In this document: positions 1 to 64,000 of the stretch, one piece after another | How the letters are laid out: the number at the start of each line of letters is the position of its first letter | How positions within the stretch are numbered: position 1 is the stretch's first letter | NCBI RefSeq assembly: GCF_006345805.1 | Contig: NC_043013.1 | Span: 39,866,001 to 39,930,000, forward strand | Length of the DNA stretch: 64,000 nt | Reading direction: 5' to 3' | Source of the DNA: Octopus sinensis | Lineage: Eukaryota | The notes under the pieces: generated by a model | Databases searched by the model: none | What the model saw: only the letters and a program-made list of their open reading frames with translations | What the model was told of the DNA's origin: nothing | Position numbers and translations under genes: made by a program

Positions 1-571
1 TTTTCAAGCACTGGAGGTGGATTGTGTTCCCACCGGTTTTTTTCATGGGGCAAATCCAGGTTTTTGCAAATTACCCAGAGAATATATTGTGCAGCTCTAT
101 CATGCCTGTTGAGGTACTCTGTAGGCGCTAGAAGACTGCATTTGGAGACAACATGATCAATGGTTTCATTTTGTTGTCGGCATACACGACATGTTGGGCT
201 ACTGCCGTTCTTTAATATGTTGGCCTGATAGTTTCTTGTTGGTAGGCATTGATCTTGAGCTGCTATGATAAACCCTTCTGTTTCAGATTTTAAGCCAGAG
301 GCCATTAGCCATTGATGGGTCAGGGCTTTGTCAATATCTGCATTATTCGCTCTCTTTGGCTATTTGCCATAGAGAAGTTTTTCTTGCCATTTATTATTCA
401 GAGTATCTAAGGCCGCAGTTTTGGCACGGGTTTTCATTCGCCTAGCTTTTTCTGTGCTTGTTTCTTGTATGTCTATCTCTAATTCCGAAATTTGTTGTAT
501 TCGGAATTCACTTAGATATTCCTTTGCCGGTTTTGTTACTGAGTATGATGCTTTCTTGTTTTCATGTTTTG
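1..571 (-). mobile_element. R4/Dong-clade (REL-endonuclease) non-LTR retrotransposon fragment, 5'-truncated, runs off the window start
   Basis: Minus-strand translation ...KWQEKLLYGK*PKRANNADIDKALTHQWLMASGLKSETEGFIIAAQDQCLPTRNY...CRVCRQQNETIDHVVSKC...RHD: CCHC knuckle plus RHD motif typical of R4/Dong ORFs. Abuts the (ATT)n tract at 572-692. Confidence 0.85.
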
Positions 572-572
572 A

Positions 573-1131
<559 letters not shown>

Positions 1132-1133
<2 letters not shown>

Positions 1134-1940
1134 TTGTCCATAAGGGCCGAACACAAAACAAATAGCGACAATACATCACAAGGGACAAATAAAGTTTGGA
1201 ACAATATCGAGTACACAATAAATAACAAAAACAACAATACAATTAAACAATAAAATTTCCAAAAAGAGGGGAGTTCTTCACAGGGACGACTGCAAAACCT
1301 AACACATCCTGGTTACACCAACTGCTATGTGCACTTCAGCAGGCCCGTCTCTGTGAGGCAAAACCTCCCTCTCTATCCTCACTTTCTTTCTCAAGTAAAA
1401 CCTGAAAAAGTTGATCAATGTCTTGGTCAAAGAGGAAAGTTTCTGTCTTTAGTCCTTTCAATCTCATCCACTGCACTACCTCATTCGCCGTAACCACCAG
1501 ACAGGAAAACTCCCTTTCCTTCCCGGCTAAAGGAAAGGGACGGGGCTATCTTCACGAAGGACTCGGTTGATAACCGGATCCGTTCTACTCGCGACAACAG
1601 CTGTTCGACAAAGCCCCACAAGTCAGTAATGCACGGACACTGGACGAATGCATGCAGCAGGGTTTGGTTGCCCTGCGCACACCTCTGATAGGTCTGTCTG
1701 ATAGCACTTCCGCGTCTGTAGAGCTTGTCTTGAACCAGCAGAACTCCCTGGTATCACTGCCAGGCCAGAGATTTCTGGAAGTTACCCATAGGCCCTGGCC
1801 CAAAAGCCCTCTCGAAAAGACCAGTTAATTGATACCTCCCGAGGACATCGTAGTTCTTTCCCATCATAAATCCTCTATAGAACTCCATAGTGGAACTGCC
1901 ACCGGTCACGTTGCCTGGCTGGCAGAAAGCAGTGAGCGCA
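1132..1940 (-). mobile_element. Degenerate Tx1/L1-clade LINE 3' fragment
   Basis: FYRG...FGPGPMGNFQKSLAWQ...DKLY is homologous to the ORF2 C-terminus at 18.8-19.4 kb. The 3' end ...GGCCCTTATGGACAATGAA resembles that element's tail. Confidence 0.85.
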
Positions 1941-2190
1941 ATTTTAATAATGATGATGATGATGATGATGATGATGACATTATAACGAAACAAAATTATT
2001 ATAAATGAAAGACTCCGAGCATGCGTGGGACACAGACTTCGTTGCTGCAGTAAGTTTCGGACCTCTCCTTCCTCTCAGGTCATGTCATCTTAAGAAACAA
2101 AACCCACCTACAAACTGCCAAACATATTTAAAACATGTATGTATGTATGTATGTAGTATGTATGTATGTATGTATGTATGTATGTATATA

Positions 2191-2290
2191 NNNNNNNNNN
2201 NNNNNNNNNNNNNNNNNNNNNNNNNNNNNNNNNNNNNNNNNNNNNNNNNNNNNNNNNNNNNNNNNNNNNNNNNNNNNNNNNNNNNNNNNN
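2191..2290. other. Assembly gap (100 N)
   Basis: Run of N next to (TATG)n/(TA)n. Confidence 1.
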
Positions 2291-2454
2291 TATTTCCTCA
2301 CAGCTTTCAAACATTATATTAACGACAACTTTTTATCTTATATTTATTTGCCCCACATTACTAAGAGACGTTATGTGGAAGTTTTCAGTTCCTTTTTATG
2401 GACGACGGACAAAGTTTCGTATGAAACTTGTAATCGTCCATTTAGCTTTCTTTG

Positions 2455-3172
2455 AAAGAAGGTATGTAACGTGTGAACATCGCATTGAGCTTAACAGAAT
2501 CTGCATCAAATTTTGCCAAAAGCATGATGATACCTGCTCAGAAGCCTTCGCAAAGTTTTCAAAAAGTTTTCACCGTTCTCGGCACAATCAAGGAGATCTT
2601 GTGCACCTGAAACCCGAGTGTCTTTATCCAGTTGAAAGCAGTTTTGGCACAAACTTGGCAGACACGCGTCTCTGGCCCAAATCTTCAGTGATAATGGACT
2701 GAACTGAACAGTAACTAATCTGCACATCCCCTGATAACTCACGGATGGTGATTTGATTTCCCCTCACATTTGCATGCACATTTGTAATGTTTTTTTTTCG
2801 GTTCTGCTGGTAGTGGGTCTCTCAGAACGTTCGTCACTATCGACATTTTTTCAGCCATCCTGAAATTATCTGAATCACTCGTACACTTGTGTGCGGCTCA
2901 TACACTCCTCTCCATACACTTTCTGCAACTTTGCGTAGGCCTCTGAGCAGGTGTCGCCATGACAACTTTCTCTGTCATGGTCAATACCACGGTCACACGC
3001 TACACACCTTCCTTCTAAGCACAGCTGTAAACAGTGGAAGTAAGCTTCAACGTTAATACTTAGTGCGCATGCACAGCAGAGTTCAAGGTCAATCTTTGCC
3101 AAGCGGTTTCACTCTGCGTGTTTTAGCTTCGTTACTATGACAATAGTCCGGATACTTATTGATCATACCCAG
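2455..3172 (-). mobile_element. Non-autonomous mariner derivative (fold-back family), left TIR missing
   Basis: Minus strand encodes a mariner N-terminal HTH region (GDTCSEAYAKLQKVYGEECMSRTQVYE...IITEDLGQRRVSAKFVPKLL). The right TIR ends ...CCGGATACTTATTGATCATACCCAG|TA. Collinear with 35428-36313. Confidence 0.85.
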
Positions 3173-3738
3173 TATATACGTATATATATTACAAATATAT
3201 ATACACACAATACACAACGCTGCATTGAGTAGGCTACAGTGTAGAAGACACTTCTGGCCCAAGGTGCGCCGTAGTAGGATCGAACGAGGAATCATATGGT
3301 TGCAAAGCGATTTCTTAACCACAGAGCTCAGCCCGAGTCTTTTTATTCATCAAAACACTCTTTCTGACAGCTTGTAATCGATCTGGCATCAATGATAAAT
3401 GAGTTTTGTATCACGGTTTTATGTGTAAATGAGAAACTTTCTTTAATTAGTATTACTATTTCTGTAGTTATTTATGCATACATACACATACATACATATG
3501 TACATACATATACATATATACATACGTACATACATACATACGTACATACATTTATTTATAGACACACAAACAGAAAGGCCCAATGCACACTCTTATGTTT
3601 ATAATTGTATATGTGTATATGTGTGACTGTATATATACTATAGATAAAGATAATTACATATATGTTCGCATACATATAAACACGCATATACACAAATGTT
3701 CAAACAACTCATAATATATATGTATGTACATGTGTTTA

Positions 3739-3783
<45 letters not shown>

Positions 3784-3809
3784 TTTGTATTTGTACATAG
3801 TTTGTGTGC

Positions 3810-3852
<43 letters not shown>

Positions 3853-5435
3853 TATTTATGCATGTATGTGTTTGTGTGTGTGTACGTGTGTGTGTGTATG
3901 TGTGTGTGCGTGCGTGTGTGAGTACGTGTATGCCTACATGTATATACGCATACATATAGAGAGAGGGAGAAGAAGAAGGGGAAAGAGAAGTTTTTATTTA
4001 ACCATCAATGGCTAAAGCATCAAACATTTTTAGTCGTTCGTTTAGTTTCTAAGTTCGCATCCTGGCTCAGTTGGCTTTTCTCTTCTATGTAGAAGTGACT
4101 AGACTGACACACCATCGTTCTTATATCAGTAAGACAGTGATGGGCGTGATAATATTGATGTCTGTCTGGCTATGAGAAAATATCGATGGATATAAGCATA
4201 AACGAAATAATCAGTTTAGGACTTAAGACCTACAGGAACCTTAATATATCGAACATGCACGATCTTCAGTTTCTATGAGAATTAGTACAATTCCTTAACA
4301 AGGAGATTCCAAGCTTCATACAACTTGGGAACTCGTGCATGTAAATCCGATAATGAGTTAGTCCTATCAAATAGATCGATGACGTTTCCATTGATAGCAG
4401 CTTATATATATATAAAGTATACGTATATGTTTAACTTTATATGTTTTTAATTAGCTTTCTGGCTCAAAATATCGGCTCTATCGTGATTGTAACATATTAA
4501 TATTTACATTACTATTCGATATAGCTTTTTATATATTGCAAAACAAAGATTAAAATCTTTGTTTAAAGAAGTAGAGCCCTTTATAATATTAATCTATTTG
4601 CATATATTCTCCATGAAATATTGTAAACAAACAAATTAATCCCTCTTTTGGATTTCGTTTCTTTTACGAAAACACTTCTAGCCGTGCTACTTTGTAGGTA
4701 CATGTGATTATAAGACTCCTGTTTCTCCGTTGATGATTGTCTATGTACACGTGAAATACTGAAGCAGAAAGTTTGAAGAATCATTCACAAAATATATTTT
4801 AATTATCATACTGTGTATATAAATATCTGTCAATCTGTATCTATAGTTATATATATATATGCATGTATAAATGCATATGTACCAAGTTATAGCTGTAGCT
4901 AAATTGAAATGTAGATTATGCTGTTTTCAGTATATCTGGATGATTAACTTTACTCAAATGTACTCGAATGAATAAACCGAAATGAAAGGGTAGATATGTA
5001 TCAATAGCTTGAGCCATCGCTAACTGGATACTAATTGGAACTTGAGATAGCATTTTCGCTTCTAATTAGATCTTTAAGTACAATTGCTCAGATCAAGACA
5101 AACCGATTTAGCAAAGTAATATCTGGTAACAACAACTTGCTATAAGCAATATTTCTCTCCGTCTGAAGAAAAAGTGTGTACGTGGTCCCTGATGGATTAG
5201 GAATTAGTACCGAAACCAGTACGGATAATTAATATATTTCTGTGGAGAGACAGATAAAAATTAAACATTTGCATAGATTTTCCCTTTGGTGTTCTTTTAC
5301 ATATTAAATCGATGGATAAAACCAGTATAAAGTAGTATTCTGCATTTTGCCTTATGCATTCATACGTGTCTTTTTGTACGTTCAAATATCTTCATAAACT
5401 GTAGACTACATATGTGTGTACGGATGTGTCACTTT

Positions 5436-5846
5436 TATCTCTTTTACTTGTTTCAGTCATTTAACTGCGGCCATGCTAGAGCACTGCCTTTTTAGTCGGG
5501 CAAATCGACCCCAGGACTTATTCTTTGGAAGTCTTGTACTTATTCCATCAGTCTCTTTTGCCGAACCGCTAAGTTATGGGGGCGTAAACACACCACCATC
5601 GGTTGTCAAGCGATGTTGGGGGGACAAATATAGACACACGAACACACACACACACACACACATATATACATATACATATATACGACGAGCTTCTTTCAGC
5701 TTCCGTCTACCAAATCCACTCAGAACGCTTTGGTCGGCCCGAGGCTATAGTAGAAGACACTTGCCCAAGATGCCACGCAACCGGACTGAACCCGGAACCA
5801 TGTGATTGGTAAGCAAGCTACTTACCACACAGCCACTCCTGCGCCT
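5436..5846 (-). mobile_element. tRNA-derived SINE family A, full length with internal (CA/TA) microsatellite
   Basis: Head GGCGCAGGAGTGGCTGTGTGGTAAG (A box)...GGTTCAGTCC (B box); tail GGCAGTGCTCTAGCATGGCCGCAGTTAAATGACTGAAAC. More than 10 related copies in the window. Confidence 0.85.
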
Positions 5847-5986
5847 ATAATGTCTGTACATAAGTGTACGTATATGCATATGTATAAGTGTGTTTATGTA
5901 TGTATATGCATATATCTGAATATATATGTGTGTGTGTGCATATGTGTGTGTATGTATATCTATATATACACACACACACACACACA

Positions 5987-6202
5987 TGAGTCGTGCTGAG
6001 AAGTTCCTGGCTTTGAGTAAAAGAAAATACAGGAGGATTAGTTAATTATGATTTTATACAACATATTTCCCTCTCAGATTCACACATTTATTGCAGCAGT
6101 CGTACAGTTTTTCTAAGCCTTGTAAAAGAACTTGGAAGGCTGGGCCTCCAACTAGGCTTTTCGCGACGCACTTAATGCCAGGAACTTTTCAGCACCCCAT
6201 CG
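5987..6202 (-). mobile_element. ~215-bp mariner-derived MITE
   Basis: TIRs GTGCTGAGAAGTTCCTGG / CCAGGAACTTTTCAGCAC. Retains the transposase C-terminal codons (GLEKL...CNKCVNLRGKYVV*). Second copy at 48211-48421. Confidence 0.85.
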
Positions 6203-6221
6203 CGTGTCGCTTATATATATA

Positions 6222-6505
6222 TAGCATTATTAAATCTCAGGGCGAGATGTAAACAGTAACCGCTCGACAATGTAAAGTATAAAAGCCATCTCAATATGGC
6301 TAACCACAAAGTGGGGGTGTTACTGTAGCTTTTTAGCCCCAGGAGATCATCGTCTCCAGCTGGCTTTAGACACACTTTCTGTGCCCTTGAAGTATTTGCA
6401 AAGGGAGGCCATCCCTTCCTCGCAAGCCTGAGTGATACGCACGGACCGGTTTCGAGATTATTGTCTCTTATCAACGGGCGGTAACCACCAGGTCACGATG
6501 AAAGA
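6222..6505 (-). mobile_element. Penelope-like pseudo-LTR remnant between (TA)n tracts
   Basis: Carries a minimal hammerhead motif and aligns by eye with the 48.5-kb unit (GACACAC...CTGTG, AAGGGAGG blocks). Confidence 0.65.
6438..6480 (-). ncRNA. Minimal type I hammerhead ribozyme motif, U3:A8 core variant
   Basis: CGCCCG-UUGAUAA-GAGA caauaa UCUC-GAAACCGGUC-CGUGCG: stem I 5/6 bp, stem II 4 bp, palindromic stem III ACCGGU, GUC cleavage triplet. Confidence 0.7.
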
Positions 6506-6554
6506 CATATATATATGAAAGACATATATATAATATATATATAGATATATATAT

Positions 6555-6600
<46 letters not shown>

Positions 6601-6629
6601 ATATATACAGTGAGCGACAGAAATAGAGA

Positions 6630-6885
6630 GAGAGTGGCTGTGTGGTAAGTAGCTTGCTTAACAACCACATGGTTCTGGTTCAGTCCCACTACGTGGCACC
6701 TTGGGCAAGTGTCTTCTACTATAGCCTCGGGCTGACCAAAGTCTTGTGAATGGATTTGGTAGAGGGAAACTGAATGAAGCCCGTCGTATATATATGTGTG
6801 TGTGTGTGTGTCTATTTGTCCCTTACCACTGCTTGACAACCGATGTTGGTGTGTTTATGTTCCCGTAACTTAGCGGTTGGAAAAA
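6630..6885 (+). mobile_element. SINE family A, 3'-truncated
   Basis: GAGTGGCTGTGTGGTAAGTAGCTTGC...GGTTCAGTCCCACT...CCTTGGGCAAGTGTCTTCTACTATAGCC. Confidence 0.85.
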
Positions 6886-7840
6886 TTGTGTAAGAGATAA
6901 GAATATCCGTCATTACAACCGGTATAAATTGCCTATGTTAACCCTGGGAATGAATATGCAGGCATACTATGCTCATAGGATACAGGCAATAATAAAATAA
7001 ACAAGCGTTTATCAGGAATCAAATTTAAATTAAGCGGAAAATAGAGAAAATTGATCAACAAACAAATTGACTACCATCGGTTATTATTTTTTTTAGTACA
7101 AATCTTTAACATTGCTAACAGCCGTTTCTGGTACCTATGTCAGTCGGTGCTTCAAAGAAAATTATGAGAATAATATTCGTCATCTTTCATAGCACATCCG
7201 ATCTGGTGCATAAAAGAAAAGATGAGAAGAGGGAAGAGGAAAGAACAGGACCTCGAGGTGAGGAAAGAAGGCTTAATAGATTAGAATTATACCATTTTGT
7301 AGTGTAAAGCTTGAAGTCGATGAGCAAATGATTAAACTTGAAAAATAACTGGTGGGTTAATCTTTCTTTAGGTGTACCAGGGTGTGTAAATAATAAGAAA
7401 ATAAAACTAGTACTCAAGTATGACTGGATTCGCCAATAGGTCTAGAAAAAGAATAGTACTTATAATTTCGTAAATAGTGCTAATTAATATTTATCTGAAA
7501 ACTTGCACATAAAGTTGTTACAATAGAGTACTTACTGATATATTCTAATGACCAACCACCTGTTGTCTGTAATGGAATTGACCGAAGTCCAGCCATCCCT
7601 ATAATTGGTCAGTTAAATTTAAAATCAAAGGCAAGCTTAAACCGTTATAAGGTACATCCACTGAAGAACGAAAGCCTCGGTATGTCCTCTTCACCGACCA
7701 TGGTTTAATGTGGAGGCTGTGAATTTGAACTTAAGATAATACTGCATTGATCAGCTTACTCTACCACACTGGCTCGATGGGACTTGGCAGAGGAGTGCAG
7801 TACATTTTTGATACTCGTACCCACTAGTAGTGGAGTCTAT

Positions 7841-7872
<32 letters not shown>

Positions 7873-8192
7873 TGTATGTATGTATGTGCAGATCTGTATG
7901 TCTTATGTATGTATACTCATGCATATAGTTGCATATCTAGACATGGTCATATATCTTCAAACGATAAATGTCTGGAAAGTTTTACAGATTTATATATATA
8001 TATATATATATACATAATAATTGTAGTAGGGAATATAATTCCAAACTTACAGGAAGAAATTCAATTTAGCAATTAATGTTTATGTAATTTAGCGATTTTT
8101 CGAATAATATTTTTATAGTATATTAAATTTTTTTTATAATAAGATAATGTCTTTCACTATTGAATTGCTTAATAGAGGTTATTTCTCTGAAT

Positions 8193-8270
<78 letters not shown>

Positions 8271-8834
8271 CTCATATGACAGCATAAGACATTCACAAGT
8301 GAACCATCCGAATGGTTGCCCGTCCTTGCAGAAAAAGCAGTTAACCCTTTCAAATCACAGCGTATTACAGTCTTCAGCAAAGACTGGATAACATAATCCT
8401 TGATATATAAAAAAAAATCTTGAAGACCTTTGATCATTGGCCTCTTCGATCAAGGTTGACCTGGGGCTAAACAACCACAGTATCATAATGTATTCGAAGT
8501 ATCGAATTTTGTTCCTTAAATAATCGAAATAATCGTTAACATTCTGGCTTCAAATGTAAATTCATGCTTGGACCGACCAACAACAGCGGCAAGTTTTATT
8601 ATCAGCATTGAACAACTGAGGATGGTGGTGGTGGTGGTGGTGGTGGTGGTGGCGGCGGCGGCGGCGGCGGTAATGATGATGATGATGGTTATATCATTAT
8701 TTCAACTAACATTTGATTTAAAAAAAATTTACCAACACAACATATGCAAATGAACGTTGTTATTTATGGTTTGTTTGTCTAATTGTTTGATAAATTATTT
8801 TATTAATTATTTTATTATACTTCATTGACTCAAC

Positions 8835-8917
<83 letters not shown>

Positions 8918-9329
8918 AAATCCACTTTCAAAATGGTGTGAACATATTTTGTGTTCGTCTTGTTTAATTTGTATTTATTTTTACCTCATTATAGAACCAA
9001 CTGAAGTTTGAATTGATACATTATAACTCAATTCAAACGAAACATTTAGTTTGAAATTATAATGAAATGCCATGTGATGATGTAAAGGGTGTTTCGCTTT
9101 TCGTTTTCTTAGCCGTATGTCACTGTTTTATAGCGTTTTTATGTCGGTTTTATGTCTATTTTTCTTGGAATGGAGATTAGATTTCTATGTTCCAGTCACT
9201 TGACTGATGACATTCACGTTGTCGTGTAATCGTTAGCTGAACAGTTGATGTTTCTTACATTCATGCAATGAGACGCTACAGTCGCATGGTCCCAGTCTGA
9301 CTTGTACAAAACTTTGAGTACAGAATGGT

Positions 9330-10218
9330 TTTTGCAACACCTGTCCGTGTTCGGATTGTCCTCGCACAGTGGCCATCTGGACTCCCGTTTGCGCCGTGAA
9401 CAGGGATTAATCTTCTGTCTTCGCTCCTTTGCCCCACATGGGATCAACTCTCCTCCCCTCTTCATCTAACCTCCTCCCTTCGCCTCTCTCCCCCCACACC
9501 TACTTCCTCCCACCCACCTCTGCTCTCTTGCTCCGGCTCCTACTTCTCTTAACTCCTACTCTCTTTCTCTCTCCTTTTCACTCCTACTCACTTTCTCCTT
9601 CCCCTTCATCGTCACCCCTCCCTCGTAACCCCATCTCACTCCTACACAATCCAACCCACCTTCCCTATCCCTTACACCCCGTCCCACATACCCCACCTCT
9701 ACCACACCCTCAGCCCAACCCACACCCCACTCTTGCTTTCCCCACTCTCTCCTCCCCACCTCCAAACACCATCACACCACTACACCATACACCACCATAC
9801 CACACAACACATCACATCACATCACCCCACACACCAGCACTGACCACTTCCCAGCCCCACATCTTCACACCTAAACATACACACGCACACACGTTAAGGT
9901 CACCAGCCCTCTTCCACACGCACATACAGATTCTCTTATACCTACGCACGCGCACCTTTGTTTTAGGATCACCACTACTTTATTATCTCCTCCTGTGTGA
10001 TCCGTTTGTCCGGCATTCGCCATGATAGATCGCTAAACACTACACATTCTTTATTTTCTCTCCTTGTTTCTTTCTGTGTTCTTTTCTGTGGAAGAGCGTA
10101 GGCTCGAAACGTTAAAGACTTTTTCACTTCCCGAGCATTAAACTAATACATCTATTTGTTGTCTACACGGATGTGACTTCGTCTTTTATTTTTTGCTTTT
10201 TTTGTGAATTCTACCTAT
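9330..10218 (+). mobile_element. Penelope-like element 3' end (GIY-YIG C-terminus, low-complexity UTR, pLTR)
   Basis: 9338-9451 translates HLSVFGLSSHSGHLDSRLRREQGLIFCLRSFAPHGINS, matching the R..REQ.LI..L....P.G(I/L)N end of PLE GIY-YIG domains. Hammerhead-like motif at 10082-10117; ends at (TA)n. Confidence 0.75.
10082..10117 (+). ncRNA. Degenerate minimal hammerhead motif
   Basis: UUUU-CUGUGGA-A-GAGC guag GCUC-GAAACGUU-AAAG. The core has A6->U, so this copy is probably inactive. Confidence 0.5.
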
Positions 10219-10382
10219 ATATATACTTTCAGTTCGTTTAAGGGAAATGTTTTGAATATGCATATAATAGCTCCTGTTTTATTATACCGGCTACAGAGTA
10301 ATGATGCCAACTGGCAATACCAGTTTTTCTAGGGTCGCACCGAGCTAGCTGCGCCGATATAATGTAGTACAATAATAATAAT

Positions 10383-10740
10383 AACAAGAACACTCAGAGA
10401 ACGCAGACGTCCGCCATGGCTACACCAACGCCATCTCAACGATTAGCCGGAGATGATTTTTAAAATGAGAATATCTGAAATAAATTCGACTGCTGTCACA
10501 AACGAGAATACTAAAAATGAACCCGACCGCTCTCAAAAATTAAATTAAAAAAAAAAAAAAGCAGAAAAAATAATTCAGAATCCTTGTTTGGTACCGGATT
10601 GATGCCAAAAGTTTATCATCCCTGAAAGTTTGATCCGAATCCATCCAGCGGTTCTTGAGATATCTTGTCCATGGACAAATAAACAAACAAACAAACACGA
10701 CTGAAAAACAATGCCTCCACCTTAGCGAAGGTGGAGGTAA
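10383..10740 (-). mobile_element. Non-autonomous Helentron/Helitron2 (DINE-1/HINE-like)
   Basis: 5' TTACCTCCACCTT-CGCT-AAGGTGGAGG hairpin (10714-10737), (GTTT)n, subterminal ATGGCGGACGT inverted copy, 3' GCGTTCTCTGAGTGTTCTTGTT end, T-rich insertion site. Confidence 0.7.
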
Positions 10741-10812
10741 TAATAATAATATTAGTAATAATAATAATAATAATAATAAATTATTGTTGTTGTTGTTGTT
10801 GATATTATTATT

Positions 10813-11164
10813 GTTCAGTAGTCTTACTTTTATCACGTGTTTTCACCGTATTACCGAGCGCAGGTCTGTGTGCCTTAGGTATGTGCTGTGGTTTGTTGTG
10901 ATGCTCTTATTTTTATTGTTTTGAAAGTGTTTTCGTAGGATGTGTGCGGTACCTAATAGCGCTATTTTTTGTATGTTATATATATTTGTCAGTCCTGGTG
11001 ATTTTGTTATGTATTTGTGTGAATATTTGATCATACCTAATGCTCCGACTATGATAGGAATTGTTTCTGTTTTTAGGCTCCACATTCGAGTTACCTCTAT
11101 TTCCAGGTCTTTGTATTTTGAAAGTTTCTCTGTTTCTTTTACAGAAGCATTGTCCTCTGTTGGT
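10813..11164 (-). mobile_element. R4/Dong-clade LINE 3' end
   Basis: IPTEDNASVKETEKLSKYKDLEIEVTRMWSLKTETIPIIVGALGMIK...IQKIALLGTAHILRK (REL domain) plus 3' UTR, flanked by (AAT)n. Confidence 0.9.
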
Positions 11165-11180
11165 ATTATTATTATTATTA

Positions 11181-11219
<39 letters not shown>

Positions 11220-11236
11220 GATCCACGGGTGGAATT

Positions 11237-11302
<66 letters not shown>

Positions 11303-13081
11303 TGCATTGCTACTCACGTTTCCACAAGTCACATGATTCTTAAGATCATTGTCCGTATTCCTATCCAGGAACACACTCCTACCCACTTCTTATTTCATAA
11401 AATGAAACAAAATTAAGTTTTCTTGTGAATCTTGATCATGTTGATTAAAAGTGTAATGAAAAAACTTCGCGACTTTAGCAACAACATTGGTTACCCATGT
11501 TAAAATCTAAAAATGGCATAAGGTATAAAATTAAATGCATTTTTAAGAATTGGGAGAATTATGAGTTTTTTGCTTTCCAAAAATATATTCAAAAAGGATA
11601 ACTGCACCGAAATATCTTGAAAAGAGAATTAAAGTAAAACATGGAATTGATTCGCATTCTTGGGTCCTTAACTCCTAATGCAGACGTAAGGGGCGCTTTG
11701 GAGACAAACAGTGTGTCTTGGGCATTTTTAGACCCGGTGGTACCCATTCCTGTGCAGGTCTGAGCAATGCCGATCTCTTCTAGAAAGAAAGTGAGAACGA
11801 AAACAAAGAATCTATCCGAGAAAACGCCTGGTACTTACTTTATTTATTGTATTCTGAAGAATGAAAGCGAAAGTTGGACTCGGATGAATTGAATTTAGGA
11901 AAGAATGAGTTGGGACAAATACCGAGAAGAAATCGATCCGACTTTCGGACAACTCCACAAAATTGTACTCTGATATTGATTAAGTTGATTTCTGATAGAA
12001 CAGAATCTCCGCATAATACAGTAACGAACAAGCTCACTTGCTATGCTGCGTTGGAGGAAAGATTTATAGAATCGATTTGCTTCTTGCAATATATATATAT
12101 ATAGTACGAATACAATGAATGATTAATCAATGAATATTATTAATCCTGTCAAATATATAAGAAACTTTATTTAACTTCAATCGTTATTCCGAAAACATGC
12201 AAACTTAAACCATAAATTATATAATATAATTTATATATATAACACTTCTGCCTAAAATTACTAACCTCCAGCCGAAGTTTGAAACTGTTATTATCACTAT
12301 TATCTTAATACAATTTATTGTGGTATTATTACCAGGTCTATAAAACGAGGCACAGACGCCAGTTTGCTTCAACATTACATTTTATCTCACCGTTAATCTG
12401 TAATAAATATTTCCTATATTCAGTTCGATAGACTACAGCTGCTTCAACACATCTTCTGTCTAAGTGTAGGTCGGTACAAGTTAAATTATGCAATAGAAAT
12501 ATATACAGGGTCGAAGCGTTCCGGCTGGATTTGGTCGAGGTGGTACATTAACGCCTTCCATAACATTTGACGGCAGCATTTTTGCATTTTTACGCAATGG
12601 GACGTAACTCCGAGTTAGTCATTGTTACAGCGTTGCTACTATTTCTTCAAGAATAATAAACGCAAAATTCTGTCATTCCGCCCGGAACCCCTGTACCTCA
12701 GTCAATATTTGCTTTGCATAGACATACTACACCTTTTTGGAATCAGAACACTACCGGGATTAAAAATCTGCCCTTCATTTGGTTTTTAAACATCCAGCAT
12801 TGGGTCTAGATGAGGATTTGTTATCAACTGCTAACAGTTGAAGATTCAAATTTTAAAAGAACACAAAAAATTTGTAAATTTACAAGTTTTTCATTTAAAG
12901 TAATATCATATTGGAAGGGTACCAATAAATGCTTTATTATTATTTCTCTCTTTAGTTTTGAGCCACAAGCCCAATTAGCCCTCTGCAGGAGCTAAATTTA
13001 CAGCTTTTAGGCTGTTTCAAAGTTTCAAAGCTGTGTCGACGAAGAGGTGTTCCTACTACATGAAATTTCCAGGCGGTTTAA

Positions 13082-13275
13082 CCCCTTACCCGGCAGAAAC
13101 GAATATATGCTGCCCAAAGCGGTAATTTAAAATCAATATTATTGAATTAAAATTCATAATAAATAAGGTTTGAAATATACCTCGAAATCACCATTCAAAA
13201 CATAGTAAAATAAAACAATTAAAAAATATGTCTGAAAAAATACATTTATTTTCAAAATAATTGTTGGGTAAGGGG
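13082..13275. mobile_element. piggyBac-type MITE (194 bp)
   Basis: TTAA|CCCCTTACCCGGCA ... TGTTGGGTAAGGGG|TTAA: TIRs with a TTAA target duplication. Confidence 0.85.
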
Positions 13276-13544
13276 TTAAATGCACAAGTCCCCGATATGC
13301 AAGTGGCTAAAGAATCAATAGAAGGGCACCAGCAGTCATGATGCCTATACAGCCCGGCCCCCTTTGAGTGTAAGAAGCTAAGGGTCAAAACACTTGCTTG
13401 AGCAGGATTTCTTTTATGAAGACCTCCTGGTGTTCAACTCTCTTGAGAGTTTTTTACCACTATACAGAATCAAAATGTCACCAAATGACTTAGAGTTCAT
13501 CAAAATCCAAGTAGAACAGGGAATAGAGAGTGATACAGAGTGTG

Positions 13545-13712
13545 GCAAGGCCGGCCCTTTGAAATACTGGTACTACACATTTTTTGCCAGCTGATTACAC
13601 CGGAGCAACGTGAAGTAAAGTGTTTTGCTCAAGGATACAACGCGTCGCCGGGAATTGAACTCACGATCATACCATCGTGAGCCGAATATCCCAACCACTA
13701 AGCCACGCGCCT
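13545..13712 (-). mobile_element. tRNA-derived SINE family C, 5' part
   Basis: GGCGCGTGGCTTAGTGGTT...GAGTTCAATTCC...TCCTTGAGCAAAACACTTTACTTCACGTTGCTCC. Related heads at ~47840, 49250, 52120, 53650 and 60240-60356. Confidence 0.7.
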
Positions 13713-13772
13713 TCACACACACACACATACGCACGCACACACACACACACACACACCACACACACACACACG

Positions 13773-13806
<34 letters not shown>

Positions 13807-13859
13807 CATTTTATATAACAAACATACATATATATATATTTCTATGTCTGTGTCTCTCT

Positions 13860-14060
13860 GTGTATGTATATCCACCCACCCACCACTACCACTTGATACC
13901 CGATGTTGGTATGTTCACGACCATTAACTTAGCAGTTCGGCGAAAATGACCGATAGAATAAGTAACAAACATCAGTGCTGGGGGTCAATTCTTTCAACTA
14001 AGTTCTTTTCGAGGCGGTGCTCCAGCATGGCCGCAGTCAAGTGACTGAAACAAGTAAGAA
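13860..14060 (+). mobile_element. SINE family A, 3' half
   Basis: AACTTAGCAGTTCGGC...GGCGGTGCTCCAGCATGGCCGCAGTCAAGTGACTGAAACAAGTAAG. Confidence 0.8.
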
Positions 14061-14732
14061 AAAGTGAGGGGAGATTAAGAGGAAAAAGAAACTCTGGCAG
14101 GATCTGATTAAAGACTGTAAAGGGAGGCAACTATGTATCTCATGACATGTTGTTCGATGCACCGATTACTTAGCTAACCACCGGCCTTAACATAGTAAAC
14201 ATAATTATTTCTAACGTAATCACACAGTAAGATATTTATTGACAGGGAGCCAATCGATTATATCGATCCTAATGTTTGATTGAACATCATGTTAATGACT
14301 CCGGGAGAATAAATGATATAGCTAACCAATCCCTGGTGGGATTTGAAATCAGGACCTAAAGAGAAGTAAATAGATATGCCATGGCATATTATTTGATGCT
14401 CTACCAATTCATTTATGCAACAATACGTCACGTGATGGATATAATGATTCCTTGGTTAAGCACAATTTAGATAATGCGATGTAACTAAATTAATATTGTG
14501 TCTCACTTCAAACAAATTGCTTTCGTATCAATCAGTTAATTAATAGGATTCGGATAACGTTGTTGTATTTATGTAATCTGTCCATTGGTTCCCCCTACGT
14601 CTACCCTTCTCTCTCTCTCTCTCAGCATTGTATATATATATATGTGTGTGGGGAGGGAGGTATATATATATAATATATATATATATAATATATATATATA
14701 TATTATATATATATATATATATATCTATATAT

Positions 14733-14794
<62 letters not shown>

Positions 14795-14849
14795 ATATAA
14801 ATGCATACAACCGGGGATCTAATATCATCATCTCGGTTTATATCCGAAT

Positions 14850-14932
<83 letters not shown>

Positions 14933-15162
14933 CACATATGTAAGCCATATACACAATGATATCAATTCAATTTGAATTGCTGTATTAGGCAATAAAGCGT
15001 GTTTGCTCAGTCCAATCTTTCTTGTTAACGCTTACACACAGACGCGCGCACATACACACGTATGTATGTATGTATGTATGTATGTATGTATGTATGTATG
15101 TATGTATATATGTATGTATGCATGTATGTATGTATGTATGTAAGTGTGTGTGTATTCTTGGA

Positions 15163-16624
15163 TTCTGACTTCATCAGGTGTTCCTCGTCGCCGCCAAGAT
15201 TCTCCCTGAGAACGTCGTCGCACCTCCCCCTCCACTAATCCCCTATAGAACGCCTTCGTAGAATTGAAATCGCACAAGTTTGATCTCGAACGGCAGAGTT
15301 GCTTGAGAGCAAGGCAGCACTCGTGGTGCCATTCGCCTAGCCTCGGTCTTCTGTTTGATTCATGACTGTGGTTTGGCCAAAGAGACGAGCTGCCGGAAAG
15401 CGCGCCTCACAAGCGGTGATCACACCTGTTCACCGTCGTCTATGAAGCGCCGGAGATGTCGCAGTCTCAGGGCGTATCTGCGCATCATCAGCCACTGCTC
15501 ACCTAGCCCTCCATTTAGCGGGTGCTGATAGCAAATGGATCGCCTAACCCTCCGAACGTTTCCCTTCCACAAAAAGCGGAAGAGTATGCGTTCCAGTTTG
15601 GTGATGGTAGGGTCGGAACAAGGCAAGACGGTCAGACTGTAAACGATGACGGATGCGATGTACGCGTTCGGCACCTCCACCCGACCTTTTAAGGATAACT
15701 TCCTCTCGGCTCATTGCTGTGTGAGAGTGGCCATTCTACTCGATATCTCGTCTCCATTTGGAGGTCCGGACCGAACCAGACCCCGAGGAATTTAACCGGC
15801 CCGTCGGTCCAGCGTCCCACAATGGAGATGTTGTTGGACGGCATGGGCTTGCTTCTCCAGGTATCTAGCCGCAAGTTCACTGACTTTTCCTGGTTAATTT
15901 TCGCTCCTGTTACCGCTTCGTATTCCTTTAGTGTCTCGCCGATCAGATCGATATGCCTGTTGCTCGACACTATCACAGTGACGTCGTCCGCGTATGAAGA
16001 CACGCTCCTCCCGCATCCCAGTTCTCGCGAATTCTCCTCAGCGTTGCCATCTTCCGCAGTTGTGACTCTAGATTCAATACGCACAGAGGCGACGAAAGGG
16101 GGCATCCTTGACGGACTGATGTCAAATGATCTGGTCAGATGATCACTTGCGCGAACTACCGAGCGGATGCCGCTGTATAATGCAGCGATCCAACCACGGC
16201 AGACACGACTGAAACCATCCGCTATGAGGACGGCTTCCAAGTAGCGATGGCCAACTCTGTCGAAAGCTTTCGATTGATCCAAAATGATCAGCGCTCCAGC
16301 CAGCCATGCCAGGTTCCTTAACTACTCTGTCTATGATGTAGAGCATCAGATCGAGGTTGTCATGGGCACCCCTGCCCGGCACGGCACATGTTTGCGCCTT
16401 GTCGACCAGTTTCTCAATGACAAGCGCCAAGCTCTCAGCTAGCACCTTGGCCAAAATCTTCAAATCTGCGTTGAACAGAGACATAGGCCTGAAGTTATAT
16501 ATGACGTTCCCCTTGTTTGGATCTTTCTTTCGCGGTGCCGCCGCTCCTCGCTTCACAAAAACGGGAATACTCCCGTTTTGCAGCCACCCAATGGTGGCTT
16601 TGTTGCCTCGTTGCGCCCCCGCCA
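15163..16624 (-). mobile_element. Tx1/L1-clade LINE internal RT fragment with deletions
   Basis: RPMSLFNADLKILAKVLA, DQSKAFDRV, SSYADDV, FLGVWFG, NGGLG. Collinear with 19.4-21.1 kb; the 5' end abuts (GATA)n at 16625. Confidence 0.92.
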
Positions 16625-16821
16625 GATAGATAGATAGATAGATAGGGAAAGACGGAGAGGGAAAGAGAAAAGTGTGTGTTTGTTCGTGTGTGTGTGTGTG
16701 TGTGGTGTGTGTGTGTGTGTGTTTGTGAGTGTCTTTCCTATGGTATGCCTGACGATTTGTGTGTACGTGTGTGTGAGTATGTATGTGAGCGAGAGTGTGA
16801 GTGTGTATTCTCTTTCTCTTT

Positions 16822-17302
16822 CTCTTTTAATTGTTTAAGTCATTTGACCGCGGCCGTGCTGGAGCACCGCCTTAAGTCCAGCAAATCGACCCCAGGACTT
16901 ATTCTTTGGAAGCCTAGTACTTATTCTATCCGTCTCTTTTGCAGAACCGCTAAGTTACGGGGACGTAGACACACCGCCATCGGTTGTCAAGCGATGTTGG
17001 GGAGGGGACAAACACAGTCACACAAACATATAAACACACACACACCACACACACACACACATCCACACACACACACACATATATATATTATATAATATAT
17101 ATATATCTATATATATATATATATACACATACATATATACGGCGGACTTCATTCCGTTTCCCTCAACCAAATTCACTCAGAAGGCTTTGGTCGGCCCGTG
17201 TCTATAGAAGATGAGACTTGCCCAAGGTGCCACGCAGTGGGAATGAACCCGGAACAATATGGTTGGAAAGCAAGCTACTTACCACGCAGCCACTCTTGCA
17301 CC
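16822..17302 (-). mobile_element. SINE family A, full length
   Basis: Same head, body and tail as 5436-5846. Confidence 0.85.
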
Positions 17303-18120
17303 TATATATGTGTATCTGTGTTTTTACGTGATAATGTATATGTGGTGTATGTGTGTATGTGTGCGTGAGTGTCTGTGTGCGTGCGTGCGTGTGTTTGTGT
17401 ATGATTGTGTGATTGTATACCTATGCGATATGTGTGTGAGCGAATTTGTATGTGTGTGTATGTCTTTTGTGTGAGAATGTGTTTATGCTGCGTGTGTGTA
17501 TGTATGTATGTATGTATGTATGTGTGTGCATGAGCGTGTGCTTGCATGTGTATGAGAGGATGAATGTGCGAGTATACGTGTTTGCTTATCAGTGTGAACA
17601 TGTGTATAGTGTATATGTGTGTGTATGTTTGTATCTGCGTGTGTGTGTGTGTGTGTATGTGTGTGTAAAAGTGTGTGCGTGAGCGAGTGCATTAGTGAGT
17701 CTTTGTATGCGCGCGTGAGTGTATGGGAGACTGAGAGAGAGAGAGAGAATGTGTGTGTATGTGTATCTATGTGTGTGTGTATGTATATATGTCTATAGAT
17801 GTGTCCATATGTTTGAATGCGTCACAAAAATCGCTAAAAGTACAAAAAAAATTGAAGTTTGCTTCCTAAAGTCGTTAATCTAGACACAACAATTAACGTA
17901 TATTGCTTCTGGGAGGCTGGAAACATTCAAAGAAAATGGTAAATTTTTACAATATTCTTCACAGCAGCAATATTCTTCACAGTACTGTTTCTCCGGAATA
18001 ATCTCGCCAAGGTGTCGAAATAGGAATTAAGTGTTTTGTCGTTTTAAAATACTTCTTTGTGGTGATGCAGCGGTAGGAGAGAGGGGAAGACCAACAGAAG
18101 CCATACAGAGACAGACAGAC

Positions 18121-18153
<33 letters not shown>

Positions 18154-18351
18154 GACAGACAGACAGATAACAGACAACATACAGATAACTAGTTAGATAA
18201 AAAGACACAGATAACTAACTAGCTAGCTAGTTCAATAGATAGATAGATAGATAGATAGATAGCTAGATAGATAGATAGATAGTAGATAGATAGATAGGTA
18301 GATAGATAGATAATAGATAGATAGTAGATAATAGATAGATAGATAGATAAG

Positions 18352-18425
18352 TTTTTTTATTGGCCACACAGGGCTGCACACAGATGGGACAAGTTACAAG
18401 GTAGAGCTTTTCTTTTGGGGGATGA

Positions 18426-18456
<31 letters not shown>

Positions 18457-21400
18457 AAGAATAAAAAAAAGGGTGGCGTAGGTTTTCGATCAAAAGGGAT
18501 CGTAAAAGGGAAAAAAGAACAAAAAAAGGAAAAGAAAAAAGAAAAGAGGGAAAAGGAACAAAGGAAAAGAAAAATTTAAAAAGAAGAAAAAAGAGGAAAA
18601 AAAGGGGAAGAGAAAAAGAAAACGATCAATAGGGATCGTGTATCACAGTGTCATGATGTATGGTGTAAAGGGGAAAGCAAGTAAGGTTTATCCGTGGGAA
18701 GAAAAGCCTACGAAAAAGACCACGGTAAACTTGGTCATATTGTTATATGTTACCACATTTGTTTGCAAGTGGGTAACCCTCTGTTTTCAATTTCTGGGTT
18801 CATAGGATCATGCTCAAGGTGGCTTCGTCATTCATACGTGCCATCCTTGCTACATTCACCCATCTTTTTTTAAAACGTTCGCTAGACAAAACTTGCCTCT
18901 CTACTCTCACTTTCCTTTTCAAGTGGTACTTGAAGATGTTGATGAGAGGTTGACCAGAGAGGAAAGTGTTTGTCTCCAATCCTTTCAGACGCATCCACCA
19001 GATACTTTCTTTCGCCAGCCACAAGGATGATGAATAGCTCTTCTTTCCCGTTTGAAGGAAGGAGGCGTGACAATATTGACGATAGACTCAGCTGATAAAC
19101 CGACTCGTCCCACACGTGACAGCAGTTGTTCGACATAAGCCCACAGGTCGGAAATTGTTGACACTGAACGAGTGCGTGCAGAACGGTTTCGTCGCTCTGA
19201 CCGCATCTCGGGCAGGTCGGCCCCGTGTTTCTCGAGCCGTGTCTGTAGAGCTTATCCCGAACGGGTAGCGCTTCTCGGTAGCACTGCCAGGCCAGGGATC
19301 TCTGGAAGTTGTCCATGGGCCCTGGCCCGAAAGTCGTCCCGAACAGGCGGGTCAGGTACTCCTCGTCGACGTCCAGGTTCGCCCCGAGCTCGTCGTCGTA
19401 CCTCCCCTCCACTAAACCCCTATAGAATGCTTTGGTTGTGTTGAAGTCACTTAAGGTCGACCCAGGACGGCAGAGTTGCTTGAGAGCAACGCGACACTCG
19501 CGGTGCCATTCGCCCTTCCTCGGCTCTCTTTTTGATCCACGACTGCAGTTCGGTCATGGAGACGAGCTGCGGGAAAGCGTGCCTCACAAACGGCGACCAC
19601 ACCTGTTCACCGTCGTCTACATAGAGCCAGAGATGTCGCAGTCTCAGCGCGTGTCTGCGCATCATCAACCACGGCATGCCCAGCCCTCCTTTTAACGGGT
19701 GTTGACAGCAAATGGATCGCCTGACCATCGGACGCATCCTTTCCACAAGAAGCGAAAGAGGATGCGTTGTAGTTTGGTGATGATAGGGTCGGGACAATGT
19801 ACGACGGTCAGGCGGTAGTAGATGACGGACGCGATGTACGTGTTCGCCACCTCCGCGCGACCTTTTAGGGACAGTTTCCTCTCGCCTATTGCCGGCGAGA
19901 GTGACCACCCTACTCGTTATCTCGTTCCAGTTCTTCTCCACTTGGAGGTCCGGACCAAACCAGACCCCGAGCAACTCAACCGGGCCGTCGGTCCAGCGTC
20001 CCACGACGGAGGCGCTGGTGGACGGCATGGGCTTGCTTCTCCAGGTGCCTAGTCGCAAGCCCACTGACTTTTCCCGGTTGATTTTCGCTCCTGTCACCGC
20101 TTCGTAGTTTTTCAGTGTCTCGCCGACCAGCTCGATGTGCTCGTGGCTAGACACTATGACGGTGACGTCGTCCGCGTATGCAGACACGCTCGTCCCGCAT
20201 CCCAATTCTCGCGGGATGCCCCTTAGAGTCGCCAGCTTCCGCAGTAGTGGCTCAATACGTATAGAAGCGCCGAGAGGGGGCATCCCTGACGGACCGAACG
20301 TGCAATGTCGAAAGGTCTCGATAGATGTCCATTTACGCGAATTACCGAACGGATGCCTCTGTACAAGGCAGCTATCCAGCCGCGGAAGACGGGCCCGAAA
20401 CCAGCCGCTCTCAGGACTGCCTCCAAGTATCGATGGTCCACCCTATCAAAGGCTTTCGATTGATCCAAGTTGATCAGGGCCCCACCCATGCCAGGTTCGT
20501 TAACTACCCTGTCTATGATGTAGCGCATCAGATGGAGGTTGTCATTGATGGTCCGGCCTGGCACGGCGCATGTTTGCGCCTTGTCGACCAGTTTCTCGAT
20601 AACAACGCCAACCTCTTGGCTAGCACCTTGGCCAAAATTTTCAAGTCTGCATTAAGCAGAGTGATGGGCCTAAAGTTATCTATACATTTCCCTTGTTTAG
20701 ATCTTTCTCAGCAGTGTTACGGCTCCTCGGCTCACAAAACCAGGAATGCCCCCGTTTTGCTGCCAGTTGCAGTACACCGCCGCCAAGAGATCTCCAAACA
20801 AGTCTGGCATACAATTGTAAAGCTCGTAGGGTAGACCATCCAAACCCGGTGATTTGTCCCTCGAGCATTCTGCCATCGCTTCCCGCACTTCCGCCGCCGT
20901 GATGGCACCTTCGCAGCACCCTGCCTTTCTTGTCGAGTGTCGTGGTAGGCTATGTAGGTAGGCACTGAAGTCCACCCTACGTTCTTGCCCTCCACTCGTT
21001 CCGAACAGTCGGGCAAAATGCTGCTGAAAGGCCTCACACATTTTACTTGGCTCGAGCAATTCGCGCCCCTGTTCATCTACCAGTGACCGAATGGTGGCTT
21101 TGTTGCCCTGTTGCGCCTCTGCCACCCGGGCCTCTCTCGCGGCTCCAACACCTTCGTTCCTTAGAGCACACATCCTAGCTCTGACAGCACATCCTTCGGT
21201 TTGGCGTTGAAGGTTTGGTCGAGGGCCAACCTCGCCGCCAAAACGTCGGTGCGATGCCGCTTCTAATGCCTCTTCTAGCTTCTTAACTAGCTCACCTCTA
21301 CTCTATTTCTATCTATGGCTAGTGCTTTGCTGTACCTAATCGCTTCTGCTTTTACTGCTCTCTTGAGGGCAAACCACCATTTGTTGTTGATGATGGCTCC

Positions 21401-22649
21401 CGTCAAAGCCCTCTTTACTAGTGTGCTAATCCGGTCTCTGAAAACTTGTCTCGATGGGAAAGACGCGGTTTAGTTTCCAGTATCCGGGACCCCTGCCTAA
21501 GTGTCTTACCTAAGTCTAGCGTACATGTCACAAGTTTGTGATCCGTGTAGCTGACTATGTGGAATTGTGGACATCCTATGCTATCTCTATCTACTGTCCT
21601 ACACAGTATCCTATCTAGATACGATCTCGACGACCCGATGCGGTTGCTCCATGTCCACGTTGGCGCATTCGGGTGGTCTAGTCGGAACCTGTCAGACAGT
21701 TGAAAGCGTCTGAGCAGGTCTCTGAGGCATTTGCATCCCCGTCTATTCCTATCTCTACCCACGTAGTCTACATGCGTGTCCAAGGTAGCATTCCAATCCC
21801 CCACTAAGAGTAAATGGACGAGACGTTCCCAAGAAAACTTCTAGACGTTGAAAGAAATCCGCGCCGACCTGTTAAGGGCGGTGCGTAAACTGATACGAGT
21901 CGAAAAGCGCACCCATTGCTGCCGTCGACATCCAGGACGACCAGTCTACCCTCCGGTCTACGAATATTGTCCTTTACATTAGATCCAGACTCTTGTGAAA
22001 AAGTACCGCGGTGCCACTACCGCCCATTCTCGGCAGACAGGGGGAAAAAATAAATGTTGAACTGTCCGCCAAACATGGTCTTTAGGGCCCGCGGATTGTG
22101 GAGTCTGGTCTCGCTTATGGCTATGATTCTAACTTATGACTAACTTGGTACTGTATGTCATTTAAGAGGTACCCTTGTTTCCAAGGGACCCCAAGCCACG
22201 CGCATTACACAACCAATCTTGATCATAGTTCTAATGAATTAGAATACAGAGGGTTTTACTTACTGCTCGAAAGTTTTTGCTTTCTCCTCCGTTGGTTTGT
22301 CCTCGAGAAGATCCCAGTACAGTTTCTTTGTGAGATATTTTGGCATTTACCAACCGCACTGGGGAAAATGCCTTTGAGTGTGGTGCAGACTTTTGGAGAT
22401 GTGTAATATTTTGATGTGGTCTGGTGGTGTTGTGTATGGGTGATTGTTTGTTTTTATGTCATCTTCTGTTATGTTTGTTTTTGATTGGATGTATTCCATC
22501 AAATTTGTGTTTTTGGTGTCTATGGCTGTGAGCATGTTTTTGTGGTGTTGGTGTGGCTGTTGTTGCGTTGGGTTTTGAAATGTCTTCGGGAGATGTATTT
22601 CCCCCTGCTTGTTCGTGTTTGCATTTGTTTGGTTGTGTTTCTGCTCTTT
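18352..22649 (-). mobile_element. Tx1/L1-clade LINE, 5'-truncated upstream of ORF2 (probably within ORF1), with 3' UTR and short A tail, embedded in (GATA)n
   Basis: Complete ORF2 span, T-rich 3' UTR ending GGCCAATAAAAAAA, GATA arrays at ~18236-18350 and 22650-22850. Confidence 0.95.
18800..22226 (-). pseudogene. Frameshifted ORF2: APE endonuclease, reverse transcriptase and CCHC zinc knuckle
   Basis: MIKIGC..ARGL, ISETRL, GDWNATLD, YLDRIL, YTDHKLV (APE); KSPGLDGLPYE, LDQSKAFDRVDH, SVRQGCPLS, AYADDV (RT); CPRCGQSDETVLHALVQC. Split over many frames. Confidence 0.93.
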
Positions 22650-22808
22650 AGATAGATAGAGATAGATAGATAGAAGATAGATAGATAGATAGATAGATGA
22701 TAGATAGATAGATAGGTAGGTAGGTAGGTAGGATAGAGAGATAGATAGATAGAAGATAGATAGATAGATAGATAGATAGTAGATAGATAGATAGATAGAG
22801 TAGATAGG

Positions 22809-22876
<68 letters not shown>

Positions 22877-23156
22877 CTGAGAGATAGACAAACAGACAGA
22901 CAGACAGACAGGCTGAGAGATAGAGTCTACATCAATACATAGTGGACATAAATAAAGTTAGAACTATAAATATATTCATTAAAGTTAGAGTTACGTTAAT
23001 TTTTAGAGACAAACAGACTAAAAAGAATAACTGACTTCAAAATAAAAATGGTTTCAAATTTTGGCACAAGGCCAGCTATTTCGGCACAATTTCGGGGAAG
23101 GGGTTAAGTCGATTACTTCGACTCCAGTGACAATAATAATAATAATAATAATGATG

Positions 23157-23241
<85 letters not shown>

Positions 23242-23728
23242 GTACATTGTTTTGTCTTGGTATAAAAGATGGGCTACAGCAAATATTCTGCTCAATACCA
23301 CAGATTTGCTTGTCAGTTGTTTGACCTTAACCAGTTGAGCATGTCCCTTAGTGGCTAACGATATGTGCATCTCTGATCATGAGCAGAAGTAGTGGGGAAG
23401 CATCATAGCCATGTGTTGAGAGGGATTCTTTGGAGTTTGAATAATTCTCCTCTGGAAACATAGGTGTTTCGTTCAACATCCTAAAGCAACCCTTATTCAG
23501 GGACCTTTTGAGCAGGATGGGCTACTCGACCTGAAGAAAATTCTAACTGGGCCCCACCTGCAAGGTCACGTGCTGTTTATCTTGATATGAGATCACCATG
23601 TCGCGCACATATGGTTGTGATGCATGTGCCTGGTGTACCTTTATCAGACGGGTAGTCATGGTGGGTATGCTGGGCTTCGTATATTTTACCCCAGTGTCAC
23701 TTTGATGGCATGCTCTGCTCTCTCACTC
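23242..23728 (+). mobile_element. (AAT)n-embedded 556-bp non-coding element, 5'-truncated copy
   Basis: Highly similar to 56785-57340; ends CTCTCTCACTC-(AAT)n. Confidence 0.85.
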
Positions 23729-23786
<58 letters not shown>

Positions 23787-23821
23787 TAATAATAATAATG
23801 ATGATGATGATGATGATAATA

Positions 23822-24152
23822 GCATCTTAAGGCGGGAACTGTTCCTGTTATTGTGAGTGCCCTAGGTATGATAAGAAAGGGAGGTCGGAAGCATCTAGAT
23901 AATATCCCAGGAGAACCACGTCTCAGAGAAATCCAAACGATTGTGCTGACAACTACTGCCCACATTCTTAGAAAAACCTTATCCATTTGAATGTCTGCGT
24001 TGTAATGCATGAAGATATTTCACTACTGCCCCCACTATTCCCACTCCCCAAGCTTTCAGTCATACTGTAACATCTCTTATCCTTCACTCGCCCTAGGACT
24101 CGCTGGGTGTGTCTCAGCAAGTGACTGTAATAAACATGCAGATTAAAAGTAA
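23822..24152 (+). mobile_element. R4/Dong-clade LINE 3' end
   Basis: HLKAGTVPVIVSALGMIRKGGRKHLDNIPGEPRLREIQTIVLTTTAHILRKTLSI* (stop 23988-23990) plus 3' UTR, flanked by AAT/GAT repeats. Confidence 0.88.
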
Positions 24153-24166
24153 ATAATAATAATAAC

Positions 24167-24801
<635 letters not shown>

Positions 24802-24875
24802 AATAATAATAATAATAATAATAATAATAGACAAGACCAAGAACGCGATGCGATTGCAATAAATATTTTATTGGT

Positions 24876-24913
24876 TGAACGATATTTCGACAAGCCTGTC
24901 TTTGTCGAGTTCA
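24876..24913 (-). ncRNA. Minimal type I hammerhead-like motif (U3:A8, U4->C)
   Basis: UGAAC-UCGACAA-A-GACA ggcu UGUC-GAAAUAUC-GUUCA: perfect stems I and II, AUC cleavage triplet. Confidence 0.55.
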
Positions 24914-25031
24914 TTTCGCCAGCTGTAAAATTGTAACTTGAAAATCAATGATGTCATTCCATCAACGTGTGGACGCTGGTTGCTCTCGTTCATATTTTAG
25001 ATTTGAATTTCTATAATTTGGAATTTTTGAC

Positions 25032-25421
25032 CCAGTTGTGACCCTTAGTGGCTCACGATATGCGAATCTCTGATCATGAGCAGAAGTAGTGAGTAAACAT
25101 CATAGCTATCTGAGGAATTCTTTGGGGTTTGAATAAGCCCCTTCTGGAAATATGGGGATTCTGTTCTTCATCCTTAAACAAACCTTATTCATGAACCTTT
25201 TGAGCGGGTTGGGTTACTCGACATGAAGAAAATTCTAATCGAGCCCCACCTACAATGTCATGCGTTGTTTATCATGATATAAGATCACCTTGTCATGCAG
25301 GTATCGTTGTGATGCATGTGCCTGGTGTACCCTTGTCAGACGGGCAGTCATGATGGGTATATTGGGTTTCGTATATTTGTACGCCAGTGTTACTTTGATT
25401 ATATGCGCTGCTCTCTCATAC
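25032..25421 (+). mobile_element. Older diverged copy of the 556-bp element
   Basis: Collinear, ends CTCTCTCATAC-AATAAT, followed by (GAA)n at 25430-25625. Confidence 0.8.
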
Positions 25422-25626
25422 AATAATTTAGAAGAAGAAGAAGAAGAGAAGAAGAAGAAGAAGAAGAAGAAGAAGAAGAAGAAGAAGAAGAAGAAGAAGA
25501 AGAAGAAGAAGAAGAACAAGAAGAAGAAGAAGAAGAAGAAGAAGAAGAAGAAGAAGAAGAAGAAGAAGAAGAGAAGAAGAAGAAGAAGAAGAAGAAGAAG
25601 AAGAAGAAGAAGAAGAAGAAGAAGAA

Positions 25627-25845
25627 TGGTCTCAAATTTTGGCATAAGGCTAACAACATTGGACGGAGGAGGCAAGTCGATTACGTCGACCCGAATGCTC
25701 GACTGGTACTTAGATTATCGAACCCTCAAGGATGAAAGGCAAAGTCGACTCCGTCGGTATTTGAACTCAGAAGCTAATGACAGACGAAATACTGCTGAGA
25801 GCATTTCGCTCGGTATGCTGACGATTCTGCTAGCCTGCCGCCGTC
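25627..25845 (-). mobile_element. tRNA/Nin-domain SINE family B (tail Y)
   Basis: Core GTCGACTTTGCCTTTCATCC...AAGTACCAG; tail GCCTTATGCCAAAATTTGAGACC. Confidence 0.8.
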
Positions 25846-26519
25846 TTCCGGCACTTTATATTATTCATTAGTAAGTGAAGAGTGTATGACATATGTAGAT
25901 TATGTAAATATAGAATTGTTGATTAAACTTGTATGCTACACGGGGGAATATCTTTGCTTGTTTCCAGGCACTTAGCTTTTATCAATTCTGGGTCATTGAC
26001 TGGATTTCTTTCGTTAACACGTGACCATAAGATTTAGCAGAAAAGATATAATTAATTAAATTGATGCAGCTACTTGCCTGGAACACATTTTGTTGTTTAT
26101 TTGTTGTATAGCGTACATTTTATTAACAAGAAAAAAAATATTTGCGTCGCTGGTTCTTGGTTTTCAGCAAACAGCCAATCATTGGGTCATTGGTTCAGCG
26201 TATTTCCTGTGGCCAGAGTAACAAGGGAGTATCTGTGCAATTCGGGCGGAATAATACTGGATAATTTTATTCGAAGTTAAAAGCCTGTGTTATTTTGATC
26301 GGTTTTTTGCGGAGGTTTTTTTATTTTATTTGTTGGATTGTCTGTTTATTTGTTTTAACTGTTTCGATGATATATATCGACGAATGAGCAACACACACAC
26401 ACACTTTCTTGCGTAAATCCCCAAAACAAGTGTGTGTGTGTATGCGTGTGTGTGTGTGTGTGCGCGCGCGCGCGCGTACTTTTGTATATAGATAGACAGA
26501 CAGGCAGACAGACACACAT

Positions 26520-26614
<95 letters not shown>

Positions 26615-26644
26615 TACAGACAGATAGATAATAGATAGATGGAG

Positions 26645-26715
<71 letters not shown>

Positions 26716-27249
26716 CTGCCGGACAGACAGACAGATAGATAGATATGCATATGCATATATACATATATATACACACACACACACATATATATATGCATAG
26801 ATAGATAGATAGAAAGACTGCCAGACAGACAGACAGAAGGATGGAGGGAGAGACAGAGGGAATGGAAGGGAGGGAGGTAGAGACAGTCATGTTTGTTTTC
26901 ATACAGAGTTATATATACAAACATTAGTTGAAAGAAGAGTCAATATATTTTAATTAAGCTTCACATCGATTTTTTTGTGTAATAATATTTACGAGCTGCT
27001 TATTGCATATGATGTTCAGGTGTACAACGACCCATCGGAAAGGGATAAAAGAGAGGACGGGAGGTGTCAATAAATCGAATAAAGAAAGAGAGCAATGAAA
27101 ATGAAAGTACATACACAGTACACAGATTAAAACGCGAAAAGACAGTAAATTGAACCGTAAAAGAGCCGCAGAAAGGAATTGGCGCATGAATATAAGAGGA
27201 GTTGTGTTGACGACTTTCGGGAAGTATGGAATTTTTGATGGATGCAGTA

Positions 27250-28120
27250 TTCTGGCAGCTAAAAAGGGATTCAGGCTGTTTTATTTCATGCTTCGAGAAT
27301 TCTGAGCACGAATATTCTGGGCAGTCATGGGTGTTGTGCTGCTTGATGATTTTATAAGCACGAGTGTTAGACGAGCTGACTTCAAATTTGTGGCGAAAAA
27401 TTGTTGTTGGAAAGATGGTGGATAATCTTGTAGGCTTCTACCAAGTAATCTGATAGACGTTGAAGCTTTTGTCCTGAGAAGCAAAACTTGTAAGATTTTG
27501 TAAGTAACCGGTGGGGAATGTTCATCTGATTGCACATTTCAGAACAGCTTTCAACAGATCGATATACTAAACAGGGTGGAGATTCCAAACTGGAGATTCT
27601 AACTATAAGCCTGCACAAACCATAATCATGCCTAGCTTTAAATAGATTAGCTGGTGAGCGGCTGACATAGCCCTTATTGAATTATGCTGAAACATTCGAT
27701 TTTTTGACGATTTTGGAAATATTGTTCATCTAACGCAGATCATTGGTAATAATAATGCCTCGGTCACAATTACCAGCAGATTTCTTAAAGCTGGTGTTGC
27801 GAAGAGAATCGATAAATTCCGCGGTTTTCTTTCACAAGCATATAATAATGCATTTGTCTAAAGACAGCTTGAGTTGCCAGTCAGCAATCCATTGCTGTAT
27901 TTTTACCAAGTCAGATTTCAAGAAAAATCTATAGCATATACTATCTGTTGTTGTTTTTATATATATATATCTCTCATGTTACAGCTTAATATCATCTGCA
28001 TAATTTAAGACTCAAACACGTTTCATGCTGGCATCTATTACATTAATACAAGTAGAAAACAATAATTTATTAAGAATAGTTCCCTGCAGGACAACAGACA
28101 TCATTGCATAGATGGGAGAA
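27250..28120 (-). mobile_element. Highly decayed CR1/L2-group LINE RT fragment
   Basis: Remnant motifs VLQGTIL, YADDIKL and LQRL.DYLVEAYKIIHH, with many stops. Confidence 0.55.
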
Positions 28121-28344
28121 TTCACAGAAAACACTTAACCATGATTCCATGTAACAGGAGCGACCCTGAAACAATGGGATTGTGAGACCAACTTTATTAC
28201 TAGACACATGAAACCAGATTTATGAAAAGGGCAACAGATATCATTGATACTTCAACTCAGAATATGTTGTTGTTGTTGTTGTTGTTATTGTTGTTGTTGT
28301 TGTTGTCGTTGTTGTCGTTGTTGTCGTTGTCGTTGTTGTTGTTA

Positions 28345-28537
28345 AGGCGACGTTAGTGCACCGGACAAAATGCTTAACGACATTTTTTCCGGTTCTTTAC
28401 GTTCTGAGTTCAAATTCCGCCAAGGTCGACTTTACCTTTCACCATTTCGATAAAATAAGTACCGGTTGAGCACTGGGGTCAATATAACCGCTTATCCCAC
28501 TCCCCCCAAAAATAAGGCCTTCTGCCTATAGTAGAAA
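28345..28537 (+). mobile_element. SINE family B (tail Y)
   Basis: GTTCTGAGTTCAAATTCCGCC...GTCGACTTTACCTTTCA...GGCCTTCTGCCTATAGTAGAAA. Confidence 0.8.
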
Positions 28538-29085
28538 TGATAACTATTCAGTTCATTATTTTTATCATTATTATTTGGACTTGCCAGTCTCCTTATAAGG
28601 AAATCTTTCCATAGGAAAGAAAACAAAGGCATACTGTAGCGAGTGAAGAGATAACCTGCAATAAATTGGAGTCTACAGGGTCTTCTGATAACCAGGTTGT
28701 CTCCCATTGAGAAAGCACAGACGGTGCAATGTAAAAGACCCCGTTGTTATATGTGTGTTAGTGAAGGCCATTTGAGAACTTTCTGCTTGGACGAAGATGA
28801 AAACGAAAAGAGAAGTAAATGTGGCAAGTAGCTGCAGGGGAAGCAACAACGATTGCAATGGGTTCAAGAAGTGACGTGAAGGTCATTGTTGCTTGTATTG
28901 CTGTTTTCGCAGCAGCACCGGTTGCTGCTCCAAGTAAAGACAGAGCGATAGCAAACGAAATTGACTCATCTTTTGTATTACAAACACTAAGGGCATACAA
29001 TACGATAAGGTAACGAGAAGCTAAGGGCGCCCATCACTTAATGTACGACCGGTCAGAGACTACAAGCATCAATACCACACCATCA

Positions 29086-29505
29086 TCTTATTTCTTTATT
29101 GCCCACAAAGGGCTACACACAGACGGGACAAACATGGATAGACAAACGGATTAAGTCGATTATATCGACCCCAGTGCGTCACTGGTACTTATTTAATCGA
29201 CCCCGAAAGGATAAAATACAAAGTCGACGTCGGCAGAATTTGAACTTAGAACGTAGCGGCAGGCCAAAAACCTATTTCTTTACTATCCACAAGGAGCTAC
29301 ACACAGAGGGGACAAACAAGGACAGATAAATGGATTAAGTCGATTATATCGATCCCAGTGCGTAACTGGTAGTTAATTTATCGACCACGAAAGGATGAAA
29401 GGCAAAGTCGACCTCGGTGGAATTTGAACTCAGAACGTAACGGCAGACGAAATACGGCTACGCATTTCGCCCGGCGTGCTAATGTTTCTGCCAGCTCGCT
29501 GCCAT
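29086..29505 (-). mobile_element. Tandem dimer of SINE family B, both units with the Tx1-like tail X
   Basis: Full unit 29505-29273, then a second unit starting GGTTTTTGGCCTGCC; tails ...GTAGCCCTTTGTGGGCAATAAAGAAAT. Confidence 0.85.
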
Positions 29506-30357
29506 CTTGTGGAAGTAGGGAGAAGATGTGTCGACTGTAGACATGTAGTGAAATGTTTTTAGGAGCAGTAAGAAATGAAAGAACGTGTCAAAAATATGTT
29601 AGCCTCGATAAAAAGACACGAGGAAGAGGTTGGAATTGATTACATGAAGATGTCATCGGTGAGAACGTCCTACAGCGTCTCTCCATCCAGAAATAGAAAC
29701 CGTATAAACGAGGATTTAACAACATCCTCTCGTTGAAAAACTAAAACCATCCAAAGATAGAAAAATATTCAGTACAGTACAGAACAGAAATAAAGAACAT
29801 GATGAAAATATAAATTAAATAGTGCAAAATTCTAACTAGAGTAAAAAACACATGTACCTTCAAACTTCAAAAGCAACCTTGAAGGAATAAAATGATATAT
29901 TGATAAAAAAAAAAAAGCTCAGTAAATGATATACGTTATCGACTACGAAACGGAAATGTCAAAGACGGCTTGCGGCTGGATTTGAAGTTCAGCACATTCA
30001 GTGATTGTAACTCAACACCACGATGAATTTTGTCCTGTGCTCCGCCCTCCAATTCTGCTATTAGTGTTCTTACATTAAATGTAATATTGATTCCTATTTC
30101 AGGAACAAGGCCAGTAACAAGAGGAGGGGTGAGTCAGTTCTATTAATCTATGCACAGTATTTGATTGGTACTTATTCTATCGACTCTGGAATGTTGGCTA
30201 GCCAAGTCGTCCTCGATAGGGTGATTCGAACTCAGGATGTAAAACGCATATAAAACTCACAACTACGAGATCATCTGTTCGAAAATTTACCGACTCTCTC
30301 ATACATTGTCCCTCAATTTAAATGTTATATGTATACATATACATATACATATTTACT

Positions 30358-30449
<92 letters not shown>

Positions 30450-30912
30450 ATTCCTCAAAGTCTGCATCGCTTATCACATTTTGCTGCTTTTCCTGCGTCT
30501 CTGTCCCTTTTTATTCTCTCTTTTACATCAGGTGTTTGGTTGACATTTCTTCTTCCTGGATTGCAAACGCATACCCTTCAAAGTGGAAGTTAGTAATCCG
30601 CTTGTTGGTCTATATGAGATTGTTTTGATGATCATCTCAGAGCTTTCTACAAACATATCCATGCATTTATATGTGTTTGTATTTGTGTATTATGTGTATA
30701 TGTGTGTATGTTTATCGAAAATTATATAATTTAAATAATTAAATTTAACATTAAACTGGTGGAATTCTCCTGAGTAGAATTTATGTTTATAAAACTTTTA
30801 TAAGGGTAAGTATGATAGTAACTTCGAAGTTTCGTCTTGCTCACCTTCATTAGTTTGAGTATGTATGTATATGTGTATTAAATGTATGTATGTATTTGCC
30901 TGTGTATTTTTA

Positions 30913-31815
30913 TTAGGTCATCCCATAATAATGCGGTTCTTATACATCTTTTATTTTTTAAAATTAAGATAAAGTTCTTTTCTAATCTAAAATATACTCT
31001 CCTTCATTTTCTACAATGCTCTTCCATCAATCTGGTAAACTTGCGAGGCCTCTCTTCCAAAATTCACTTGTCCGTCGCGAAAAATCCTCCTCCGGTACTA
31101 CATGATTCATATTTTTCCGTTCAAATGATTTTGAAGACTTTGGAATAAATGGCAATCAGATGTGGCAATGTCTGGCAAATATGGTGGGTAGAGCATCGTT
31201 CCCCATTCAAACTGCTCCAGCCTTTGGAATGATATCCTTGATGTATGTGTCAGAGCATTATCCTGATGGAAGAACACCTTTCGTCTTGAAACCAAAGATG
31301 ACCGTTTTCCGATTGTTCGCAAGTGTCGATGAATGGTTGAATGACCGAATCCAAGCTTTTCTGTTAGTTTCTCAACAGTTACGATGGAATTTTGTTCCAC
31401 CAGGGTTTGCAGGTTGTCTTTGTCCTGCAAACTCTGATCTTCCAGGACGAGGCTCGTCTTCTTGATTGTAGTTTCCCGCTCGGAATTTCTGAAACTACCG
31501 TTGACACTGGATTACGCTTATCGTCCGATCTCCATATACTGCATTACTATTCATCGTACTTTCCGTTGCATCGTTACCTTTATTGAACTCATAAAGCAAA
31601 ATATGCCGAATATGCTCCTTTGTCACTTCAATTATAACTTTGAAAAAATATGTTAAAATCGAACTGCACTCTTCAAAACTTGCACTAAGAATAAGCACAA
31701 GGTAAAATTACTACCTGCTTTTATAGCAAGTGGATGCAGGTAGTTTATTTGCTCCCCTTCCGACTTTTCGTTCATGTAATTAAAAAAAAAATGTATTATT
31801 TATGGGATGACCCAA
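30913..31815 (-). mobile_element. Internally deleted mariner transposon
   Basis: TA|TTAGGTCATCCCATAA ... TTATGGGATGACCCAA|TA. Transposase remnants HIRHILLYEFNKG (HTH), FFHQDNA and YPPYLPDIATSDCHLF (DD34D C-terminal half); the WVPH region and first catalytic D are deleted. Confidence 0.95.
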
Positions 31816-32566
31816 TATATATATACATACATACACATATCTGCACGTATATGTATATATTATGTATATAGGTATATATATATATATATATATAGTTGCT
31901 ATTATGCAAAACCGGCTATTGCAAGCAAAAATGAATATTAAAAAACAACGCATTTGGCCATATTTGGACATACGACAGTTAAACCTAACAGCAACGATAT
32001 ATAACAGATAACATTTTCTTCTTTCCTTGGAGAATTTCATAAATATGTCTTTCTTTCTAATTTAACACCCTCTAACATCTCTCTATCACCACTACCACCA
32101 CGAATAACAACAACAATAACAAAAACAACAACACAGGCAACAACAACAACAACAAATACGGCAAAATGATGAAACTGAAATATTAATAAAAGCTATCACG
32201 AGATTGCTTCGAATCCCTACTGCACCATCTAAAGTAAATATGCATACAACAAGAACAACAACAACTATAATAAATCAAATAACGAACATCATTTAGTGCG
32301 GGATTGCACTTTTCAATCAATTGCCTACCACAGAAAAAATGTCTCAGTCAGACGACTTTTTTTACCCCTCCAACCTTTCCCTCTCTCCTCTTCTTTCGTT
32401 CTTTATATATGTGTGTATGTCTGTGCATATAAACATATATATATATATGCCTCTTTCTATGTATCTGTCTACCTACCTACCTGCTTTCCTTTCCATTTCT
32501 CTGTCTGTCTGCCTATCTGTCAATCAATCAGTCTTTCTATCTATCAGTCTATCTATTTATCCATCC

Positions 32567-32624
<58 letters not shown>

Positions 32625-33183
32625 ACAACATCAATATAATAATGAATCTCCAAATGGTTCCTCCAGTCTTAGCTAGAATTTCTCTTTGAACAACATTGAA
32701 TATAAGCGAATTGTTTCGTCAGACGCAATAACTGATATTAACCAAATTTTTCTGGCATTTGAAATCAAATCGGTATTTTTTATAGTTATGTGTATTCGCT
32801 GTTATTTGATTTTCTTCTTGTTCTCATTTTCTTTTTTTATTTCGTTTTCTCTTTCCGCTATTATTTTGTGTGTTAATGCTGTTGTGTCTTCTTGTTGTTT
32901 TTGATGCTGGTGGTGGTGGTGGTAGTGGCGATGATGCTGCTGCTGCTGTTGCTGCTGGTGCTGGTGGTGCTGGTTGTGTTCTTGTCGCTTTCCAACCATT
33001 TTAATCTCGAATAGTTTTTTTCCCGCCACTGTCACTTACTTAAACGTTGTCGTCTGCCACTCACTCGACACCAACCGTTTCAATATCATTTGATGCCATT
33101 TATGCTGTGTTCAATCTTTATGTTTCTGCTGTGATGACGTCAATATTTTCGAATGTATGTGTGTGTGAGTGTGTGTGAGAGAG

Positions 33184-33318
33184 AGGTAGAGAGAGACAGG
33201 TAGAGAGAGAGAGAGACAGGTAGAGAGAGAGAGAGACAGGTAGAGAGAGAGAGAGACAGGTAGAGAGAGAGAGAGACAGGTAGAGAGAGAGAGAGACAGG
33301 TAGAGAGAGAGAGAGAGA
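33184..33318 (+). repeat. 20-bp minisatellite (GGTAGAGAGAGAGAGAGACA) x ~6
   Basis: Exact period-20 repeat. A ~28-30-bp CTCTGTTGCTCTCTCACCCT.. x4 array follows at 33449-33570. Confidence 0.9.
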
Positions 33319-34320
33319 CTGTTTCACTTTCTTCCTCTTCCCCTCTCTCTTTTCTTCCTTCTCTTTCTCGTTTACTAAACATTTCTTTTTCCCATTGACT
33401 CTTGCACTGTCTTTATTGTTGCTCCAGACTGACTCTCTCTCTCTCTCTCTCTGTGTTGCTCTCTCACCCTCCCTCTCTCTCGCTCTCTGTTGCTCTCTCA
33501 CCCTCCCTCTCTCTCTCTCTGTTGCTCTCTCACCCTCCCTCTCTCTCTCTGTTGCTCTCTCACCCTCTCTCTCTCTCTCTCTCTCTGCTCTCTTTGAATC
33601 TCTCTGTTGCGCTCTTTCTCTCTCTTCCTTTCAGTTGCTCCTCCTTTTTTCAATAGCTCTCCCTCTCTACCTCTTTCCCAACTCTTTCCCTCTCTTTGTC
33701 TTAATGCATAAGTCCTAAATTGCTTTGATGTGCCAAGTGGATAGCTATACGCATGAGTGAAAATACTGCAATGGTTTCCCGCCTATCTGCAAACCAGCAG
33801 GATCTTGACATTGAGCTTATAAAAACTCCCCTGAGAAATACAGTGACATCTACAGATCTGCAGGGACCCAGTAGCCTGACTCAATGACATATCACTCCAG
33901 CAATCATACCTTCTAACATTCTTTTATACCTCATTCAAACATACGATCTCACATTTTAAATTTCATGGTAGTCCTTCGTCTTACAGAACATTTTAGGGTA
34001 ACTTTAGGATCCTTACAGTCCTGAGTGTATACCAACCACTCAGTCTATGAGGGCCTACCATACAGAATAGGCCCTGGTCTTTGCAAGTTCGAGATGAAGC
34101 AACATCCAACAAACACCCTGTTCCATGCGATCTGTTGGACTAGGCTTTTTTTGAAAAGTGGGCCGTATGAGTTATCCTCATCATCAGGAACGCTGTACTA
34201 CTAAATCAAATCGTTAGTCCTGGGCTGTCCGATCATTTATGAGAAAATTTGGCTGACAGAAACTTTGTGGAAGCTATCGTACATACATATGTATATATAT
34301 ACAAGCTTACATAATGTGTG

Positions 34321-34365
<45 letters not shown>

Positions 34366-34373
34366 GTGTGCGC

Positions 34374-34415
<42 letters not shown>

Positions 34416-34622
34416 ATGTGTGCGTCGAAAGAAATTGTTGGCATATTTGGTGTTTTAATAATTTTGTATGTTATCTAATATTATATTCATAGTATATTAT
34501 ATCATATTGTGATATAAATAAATTATTAGGTTGTCGATTGACACACCAGTGAATTGGATATTTTGCACACCCCTTTGAAAGAATTCCTTTCCTTGGTTTG
34601 TTACTTTTACACGCACACACAC

Positions 34623-34661
<39 letters not shown>

Positions 34662-34691
34662 TGTGTGTGTGTGTGTGTGTATGCGTGTGTC

Positions 34692-35386
34692 AGTTGAAAA
34701 TGCACTGAGACTAGTTAATATATTTTTATTAATATATTTAAAGCTTTAACCGGTTTCACAATTTACACTGATTTTCAAAATCATTTAGTATCTGTCCGGA
34801 CTACATACAAACGACTCCTGTCCATTCTCCTACCAGACAGATTAAATTTGGAGTGCCTTGATTGTAAGTAAACATGTTCACTCAACTGTGTCGGCCTTCT
34901 TTTTAGGCGCAAAATATACTGTCACGTGACATTAATGCACGAACGTAGCGGGAAACGTGCAAAAGATTATAAACTTAATCATGTGTTCAGAAAACATTCA
35001 TAACATTGACTGTTTAGACATGTTCAGTCAACCGTGTCAACCTTAACTTACGACGCCAAACAATGTCACTAGATTCTAACACACGGACGTAGCGGGTAAT
35101 CTACAAAAACGTCTAAGACTAGTCATGTGACTATCCGCAGCCAATCAAATCCTATTCAAGACATATACTAATTTGAGCCATGAACTCCCCATAAAAATAG
35201 GGCAAGCTTCAAAAACTGGTCAGAAGCAAGACAGCTGCGTCATAAGCCACGTCTTTCTACTTCATTTTTTTGAAAATCAATGTAAACTGTGAAACCGGTT
35301 AACGCTTTATATTAATAACAAATATTTTACCTATTCTCAGTGCATTTTCAACTAATATTTTTCTACCCGTGTGGAATAAAATAACT

Positions 35387-35390
<4 letters not shown>
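34692..35390. mobile_element. Penelope-like remnant with ~88-bp inverted repeats and an internal diverged duplication
   Basis: 34692-34780 is the imperfect reverse complement of 35268-35353; both contain TTGAAAA...GAAACCGGTT. 34871-34985 resembles 35016-35129. Confidence 0.55.
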
Positions 35391-35427
<37 letters not shown>

Positions 35428-35430
<3 letters not shown>

Positions 35431-36313
35431 TGGTCTGATCAATAGGTAACTGGACTTTTGCTATAGTAACAAAACTAAAGCAGGCATAGTGGAGCTGCTT
35501 GACACAGATTGAATATAAACTTTGCTGTGCATGCGCACTAAGTTTTAAAGTTCTAGCTCAATACCGCTGTTTACAGCAGTGCTTAGAAGGAAGGTGTGTA
35601 GCGTGTGATCGCCACATTGCCCATTGCAGAGAAAGTTGAGCAGAGAATCTGCAGTAAATTTTGCCAAAAGTATGGCGATACCTGCTCAGAAGCCTATGCA
35701 AAGTTTTCAAAAAATTTTCTTTCTTCTCGAAACAGTCAATGAGATCTTGTGCAACTGAAACCCGGGTGTCCTTTTGGTCAGCTGAATGCAGTTTTGGCAC
35801 AGACTTGGCAGACACGCGTCTCTGGCCCAAATCTTCAGTGATAATGGACTGAACTGAACTGTAACTAATCTGCACATCTTCTTATAACTCACGGATGGGG
35901 ATTCGACGATTTCTTCTCACAGCTGCACACACAACTGCGATGTTTTTCTCAGTTCTGCTGGTTGCGAATCTCCCAGAACGTTCGTCAATATCGACATTTT
36001 ATCGGCCAACTTGAAAACATCGTACAGCGATGTGTGGCTCACACACTGCTCTCAATACACTTTCCGCAACTTTGCGAAGGCCTCTGAGCAGGTGTCGTCA
36101 TGAAAACTTTCCCTGTCATAGTCAATGCGTCGATCGCGCGCTACACACGTTCCTTACAAGCACTGCTGTAAACAGCGGAAGTGATCTAGAACGTTAAAAC
36201 TTTGTGCGCTTGAACAACAGAGTTCCAGGTCAATCTGTGCCCATCAACATTTCTCTGTATGCTTTAGCTTCGTTAGTATGGCAACAATCCGGATACTTAT
36301 TGATCAGACCTCG
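35428..36313 (-). mobile_element. Complete non-autonomous mariner fold-back element with two 5' ends
   Basis: TIRs CATTGGTCTGATCAATAGGTAACTGGAC / ATCCGGATACTTATTGATCAGACCTCG, ~250-280-bp inverted arms, and an HTH-coding middle. Confidence 0.9.
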
Positions 36314-36429
36314 TGCAGATATATATATATATATGTTAAATTCAAAGGAAATAATTTTATTCTCAGACGCGGGATAATGCTAATAATATAGCATGAACAG
36401 GATAAACTATCCATATTTTGCAGAAAAAG

Positions 36430-36470
<41 letters not shown>

Positions 36471-36770
36471 TATGTATGTACGTATGTACACACACACACA
36501 CACACACGTATGTACGTATGTACGTATGTATGTATGTATGGATGGATGGATGGATGGATGGAGGGATCAAAACAGTGTGATTCAATATCTTTGGTACTAT
36601 GAATGTTGCTAGTCTTCGGCCATTTAGTGAGACTCGATGGCCGAAGACTAGTGACACGCTTGAAACTCAGAGTACCTAAGGAGTTTGAATCAAACAGTTT
36701 TGATCCATACATGTAAAATCCAATAAATGTGTCGAGTGCCCTTCCTTCGTTCATGTACTCACTCGTATGC

Positions 36771-36820
<50 letters not shown>

Positions 36821-37076
36821 TGTGTAGGCTTCTACGAAATTTCTGTCAACCAAATTGTTTCATGAATAATTGCTGGGCTTAAAACTGCAATAGAAGACAT
36901 TTGCCAAAGCTACCGCAAAATACGACTGAACTTGAAGCCATGTGATTGCGAAGCGAACTTCTAACCGATACGGCCACGACTGCACTTCTATTATTTTTCC
37001 ATCTAATTTTCTTTCTCTGTGTGCGTGCGTGCACGCGTGTATGTGTGTGCGAGTGAGTGAGTGTGTGTGTGTGTGT

Positions 37077-37120
<44 letters not shown>

Positions 37121-37469
37121 TGTTTGAGTGTTCTGTAATGGTTCGCTGCTCTAAATGCTTGATCAATCGACGAGAAAAATGTCTGACATGAGTTCTTTTG
37201 TAACAGTTTCAGCCAAGAAATTTCACAACTTCCATATTTACATTTAAATTTGCATTTTATTTACGTTGTTTGTCTGAAGTGTTTGTGACTTGAGGTGTGC
37301 AGTTTCATGTTGGGGAGGTTTTTAGTTCGTGACTGTCTGGCTACGACGTTTGCTTTGTAACCATGTGGTTTTAGGTTCAATCTCGCTTCGCGGCACATTG
37401 TGTACAGGCTTCCTACTATAGTCGCGGGCCGACCAGTACTTTTTGAGGGAACTAGGTAGACAGAAACAG

Positions 37470-37690
37470 TAGCAAAAACGTTAGCACGCCGGGCGAAATG
37501 CGTAGCCGTATTTCGTCTGCTGCTACGTTCTGAGTTCAAATTCCGCCAAGGTCGACTTTGCCTTTCATCCTTTCGGCGTCGATAAATTAAGTGCCAGTTA
37601 CGCACTAGGATCGATGTAATCGACTTAATCCTTTTGTTTGTCCTTGTTTGTCCCCTCTATGTTTAGCCTCTTGTGGGCAATAAATAAGAA
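37470..37690 (+). mobile_element. SINE family B (tail X) directly after a SINE A 5' half (37340-37467)
   Basis: ACGTTAGCACGCCGGGCGAAATGC...GCCTTTCATCCTTTCG...TTGTGGGCAATAAATAAG. Confidence 0.85.
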
Positions 37691-38332
37691 ACAGTGTGGA
37701 TGCCAGTCATATGCTCGTATGTGTGTGTGTGTGTGTGCGTGTGTGCTTATGCGTGTATATGTGCGTATGTGTATGTATGTGCGTCAGCCCACCTAGCCAG
37801 TGTTATGTACGCATGTGTGTGTGTGCGTGTGCTTGTGTGCGTGCGTGTGTGTGTGTCAAGCCAATGTGTGTGTATGCATGAAACCAGTGTTGCTTTGTTA
37901 ATGTCCCTGTAATTTAGCGCTCCGGCGAAACACACCGATAGAATAAGTACCACTCACACACACACACACACACACACACAAGTACACGTACACACACGCG
38001 CATACACGCACACATACACACGCACACATACAGTAAGGAAAATCGATGGAAAATATTAGAAACGCAGACAAGGCCCGTGTCGTTTCGAAGTTTGCTTCGT
38101 AATCACATGACTTAAAATAGGTACCAAAGTGCATTTATTCGACTTATCGAACAAAGAGGTGTTCCAGCATTGCCGCAATCCAATAACAGAAACAAATGAC
38201 ATATTAAAGGAGCAATAAATTTTAACTTTTTTATTAGAATACCTAGTTAGGTGTGGTGCATTTGTTTCGGTTTATATGAGTTCTCTAACGATACATGAAT
38301 CCAATCTCAATCTATTGTGCTTTTAGTTCGTA

Positions 38333-38723
38333 CTAGCAGTATCGCCCGGCGTTGCTCGGGTTTGTAAGGGAAATAACTATATAAGCATTTTTAGAGATGT
38401 AAAGTATAATAGCTATCTCAATATGGCTAACCACAAAGGGGGGGGGGGTGTTACTGTAACTTTTTACGTTCTGAGATTTAATAATACATTTTTAGAGAGT
38501 TAATTCCCTTATATAATAGCAAAAAAATGCATTAAAAATGGGAAAAAAATGATGGTAAATTTTTTTTTTAAATCGTAGACGCGCGCTAATACCCAGCAGG
38601 GCTCGATGTGAATCACGACTACAAGATACCCGGTTTTGGTTACACTGCACCGCAAAATGTGGGAGTAGTTAGGAATCTAAATCGTAGGAGACAGACACAC
38701 AACTTCACTTTTATATATAAAGA
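38333..38723 (-). mobile_element. Non-autonomous Helitron
   Basis: Minus strand: A|TCTTTATATATAAAAGTG ... CCCGAGCAACGCCGGG hairpin ... CTGCTAG|T. Canonical 5'-TC, 3'-CTAG and A^T insertion site. Confidence 0.9.
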
Positions 38724-39856
38724 TTACTACGCTATAAATGCGGTTTGTATTCCTTTATTGGGCATTGTATCAGTGGCATCTATGTAAATGAATTTGTTCT
38801 TGTATTATTCCGCAGCTTGTTCTATAAAAATATTCCAGTATCTATTATTAACTTATGCTTGTTTAGCTTTCAAGACTTTTCTCTTATTTAAAGCTGCTTC
38901 TGGGAATGAAAATTTCAAGGAATTTTAGTACGGACATTTTATGTCTGTGGAGACATTGACATGAAACATTAAACATGTGCATTGTGTAAAATTCATGACA
39001 CAGACTGTGACAGAGGACTCATAAGTATAACATTTACTTGTCGGTGACTACACATTTATAACGTGGAGCCATTACAGCGCATTTTAATGCAGAACACGAA
39101 ACACAACGACATCGAAAAACATTAGCTGATAATACTAGCATCATATAGTGAATTCCATCGAAAAGAAAAGAGAAAATAAAAAAAAAACACATTAACTTTA
39201 GAAGCTTCACTAATTGCAACCTACAAACAAAAAAATCAATAGAGAGTAAACTAGAAATATGCTATGAAAGAAAGCAGTAGTTAACCAGTGATAATGATTT
39301 TGTCAGTTATAGCGTAATTCCTATGTTCCCTCGTTGTCTACAACAAAACGCGACAAGAACCCGCCACCATCATCCAGGTTCCGTCATTTGAGCATAGAGA
39401 AAAGGGTCCACCACAAAGTGTTTTTCAGGGCAGAATACACCATGAAGCAAATAATAAAATATAGTGCTTTTTTAAAAAAAGGATTTCACAGAGTTGAAAA
39501 TTTGCGTTTTTTCTGTTGCTCTGTTCTATGTTCTAACCGAAAAGTTCTGTTGTGGTGGTCATCTCTGCCCACCCCATTACTTGAGTTTTGATGTACCGTG
39601 ATCAGTTGGTAACCCTTTGACCCTCTATAAATTTGTCTTGCATTGTATAACTTGAAGCTAAACATACATACGGAAATAGTCAATCGAACTGAATGTAGTA
39701 AATATTTTCTGCGGGTCAACGGTGGGATAAAATGTCGAATCTAATGGACAGGATTTGAACTCATTCATTAATCAATGAAATTAATGCTCACAGTGTTATC
39801 ATCTGGGCCACCCCTACAAGCCGGATACAAAAAAATTACAACAAATTGTAGTGAGG

Positions 39857-40075
39857 TAATAATAATAATAATAATAACAACAACAACAGTAGTAGTAGTA
39901 GTAGTAGTATAGTAGTAGTAGTAGTATAGTAGTAGTAGTAGTAGTAGCAGCAGCAGCAGTAGTAGTAGTAGAGCAGCAGCAGCAGTAGTAGTAGAGCAGC
40001 AGCAGCAGCAGCAGCAACAGTAGTAGTAGAGCAGCAGCAGCAGCAACAGTAGTAGTAGAGCAGCAGCAGCAGCAG
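39857..40075 (+). repeat. Compound (TAA)/(CAA)/(TAG)/(CAG) microsatellite with higher-order units
   Basis: Direct inspection. Confidence 0.9.
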
Positions 40076-42037
40076 AATTGGTCAACAAAGAATTCGTCCC
40101 AAGAAAAAGAACACCTCTATCTTATATGTTTTTGCATGAAGAATTCAAAAATAATGTCAAATTATCAGTATCGCCCACAGTTTCTTTGTTCTAAGATATC
40201 CCTCTCAGTTCTTGTTGCGTGAGCTAAATTTCAGTTAAGCTGTTGAAATGTGAAGCTAACGGTGTTAGAGATACTCCTAATTTAAATGTTTATGAATAGA
40301 ATTAACCTAATAACATCATAAATCTAGCTATCTGAGTCAATGAATCACTGAAGCTTGGCAACACTGAGTCGATGAGTCACTGATGCTTTGTCAGTACTGT
40401 GCTTGAAGTGTTGGCGTGCAGTTGTGTACTAAGTTCACATATTCCATTCCGCTTCATAACGCCACGAAACTGTATAAACATCGCCAACAGTTTTTGCTAT
40501 ATTTGCGGTGACTTAACATTTAAGTCACAAAGTTGACGTTTCATGCCATTGGTTAAAAAGTACTATGAGCATTATTTTGACTGCAAATTGCGTGACCGGG
40601 ATAAAAGCTGGGCCCATTATGTGTGTTGTGTAACGTGTACCAGGCTCTCAGTACATGGGCCAAAGGTTCACGCCATATGCCTTTTACCATCCCTATAGTT
40701 TAGAGAGAGCCCAAAGATCACACTTCAGATTGCTACTTCTGCATGACGAATATATAAGATATAACATTAAAATCCAAGCATACTATAAAATATCCTAATT
40801 TACAATCTTCTATGAGACCAGTACTTCACAGTCAATACTTACCTGTAACTGACCCTCCAAAACAAATGACATTTAGTGAAGACGAGTCAAGTGATGAAGA
40901 TGTGGAGAAAGAAACAGAAGACATGGAGTTTGAGCCTAGCTGTTCTTCAAGTAAACCACATTTGTTGAGTCAGGGAGATCTGAACGATTTTGTCGAAAAA
41001 GCAAGCCGAACTCCTTGGTTCCAGGTTAAATGGCTGGAATTTTCTCGAGAAAGAGACCAAAGTTAGTTTTAATTGTGCTTGGCATTGTGATTTTGAAAAT
41101 TGTTTCTCACTTGATGATGGTGAGATGTTTTGTAATGATGTATATGGGTTAAACCATGTCTTGTTGCTTTTTCTGTGAGTGAGACAGTCGGGATAAGAAA
41201 ATCATGAAAAGGATGCGTGACTGAAACGATCTCTGACTCCTGAGCAGAAGAATGTCATCAATCCTCCCCTTGTTGATTCTGAGAAAATTTATCTGCCTCC
41301 TTTGCATATAAAGCGAGGGTTGATGAAGAATTTCGTCAAAGGTATGGATAGAACTGGCAAGGGATTCACTTATTTGAAAACTAAATTTTCAAGTGTAAGT
41401 GACCCCAAAATCAAGGAAGGTATTTTTGTTAGGCCCCGGATTAGGGAGCTGATGAGGGATCAAAGTTTGATGAAGAGCTCAATAATGTTGAAAAAGCTGC
41501 GTGGCTGTCATTTAAGAAAGTTCGCAGAGAGTCTGGAGGAATCAGAGAGCAGAGAACTATTCTGACATTGTGAAAGAGCTACTGACATCATACAGGGCCT
41601 TCGGATGCAATATGAGCCTAAAAATCCATTTCTTGAACTCTCACTTGGACTTTTTTCCTGCAAATCTTAGGGCTGTCAGTGACGAGCACGGCGGGAGATT
41701 TCACCAGGACACACTGAAGATGAAAACCCGGCACCAAGGAAAGTGGAGCTCTTCTGTGTTGGCTGATTATTGCTGGTCACTAAAAAGGGACGTTCCAGAA
41801 GCTAAATATAGTCGAAAATCATACATCTCTACGTTTTAAGGGTAAGTTTACTTGTAATATCAGCCTGATTTTTGAATTCATGAAACACAATCAATTAACA
41901 ATTAACACATACTATCACAGAACAACTGACTTTAGAAAAAATCTGAAAACACACTTGAATTCTGCAGATAAAAGGCTATGAAGTTCACCTACTTTCGTTC
42001 GTGGGAGACACTGTTTCATTAATTCTGTTGACCAATT
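40076..42037 (+). mobile_element. Chapaev3-type (CMC) DNA transposon, decayed and internally deleted
   Basis: TIRs AATTGGTCAACA / TGTTGACCAATT. Transposase remnants ~40460-41839: NSFCYICG, REPKDHTSDCYFC, SKKQAELLGSRL, PPLHIK.GLMKNFVK, MSLKIHFLNSHLDFFP, VSDEHG.RFHQD, LADYCW. Confidence 0.88.
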
Positions 42038-42529
42038 ATTATTGTCATCCTCATTTTTGCGTTAATATTGTCCATTTATTGTACAGTTTAATTACTGTCA
42101 CATACACACCATGCCTGACAGAAACATTCTAATCGCAGGTTCGAAATCTACGTTAAAAGTACTATAAAGGTCACTTTCTTTAGTTCATGGGACAGCAAAA
42201 TGTTAGAATTTTGTTGACCAGTATAATGATAATGGTTCCAAATTTTGGCATAACGACAATACACGTGGGTCGCATATATATATTTCCATGTACATACACA
42301 TATATATAGGTATAGGTATATATATATATTTATATGTATATATATATATATATGTGTGTGTGTGTATGTATGTATATATATATATATATATTATATATAT
42401 ATATACGCATACACACATATATATGTGTATATATGTATGTATATGTATGTATATATACATATATTTGTATAAAGACGTACATATACATGCTTCCATTAAC
42501 ACGTGTATGCATACATACACATGCTATCA

Positions 42530-42913
42530 TTTATCTTTTATTTGTTTCAGTCATTAGACTACGGCCATGCTGAGGCACCGCCTTGAAGAACTTCCATTTT
42601 TAAGTCCGGCACTTTCTCTATCAGATTCTTTTGGCGAACCGATAAATTACGGGGACGTAAACATACCAACACCAGTTGTCAAGCAGTTGTGGATGAAAAA
42701 CACAAAAGCACACTCACGCACACACAAACAGACATATACATATGCATATACCACGGGCTTCTTTCAGTTTTCGTCTAACAACTACACTCAAATGGCTTTG
42801 CTCGACCCGAGGTTATAGTAGAAGACATTTGCCCAATGTACCACGCAATGGGACTGAACCCGGAACCGTGTGGTTGGGAAGCAAACTTCTAGCCACGCAA
42901 CCACACCTGCGCC
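42530..42913 (-). mobile_element. SINE family A
   Basis: Head GGCGCAGGTGTGGTTGCGTGG; tail GGCGGTGCCTCAGCATGGCCGTAGTCTAATGACTGAAAC. Confidence 0.85.
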
Positions 42914-43523
42914 TACAACCATGCCTAAGTCTTACACAACTGGATCAATTTAGATTCGTAACCTACATATATTCTATTACATTGTTGTTGAGAAGATTTT
43001 TGCCGTTACTCCATTTTGTTTTAATCTTTGTTCATCGTTTTACATAAAATTTTTAGCTGTATTTTATATTATTGCCTATATTTTATTTTTCAGTGAATCC
43101 TCGATGAATGTGGAATGTTTGAACATCATAACGACGAGATCCATTGTCATTTAAACGCTTATGTAAGATCACTTACGGTCGGATCGATAACGCAATGTAC
43201 ATAAGACCTACTTGGTATAGTTTCACAAGAATTTGGTAACAAATGCTATCATTGTCTCACTCTACATGCATTCTAATTGGTTACTGGTATTTATGTTTGT
43301 TAATTCGTTTATGAAGATCACATTTAAGTTGACTTGCATCGATTTCTCTGGTTGTTCAATGCAAGGGATAAAAAAATATATTACAAACTATAGAAGCAAG
43401 AGAACATGTTTAATTTGTAGTTTGTTTTTTTTTTAGTTTTATTTTTCAAACCATTTTTCCATTAGATTTCCATGGAAACAAACAACTCCCCAGCACATCA
43501 CGTGATTTGGGTGTTTGTGCGTG

Positions 43524-43554
<31 letters not shown>

Positions 43555-44358
43555 CTGTCCATAGACAAAATTCCGTGCGGCACTGAATTTTGTCAGTGGA
43601 CAGGTCACGGTCTCAAAGAGGCGAAAATATGTTGACAAATAAAATTTAAATGTTGAAGTGGATCTAACGGATTTTTTTTTTGTGTATGTGTGTGTGTGTT
43701 TCTAAATGGCTTATAAACATCTTCCACGCTGAAATTATATATCCGTTTATTCACCGAATCCCTCCAGCTTATATTGGTTCTCAACTCAATTCATTCATTT
43801 CGAGTTATTGTTACCTATCTTTTTATTTTATTTTAGTGTGTTGTTACATCTTAATGTAAATGATTTTGAGATTGTGCTATAAATGATTAAGCTCAATTAT
43901 ACCATGTCATTTATAATTAGTTATAATAATTTGGGAACAGTATAGCAAAAGATGAAGGAACAGAGATGGTGAAAATATAAAGGACGAAACACTTCGGGGG
44001 CTCGGAAAATTGATAGAAAAAATTCAAGAGACACAGAAATAATAAATTAAGGGACAAATGAGGTAAATAATTTATGATAAAATGTAACAAGGCAAAAGAC
44101 AATGGTATATAACAATAAATCAAAATGAATGCATTAGGCCGGGGGATTATGTGAATAAACGGATATATAAAAAATGTAAGTGAATAAATATACAAAAATT
44201 AATTAAATGATTAATTAATTAGCTAATTATATAATATAATGTGCAATGGGATGAAATAAAGTGAAATGAATTCAGATAAGTAAGAATTAAGAACGTGATT
44301 GATAAAATTCAAAGAATAAAATTTCATATGGGAGAAGATAAATAGAAATAAGTTGAGA

Positions 44359-44651
44359 CGAGGTCGACTTTGCCTTTCATCTTTTTGTGGTCGATTAAAT
44401 AAGTACCAGTTACGCACTGGGTTCGATATAATCGACTTAATCCGTTTGTCTGTCCTTGTCTGTCCCCTCTGTGTGTAGCCCATTGTGGGTAGTAAATAAA
44501 TAAAGGTTCTGTGTTCAAATTCCGCTGAGGTTGACTTTGCCTTTCATCCTTTCGTGGTCCATAAATTAAGTACCAGTTGCGTACTGGGGTCGATGTAATC
44601 GACTAGCCCCTTCCCCAAAAAAATTAGAGCCTTGTGCCTAGAGTAGAAACG
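44359..44651 (+). mobile_element. SINE family B dimer (tail X unit then tail Y unit)
   Basis: Two Nin cores in tandem; the first ends ...GTAGCCCATTGTGGGTAGTAAAT, the second ...CCTTGTGCCTAGAGTAGAAA. Confidence 0.85.
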
Positions 44652-45083
44652 AATGTACATAGCTATGTCTACAAATAAGTACTTTAAGGAAACACAGCTA
44701 AGTGCAGTGGGAGTCAAGGAACTGCAGAATTAATTTTTGCTTTTGTCACGAAACTGTATTTTATAATTTTATAACTGCGGCAATATGACACTCTCGTCGA
44801 ATGAGATGCTTTTCACAGACTCTCCATATTATGAGTATCTGGAATTGACTTCACAACATGTCTATATCACATTGATTAAGTTTCTTAGATGTTTTATTTT
44901 CAAGTACCTGTCGGGATGGAGTAGGAAATGCTTGAAGATTCTGTTTAAACCAGACACAAATAATTGCTTCGTATCTCGCCTCGGCACCATTCTCTCGACA
45001 CCGCCCCACACCAAAACGAATCTCGTTCCTGTCAACAAGCTTGGCGTTGTGTCTGTCTATCTTAGCTAGGTATTGGTTGAGGA

Positions 45084-45138
45084 ATCATCATCATCATCAT
45101 CACATCATCATCATCATCATCATCATCATTATCATCAC

Positions 45139-45182
<44 letters not shown>

Positions 45183-45303
45183 ACACCATCATCATCACTA
45201 CCACCAACGTCATCAATATGATCATCAAAACCATCATCGTCAACACCATCATCATCACTACCACCAATGTCATCATTATGATCATCAAAATCATCATCAT
45301 CAT

Positions 45304-45352
<49 letters not shown>

Positions 45353-45480
45353 ACACCATCATCATCACTACCACCAACGTCATCAATATGATCATCAAAA
45401 CCATCATCGTCAACACCATCATCACTACCACCAATGTCATCATTATGATCATCAAAATCATCATCATCATAATCATCATC
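45084..45480 (+). repeat. (CAT)n-derived higher-order repeat: 60-bp units inside a ~170-bp duplication
   Basis: CAACACCATCATCATCACTACCACCAAYGTCATCAWTATGATCATCAAAA at 45181, 45241, 45351 and 45411. Confidence 0.9.
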
Positions 45481-46072
45481 AACAACAAGAACAAAATCAT
45501 CAGCTACAGCACCACCAGCAGCAGCAGTGACACCACACCATCATCGCTGGCACCACAACCGCCACCATCATCATAATCACCAACAACAACTATTACAGCA
45601 ACTGTAGCAGCACCAGCAGCACCAACAGCAATAGCCCCACCGCCATTACCACCAACAGCACCACCAATGTTTTCACTATCATCTACTGTAGTAATACTCC
45701 TGTGCTTTTTCTCCATCACATCATAAGAATGAAAAAGGAAGGTAGAGTAATATGCTCTTATTAAAGCTGCAAAACGTTATTCATCACAACGACGAACGGG
45801 GTCGTGAAACTCAGAGTAACAGTTTTGTGAAACTTTTACAGCTTTAATAAAAGTACACACACATATATGTGTGTGCATGTGTGTGTGTGTGTATCAGTTG
45901 GTGTTAATAAACTCCGTAGCCTCTAGCATGTATTTGTTTTGCATTGTACTGATAAATAGTCGTATTTCAGTATCCAGTCAGTAGATTAACTGATGCTTAA
46001 TGACATCAAGTACACTGCAACTCCAATTCCTGTAACAATATTAATTGCATATGTCCACTGTGATGAAATACT

Positions 46073-46284
46073 GGTTTCAAATATTGGTACAAGGCTAACA
46101 AATTTAGGGGAGAAGTTAAGTCGATTGCAGTGACCCCAGTGATCAACAAGTACTTATTTTATCGACCCCGAAAGAATGAAAGGTAAAGTCGACCTCGGCG
46201 AAATTTGAACTTAGAACGTAAAGACGGACGAAAGGCCGCTAAGCATTTTGCCAGCGTGCTAGCGATTCTGCCGGCTCACCGCCT
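46073..46284 (-). mobile_element. SINE family B (tail Y)
   Basis: GGCGGTGAGCCGGCAGAATCGCTAGCACG head, Nin core, GCCTTGTACCAATATTTGAAACC tail. Confidence 0.85.
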
Positions 46285-46289
46285 TTTCC

Positions 46290-46900
46290 ATTTTGTTCAT
46301 TGTAGCTCAGACTTTAGTAATTCTAATGTCAATGTCCGTTTTTGATGAACTGACCCAGCTTCTCAAATATAGAAAATAATCAACTCAGTTTACCATTCTA
46401 CCATCCACGGTGACAAAATTTTCATCTTCTTGGTTTAGTGGCGACATTTACTCGTTGTCTTGCTCACATTTATGTGTAAATCAATTTTCCTGACGGAGAA
46501 TTCGACTTTATGAATTTGTTCTTGAGCTTGACCAATGGTGTTTGATAAAAGAGTTATATCACCAAAAAAATCTGTATCACATATAACAGTTGGTGGGCTT
46601 CGCTATCTTCTCCTTTGTATCAATGTAAAGCCGAGATTTTGTTCATTAACAATGACTTCCCTCATGGCATAGTCCAGAGCGATTATGAAAAGATATGGAG
46701 CTGACGTGTCATCTTGAAGGAGACCCGCTAGGATTTCAAATATTATTCAATACATGTTACAAATGTTTCAATAGCGCAGCAATTTATTTGCGATTAATAT
46801 AATACAGCAGTATTGTATATGTTAAATTGTCCACCTTTTCAGCAAGCATCTTTGAATCATCGGAAGGCAAAAATCAGACTACAGAGAAAATTCGATCTCT
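46290..46900 (-). mobile_element. Decayed RTE-group LINE RT fragment
   Basis: LAGLLQDDTSAPYLFIIALDYAMREV (cf. GVLQGDTLAPYLFII) and FFGDITLLSNTIGQAQEQIHKVE..HINVSKT (cf. FADD region). Confidence 0.75.
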
Positions 46901-47778
46901 GGAAATTTCTGAACTACATTCTTGATCACTTCAGCCGTAGGAGGTAGTTAAATTAGGAACTTAGCTAATCAGCTAGTAGCACCATATTAGCTTCAATTCA
47001 TTCTAAAATAATGGGAGTGGTCAACCGCTAATTGGTATCAGAACGTCGTCATTGAACAGCTGAGGTTTTTAGACAAGTGATATATGAACCACTTGACAGA
47101 AGCTGACATACCTCTGCCAAAGAAATCTTTTTCTTGCCAATTGATCATTAAATAATATAATAACAATAGAAGAGAGAAAAGGAATGGCGATAATAAAAAT
47201 TACAAAAAGCAAAAGCTAGAGGGTAAAGCCATTTCCATTGCTATAATACGAATTAAAAAAAAAAACATAAAATGTATAAGAGTATAAATAATAATTGCTA
47301 TTATATTATTAATAAACCATTCTGCTGTAGTCACAAAACCTGAAATTTGGAGAAAGGAGCTTGTGAATGATTTAGACCCCAGGGCTTAGTTAGAGTCTAT
47401 TTGAAAGGATGAACCCTGCTGTACTGTTTCACCACAACTTTTTCTCACTCTTTCTTCCTGTTTCTGTTGTACGTGTATTTCAAAGGGGGCCAGCTTTGTC
47501 ACATTCTGTGTCACGCCGAATCTCTCCGAGAATTACGTTAAGGGTACACGTGTCTGTGGAGTGCTCAGCCACTTTCACGTTAAGTTTACGAGCAGGCTGT
47601 TCCGTTGATCGCATCAACTGGAACCCTCGTCGTCGTAACCGATGGAGTGCCATGATACACCATTGATACTCCTTTTCATTCGATGCTTATTCTCTGGCTT
47701 ACACACGCACGCACATTCGTATATACACACATTTTATATCTATATATTTGTGTATGTGTGCATATATGTACATATATG

Positions 47779-47838
<60 letters not shown>

Positions 47839-48062
47839 CGAGATCGTGGATTCGATTCCAGACTGGGCATTGTATTGTGTTCTTGAGCAAAGCACCTCGT
47901 TTCATTTCGTCATCTGATCATTTGGCACATGGTAATGTCGATTTGATGGAGGAGCTTATATGGACACAAACATTTAATCACTATAAGCAAATCATCTGTG
48001 TAGTTGTTCGGCAAGAAATTGCCGAACCCATACGTCGTCTAACAACGTGAGAGTCCATGATG

Positions 48063-48115
<53 letters not shown>

Positions 48116-48210
48116 GTGTGTGCGTGTATGCATGTATGTATTTATGTATGTATGTATGTATGTATGTATGTATGTATGTATGTATGTATGTATGTATGTA
48201 TTTATGTATA

Positions 48211-48421
48211 CGAGGAGGATACTGAAAAGTTCCTGGGCGTCGCGAAAGGCCTGGTTGGAGGCCCAACCTTCCGAGCTCTTTTACAGGGCTTAGAAAAACT
48301 GAAGGACCACTGCAATAAGTGTATGAATCTGAGGGTGGGGAAATGTTCAGTAAAATCATAATTAACTGATCCTCCTGTATTTCCTTTTAACCAAATCCAG
48401 GAACTTGTCAGCAACATCTCT
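48211..48421 (+). mobile_element. ~210-bp mariner-derived MITE, second copy
   Basis: TA|CGAGGAGGATACTGAAAAGTTCCTGG ... CCAGGAACTTGTCAGCAAC; LQGLEKLKDHCNKCMNLR. Confidence 0.85.
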
Positions 48422-48426
48422 TAAAA

Positions 48427-48497
<71 letters not shown>

Positions 48498-48669
48498 ATA
48501 TTAATTGTTATCGCCATATTAATATGATAGTCTTATAGATATAAGACTAAAGCTGTCGCTGATTAGCTCCATGAGGCCATCGCCTTACGCTAGCTATTTG
48601 ACACACAAACTGTGTCCATTATAACCTTCGAACAAGGGAGGTCAGCCGCTTCACACTGCCAGTCAGACA

Positions 48670-48712
48670 GCTACAGACGCGTTTCAGGGTATTTGCCCTT
48701 TGTCAATGTAGC
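48670..48712 (-). ncRNA. Minimal type I hammerhead ribozyme motif, U3:A8 variant
   Basis: GCUACA-UUGACAA-AGGG caaaua CCCU-GAAACGCGUC-UGUAGC: perfect 6-bp stem I, 4-bp stem II, palindromic ACGCGU, GUC site. Confidence 0.8.
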
Positions 48713-48915
48713 GTAGTCAGATCCAGCAGGTGTCGCCACTGATCGTCTCTGTTCGAAGGTTTTATTTACCTAGTTTCGGTGGAATACATCCACTTGTTTT
48801 CAATAATAGAAATATTAAAATTACTAAGTCTCTCTAAAAGAGATTGCGGCAGCGTTACTGGAAATTAATTGTTATCGCCATATTAATATGACAGTCTTAT
48901 AGATATAAGACTAAA

Positions 48916-48958
48916 GCTACAGTGACAAAGGGCAAATACCCTGAAACGCGTCTGTAGC
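48916..48958 (+). ncRNA. Second copy of the same hammerhead on the opposite strand (position 3 = G)
   Basis: GCUACA-GUGACAA-AGGG caaaua CCCU-GAAACGCGUC-UGUAGC. Confidence 0.65.
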
Positions 48959-49469
48959 TGTCTGACTGGCAGTGTGAAGCGGCCGACCTCCCTTGTTCGA
49001 AGGTTATAATGGACACAGTTTGTGTGTCAAATAGCTAGCGTAAGGCGATGGCCTCATGGAGCTAATCAGCGATAGCTTTAGTCTTATATCTATAAGACTG
49101 CCATATTAATATGGTGATAACAATTAATTTCCAGTAACGCTGCCGCAATCTCTTTTAGAGAGACTTAGTAATTTTAATATTTCTATTATATATATATATA
49201 TACATAGGTATATCATTAATTCATCTTCATTTAATTTATATGTATATGGGCGAGGCGCATGGCCTAGTGGTTAAAGAGATGGTGGTTTCAATTCTTGGTC
49301 TTGGAGATACATTTTATTCTTGAGCGAGCGAAGTACTTCTTCTCATCTCGTTCTGCGATCACGTCGATACCTGACTCGTGGCACGCCGTGCACCTGTTCA
49401 AGCAACGTCAAGCCTAATGTACAATCACATACATTTGACCACTGTAAATAAGTCACTTGTGCGGGTACT

Positions 49470-49875
49470 TTATCTTTTACTTGTTTCAGTCGTCTGACTG
49501 CGGCCATGCTGGGGCACCGCTTTGAAATGTTTTAGTCAAACAAATCGACCCCAGGATTTTTATTTTTTGTTTTTTTTTTTTAAGTCTGGCACTTATTCTA
49601 TCAGTAACGCTAAGTTACGGAGACAAAAACCCACCAGTATCGATTGACAAGCAGTGGTCGGAGGACAAATACAGACACAAAGACACACACACATACACAC
49701 ATATAGATACATACATATATATATGCGACGGGCTTCTTTCAGTTTCCGTCAACCAAATCCACTCACAAGGTTTTGGTTGGCCCGAGGCTAGTGAAGAAGT
49801 CACTTTCCCAAGGCGCCAAACGGTGGGACTGATCCCGGAACCATGTCCTTGGAAAGCAAGCTCCTTACCACACTG
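49470..49875 (-). mobile_element. SINE family A
   Basis: Collinear with 5436-5846. Confidence 0.8.
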
Positions 49876-50119
49876 ACATGCTAGAACCGTCTTTCTCAGA
49901 CTATGTGAGACTACCATTATTTGAACCTGAAATAATTACCTTTTTACAATAAACAAAGAAATGCATAAAACAACAATGACTAAATTGGAGCAGTGGGTAA
50001 ATCGTAGAATCTTTTAGGGTATACTTCTGTCTTTCTGTGGTTTGAGTTCAATTCATATTTCGTATCTCCATGATCCAGAAATTTAGTAAAATATAATTCT
50101 ATAATCCTTACTTCTATAC

Positions 50120-50289
50120 TCTCTTTTACTTGTTTCAGGCCTTTGACTGTGGCCATGCTGAAGCACCGCCTTTATTCGAGCAAATCGACTCCAGGTCTTA
50201 TTCTTCCTAAGCCTAGTACTTATTTTATCGGTCTTTTGCTGAACTGCTAAGTTACGGGGACGTAAAGACAAACACAAACACATAAACAA

Positions 50290-50351
<62 letters not shown>

Positions 50352-50533
50352 GAATATATACATATACGACGAGCTTTTTTCAGTTTCCGTCTACCAAATC
50401 CACTCACAAGGCTTTAGTCGGCCCGAGGCTATAGTAGAAGACACTCCTTGCCCAAGGTGCCACACAGTGGGATTGAACCCGGAACCATGTGGTTGGTAAG
50501 CAAGCTACTTACCACACAGCCACTCCTGCGCCT
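50120..50533 (-). mobile_element. SINE family A, adjacent to a SINE B (50535-50730, minus strand)
   Basis: Head GGCGCAGGAGTGGCTGTGTGG; tail GGCGGTGCTTCAGCATGGCCACAGTC. Confidence 0.85.
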
Positions 50534-51133
50534 AGTATAGGCACAAGGTCTGAATCTTTGCGAGATCGGAGGCTGGTGAATTATATCGATGTCAGTGCTC
50601 AACTGGTATTTATTTTATTGATCCCGAAATGATGGAAGTCAAAGATGAAATTTGAACTCAGAACGTAATGACAAGAAATGTCGCTAATCAATTTCTCCGG
50701 CGTGCTAACGATTCTGCAATTCGCCGCCTTAAAATTTAATAAGATATAATGATTGGTGATTTAGGTACAAGATGAAAAAATGACTTTGGGAGAGAAGTTG
50801 ATGCCATCACCTTCAGCATTTTTTTTTTTTATCGAACTCAGAAAGGACAGACAGCAAACTTGACCTCGACGGGATTTGAACTCTCAAAGAATCAGAAGAA
50901 ATACCCCCCAATGATTCTACCACTACACCACCTTGACTTTTGGAAGATATAATTCGAAGAGTTATAATAGAAACCCAGTGGATGAACTAATTTTTGTGAT
51001 GGGTGTAACGGTAGCGCAAATCGAGACCAGATATTTGACTAAGAATTAGTTTCAGGGCCTCGAAAGGACAAAAGATAAGATGAGTCCGACAGGATTCGAA
51101 CTATGAACATACGAGGGGTTGCGGAAAAAAAAA

Positions 51134-51182
<49 letters not shown>

Positions 51183-51448
51183 ACATACAACACACAAACA
51201 CATATTGCTTATGATATTATGGCGTTTTAATTTGGATGGCTGAGAGCGGAGAGTCACTCGTGTGTGATGATACAACGATCGTCTGTGTTGACAGTAGGTG
51301 CATTTTTTCGAATCCCATCTTTCCAACTTCTTTTTACGTTTAAGGGTTTATTTTAACTCTAAGCATTATGAGCTATCATTTATAGCTAGATTTGCATTTG
51401 GCATAATTGCATATCGAAAACAACACCGTAATATATATGTATTCATAC

Positions 51449-51502
<54 letters not shown>

Positions 51503-51520
51503 TATATATAATATTATATT

Positions 51521-51552
<32 letters not shown>

Positions 51553-51854
51553 AATGTGGGATTAGCAGAAGTTTCTTTCAGTCGAAATTCCAGTACCGCA
51601 TTTACATAAGAAATAATATTTGTTATTGCCGTATAGATATTTAATCCCAAGAGAATTCATTTTTCATTCACAATTTTTTTATTGTATTGCTATAACATTT
51701 CGTCTGTTAAAGTTTCTGAGGCAGAGATCTCCTCTCCCTATGTCTATAAGTCTATGAAACCCTTCATTTATTTATTTTAAGATAGATCGATAGATAGCTA
51801 GATACATACATACATACATACATACATACATACATACATACATACATACATACA

Positions 51855-51889
<35 letters not shown>

Positions 51890-52377
51890 GTATATACATA
51901 CGTGATAGCACATAGGAGCAAAACAAAATGGAAGCAATAGTGCTCGAGTAGCAAAGTTAGAGCAAAATTTAGCATTTCAGGAAACCCATCATCAGACCAA
52001 AGTTCATTTCTGCTGTTAATTTGTGAAGTTTTTCAACTTCAAAAAAGAAAAAAACTACACTATATTATATTATGCTTTATATACATACATGTGAATGTGC
52101 ATGTATATGTGAAAGTTCGTGACCTAGTGTGATTGGGTTGTCGCACAAATGATCGCTAGACCGTAGGTTCGATTCCCAAAGCCGACGGCACATTGTGTGT
52201 TCTGTGTTCTCGAGCAAAACACTTCCTTTCACGTTGCTCAAGTCCCCCTTTCGATCAGGAGGAAATGTCAGCCTGCTTGCTTAGTCAGCGAGGCGGCGTC
52301 ATCCGAAGGCTAAAACGATGCAAAGCGCATTGTGACCAAAGATGTGCAACAACATCCAATAGTCTGGTCGGTCACGT

Positions 52378-52435
<58 letters not shown>

Positions 52436-52622
52436 TATAATTATGGGTATAATTATTAGAGTTCAGCAAAAATGTGCTTCACCACATACCGAAATTTAGA
52501 AATAGCAGTTAAAACTAACTATCTCACTACCATAAGAACATCTCCCAGACAGCAATACTCAACAACCTACGCAGATAAAGAGAAAAAAATAACGAATGTA
52601 CCCGGCTTTAATTAACTGCATA

Positions 52623-52659
<37 letters not shown>

Positions 52660-53890
52660 CCTCTTTCTGCGTTTTTATTCTGATGTACAGAGCCATGAAA
52701 ACTATTATTTATATATTAATCACAATGGTGTAACAGATTCTCTGAACGACAATTTTAACTGTCATCTCTTATTCAGACACATTCGACCTCTGGCTTCCGG
52801 AATCAATCATGTGTGCTGTGTCGTGTTTCTGTTTTGATTTTTTGTTTGTTTTTTATTTAATTTTTTTTTTTTTGCATTGATTATTTTTGTGTTCTTTGTT
52901 GCAAATTGAACTCTAATTTGTAGTATCCTCACTTCACTCTTCCCCCGTTGGTGTTGATTGATTGTTTTTAATATATATTTTGTTATTTTTCGTGTCTCTG
53001 ATTTCTAACATCTGTTTAATCTCCATAAATATTCATTTATTCATATACTTGTCTATTAAATTCAACTATTCATCCATTCATATATTCAGTCATTCGTTCA
53101 TTCATATATTCTTCCATTCATATTATTTAATCATTCGTTTATTCATGTATTCAGTCGCTCGTTCAATTCATATTATTCATTCGCCAGCCATTCGTTATTA
53201 AAATTAATGAAGCGAAATAAAAGGAAAATGCTACAAAGTTCGAATTAACGCAGAAATCGAAGATCGATTTCACTGTCTCACATAAACTACCTGTTGTAAC
53301 TCCCTCACACACAGACACACACCACACACACGTACAAACCACAATCTCGTAACAGAGTTCGGTATTGTGTCTTGACCCATTGCTCGTCCTTTGTATTACA
53401 TGTGACACATGGGACATATTTTCTTGACATCTATACATCATATCTGCTACGGATTCCTAATTTATTTCAACCAGCAGAATAACTTGGGACTCATGAAACG
53501 AGAGCTTTGTATTACTCAGGACGCATGAAACGGGGATTAACAAAAAGTCAAAAAGTTTGGACAAATTTATGGAAATGCTTTGGATAAAGGGTTAAAAACC
53601 AGTTATGTATATAAATATAACGGTTTCTCACCGAGGCACGAAGGGAAGACATGTGGTCTTGTAGTTTAGGTGTTGCACTCAAGGTCAAAAGATCGTTGGT
53701 TCGATTCCCAGACCGGTCCGGACCGAACTGAACAGTGCGTCGTGTTCTTAAGCAAAACACTTCATCGCTTCATTTTATGCTGGTCCAGTTCACTCGGCCG
53801 TAAATGAGTAACCCTGCACGGGACAAGCGTTCCGCTCAGGTCCAGTGTTAGGAATCGATCAACAAGCTTTGTGTCCTAATATCCAAGGGT

Positions 53891-53921
<31 letters not shown>

Positions 53922-54615
53922 AACGATGACGATGATGGTGGGAGCGGTTGTAGTGGTGGCGGTGGTAGTAGTGGAGATTGCTGAGGCAGTGACGGTGGTG
54001 GTGGTGGTGGAGATTGTTGAGGTAGTGGTGGTACTGGTGCTGGTCGTGGTTTTGGTGGTGGTGATTTGGTGGTGGTGGTGGTGGTGGTGGTGGTGGCGGT
54101 AAAAAGTCACAAGTTTTGGATAATGCATTTAGACAAAGAAATCGATCGCCTCTCGTTCTTCATTTTATCAAAAACCCCGGAAGGATGAAAATCGAGATTT
54201 ACCTCAGTGAGATTTGAACGGAAACATTGAAGGAATCGGGCTAGAACGTCAAAAACCGCAAGGCATTTTGTCGGATGCTCTACCGATTCAGCTACTTTAT
54301 CGCTCTAACACATATTAATATATTCAGCTGAGAACTACGACGATGATTACCCGAATGGCTGGATCTGTAGTTAGCAACATCTCTTAGTTCGATTCCTTCA
54401 AAGTTGATCCTTGCCTGTTTAGCCTTTCAAAACATTAAAACAACAACCAATCGGGTAGTTGAACCGATTACAGTCGCCCCGTGACATCCACTAAAATATG
54501 CATTTTTGTGCTGAAGTTATTAATCAACATATACCCATAACATTGTGTTGCTTTGTTTGGGTATTTAGTAATGCTTTTTGTGGGTTTGTTTTGATTTGCT
54601 ATTTTCACAGGCATA

Positions 54616-55012
54616 AGGTGGTGAGCTGGCAGAAACGTTAGCACGCAGGGCGAAATGCGTAGCCGTATTTCGTCTGCCGATACGTTCTGAGTTCAAATTC
54701 CGCCAAGGTCGACTTTGCCTTTCATCCTTTCGGGGTTGATAAATAACGTACCAGTTTCGCACTGGAGTCGATGTTATCGACTTAATCCGTTTGTCTGTCC
54801 TTGTTTGTCCCTTCTGTGTGTAGCCCCTAGTGGACAGTAAAGAAATAGGTATTTCGTCTGTCTTTGCGTTCTGAGATCAAATTCTGCCTAGGTCGACTTT
54901 GTATTTCATCGTTTCGGGGTCGATAAATTAAGTACCAGCTACGCACTGGGGTCGATCTAATCGACTGGCCACTGCCCCCAAAATTTCAGGCCTTGTGCCT
55001 AGAGTAGGAAAG
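54616..55012 (+). mobile_element. SINE family B dimer (full tail-X unit plus 5'-truncated tail-Y unit)
   Basis: Junction AAAGAAATA|GGTATTTCGTCTG at 54847/54848. Confidence 0.9.
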
Positions 55013-55376
55013 TATATTCATAGGCATGTCAGTAAAGTGGTTAGGGAATTCACTTTGGAGCCACGAGGTCATGGTTTCGATCCCAATGAGTATCATCTTA
55101 GGTGATGGCTTTTTTTTATAACTTCTTGTCTACCCAAGTCTTGTAAATGAAACTGGGGTAGACGGAAACTTAAAAACCTCTTTAACATATTGTCCACCTA
55201 TGTACTCCTAATTCAAAGGGCCATTCTTACCACCCACTGTTTTACGATGATTTTTGCCCTAGGATTACGTTAAGAGGACAAATGTCTGCAGAATACTCAG
55301 CTATCACCTTCTCTCCTCTTTCTCTTTGCACCAGCAGGTCGAAAGAGCAACTTCCAGGTGACTCACCCATTTACAC

Positions 55377-55619
55377 CAGTAGTTTTCAACCAGTGTCGAC
55401 ATGACCCTTGGTTGAGTGGTCCAAAAAAGATTTTGTTAAAATTTTATTTGCAACAAATTATATTTCTACAATACAAAAGATATTTTAACAATTTTCCCGT
55501 ATTATATTCAATTTTCAATAATAAAAATACGATTTTTTTAAACATCAAATGGCTACGAGGGTCCACCCGAGTAAAAGGCGAATCAAGTGCGTTTATTGGT
55601 TAGAAAAAAAAAAACAATG
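55377..55619. mobile_element. hAT (Charlie-like) MITE
   Basis: ATTTACAC|CAGTAGTTTTCAACC ... GGTTAGAAAA..CAATG|ATTTAGAC: 8-bp TSD (7/8 match), right TIR decayed. Confidence 0.65.
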
Positions 55620-56530
55620 ATTTAGACCATAATTCAGAGAGCAAGCCGTTTAGTTTCATCGAGAAATTAGAATATTCATCGTCAAACCGACAGAGATCCG
55701 TATACATTTATAATCACTGCGCATGCGTATGTGAGGTTGTATGTGGGGGAGGGGATGCCTGGGCGTGTATGTGTGTGTGTATACGTATTTTGATATATAT
55801 ACATACATACATACATCTGCGCATGTCTATGTATGTGTGCGTATTCATGTATATTTGTTATCGTCGTTTACATATCATTTTGCTTAAATGTCACAGAATG
55901 TTTGCTTGCTACCTTTTATTCTTTTTTTATAATTGTTATTATCGTTATTGCTGCTATTGTTGCTATTGTTGTTGTTGCTGTTGTCGTCGTCGTTATAAAT
56001 TTATGGCCTTCATTGCTACTATGTTAAACTAATGATATCGGCTCTATTTATACCATGTTTGATATTTGATATTCTTGACGTCTATATTTATAACATGTTT
56101 GTTCACATTGGAGGAGACAACGAAAAGGCCACTACACTATCGATCTGCTAGAAATAGCAATCAAATCCCCTCAAATAACATTGTCCTTTAAAAAAAGAAC
56201 GAAGGACAGGAGAAAGATGCATCCGGTTACGTAGTCCTAGATACCCTAGACATTAAAAAAAATAGGACGGTCAAGACTTGAATACCTTTCATCAATGCTC
56301 TCTTAATCGGGGCTGACTTGGGGCTAAACAACAGCATCGACGATGACGGCAGCATAAATGAGTTTGATCCCAAAGGACACATGCATGAATGGTTGTACAG
56401 TTAAGATGTTCGCTTCACAACTATGTGGTTTCGGTTTCGATCCCACTGGTTGAGCATGGGCTGACAAGCGACTTCTGAAGGAGTTTTGTAAAGATTATTA
56501 TTATTATTATTGTTGCTGTTGTTGTTCACG

Positions 56531-56601
56531 TCACTGCTTCGAATCGAACTCAGCACCTTGGGGTTAGTCGCCCGCGCTCTTAACCATTACACCGTATGCC
56601 C
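56531..56601 (-). pseudogene. tRNA-like sequence (tRNA pseudogene or head-only SINE)
   Basis: GGGCATACGGTGTAATGGTTAAGAGCGCGGGCGACTAACCCCAAGGTGCTGAGTTCGATTC: A and B boxes present, acceptor stem does not pair. Confidence 0.6.
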
Positions 56602-56607
56602 ACGGGC

Positions 56608-56688
<81 letters not shown>

Positions 56689-56755
56689 TGATGATGATGA
56701 GGATGATAATGATAATAATAATAATAAGAAGAAGAAGAAGAATAATAATAATAAC

Positions 56756-56784
<29 letters not shown>

Positions 56785-56786
<2 letters not shown>

Positions 56787-57340
56787 GCCCTGATGCAGTA
56801 CCAGGCAGTGGCTCTCATGGCTTCTGATCTTAACTGATTGGAAGTGTTATCATGTACATTGTTTTGTCTTGGTATAAAAGATGGGCTACAGCAAATATTC
56901 TGCTCAATACCACAGATTTGCTTGTCAGTTGTTTGACCTTAACCAGTTGAGCATGTCCCTTAGTGGCTGACGATATGTGCATCTCTGATCACGAGCAGAA
57001 GTAGTGGGGGAGCATCATGGCCATGTGTTGAGAGGGATTCTTTGGAGTTTGAATAATTCATCTCTGGAAACATAGGTGTTTCGTTCAACATCCTAAAGCA
57101 ACCCTTATTCAGGGACCTTTTGAGCGGGATGGGCTACTCAACCTGAAGAAAATTCTAACTGTGCCCCACCTGCAAGGTCATGTGCTGTTTATCTTGATAT
57201 GAGATCACCATGTCGCGCACATATGGTTGTGATGCATGTGCCTGGTGTACCTTTATCAGGCGGGTAGTCATGATGGGTATATTGGGCTTCGTATATTTTA
57301 CCCCAGTGTCACTTTGATGGCATGAACTGCTCTCTCACTC
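56785..57340 (+). mobile_element. (AAT)n-embedded 556-bp non-coding element, full length
   Basis: (AAT)n-ATGCCCTGATGCAGTACCAGGC ... CTCTCTCACTC-(AAT)n. Confidence 0.88.
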
Positions 57341-57427
57341 AATAATAATAATAATGATAATAATAATAATAATAACAACATCGAAATATACCTTAGGAAT
57401 GAGAACCCAGGTTCGAAATTTCCCCAA

Positions 57428-57473
57428 GACACCTGATGAAGGCTGGAGGGTATATCAGCCGAAACGTTGTGTT
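57428..57473 (+). ncRNA. Minimal type I hammerhead ribozyme motif with canonical core, in a ~150-bp PLE-like remnant (57378-57528)
   Basis: GACAC-CUGAUGA-A-GGCUG gaggguauau CAGCC-GAAACGUU-GUGUU. Confidence 0.8.
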
Positions 57474-58134
57474 AACAAACACGATGAGGACAAATATTCC
57501 TCAGATGTAAATAATGTAAATAATGTAAGAAGTATGGAGTTGAGCAGATGTGGAAACAATTATGCGGATAAACATATTAGATATATTGAATATAAGAGTT
57601 TGAGTACGAAACACAAAATATGTGTATATGTATAAAGGCAAAACGGGAGACTTTCAGATGATGAATATTTTAGTATTTTAGTATAAATATATAGGTATTT
57701 ATATTAATAGATCCAACTTACACAGAGTACAAACGACAAAGAATATATATATATATAAACATTTGTACATGTATGTATGCGCACGCCAAATGTATTTGTC
57801 TCTCATCACTTGACAACCGGTAAGGGTTCATTTAACTTGGCAGTTCGGCAAGAGAAATTAGAACGACCAACAGAATAAGTGCGGAGGTTGATTTGATCGA
57901 ATAAGGAAAACAAATTCCCTCTCCAAGGCACTACCCCAGCATGGCCGTAGCCCAATGACTGAAATCGGGTATACAAGAATAAAAGAATATAAGAGGAATA
58001 GTATAACAAAAGATCGGAAGAAAATATTTTCGATTTCTTGAAAATAATTAACTGAGTTTCTTTAGTGCAGTAGATTCTGTCTTATCGATTATTTTAACAT
58101 TTACCTCCCACAATTCATTCTCTTTCTCTCAATC

Positions 58135-58534
58135 TGTCTATCTATCTATCTATCTTACCCCACCCTCTATCTCTCTAACTACCTATCTATTTATTTACCT
58201 ATCTATCTAATAATCTACCTGTATATCTACCTACCTATCTATTTATCATTCTATCTACCTATCTATCTACCTACCTACCTACATATCTATCTGTCTATCG
58301 ATCTTTCTATCTATCTACCTACCTATCTATCTATCTATCTGTCTATCTAATTATCTATCTATCTACCTATCTATCTATCTATCTAACTATCTATCCATCT
58401 ATCTACATATCTATCTATCTATCTATCTACCAACCTGCCTATCTATCTATCAGCCTGTCTATCTACCTCCCTATCTATCTATCTACCTACCTACCTACCT
58501 ACCTACCTACCTATCTATCTATCTATCTATCTAC

Positions 58535-58579
<45 letters not shown>

Positions 58580-58790
58580 AGTCATATCTGTCTATCTGTA
58601 TATCTACATATCATCTATCCACCTATCAATCTATCCACCTACCTATCTATCTATCCTATCTATCCACCTACCTATCTATTTATCTATCCACTCGCCAATC
58701 TATCTATCTACCTATCTATCTTTATATCTATCTACCTATCTATCTTTATATCTATCTATCTATCTATCTACCTAACCCCTCTATCCGAAT
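58135..58790 (+). repeat. Long degenerate (CTAT/CTAC)n tract
   Basis: Direct inspection; similar GATA-family tracts at 14850, 18236, 22650, 26520 and 32560. Confidence 0.95.
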
Positions 58791-59371
58791 ACTCTCCCTC
58801 TTTGTTCCTCTCTTGGCTCTCTATCTCTCTCTCTTGTCCCTCCCTCTCTCTCTCTCTCTCTCCCTCTCTCTCCCTCTCTCTCTTTCTCTGATGTCTAATA
58901 CAAGCATCTCTATGTTATATGAACGGTTGTTTCAGCGTAAATACATGAGCGGTTGCACAAGCTACAACTTTGTTGTGTGTAATTCCGTAATGTACAATCA
59001 CGTATGTGCAGTTGCGTAGATGCATTATGCATGCGCAACTGCAGCTGTTACGTGCTACTGCAATGAGTAGAAATGTGTGAAACTGTATTCTGTTGCAGCT
59101 GTATTAAATGTCGGCTTTTTTTCTTTATATGATGCAATTGTGAAAATCTGTAATATACGTAGCGCTAATGCAAGTAGGCCTGTGCATATGCATTATAAAT
59201 AAGTTGCAATGCAGTATCATGCATGTGCATGTGAACGTGCTTATGTGCAACTGTTATATATATATTAAACTGCAATGAGTGCAATTACATTATATGTTGG
59301 TTTACATACAAATTTCGTACATAAAATCTATGTTACATTCATACACATTTAAGGACATGTGCTATATATAT

Positions 59372-59988
59372 TCTTTTCCACTCTAGGCACAAGGTGCGAA
59401 ATTTTGGGAGAGGGGGCCAGTCGATTACATCGATCCCATTACGCAACTGGTACTTAATTTAACGACCCTGAAAGGATGAAAGGCAAAGTGGACCTGGGCG
59501 GAATTTGAATTCAGAACGTAAAGACAGACGAAATACCTATTTCTTTATTACCCACAAGGGGCTAAACACAGAGCGGACAAACAAGGACAGACATAGGTAT
59601 TAAGTCGATTACATCGACCCCAGTACGTAACTGGTACTTAATTTATCGACCCCGAAAGGATGAAAGGCAAAGTCGACCTCGGCGGAATTTAAACTCAGAA
59701 CGTAAAGACAGACGAAATACCGCTAAGCATTTCGCCCGGCGTGCTAACGTCTCTTATTTCTTTACTGCCCACAAGGGGCTACACACAGAGGGGACAAACA
59801 AGGACAGACAAACGGATTAAGTCGATTATATCGACCCCAGTGCGTAACTGGTACTTATTTAATCGACCTCGAAAGGATGAAAGGCAAAGTCGACTTCGGC
59901 GGAATTTGAACTCAGAACATAACGGCAGACGAAATACTGCTAAGCATTTCGCCCGGCGTGCTAACGTTTCTCCCAGCTCGCTGCCTTA
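59372..59988 (-). mobile_element. SINE family B trimer (tail X, tail X, tail Y)
   Basis: Three Nin cores; junctions at ~59752 (GAAATAAG|AGACGTTAGCACG) and 59537 (GAAATA|GGTATTTCG). Confidence 0.9.
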
Positions 59989-60020
59989 CCCTGTGCTACA
60001 CATATCTATTCAACTCTTAT

Positions 60021-60356
60021 AAAAGGGTAAAGACCCCCTTCGGTCATGAATGACCATGGGATTGCACCTAGAAAGTTACCCTCCTAGACACAAGTCCGGG
60101 CAAGGTTGTTTATGGAAGACCAGCAGTCGCCCATGCATACCAGCCTCCCCTCTCCACGCCACCCGTGTTATCCAAGGGAAAGACAAAGGTCGATACAGCT
60201 TGGCACCAGTGACGTCGCAAATCATTTCTACAGCTGAGTGAACTGGAGCAACGTGAAATAAAGTGTCTTGCTCAAGAACACAACACGCAGCCCGGTCCGG
60301 GATTCGAGCTCACAACCTCACGATCGTAAGCTCGACGCTCTAACCACTGAGCCATG
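60021..60356 (-). mobile_element. tRNA-derived SINE with family C head and a distinct tail ending GGGGGTCTTTACCCTTT
   Basis: GCATGGCTCAGTGGTTAGAGCG (A box)...GAGCTCGAATCCC (B box)...TTCTTGAGCAAGACACTT. Confidence 0.8.
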
Positions 60357-60379
60357 CATATACGCAATTTTGTAACTGT

Positions 60380-60538
60380 TTATCCTTTTATTTGTTTCAG
60401 TGATTTCACTGCGGCCAACCTGGAGCACCGTCTTTAGTCGAGCAAATCGACCCCAGGGCTTATAATTTGTAAGCCTAGTACTTATTCTAACGGCCTCTTT
60501 TGACACACAAACATACACACACACACGCGCGCATATAT

Positions 60539-60587
<49 letters not shown>

Positions 60588-60733
60588 TATATATATATAC
60601 GACAGACCTTTTTTCAGTTTCCGTCTACTAAATCCACTCATAAGGTTTTTATCCAAGAGGCCACGGAATGGGACTGAACCGTGAACCATGTGGTTGGTAA
60701 GCAAACTACTTACCACAGGGTCACTCCTGCACC
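60380..60733 (-). mobile_element. SINE family A with internal deletions
   Basis: Head GGTGCAGGAGTGACCCTGTGGTAAG; tail GGTGCTCCAGGTTGGCCGCAG. Confidence 0.75.
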
Positions 60734-61156
60734 TGTATTTACATATATATTGCAGTTGTTATGCGCGACATGTAGAGAAATAGATTATGTTTTAAATTTG
60801 GTTTTCAAGAATTTTAGTCGAAAGAATCGGTTCTATTACATTTTTATTTTGAGCCTGGTACTTTTACTGTCGGACTATGTTGCCGAACTGCTAAGTTACA
60901 GGGACGTAAATACATCAACGCTGGTTGTCAAGCAGTAGTGGTGGATGGGGAAAAGCATAAACGCAAAGGCACATAAACGCACATACGCATATATATATAT
61001 ATATGTGTGTGTATGTCTGTGTCTATATGTGTGCGCATGTGTGTGTGTATATATATATATAGAAAACAAGCCCTGGTATCAATTTGTCTTACTAAAACAT
61101 CTCAAGGCGGTGTTCCAGCTTGGCCGCAGTCAAATGACTGAAACAAGGAAAAAATA

Positions 61157-61353
61157 TATATTTCTTTATTGCCCACAGGGGTCGCTAAGCATAGAGAGGA
61201 CAAACAAGGACAGATAAAAAGATTAAGTCGACACCCTCGACCCCAGTGATAAGTGGTACTTTTTTAATTGACTCCGAAAGGATGAAAGGCAATGTCGACC
61301 TTGGCGGAATTCGAATTCAGAACGTAATGACAGACGAAATACCGCTAAACATT
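61157..61353 (-). mobile_element. SINE family B (tail X)
   Basis: Nin core; tail ...CCCCTGTGGGCAATAAAGAAAT. Confidence 0.8.
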
Positions 61354-61390
<37 letters not shown>

Positions 61391-61391
<1 letters not shown>

Positions 61392-61790
61392 CTCTCTCTA
61401 GTTTCAGCTCAGAGCTGCGGCCACGCTGATGCACCGCCGCTTTGCTACACTGTTATTACTAAGAGCCTCTTCTATGTGGCACTTTGTGAAGAATGGAGTT
61501 TGATATAGCTACCCTCATTTGCACCTCTTGCAGTGAGGTAGGTTCATCTAGGACTCTCGACAGGAGGAAGTCTAGCTTTGATTTAAAAATCCCTACATCT
61601 ACTTTGTGCAAGTTCTTCAGACTCTTTGGGAGAACTTTAAAAAGGTGTGGGCCTCTGAAACCCAGGCTGTTGCAGTATCTGGTCCTGAAGCGTGATGGCA
61701 TTGCTGGGATCTTTGGCACTATGCAGTGTCATCCCGTTCTGGCATTGGTGTAGCTTTCAATGCCAAAATTTGGCACAGTTCCTTCCAATA
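61391..61790 (-). mobile_element. CR1/L2-group LINE 3' end
   Basis: LEGTVPNFGI...NSLGFRGPHLFKVLPKSLKNL..FKSKLDFLLSRVLDEP (GP.LF..LP..FK..LD C-terminal signature); 3' UTR with a stem-loop. Confidence 0.75.
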
Positions 61791-61797
61791 CACACAA

Positions 61798-61830
<33 letters not shown>

Positions 61831-61953
61831 AGTCATACGATATGACTAATATATAGTCTTCTTGACTAAATTTTTTTGCACGTTAGACCACTGGAAATGT
61901 AAATTTTGAATGAATATTTTAATTTTAATTAAATTCCATTTCCCTTTGATTTG

Positions 61954-61995
<42 letters not shown>

Positions 61996-62704
61996 CACAT
62001 TCATACACATATGCCTATATACACCCGTACATATATATACATATATACATAGAAATGTATGTATGTATATATACATATATATATGTATGTACAAATACGT
62101 ATATATATATATATATGTATAAATACACACACACAGACACACACATATATATATATATCGTGGCTGCTATGCGCAACCACAGTATGAATAAATCTATGAA
62201 ACTATTGTTTAGAGTTGCATTAAATATTGGTTTTCGTTAAGTGCAGTTACGTAAACTCTATGTAATATCTTACTCTGATGCATGAACTGTTCAATATACA
62301 TGCATTATATACATATGCAACATGTGCATCTTTTATGTGCTTCTGCATACATGTATAGCTACATGAAACATTATATGCAAGTGCATTATATATCGGTTTT
62401 TTGTTATGGGCATCTATAAAAAATATGCTATTATGACTGTGGTTTATCTACAGTTATATCGGTTATACGCTATCTTTTTCTTGTTTCGGCCATCGAATAG
62501 CGGCCCTGCTCGGGTACCATTATGTAGGATTTATTTGGACAAGTCGACCTCAATACTATCTTTGAAAGTCTGGTATTTGTTCTATGGCTCTATTTTTACC
62601 AAAACGTTAGGGTACGGGGACCGAAAGAAACCACACACCGGCTATCAAGCGGTGTTGCCTCACAGACACAAATACAAAGGCACACACACACGCACACACA
62701 CACA

Positions 62705-62782
<78 letters not shown>

Positions 62783-62783
<1 letters not shown>

Positions 62784-63108
62784 CCACCGTCTAGGCTTAA
62801 AAAAGGCCTCAATGTTGGTTTCCTTGTCCTGTTTTTATTCTTTATGTGTACTGTATTTTTACCCCTCTGCAAAAGAATTTTATTTAATTCATTTTGCAGG
62901 AAGGATTGCTTCGGCCGGATCGTGTTCTGCCCTTACCTTCGAAACACGCATTGAGTCGAACCAGGGGCAGCTGATGAAGGGGAATATTCCTTGTACTGCT
63001 TGTCTTGTACTCTGTTTTTTCGTTTTTAAAAAAAATCCGTTTCCTTGTTAGTTTTTATGTTTCGTTTCTCGTTGTGTCCTACGTTTATTGTGGTGTCCTG
63101 TACTCACA
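62783..63108 (+). mobile_element. Probable Penelope-like element 3' end between (TA)n tracts
   Basis: Starts PPSRLKKGLNV (GLN ending typical of PLE GIY-YIG ORFs), T-rich UTR, hammerhead core elements. Assignment rests on short motifs. Confidence 0.5.
62921..62982 (+). ncRNA. Candidate non-circularly permuted hammerhead ribozyme
   Basis: CGUGU-U-CUGCCCUU-AC-CUUC-GAA-ACACG-(14 nt)-AGGGGCAG-CUGAUGA-A-GGGG: all core nucleotides and three in-register stems, in a non-standard order. Confidence 0.6.
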
Positions 63109-63184
63109 TATGCATGTATATATACATATAGGTGTAGGTATGTACATATATGTATGTATGCATATGTTTTATTTGTTAAATTGT

Positions 63185-63215
<31 letters not shown>

Positions 63216-63243
63216 CTGATACATATATATATACATAATATAT

Positions 63244-63310
<67 letters not shown>

Positions 63311-63311
<1 letters not shown>

Positions 63312-63497
63312 GGTGGTTGTCTACTCCTTATGCAGAGTTTGACCACCTCCTGTACCTGCACCCTGGCACCATCATGGCATCTGATGTTGCTTTTTAAACC
63401 AGACAATGTTCTGAGAAGACACTCACATAGATTGCACATCCGATTTGGAGCGCCAAGAGCGGCAAATAAGTTCTGCTCTTTGTGGGTCTTAAAATGC
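63311..63497 (-). mobile_element. RTE-clade LINE extreme 3' end
   Basis: CNLCECLLRTLSGLKSNIRCH (C2H2-like C-terminus of RTE ORFs) plus a short UTR, between microsatellites. Confidence 0.55.
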
Positions 63498-63520
63498 ATA
63501 TACACACACACACACACGCA

Positions 63521-63571
<51 letters not shown>

Positions 63572-63822
63572 CATATGCTTATATATACACACACATACAC
63601 AACACATACACGCACACATATATATACACGTATATAAAGAGTTATTAATAAGCGATTATCTACGGAACTATGTACACGCCTAGAATGAATATCAGAAACA
63701 GCTGTAAGTCTAAGATGCACAAATAAAGCAATAAAGAAATATGTAAAGCCCATTCTTTATACCTATATGTATGTGTGTGTGAGTGTGTGTGTGTGAGTGA
63801 GAGTGTTGTGTGTGTGTGTGTT

Positions 63823-63853
<31 letters not shown>

Positions 63854-64000
63854 CAGATGACGGAATGATCGCGGAGCAACGCAAAATGAAGTGCTTTGCT
63901 CAAGACTACATACATACATACATACATACATTCATGCATACATACATACATACTTACATATGCTAGGACATAATGACGATGATAATGACGATGACGATGA

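What the first reader, a model, noticed from the sequence alone, without database searches (positions are those of the whole stretch)
48670..48712. Hammerhead lineage with a compensatory U3:A8 core pair and fully covarying stems
Seen: 48670-48712(-) is GCUACA UUGACAA AGGG..CCCU GAAACGCGUC UGUAGC and 6438-6480(-) is CGCCCG UUGAUAA GAGA..UCUC GAAACCGGUC CGUGCG. They sit at equivalent positions in two diverged but recognisably homologous repeats. Stem I, stem II and the palindromic stem III differ in sequence yet keep pairing and length, while both have UUGAYAA rather than CUGANGA. Established: C3 and G8 form a Watson-Crick pair in the active hammerhead, U3:A8 is a tolerated rare variant, and minimal PLE hammerheads with a palindromic stem III cleave as dimers. 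Inference: the double change is a fixed family trait under selection rather than decay, and CUGANGA-based searches would overlook it.
Basis: partly seen in the sequence, partly recalled or inferred. Interest (0 to 1): 0.72.

Follow-up and report, generated by a model that had tools for sequence, protein, structure and literature searches.

The report
Retrozyme hammerheads with flip-flopping core pair
These are two copies of small, protein-free jumping repeats whose predicted self-cutting RNA motif carries an already published U-A core pair in place of C-G; related repeat subfamilies in the same genome carry C-G, C·A or U·G there, so the pair likely switched more than once, and cutting is untested.

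Summary
Both motifs are at the stated coordinates and beat chance. They are type I hammerheads with canonical geometry (not 'minimal' ones) in two dispersed 355-365 bp non-coding tandem-repeat families, A and B. These fit non-LTR retrozymes with Penelope-style insertions. U3:A8 is fixed in each family (38 of 41 and 32 of 33 copies), so it is not decay. A genome-wide pattern gives U:A 1188, C:G 582, C·A 58 and U·G 40. The variant is published (Perreault 2011; Cervera 2014, about 1,300 Schistosoma hits). This scan noted it before in other genomes, and noted the retrozyme/Penelope pattern elsewhere in this genome. Two corrections: B's stem I has a consensus C·U mismatch, and A and B are not one exclusive lineage (AU p=0.0035). 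B groups with a young C3:G8 family; A groups with C3:G8 and C3·A8 families. One older subfamily spread with an unpaired C3·A8 core (23 of 30 rows). Autonomous RT+GIY-YIG elements here also carry U3:A8. Cleavage and expression are untested. Verdict: a new member of a known kind, with a useful natural series of core-pair intermediates.

The parts
48670..48712 (-). Family A type I hammerhead: stem I 48712-48707/48675-48670, U3 48706, A8 48701, stem II 48699-48686 (4 bp, 6-nt loop), palindromic helix III 48682-48677, C17 48676 (predicted cut between 48676 and 48675)
48657..48727 (-). Extended helix I of the family A hammerhead: UAC bulge at 48715-48713 and distal stem (canonical, loop-loop type geometry)
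   Evidence: fold; distal pairs covary; same layout as Rfam HH9 aligned to the B copy
48551..48915 (-). One full 365-bp family A monomer, non-coding and strongly self-paired as a circle (-120.1 kcal/mol versus -81.0 +/- 4.9 for 100 shuffles)
48500..48551 (-). Start of a second monomer, ending at the family's first preferred 3' end, next to (AT)n
48916..49189 (+). Inverted arm of the same insertion, ending at the family's second preferred 3' end, next to (AT)n
   Evidence: (inverted repeat I4)
48916..48958 (+). Inverted hammerhead copy with private G3 and no loop-1 bulge or distal stem; predicted inactive
   Evidence: (locus L005 has the same junction with U3)
6438..6480 (-). Family B type I hammerhead: U3 6474, A8 6469, C17 6444, stem I with C·U mismatch (6477/6441)
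   Evidence: Rfam HH9 35.2 bits, gathering score 52
6223..6496 (-). 5'-truncated family B copy (monomer about 355 bp elsewhere), single hammerhead, ending near the second preferred 3' end beside (AT)n

Best explanation
The two motifs are type I hammerhead folds with a U3:A8 core pair, fixed in each of two related 355-365 bp non-coding tandem-repeat families (non-LTR retrozyme type); they are predicted to self-cut as dimers and are likely copied into AT microsatellites by a borrowed Penelope-type enzyme. SHOWN: motif, covariation, tandem and inverted arrays, two preferred 3' ends, fixation of U3:A8 in A and B, and the other core states in sister subfamilies. INFERRED mechanism: a multimeric transcript lets two hammerheads pair through the 6-bp palindrome of helix III; U3:A8 replaces C3:G8 in positioning residue 8 (probably with a slower rate); cleavage after C17 frees monomers that may circularise; an RT+GIY-YIG protein nicks AT-rich DNA and starts reverse transcription at one of two internal sites about 200 and 255 nt past stem II, which leaves two-armed insertions. 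INFERRED history: the 3:8 pair changed state several times in this superfamily (U:A in A, B, E, D1; C:G in C and F; C·A in D2, D4, D5; U·G in B2, D3). Pairing is favoured, since every young sampled family has it, but it was not strictly required for spread. The window copies are likely inert: each has one intact motif per strand, and A's would fold back onto its inverted arm in a read-through transcript.
For: Motif and controls. Fixation: (A: 38 U:A, 1 G·A, 1 C·A, 1 A·A of 41, with 10 further hits not covering position 3; B: 32 U:A, 1 U·G of 33, 5 not covering). Genome pattern counts 1188/582/58/40 with reversed-pattern controls of 2, 2, 0, 0. Tandem and inverted arrays. Ends: A 14+17 of 35 ends at two sites, 29 of 35 followed by (AT)n; B 20+12 of 40, 10 of 40 followed by (AT)n. 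Unconstrained co-folding of two copies gives the double-hammerhead fold for both A and B. Trees on each flank alone: B+B2+E+F together (100/100 upstream; 89/96 downstream); C3:G8 family C nearest to C·A rows. AU tests reject one C3:G8 clade (p 4e-6) and an A+B clade (p 0.0035). Family F is C3:G8 in 37 of 38 rows. Autonomous RT+GIY-YIG ORFs of 775-781 aa are present. Literature: U3:A8 natural and reported active in vitro (PMC3088659); retrozymes cleave better as dimers and give circRNA (PMC7229834); two internal RT starts and AT-rich nicking (PMC11167929).
Against: No cleavage or expression data for these elements. [quoted passage not shown] Catalytically dead hammerheads did not block Penelope insertion in vitro (PMC11167929). 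A C3·A8 subfamily that also has A·A at the base of stem II spread. Family A gets no Rfam hammerhead hit at E up to 10. The autonomous elements sampled share no flank homology with A or B, so the driver is unidentified. Trees are unrooted, use 140-200 columns and have weak inner branches among the D subfamilies; mixed arrays such as L098 show that subfamilies recombine.
Confidence: 0.78

Rival explanations
1. The U3:A8 motif is a weak or non-cutting fold, kept for RNA structure or protein recognition; position 3/8 drifts and cleavage is not needed for mobility.
For: The C3·A8 subfamily spread (23 of 30 rows; 20 of 49 pattern hits). Dead hammerheads do not block insertion in vitro. No U:A rescue in one mutational scan. 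Naiad PLEs proliferate without hammerheads.
Against: The catalytic letters and C17 are invariant in 17 of 17 subfamily representatives while the stems turn over. The young sampled families (A1-A3, B, E at 2-3% divergence; F at 96-99% identity) all have a Watson-Crick 3:8 pair. The autonomous PLE motif has U3 in 1032 of 1042 hits and A8 in all 100 listed.
Confidence: 0.12
2. U3:A8 arose once and the pattern on the trees comes from template switching that moved hammerheads between subfamilies, not from repeated substitutions.
For: Mixed arrays exist (L098 holds two subfamilies). Some A subfamilies change place between the upstream and downstream trees.
Against: Both flanks independently separate A from B/E/F. 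The stems next to the core match each subfamily's own lineage; for example C·A rows share stem letters with their flank relatives.
Confidence: 0.08
3. Chance match, or decay of a C3:G8 family.
For: Both changes are transitions, the commonest private change in these copies.
Against: 0 of 100 shuffles; fixation in A and B; 1188 genome hits versus 2 control hits.
Confidence: 0.01

Closest known systems
Metazoan non-LTR retrozymes (Cervera and De la Pena 2020, PMC7229834, parts 2-3 of 6 read plus term search; Li et al. 2026, bioRxiv 10.64898/2026.07.22.740005, part 1 of 5 plus passages)
   Same: Tandem non-coding monomers of 150-450 bp (mussel 350-390 bp), a canonical type I hammerhead per unit, short palindromic helix III, strong self-pairing, coexistence with autonomous PLEs.
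   Different: U3:A8 core (the terms U3-A8, C3-G8 and covariation have 0 hits in PMC7229834's main text; supplements not seen); no expression or cleavage data here; two-armed insertions with two fixed ends.
U3-A8 minimal hammerheads of Cercyon PLEs, Schistosoma mansoni (Cervera and De la Pena 2014, PMC4209133, parts 1-2 of 4 read)
   Same: Same core covariation, found by homology after the standard descriptor missed it; about 1,300 hits; dimer model.
   Different: Those have 7-8 bp helix II, 4-5 bp helix I and lie in pLTRs. Here helix I is 6 bp with a bulge, helix II is 4 bp, and the unit has no ORF. The autonomous PLE motif found in this genome is the closer counterpart.
Natural U3:A8 hammerheads (Perreault et al. 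2011, PMC3088659, passages read)
   Same: C3:G8 covaries to U3:A8 in several natural hammerheads; described as already shown active in vitro.
   Different: No retroelement subfamily series and no propagated mismatch states in the passages seen.
Rfam RF02275 Hammerhead_HH9
   Same: Family B aligns over the whole model, with the loop-1 bulge, 6-nt loop 2 and distal helix I (E 1.2e-7).
   Different: 35.2 bits versus gathering score 52; shorter helix III; U3:A8; family A is not detected.

Membership tests
Type I hammerhead ribozyme | Core U4 G5 A6 A9, G12 A13 A14, A15.1-U16.1, H17 | tested here: met
   Present in both window copies; invariant in 17 of 17 representatives
Type I hammerhead ribozyme | Watson-Crick pair between positions 3 and 8 | tested here: met
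   U:A in both copies and in 38 of 41 and 32 of 33 family copies; not met in subfamilies D2, D4, D5 (C·A); wobble in B2 and D3
Type I hammerhead ribozyme | Three helices supported by covariation | tested here: met
   15 of 17 pairs with double changes, 91.7% of cells paired; helix III stable only as an intermolecular duplex
Type I hammerhead ribozyme | Self-cleavage after H17 | not testable with these tools
   No assay
Rfam RF02275 (HH9) | Score at or above the gathering threshold of 52 bits | tested here: not met
   B 35.2 bits; A no hit at E up to 10
PLE minimal hammerhead (min-HHR) | Long helix II (7-8 bp), short helix I, poorly defined loop 1, extra base before stem II | tested here: not met
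   6-bp helix I with UAC bulge and 4-bp helix II against the description
PLE minimal hammerhead (min-HHR) | Located in a pLTR flanking an RT-EN ORF | tested here: not met
   Units repeat head to tail without an ORF. The one long ORF followed up beside a B copy was only translated; by eye it is zinc-knuckle-like and not RT/GIY-YIG, with no family scan run.
Non-LTR retrozyme | Tandem 150-450 bp units, each with a type I hammerhead | tested here: met
   365-bp trimer in L003/L062, 356-bp dimer in L053
Non-LTR retrozyme | Dispersed, non-coding, highly self-paired monomer | tested here: met
   Many loci on many contigs; circular fold z about -8 for A (B not folded)
Non-LTR retrozyme | Expressed as linear and circular monomer RNA | tested here: inconclusive
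   Only contigs of runs guessed to be RNA were available
Non-LTR retrozyme | No LTR, PBS or PPT; long target duplications when present | not tested
   Microsatellite targets obscure duplications; no dedicated test run
Penelope-type mobilisation | Partial tandems, inverted 5' arm, two fixed 3' ends, AT-rich targets | tested here: met
   against PMC11167929 and bioRxiv 2021.04.23.441226; the (AT)n link is strong for A (29 of 35) and weak for B (10 of 40)
Penelope-type mobilisation | Identified autonomous partner sharing pLTR or tail sequence | tested here: inconclusive
   RT+GIY-YIG elements are present, but 7 long-ORF loci out of 149 GIY-YIG matches showed no flank homology; hits in L239 and L241 were separate retrozyme insertions

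The most novel reading that the evidence does not exclude
This repeat superfamily is a fossil record of a catalytic base pair evolving through viable intermediates. An ancestral U3:A8 core went to canonical C3:G8 twice, once through a C3·A8 subfamily that itself spread to perhaps a couple of hundred copies and once in a lineage that also holds a U3·G8 subfamily. So hammerhead cleavage is tunable, or only partly needed, for Penelope-driven retrozyme mobility, and natural matched backgrounds exist for all four core states.
Probability: 0.45. Interest if true: 0.62.

Novelty: new member of a known kind. Interest (0 to 1): 0.38.

Why it matters
The U3:A8 swap itself is known. Here it outnumbers C3:G8 two to one under one fixed pattern (a count that favours young families and misses family F), so standard descriptors undercount hammerheads in this genome. 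The more useful result is the natural series U:A, C·A, U·G and C:G in homologous, age-ranked subfamilies. It allows a direct test of whether ribozyme activity predicts retroelement success, which is an open question for Penelope-like elements, and of how a tertiary base pair crosses a mismatch state.

Tried and rejected
RNA evidence: no RNA holder was listed on record. Contigs of three runs guessed to be RNA and one large unlabelled run cover the family but cannot show strand, ends or circles; not used as evidence. A-to-I editing as the source of the 3/8 changes: inherited A>G+T>C versus G>A+C>T was 47:51 against 211:311 for private changes (Fisher p 0.18), with no strand bias (25 versus 22); not supported. 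CpG decay as the source of U3 or A8: C3 is not in a CpG, and C7A8 is typical only of the youngest A subfamily; rejected. An ORF upstream of B copy L032 as the autonomous parent: its translation shows no RT or GIY-YIG motif by eye (no family scan); rejected. Rfam miRNA hits are microsatellite and inverted-repeat artefacts. The pattern table is not a set of independent events: copies cluster in families, young families are favoured, and family F (two extra bases in helix III) is missed, so the odds ratio of 298 is not used as a test. Only R/Y states of positions 3 and 8 were counted genome-wide. Trees used subsets: 97 of 144 connected rows, 59 rows, 53 rows, 49 of 64 rows; 18 of 162 rows were unconnected. 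Four papers were not held: Lunse 2017, Przybilski and Hammann 2007, Nelson and Uhlenbeck 2008, Hammann 2012. Rate data for U3:A8 and the mismatches were therefore not seen. PMC2553840 gave 0 term hits. A sequence look-up in earlier findings returned nothing.

Full report
Observation. Both stretches read as quoted. A general type I descriptor finds three motifs in the window: 48670-48712(-), 6438-6480(-) and an inverted copy with G3 at 48916-48958(+). None of 100 shuffles gave a strict hit. The two repeats are homologous, 64% over 160 nt. One correction: stem I of the 6438 copy has a C·U mismatch that is the family norm. The window lies in a 2.72-Gb, microsatellite-rich genome; earlier notes of this scan call it an octopus genome (not checked by me).

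Anatomy. Both motifs have a 6-bp helix I continued by a UAC bulge and a distal stem, a 4-bp helix II with a 6-nt loop and a 6-nt palindrome at helix III. Family B aligns along the whole Rfam HH9 model but below its threshold (35.2 versus 52 bits); family A is not detected. This is the canonical geometry described in PMC4209133, not the minimal PLE form. Two copies co-folded without constraints give the double-hammerhead fold with a 6-bp intermolecular helix III for A and for B. Across one representative of each of 17 subfamilies the catalytic letters are invariant and 15 of 17 pairs show double changes.

The carrier. Family A is a 365-bp unit and family B a unit of about 355 bp. Both are dispersed and young (2.4-3% median divergence from subfamily majority), and occur as partial tandems, often with an inverted arm. 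3' ends fall at two sites per family: 14 and 17 of 35 ends in A, 20 and 12 of 40 in B; 29 of 35 and 10 of 40 are followed by (AT)n. The window's A insertion is typical: one arm ends at each site and both abut (AT)n. The A monomer folds as a circle about 8 standard deviations below shuffles. This fits non-LTR retrozymes (PMC7229834) and the two internal reverse-transcription starts and AT-rich nicking shown for a Penelope protein (PMC11167929). That the enzyme is a Penelope protein is inference. Earlier notes of this scan report the same pattern for other copies in this genome; I had reached it before that look-up.

Is U3:A8 fixed? Yes. In homology-picked, de-duplicated copies it stands in 38 of 41 (A) and 32 of 33 (B); 10 and 5 further hits did not cover position 3. 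These are the 30 best-scoring loci per family, so they lean young. One fixed-geometry pattern gives, genome-wide, 1188 U:A, 582 C:G, 58 C·A and 40 U·G, with 0-2 control hits each. The counts are not independent events, favour young families and miss family F.

Is it one lineage? No. Most C3:G8 hits sampled are homologous to A and B downstream of the motif (144 of 162 rows in one component). Trees built on the flanks alone, so that the core cannot steer them, give two groups. One holds B (U:A), B2 (U·G, 4 pattern hits, one in the trees), E (U:A) and F (C:G in 37 of 38 rows). The other holds A (U:A), C (C:G) and the older D subfamilies. AU tests reject a single C3:G8 clade (p 4e-6), an A+B clade (p 0.0035) and an A+B+B2+E clade (p 0.0027); I named these groups after seeing earlier trees, so the p values are optimistic. 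The rows nearest to family C are C·A rows on both flanks, with moderate support. A hand count on the subfamily tree needs about 7 single changes from a U:A ancestor and about 9 from C:G. That is weak, and no root is available. Recombination between subfamilies is a real caveat (L098).

Mismatch states were propagated. In the D lineage a pattern open at positions 3 and 8 gave, by my hand count, 23 U:A, 20 C·A, 5 U·G, 1 A·A and 0 C:G of 49 hits; two of the U:A hits belong to lineage A. A homology search with one C·A copy returned C·A in 23 of 30 rows that covered the core (the query and tandem units included; 2 C:G rows come from other subfamilies; 1 U:A, 2 A·A, 1 C·U, 1 C·C). At about 10% divergence decay cannot give that (binomial p 1e-17). 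This subfamily also has A·A at the base of stem II. A hand estimate from 20 exact hits and about 20 fixed letters is roughly 200 copies. D subfamilies are 9.5-12% diverged, C 8-9.5%, and A, B, E 2-6% (groups are small and partly mixed). So the young sampled families all pair at 3:8, and the unpaired state belongs to older, smaller ones; the age of B2 is unknown.

Autonomous elements. The genome holds RT+GIY-YIG ORFs of 775-781 aa. In 6 of 7 long-ORF loci examined the 3' region has its own hammerhead-like motif with UUGAUAA, a 5-bp stem II and a 4-nt palindrome centre, shortly before a (TA)n junction (three by scan, three read by eye). Its pattern has 1042 hits, 10 of them without U3, and A8 in all 100 listed. 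These elements show no flank homology to A or B, so they are candidates for the driver, not shown to be it.

How it likely works. Multimeric or paired transcripts form dimeric hammerheads and cut after C17; monomers may circularise; a Penelope protein copies the RNA from one of two internal starts into nicked AT-rich DNA. U3:A8 keeps the tertiary pair that orients residue 8, which is implicated in catalysis (PMC9901934 lists it as catalytic). Against full activity: that study saw rescue only by the G:C swap in a type III hammerhead (passages; heat map not seen), while PMC3088659 states that U3:A8 ribozymes were shown active in vitro (passages). Dead hammerheads did not block Penelope insertion in vitro. 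The two window insertions are likely inert.

What is known. U3:A8 in nature: PMC3088659. In PLE minimal hammerheads, about 1,300 hits in Schistosoma mansoni, found after the standard descriptor missed them: PMC4209133. Earlier notes of this scan list U3:A8 in at least 8 genomes, including retrozymes and one case of two origins (unchecked). I found no paper on U3:A8 in canonical retrozyme hammerheads, on cephalopod retrozymes, or on propagated C·A intermediates in searches. The library lacks most subscription papers, four key papers were not held, and I opened no supplementary files (those of PMC4209133 and PMC7229834 may list such motifs; those of the bioRxiv preprints are closed). Papers seen: PMC4209133 parts 1-2 of 4; PMC7229834 parts 2-3 of 6 and a term search; PMC11167929 parts 1-2 of 4; bioRxiv 10.64898/2026.07.22.740005 part 1 of 5 and passages; passages of bioRxiv 10.1101/2021.04.23.441226, PMC7151607, PMC3884650, PMC6765202, PMC3088659 and PMC9901934; a term search without hits in PMC2553840. 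Hammerhead position numbering is recalled standard usage; the subfamily labels A-F are mine.

Verdict. Real, functional-looking and family-fixed, but a known variant in a known kind of element. The part worth following is the natural series of four core states. Interest 0.38.

Noticed in passing
L235:5150-5200, L237, L238, L240, L241 (+) and L236 (-), 3' of the ORF: Autonomous RT+GIY-YIG (Penelope-like) families carry their own U3:A8 hammerhead-like motif near the 3' end; 1042 pattern hits, 1032 with U3; elements end in (TA)n.
   Followed up: partly
L237:674-2110 (+): A 479-aa open frame lies just upstream of, and overlaps, the 781-aa RT-EN ORF; not scanned. Unusual for a single-ORF Penelope element.
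   Followed up: no
L239:4948-5304 (+); L242-L271: Young family F (352-bp units) with C3:G8, an 8-nt helix III palindrome and a GUC instead of UAC before stem I; a close relative of family B.
   Followed up: partly
L033, L042, L045, L075 and L032, upstream of the hammerhead: Several retrozyme copies break off just upstream of the hammerhead and continue into other sequence; in L032 this is a zinc-knuckle-like ORF, and a similar ORF lies in L075. It may be an element that inserts there, as earlier scan notes suggest; only L032/L061 was read.
   Followed up: partly
L098: One tandem array holds units of two different A subfamilies, pointing to template switching between RNAs.
   Followed up: no
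L074, L091, L122, L130, L133, L135, L143, L144, L150, L161: Hammerhead-like hits with different stem II sequences and no downstream homology to the superfamily; probably other, older families.
   Followed up: no
window 38397-38466 (-): 70-bp fragment related to family B (89%) without the hammerhead.
   Followed up: partly
window 19447-20442 (-) and 18882-21302: Stop-free frames of 200-331 aa in the GC-richer part of the window; not examined.
   Followed up: no
window 23408-23707, 24481-24780, 25100-25399, 57020-57319; and 29088-29497, 37472-37694, 44349-44503, 54614-55023, 59362-59988: Two further dispersed repeat families, one with inverted and tandem arrangements; no hammerhead found by the scan.
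   Followed up: no
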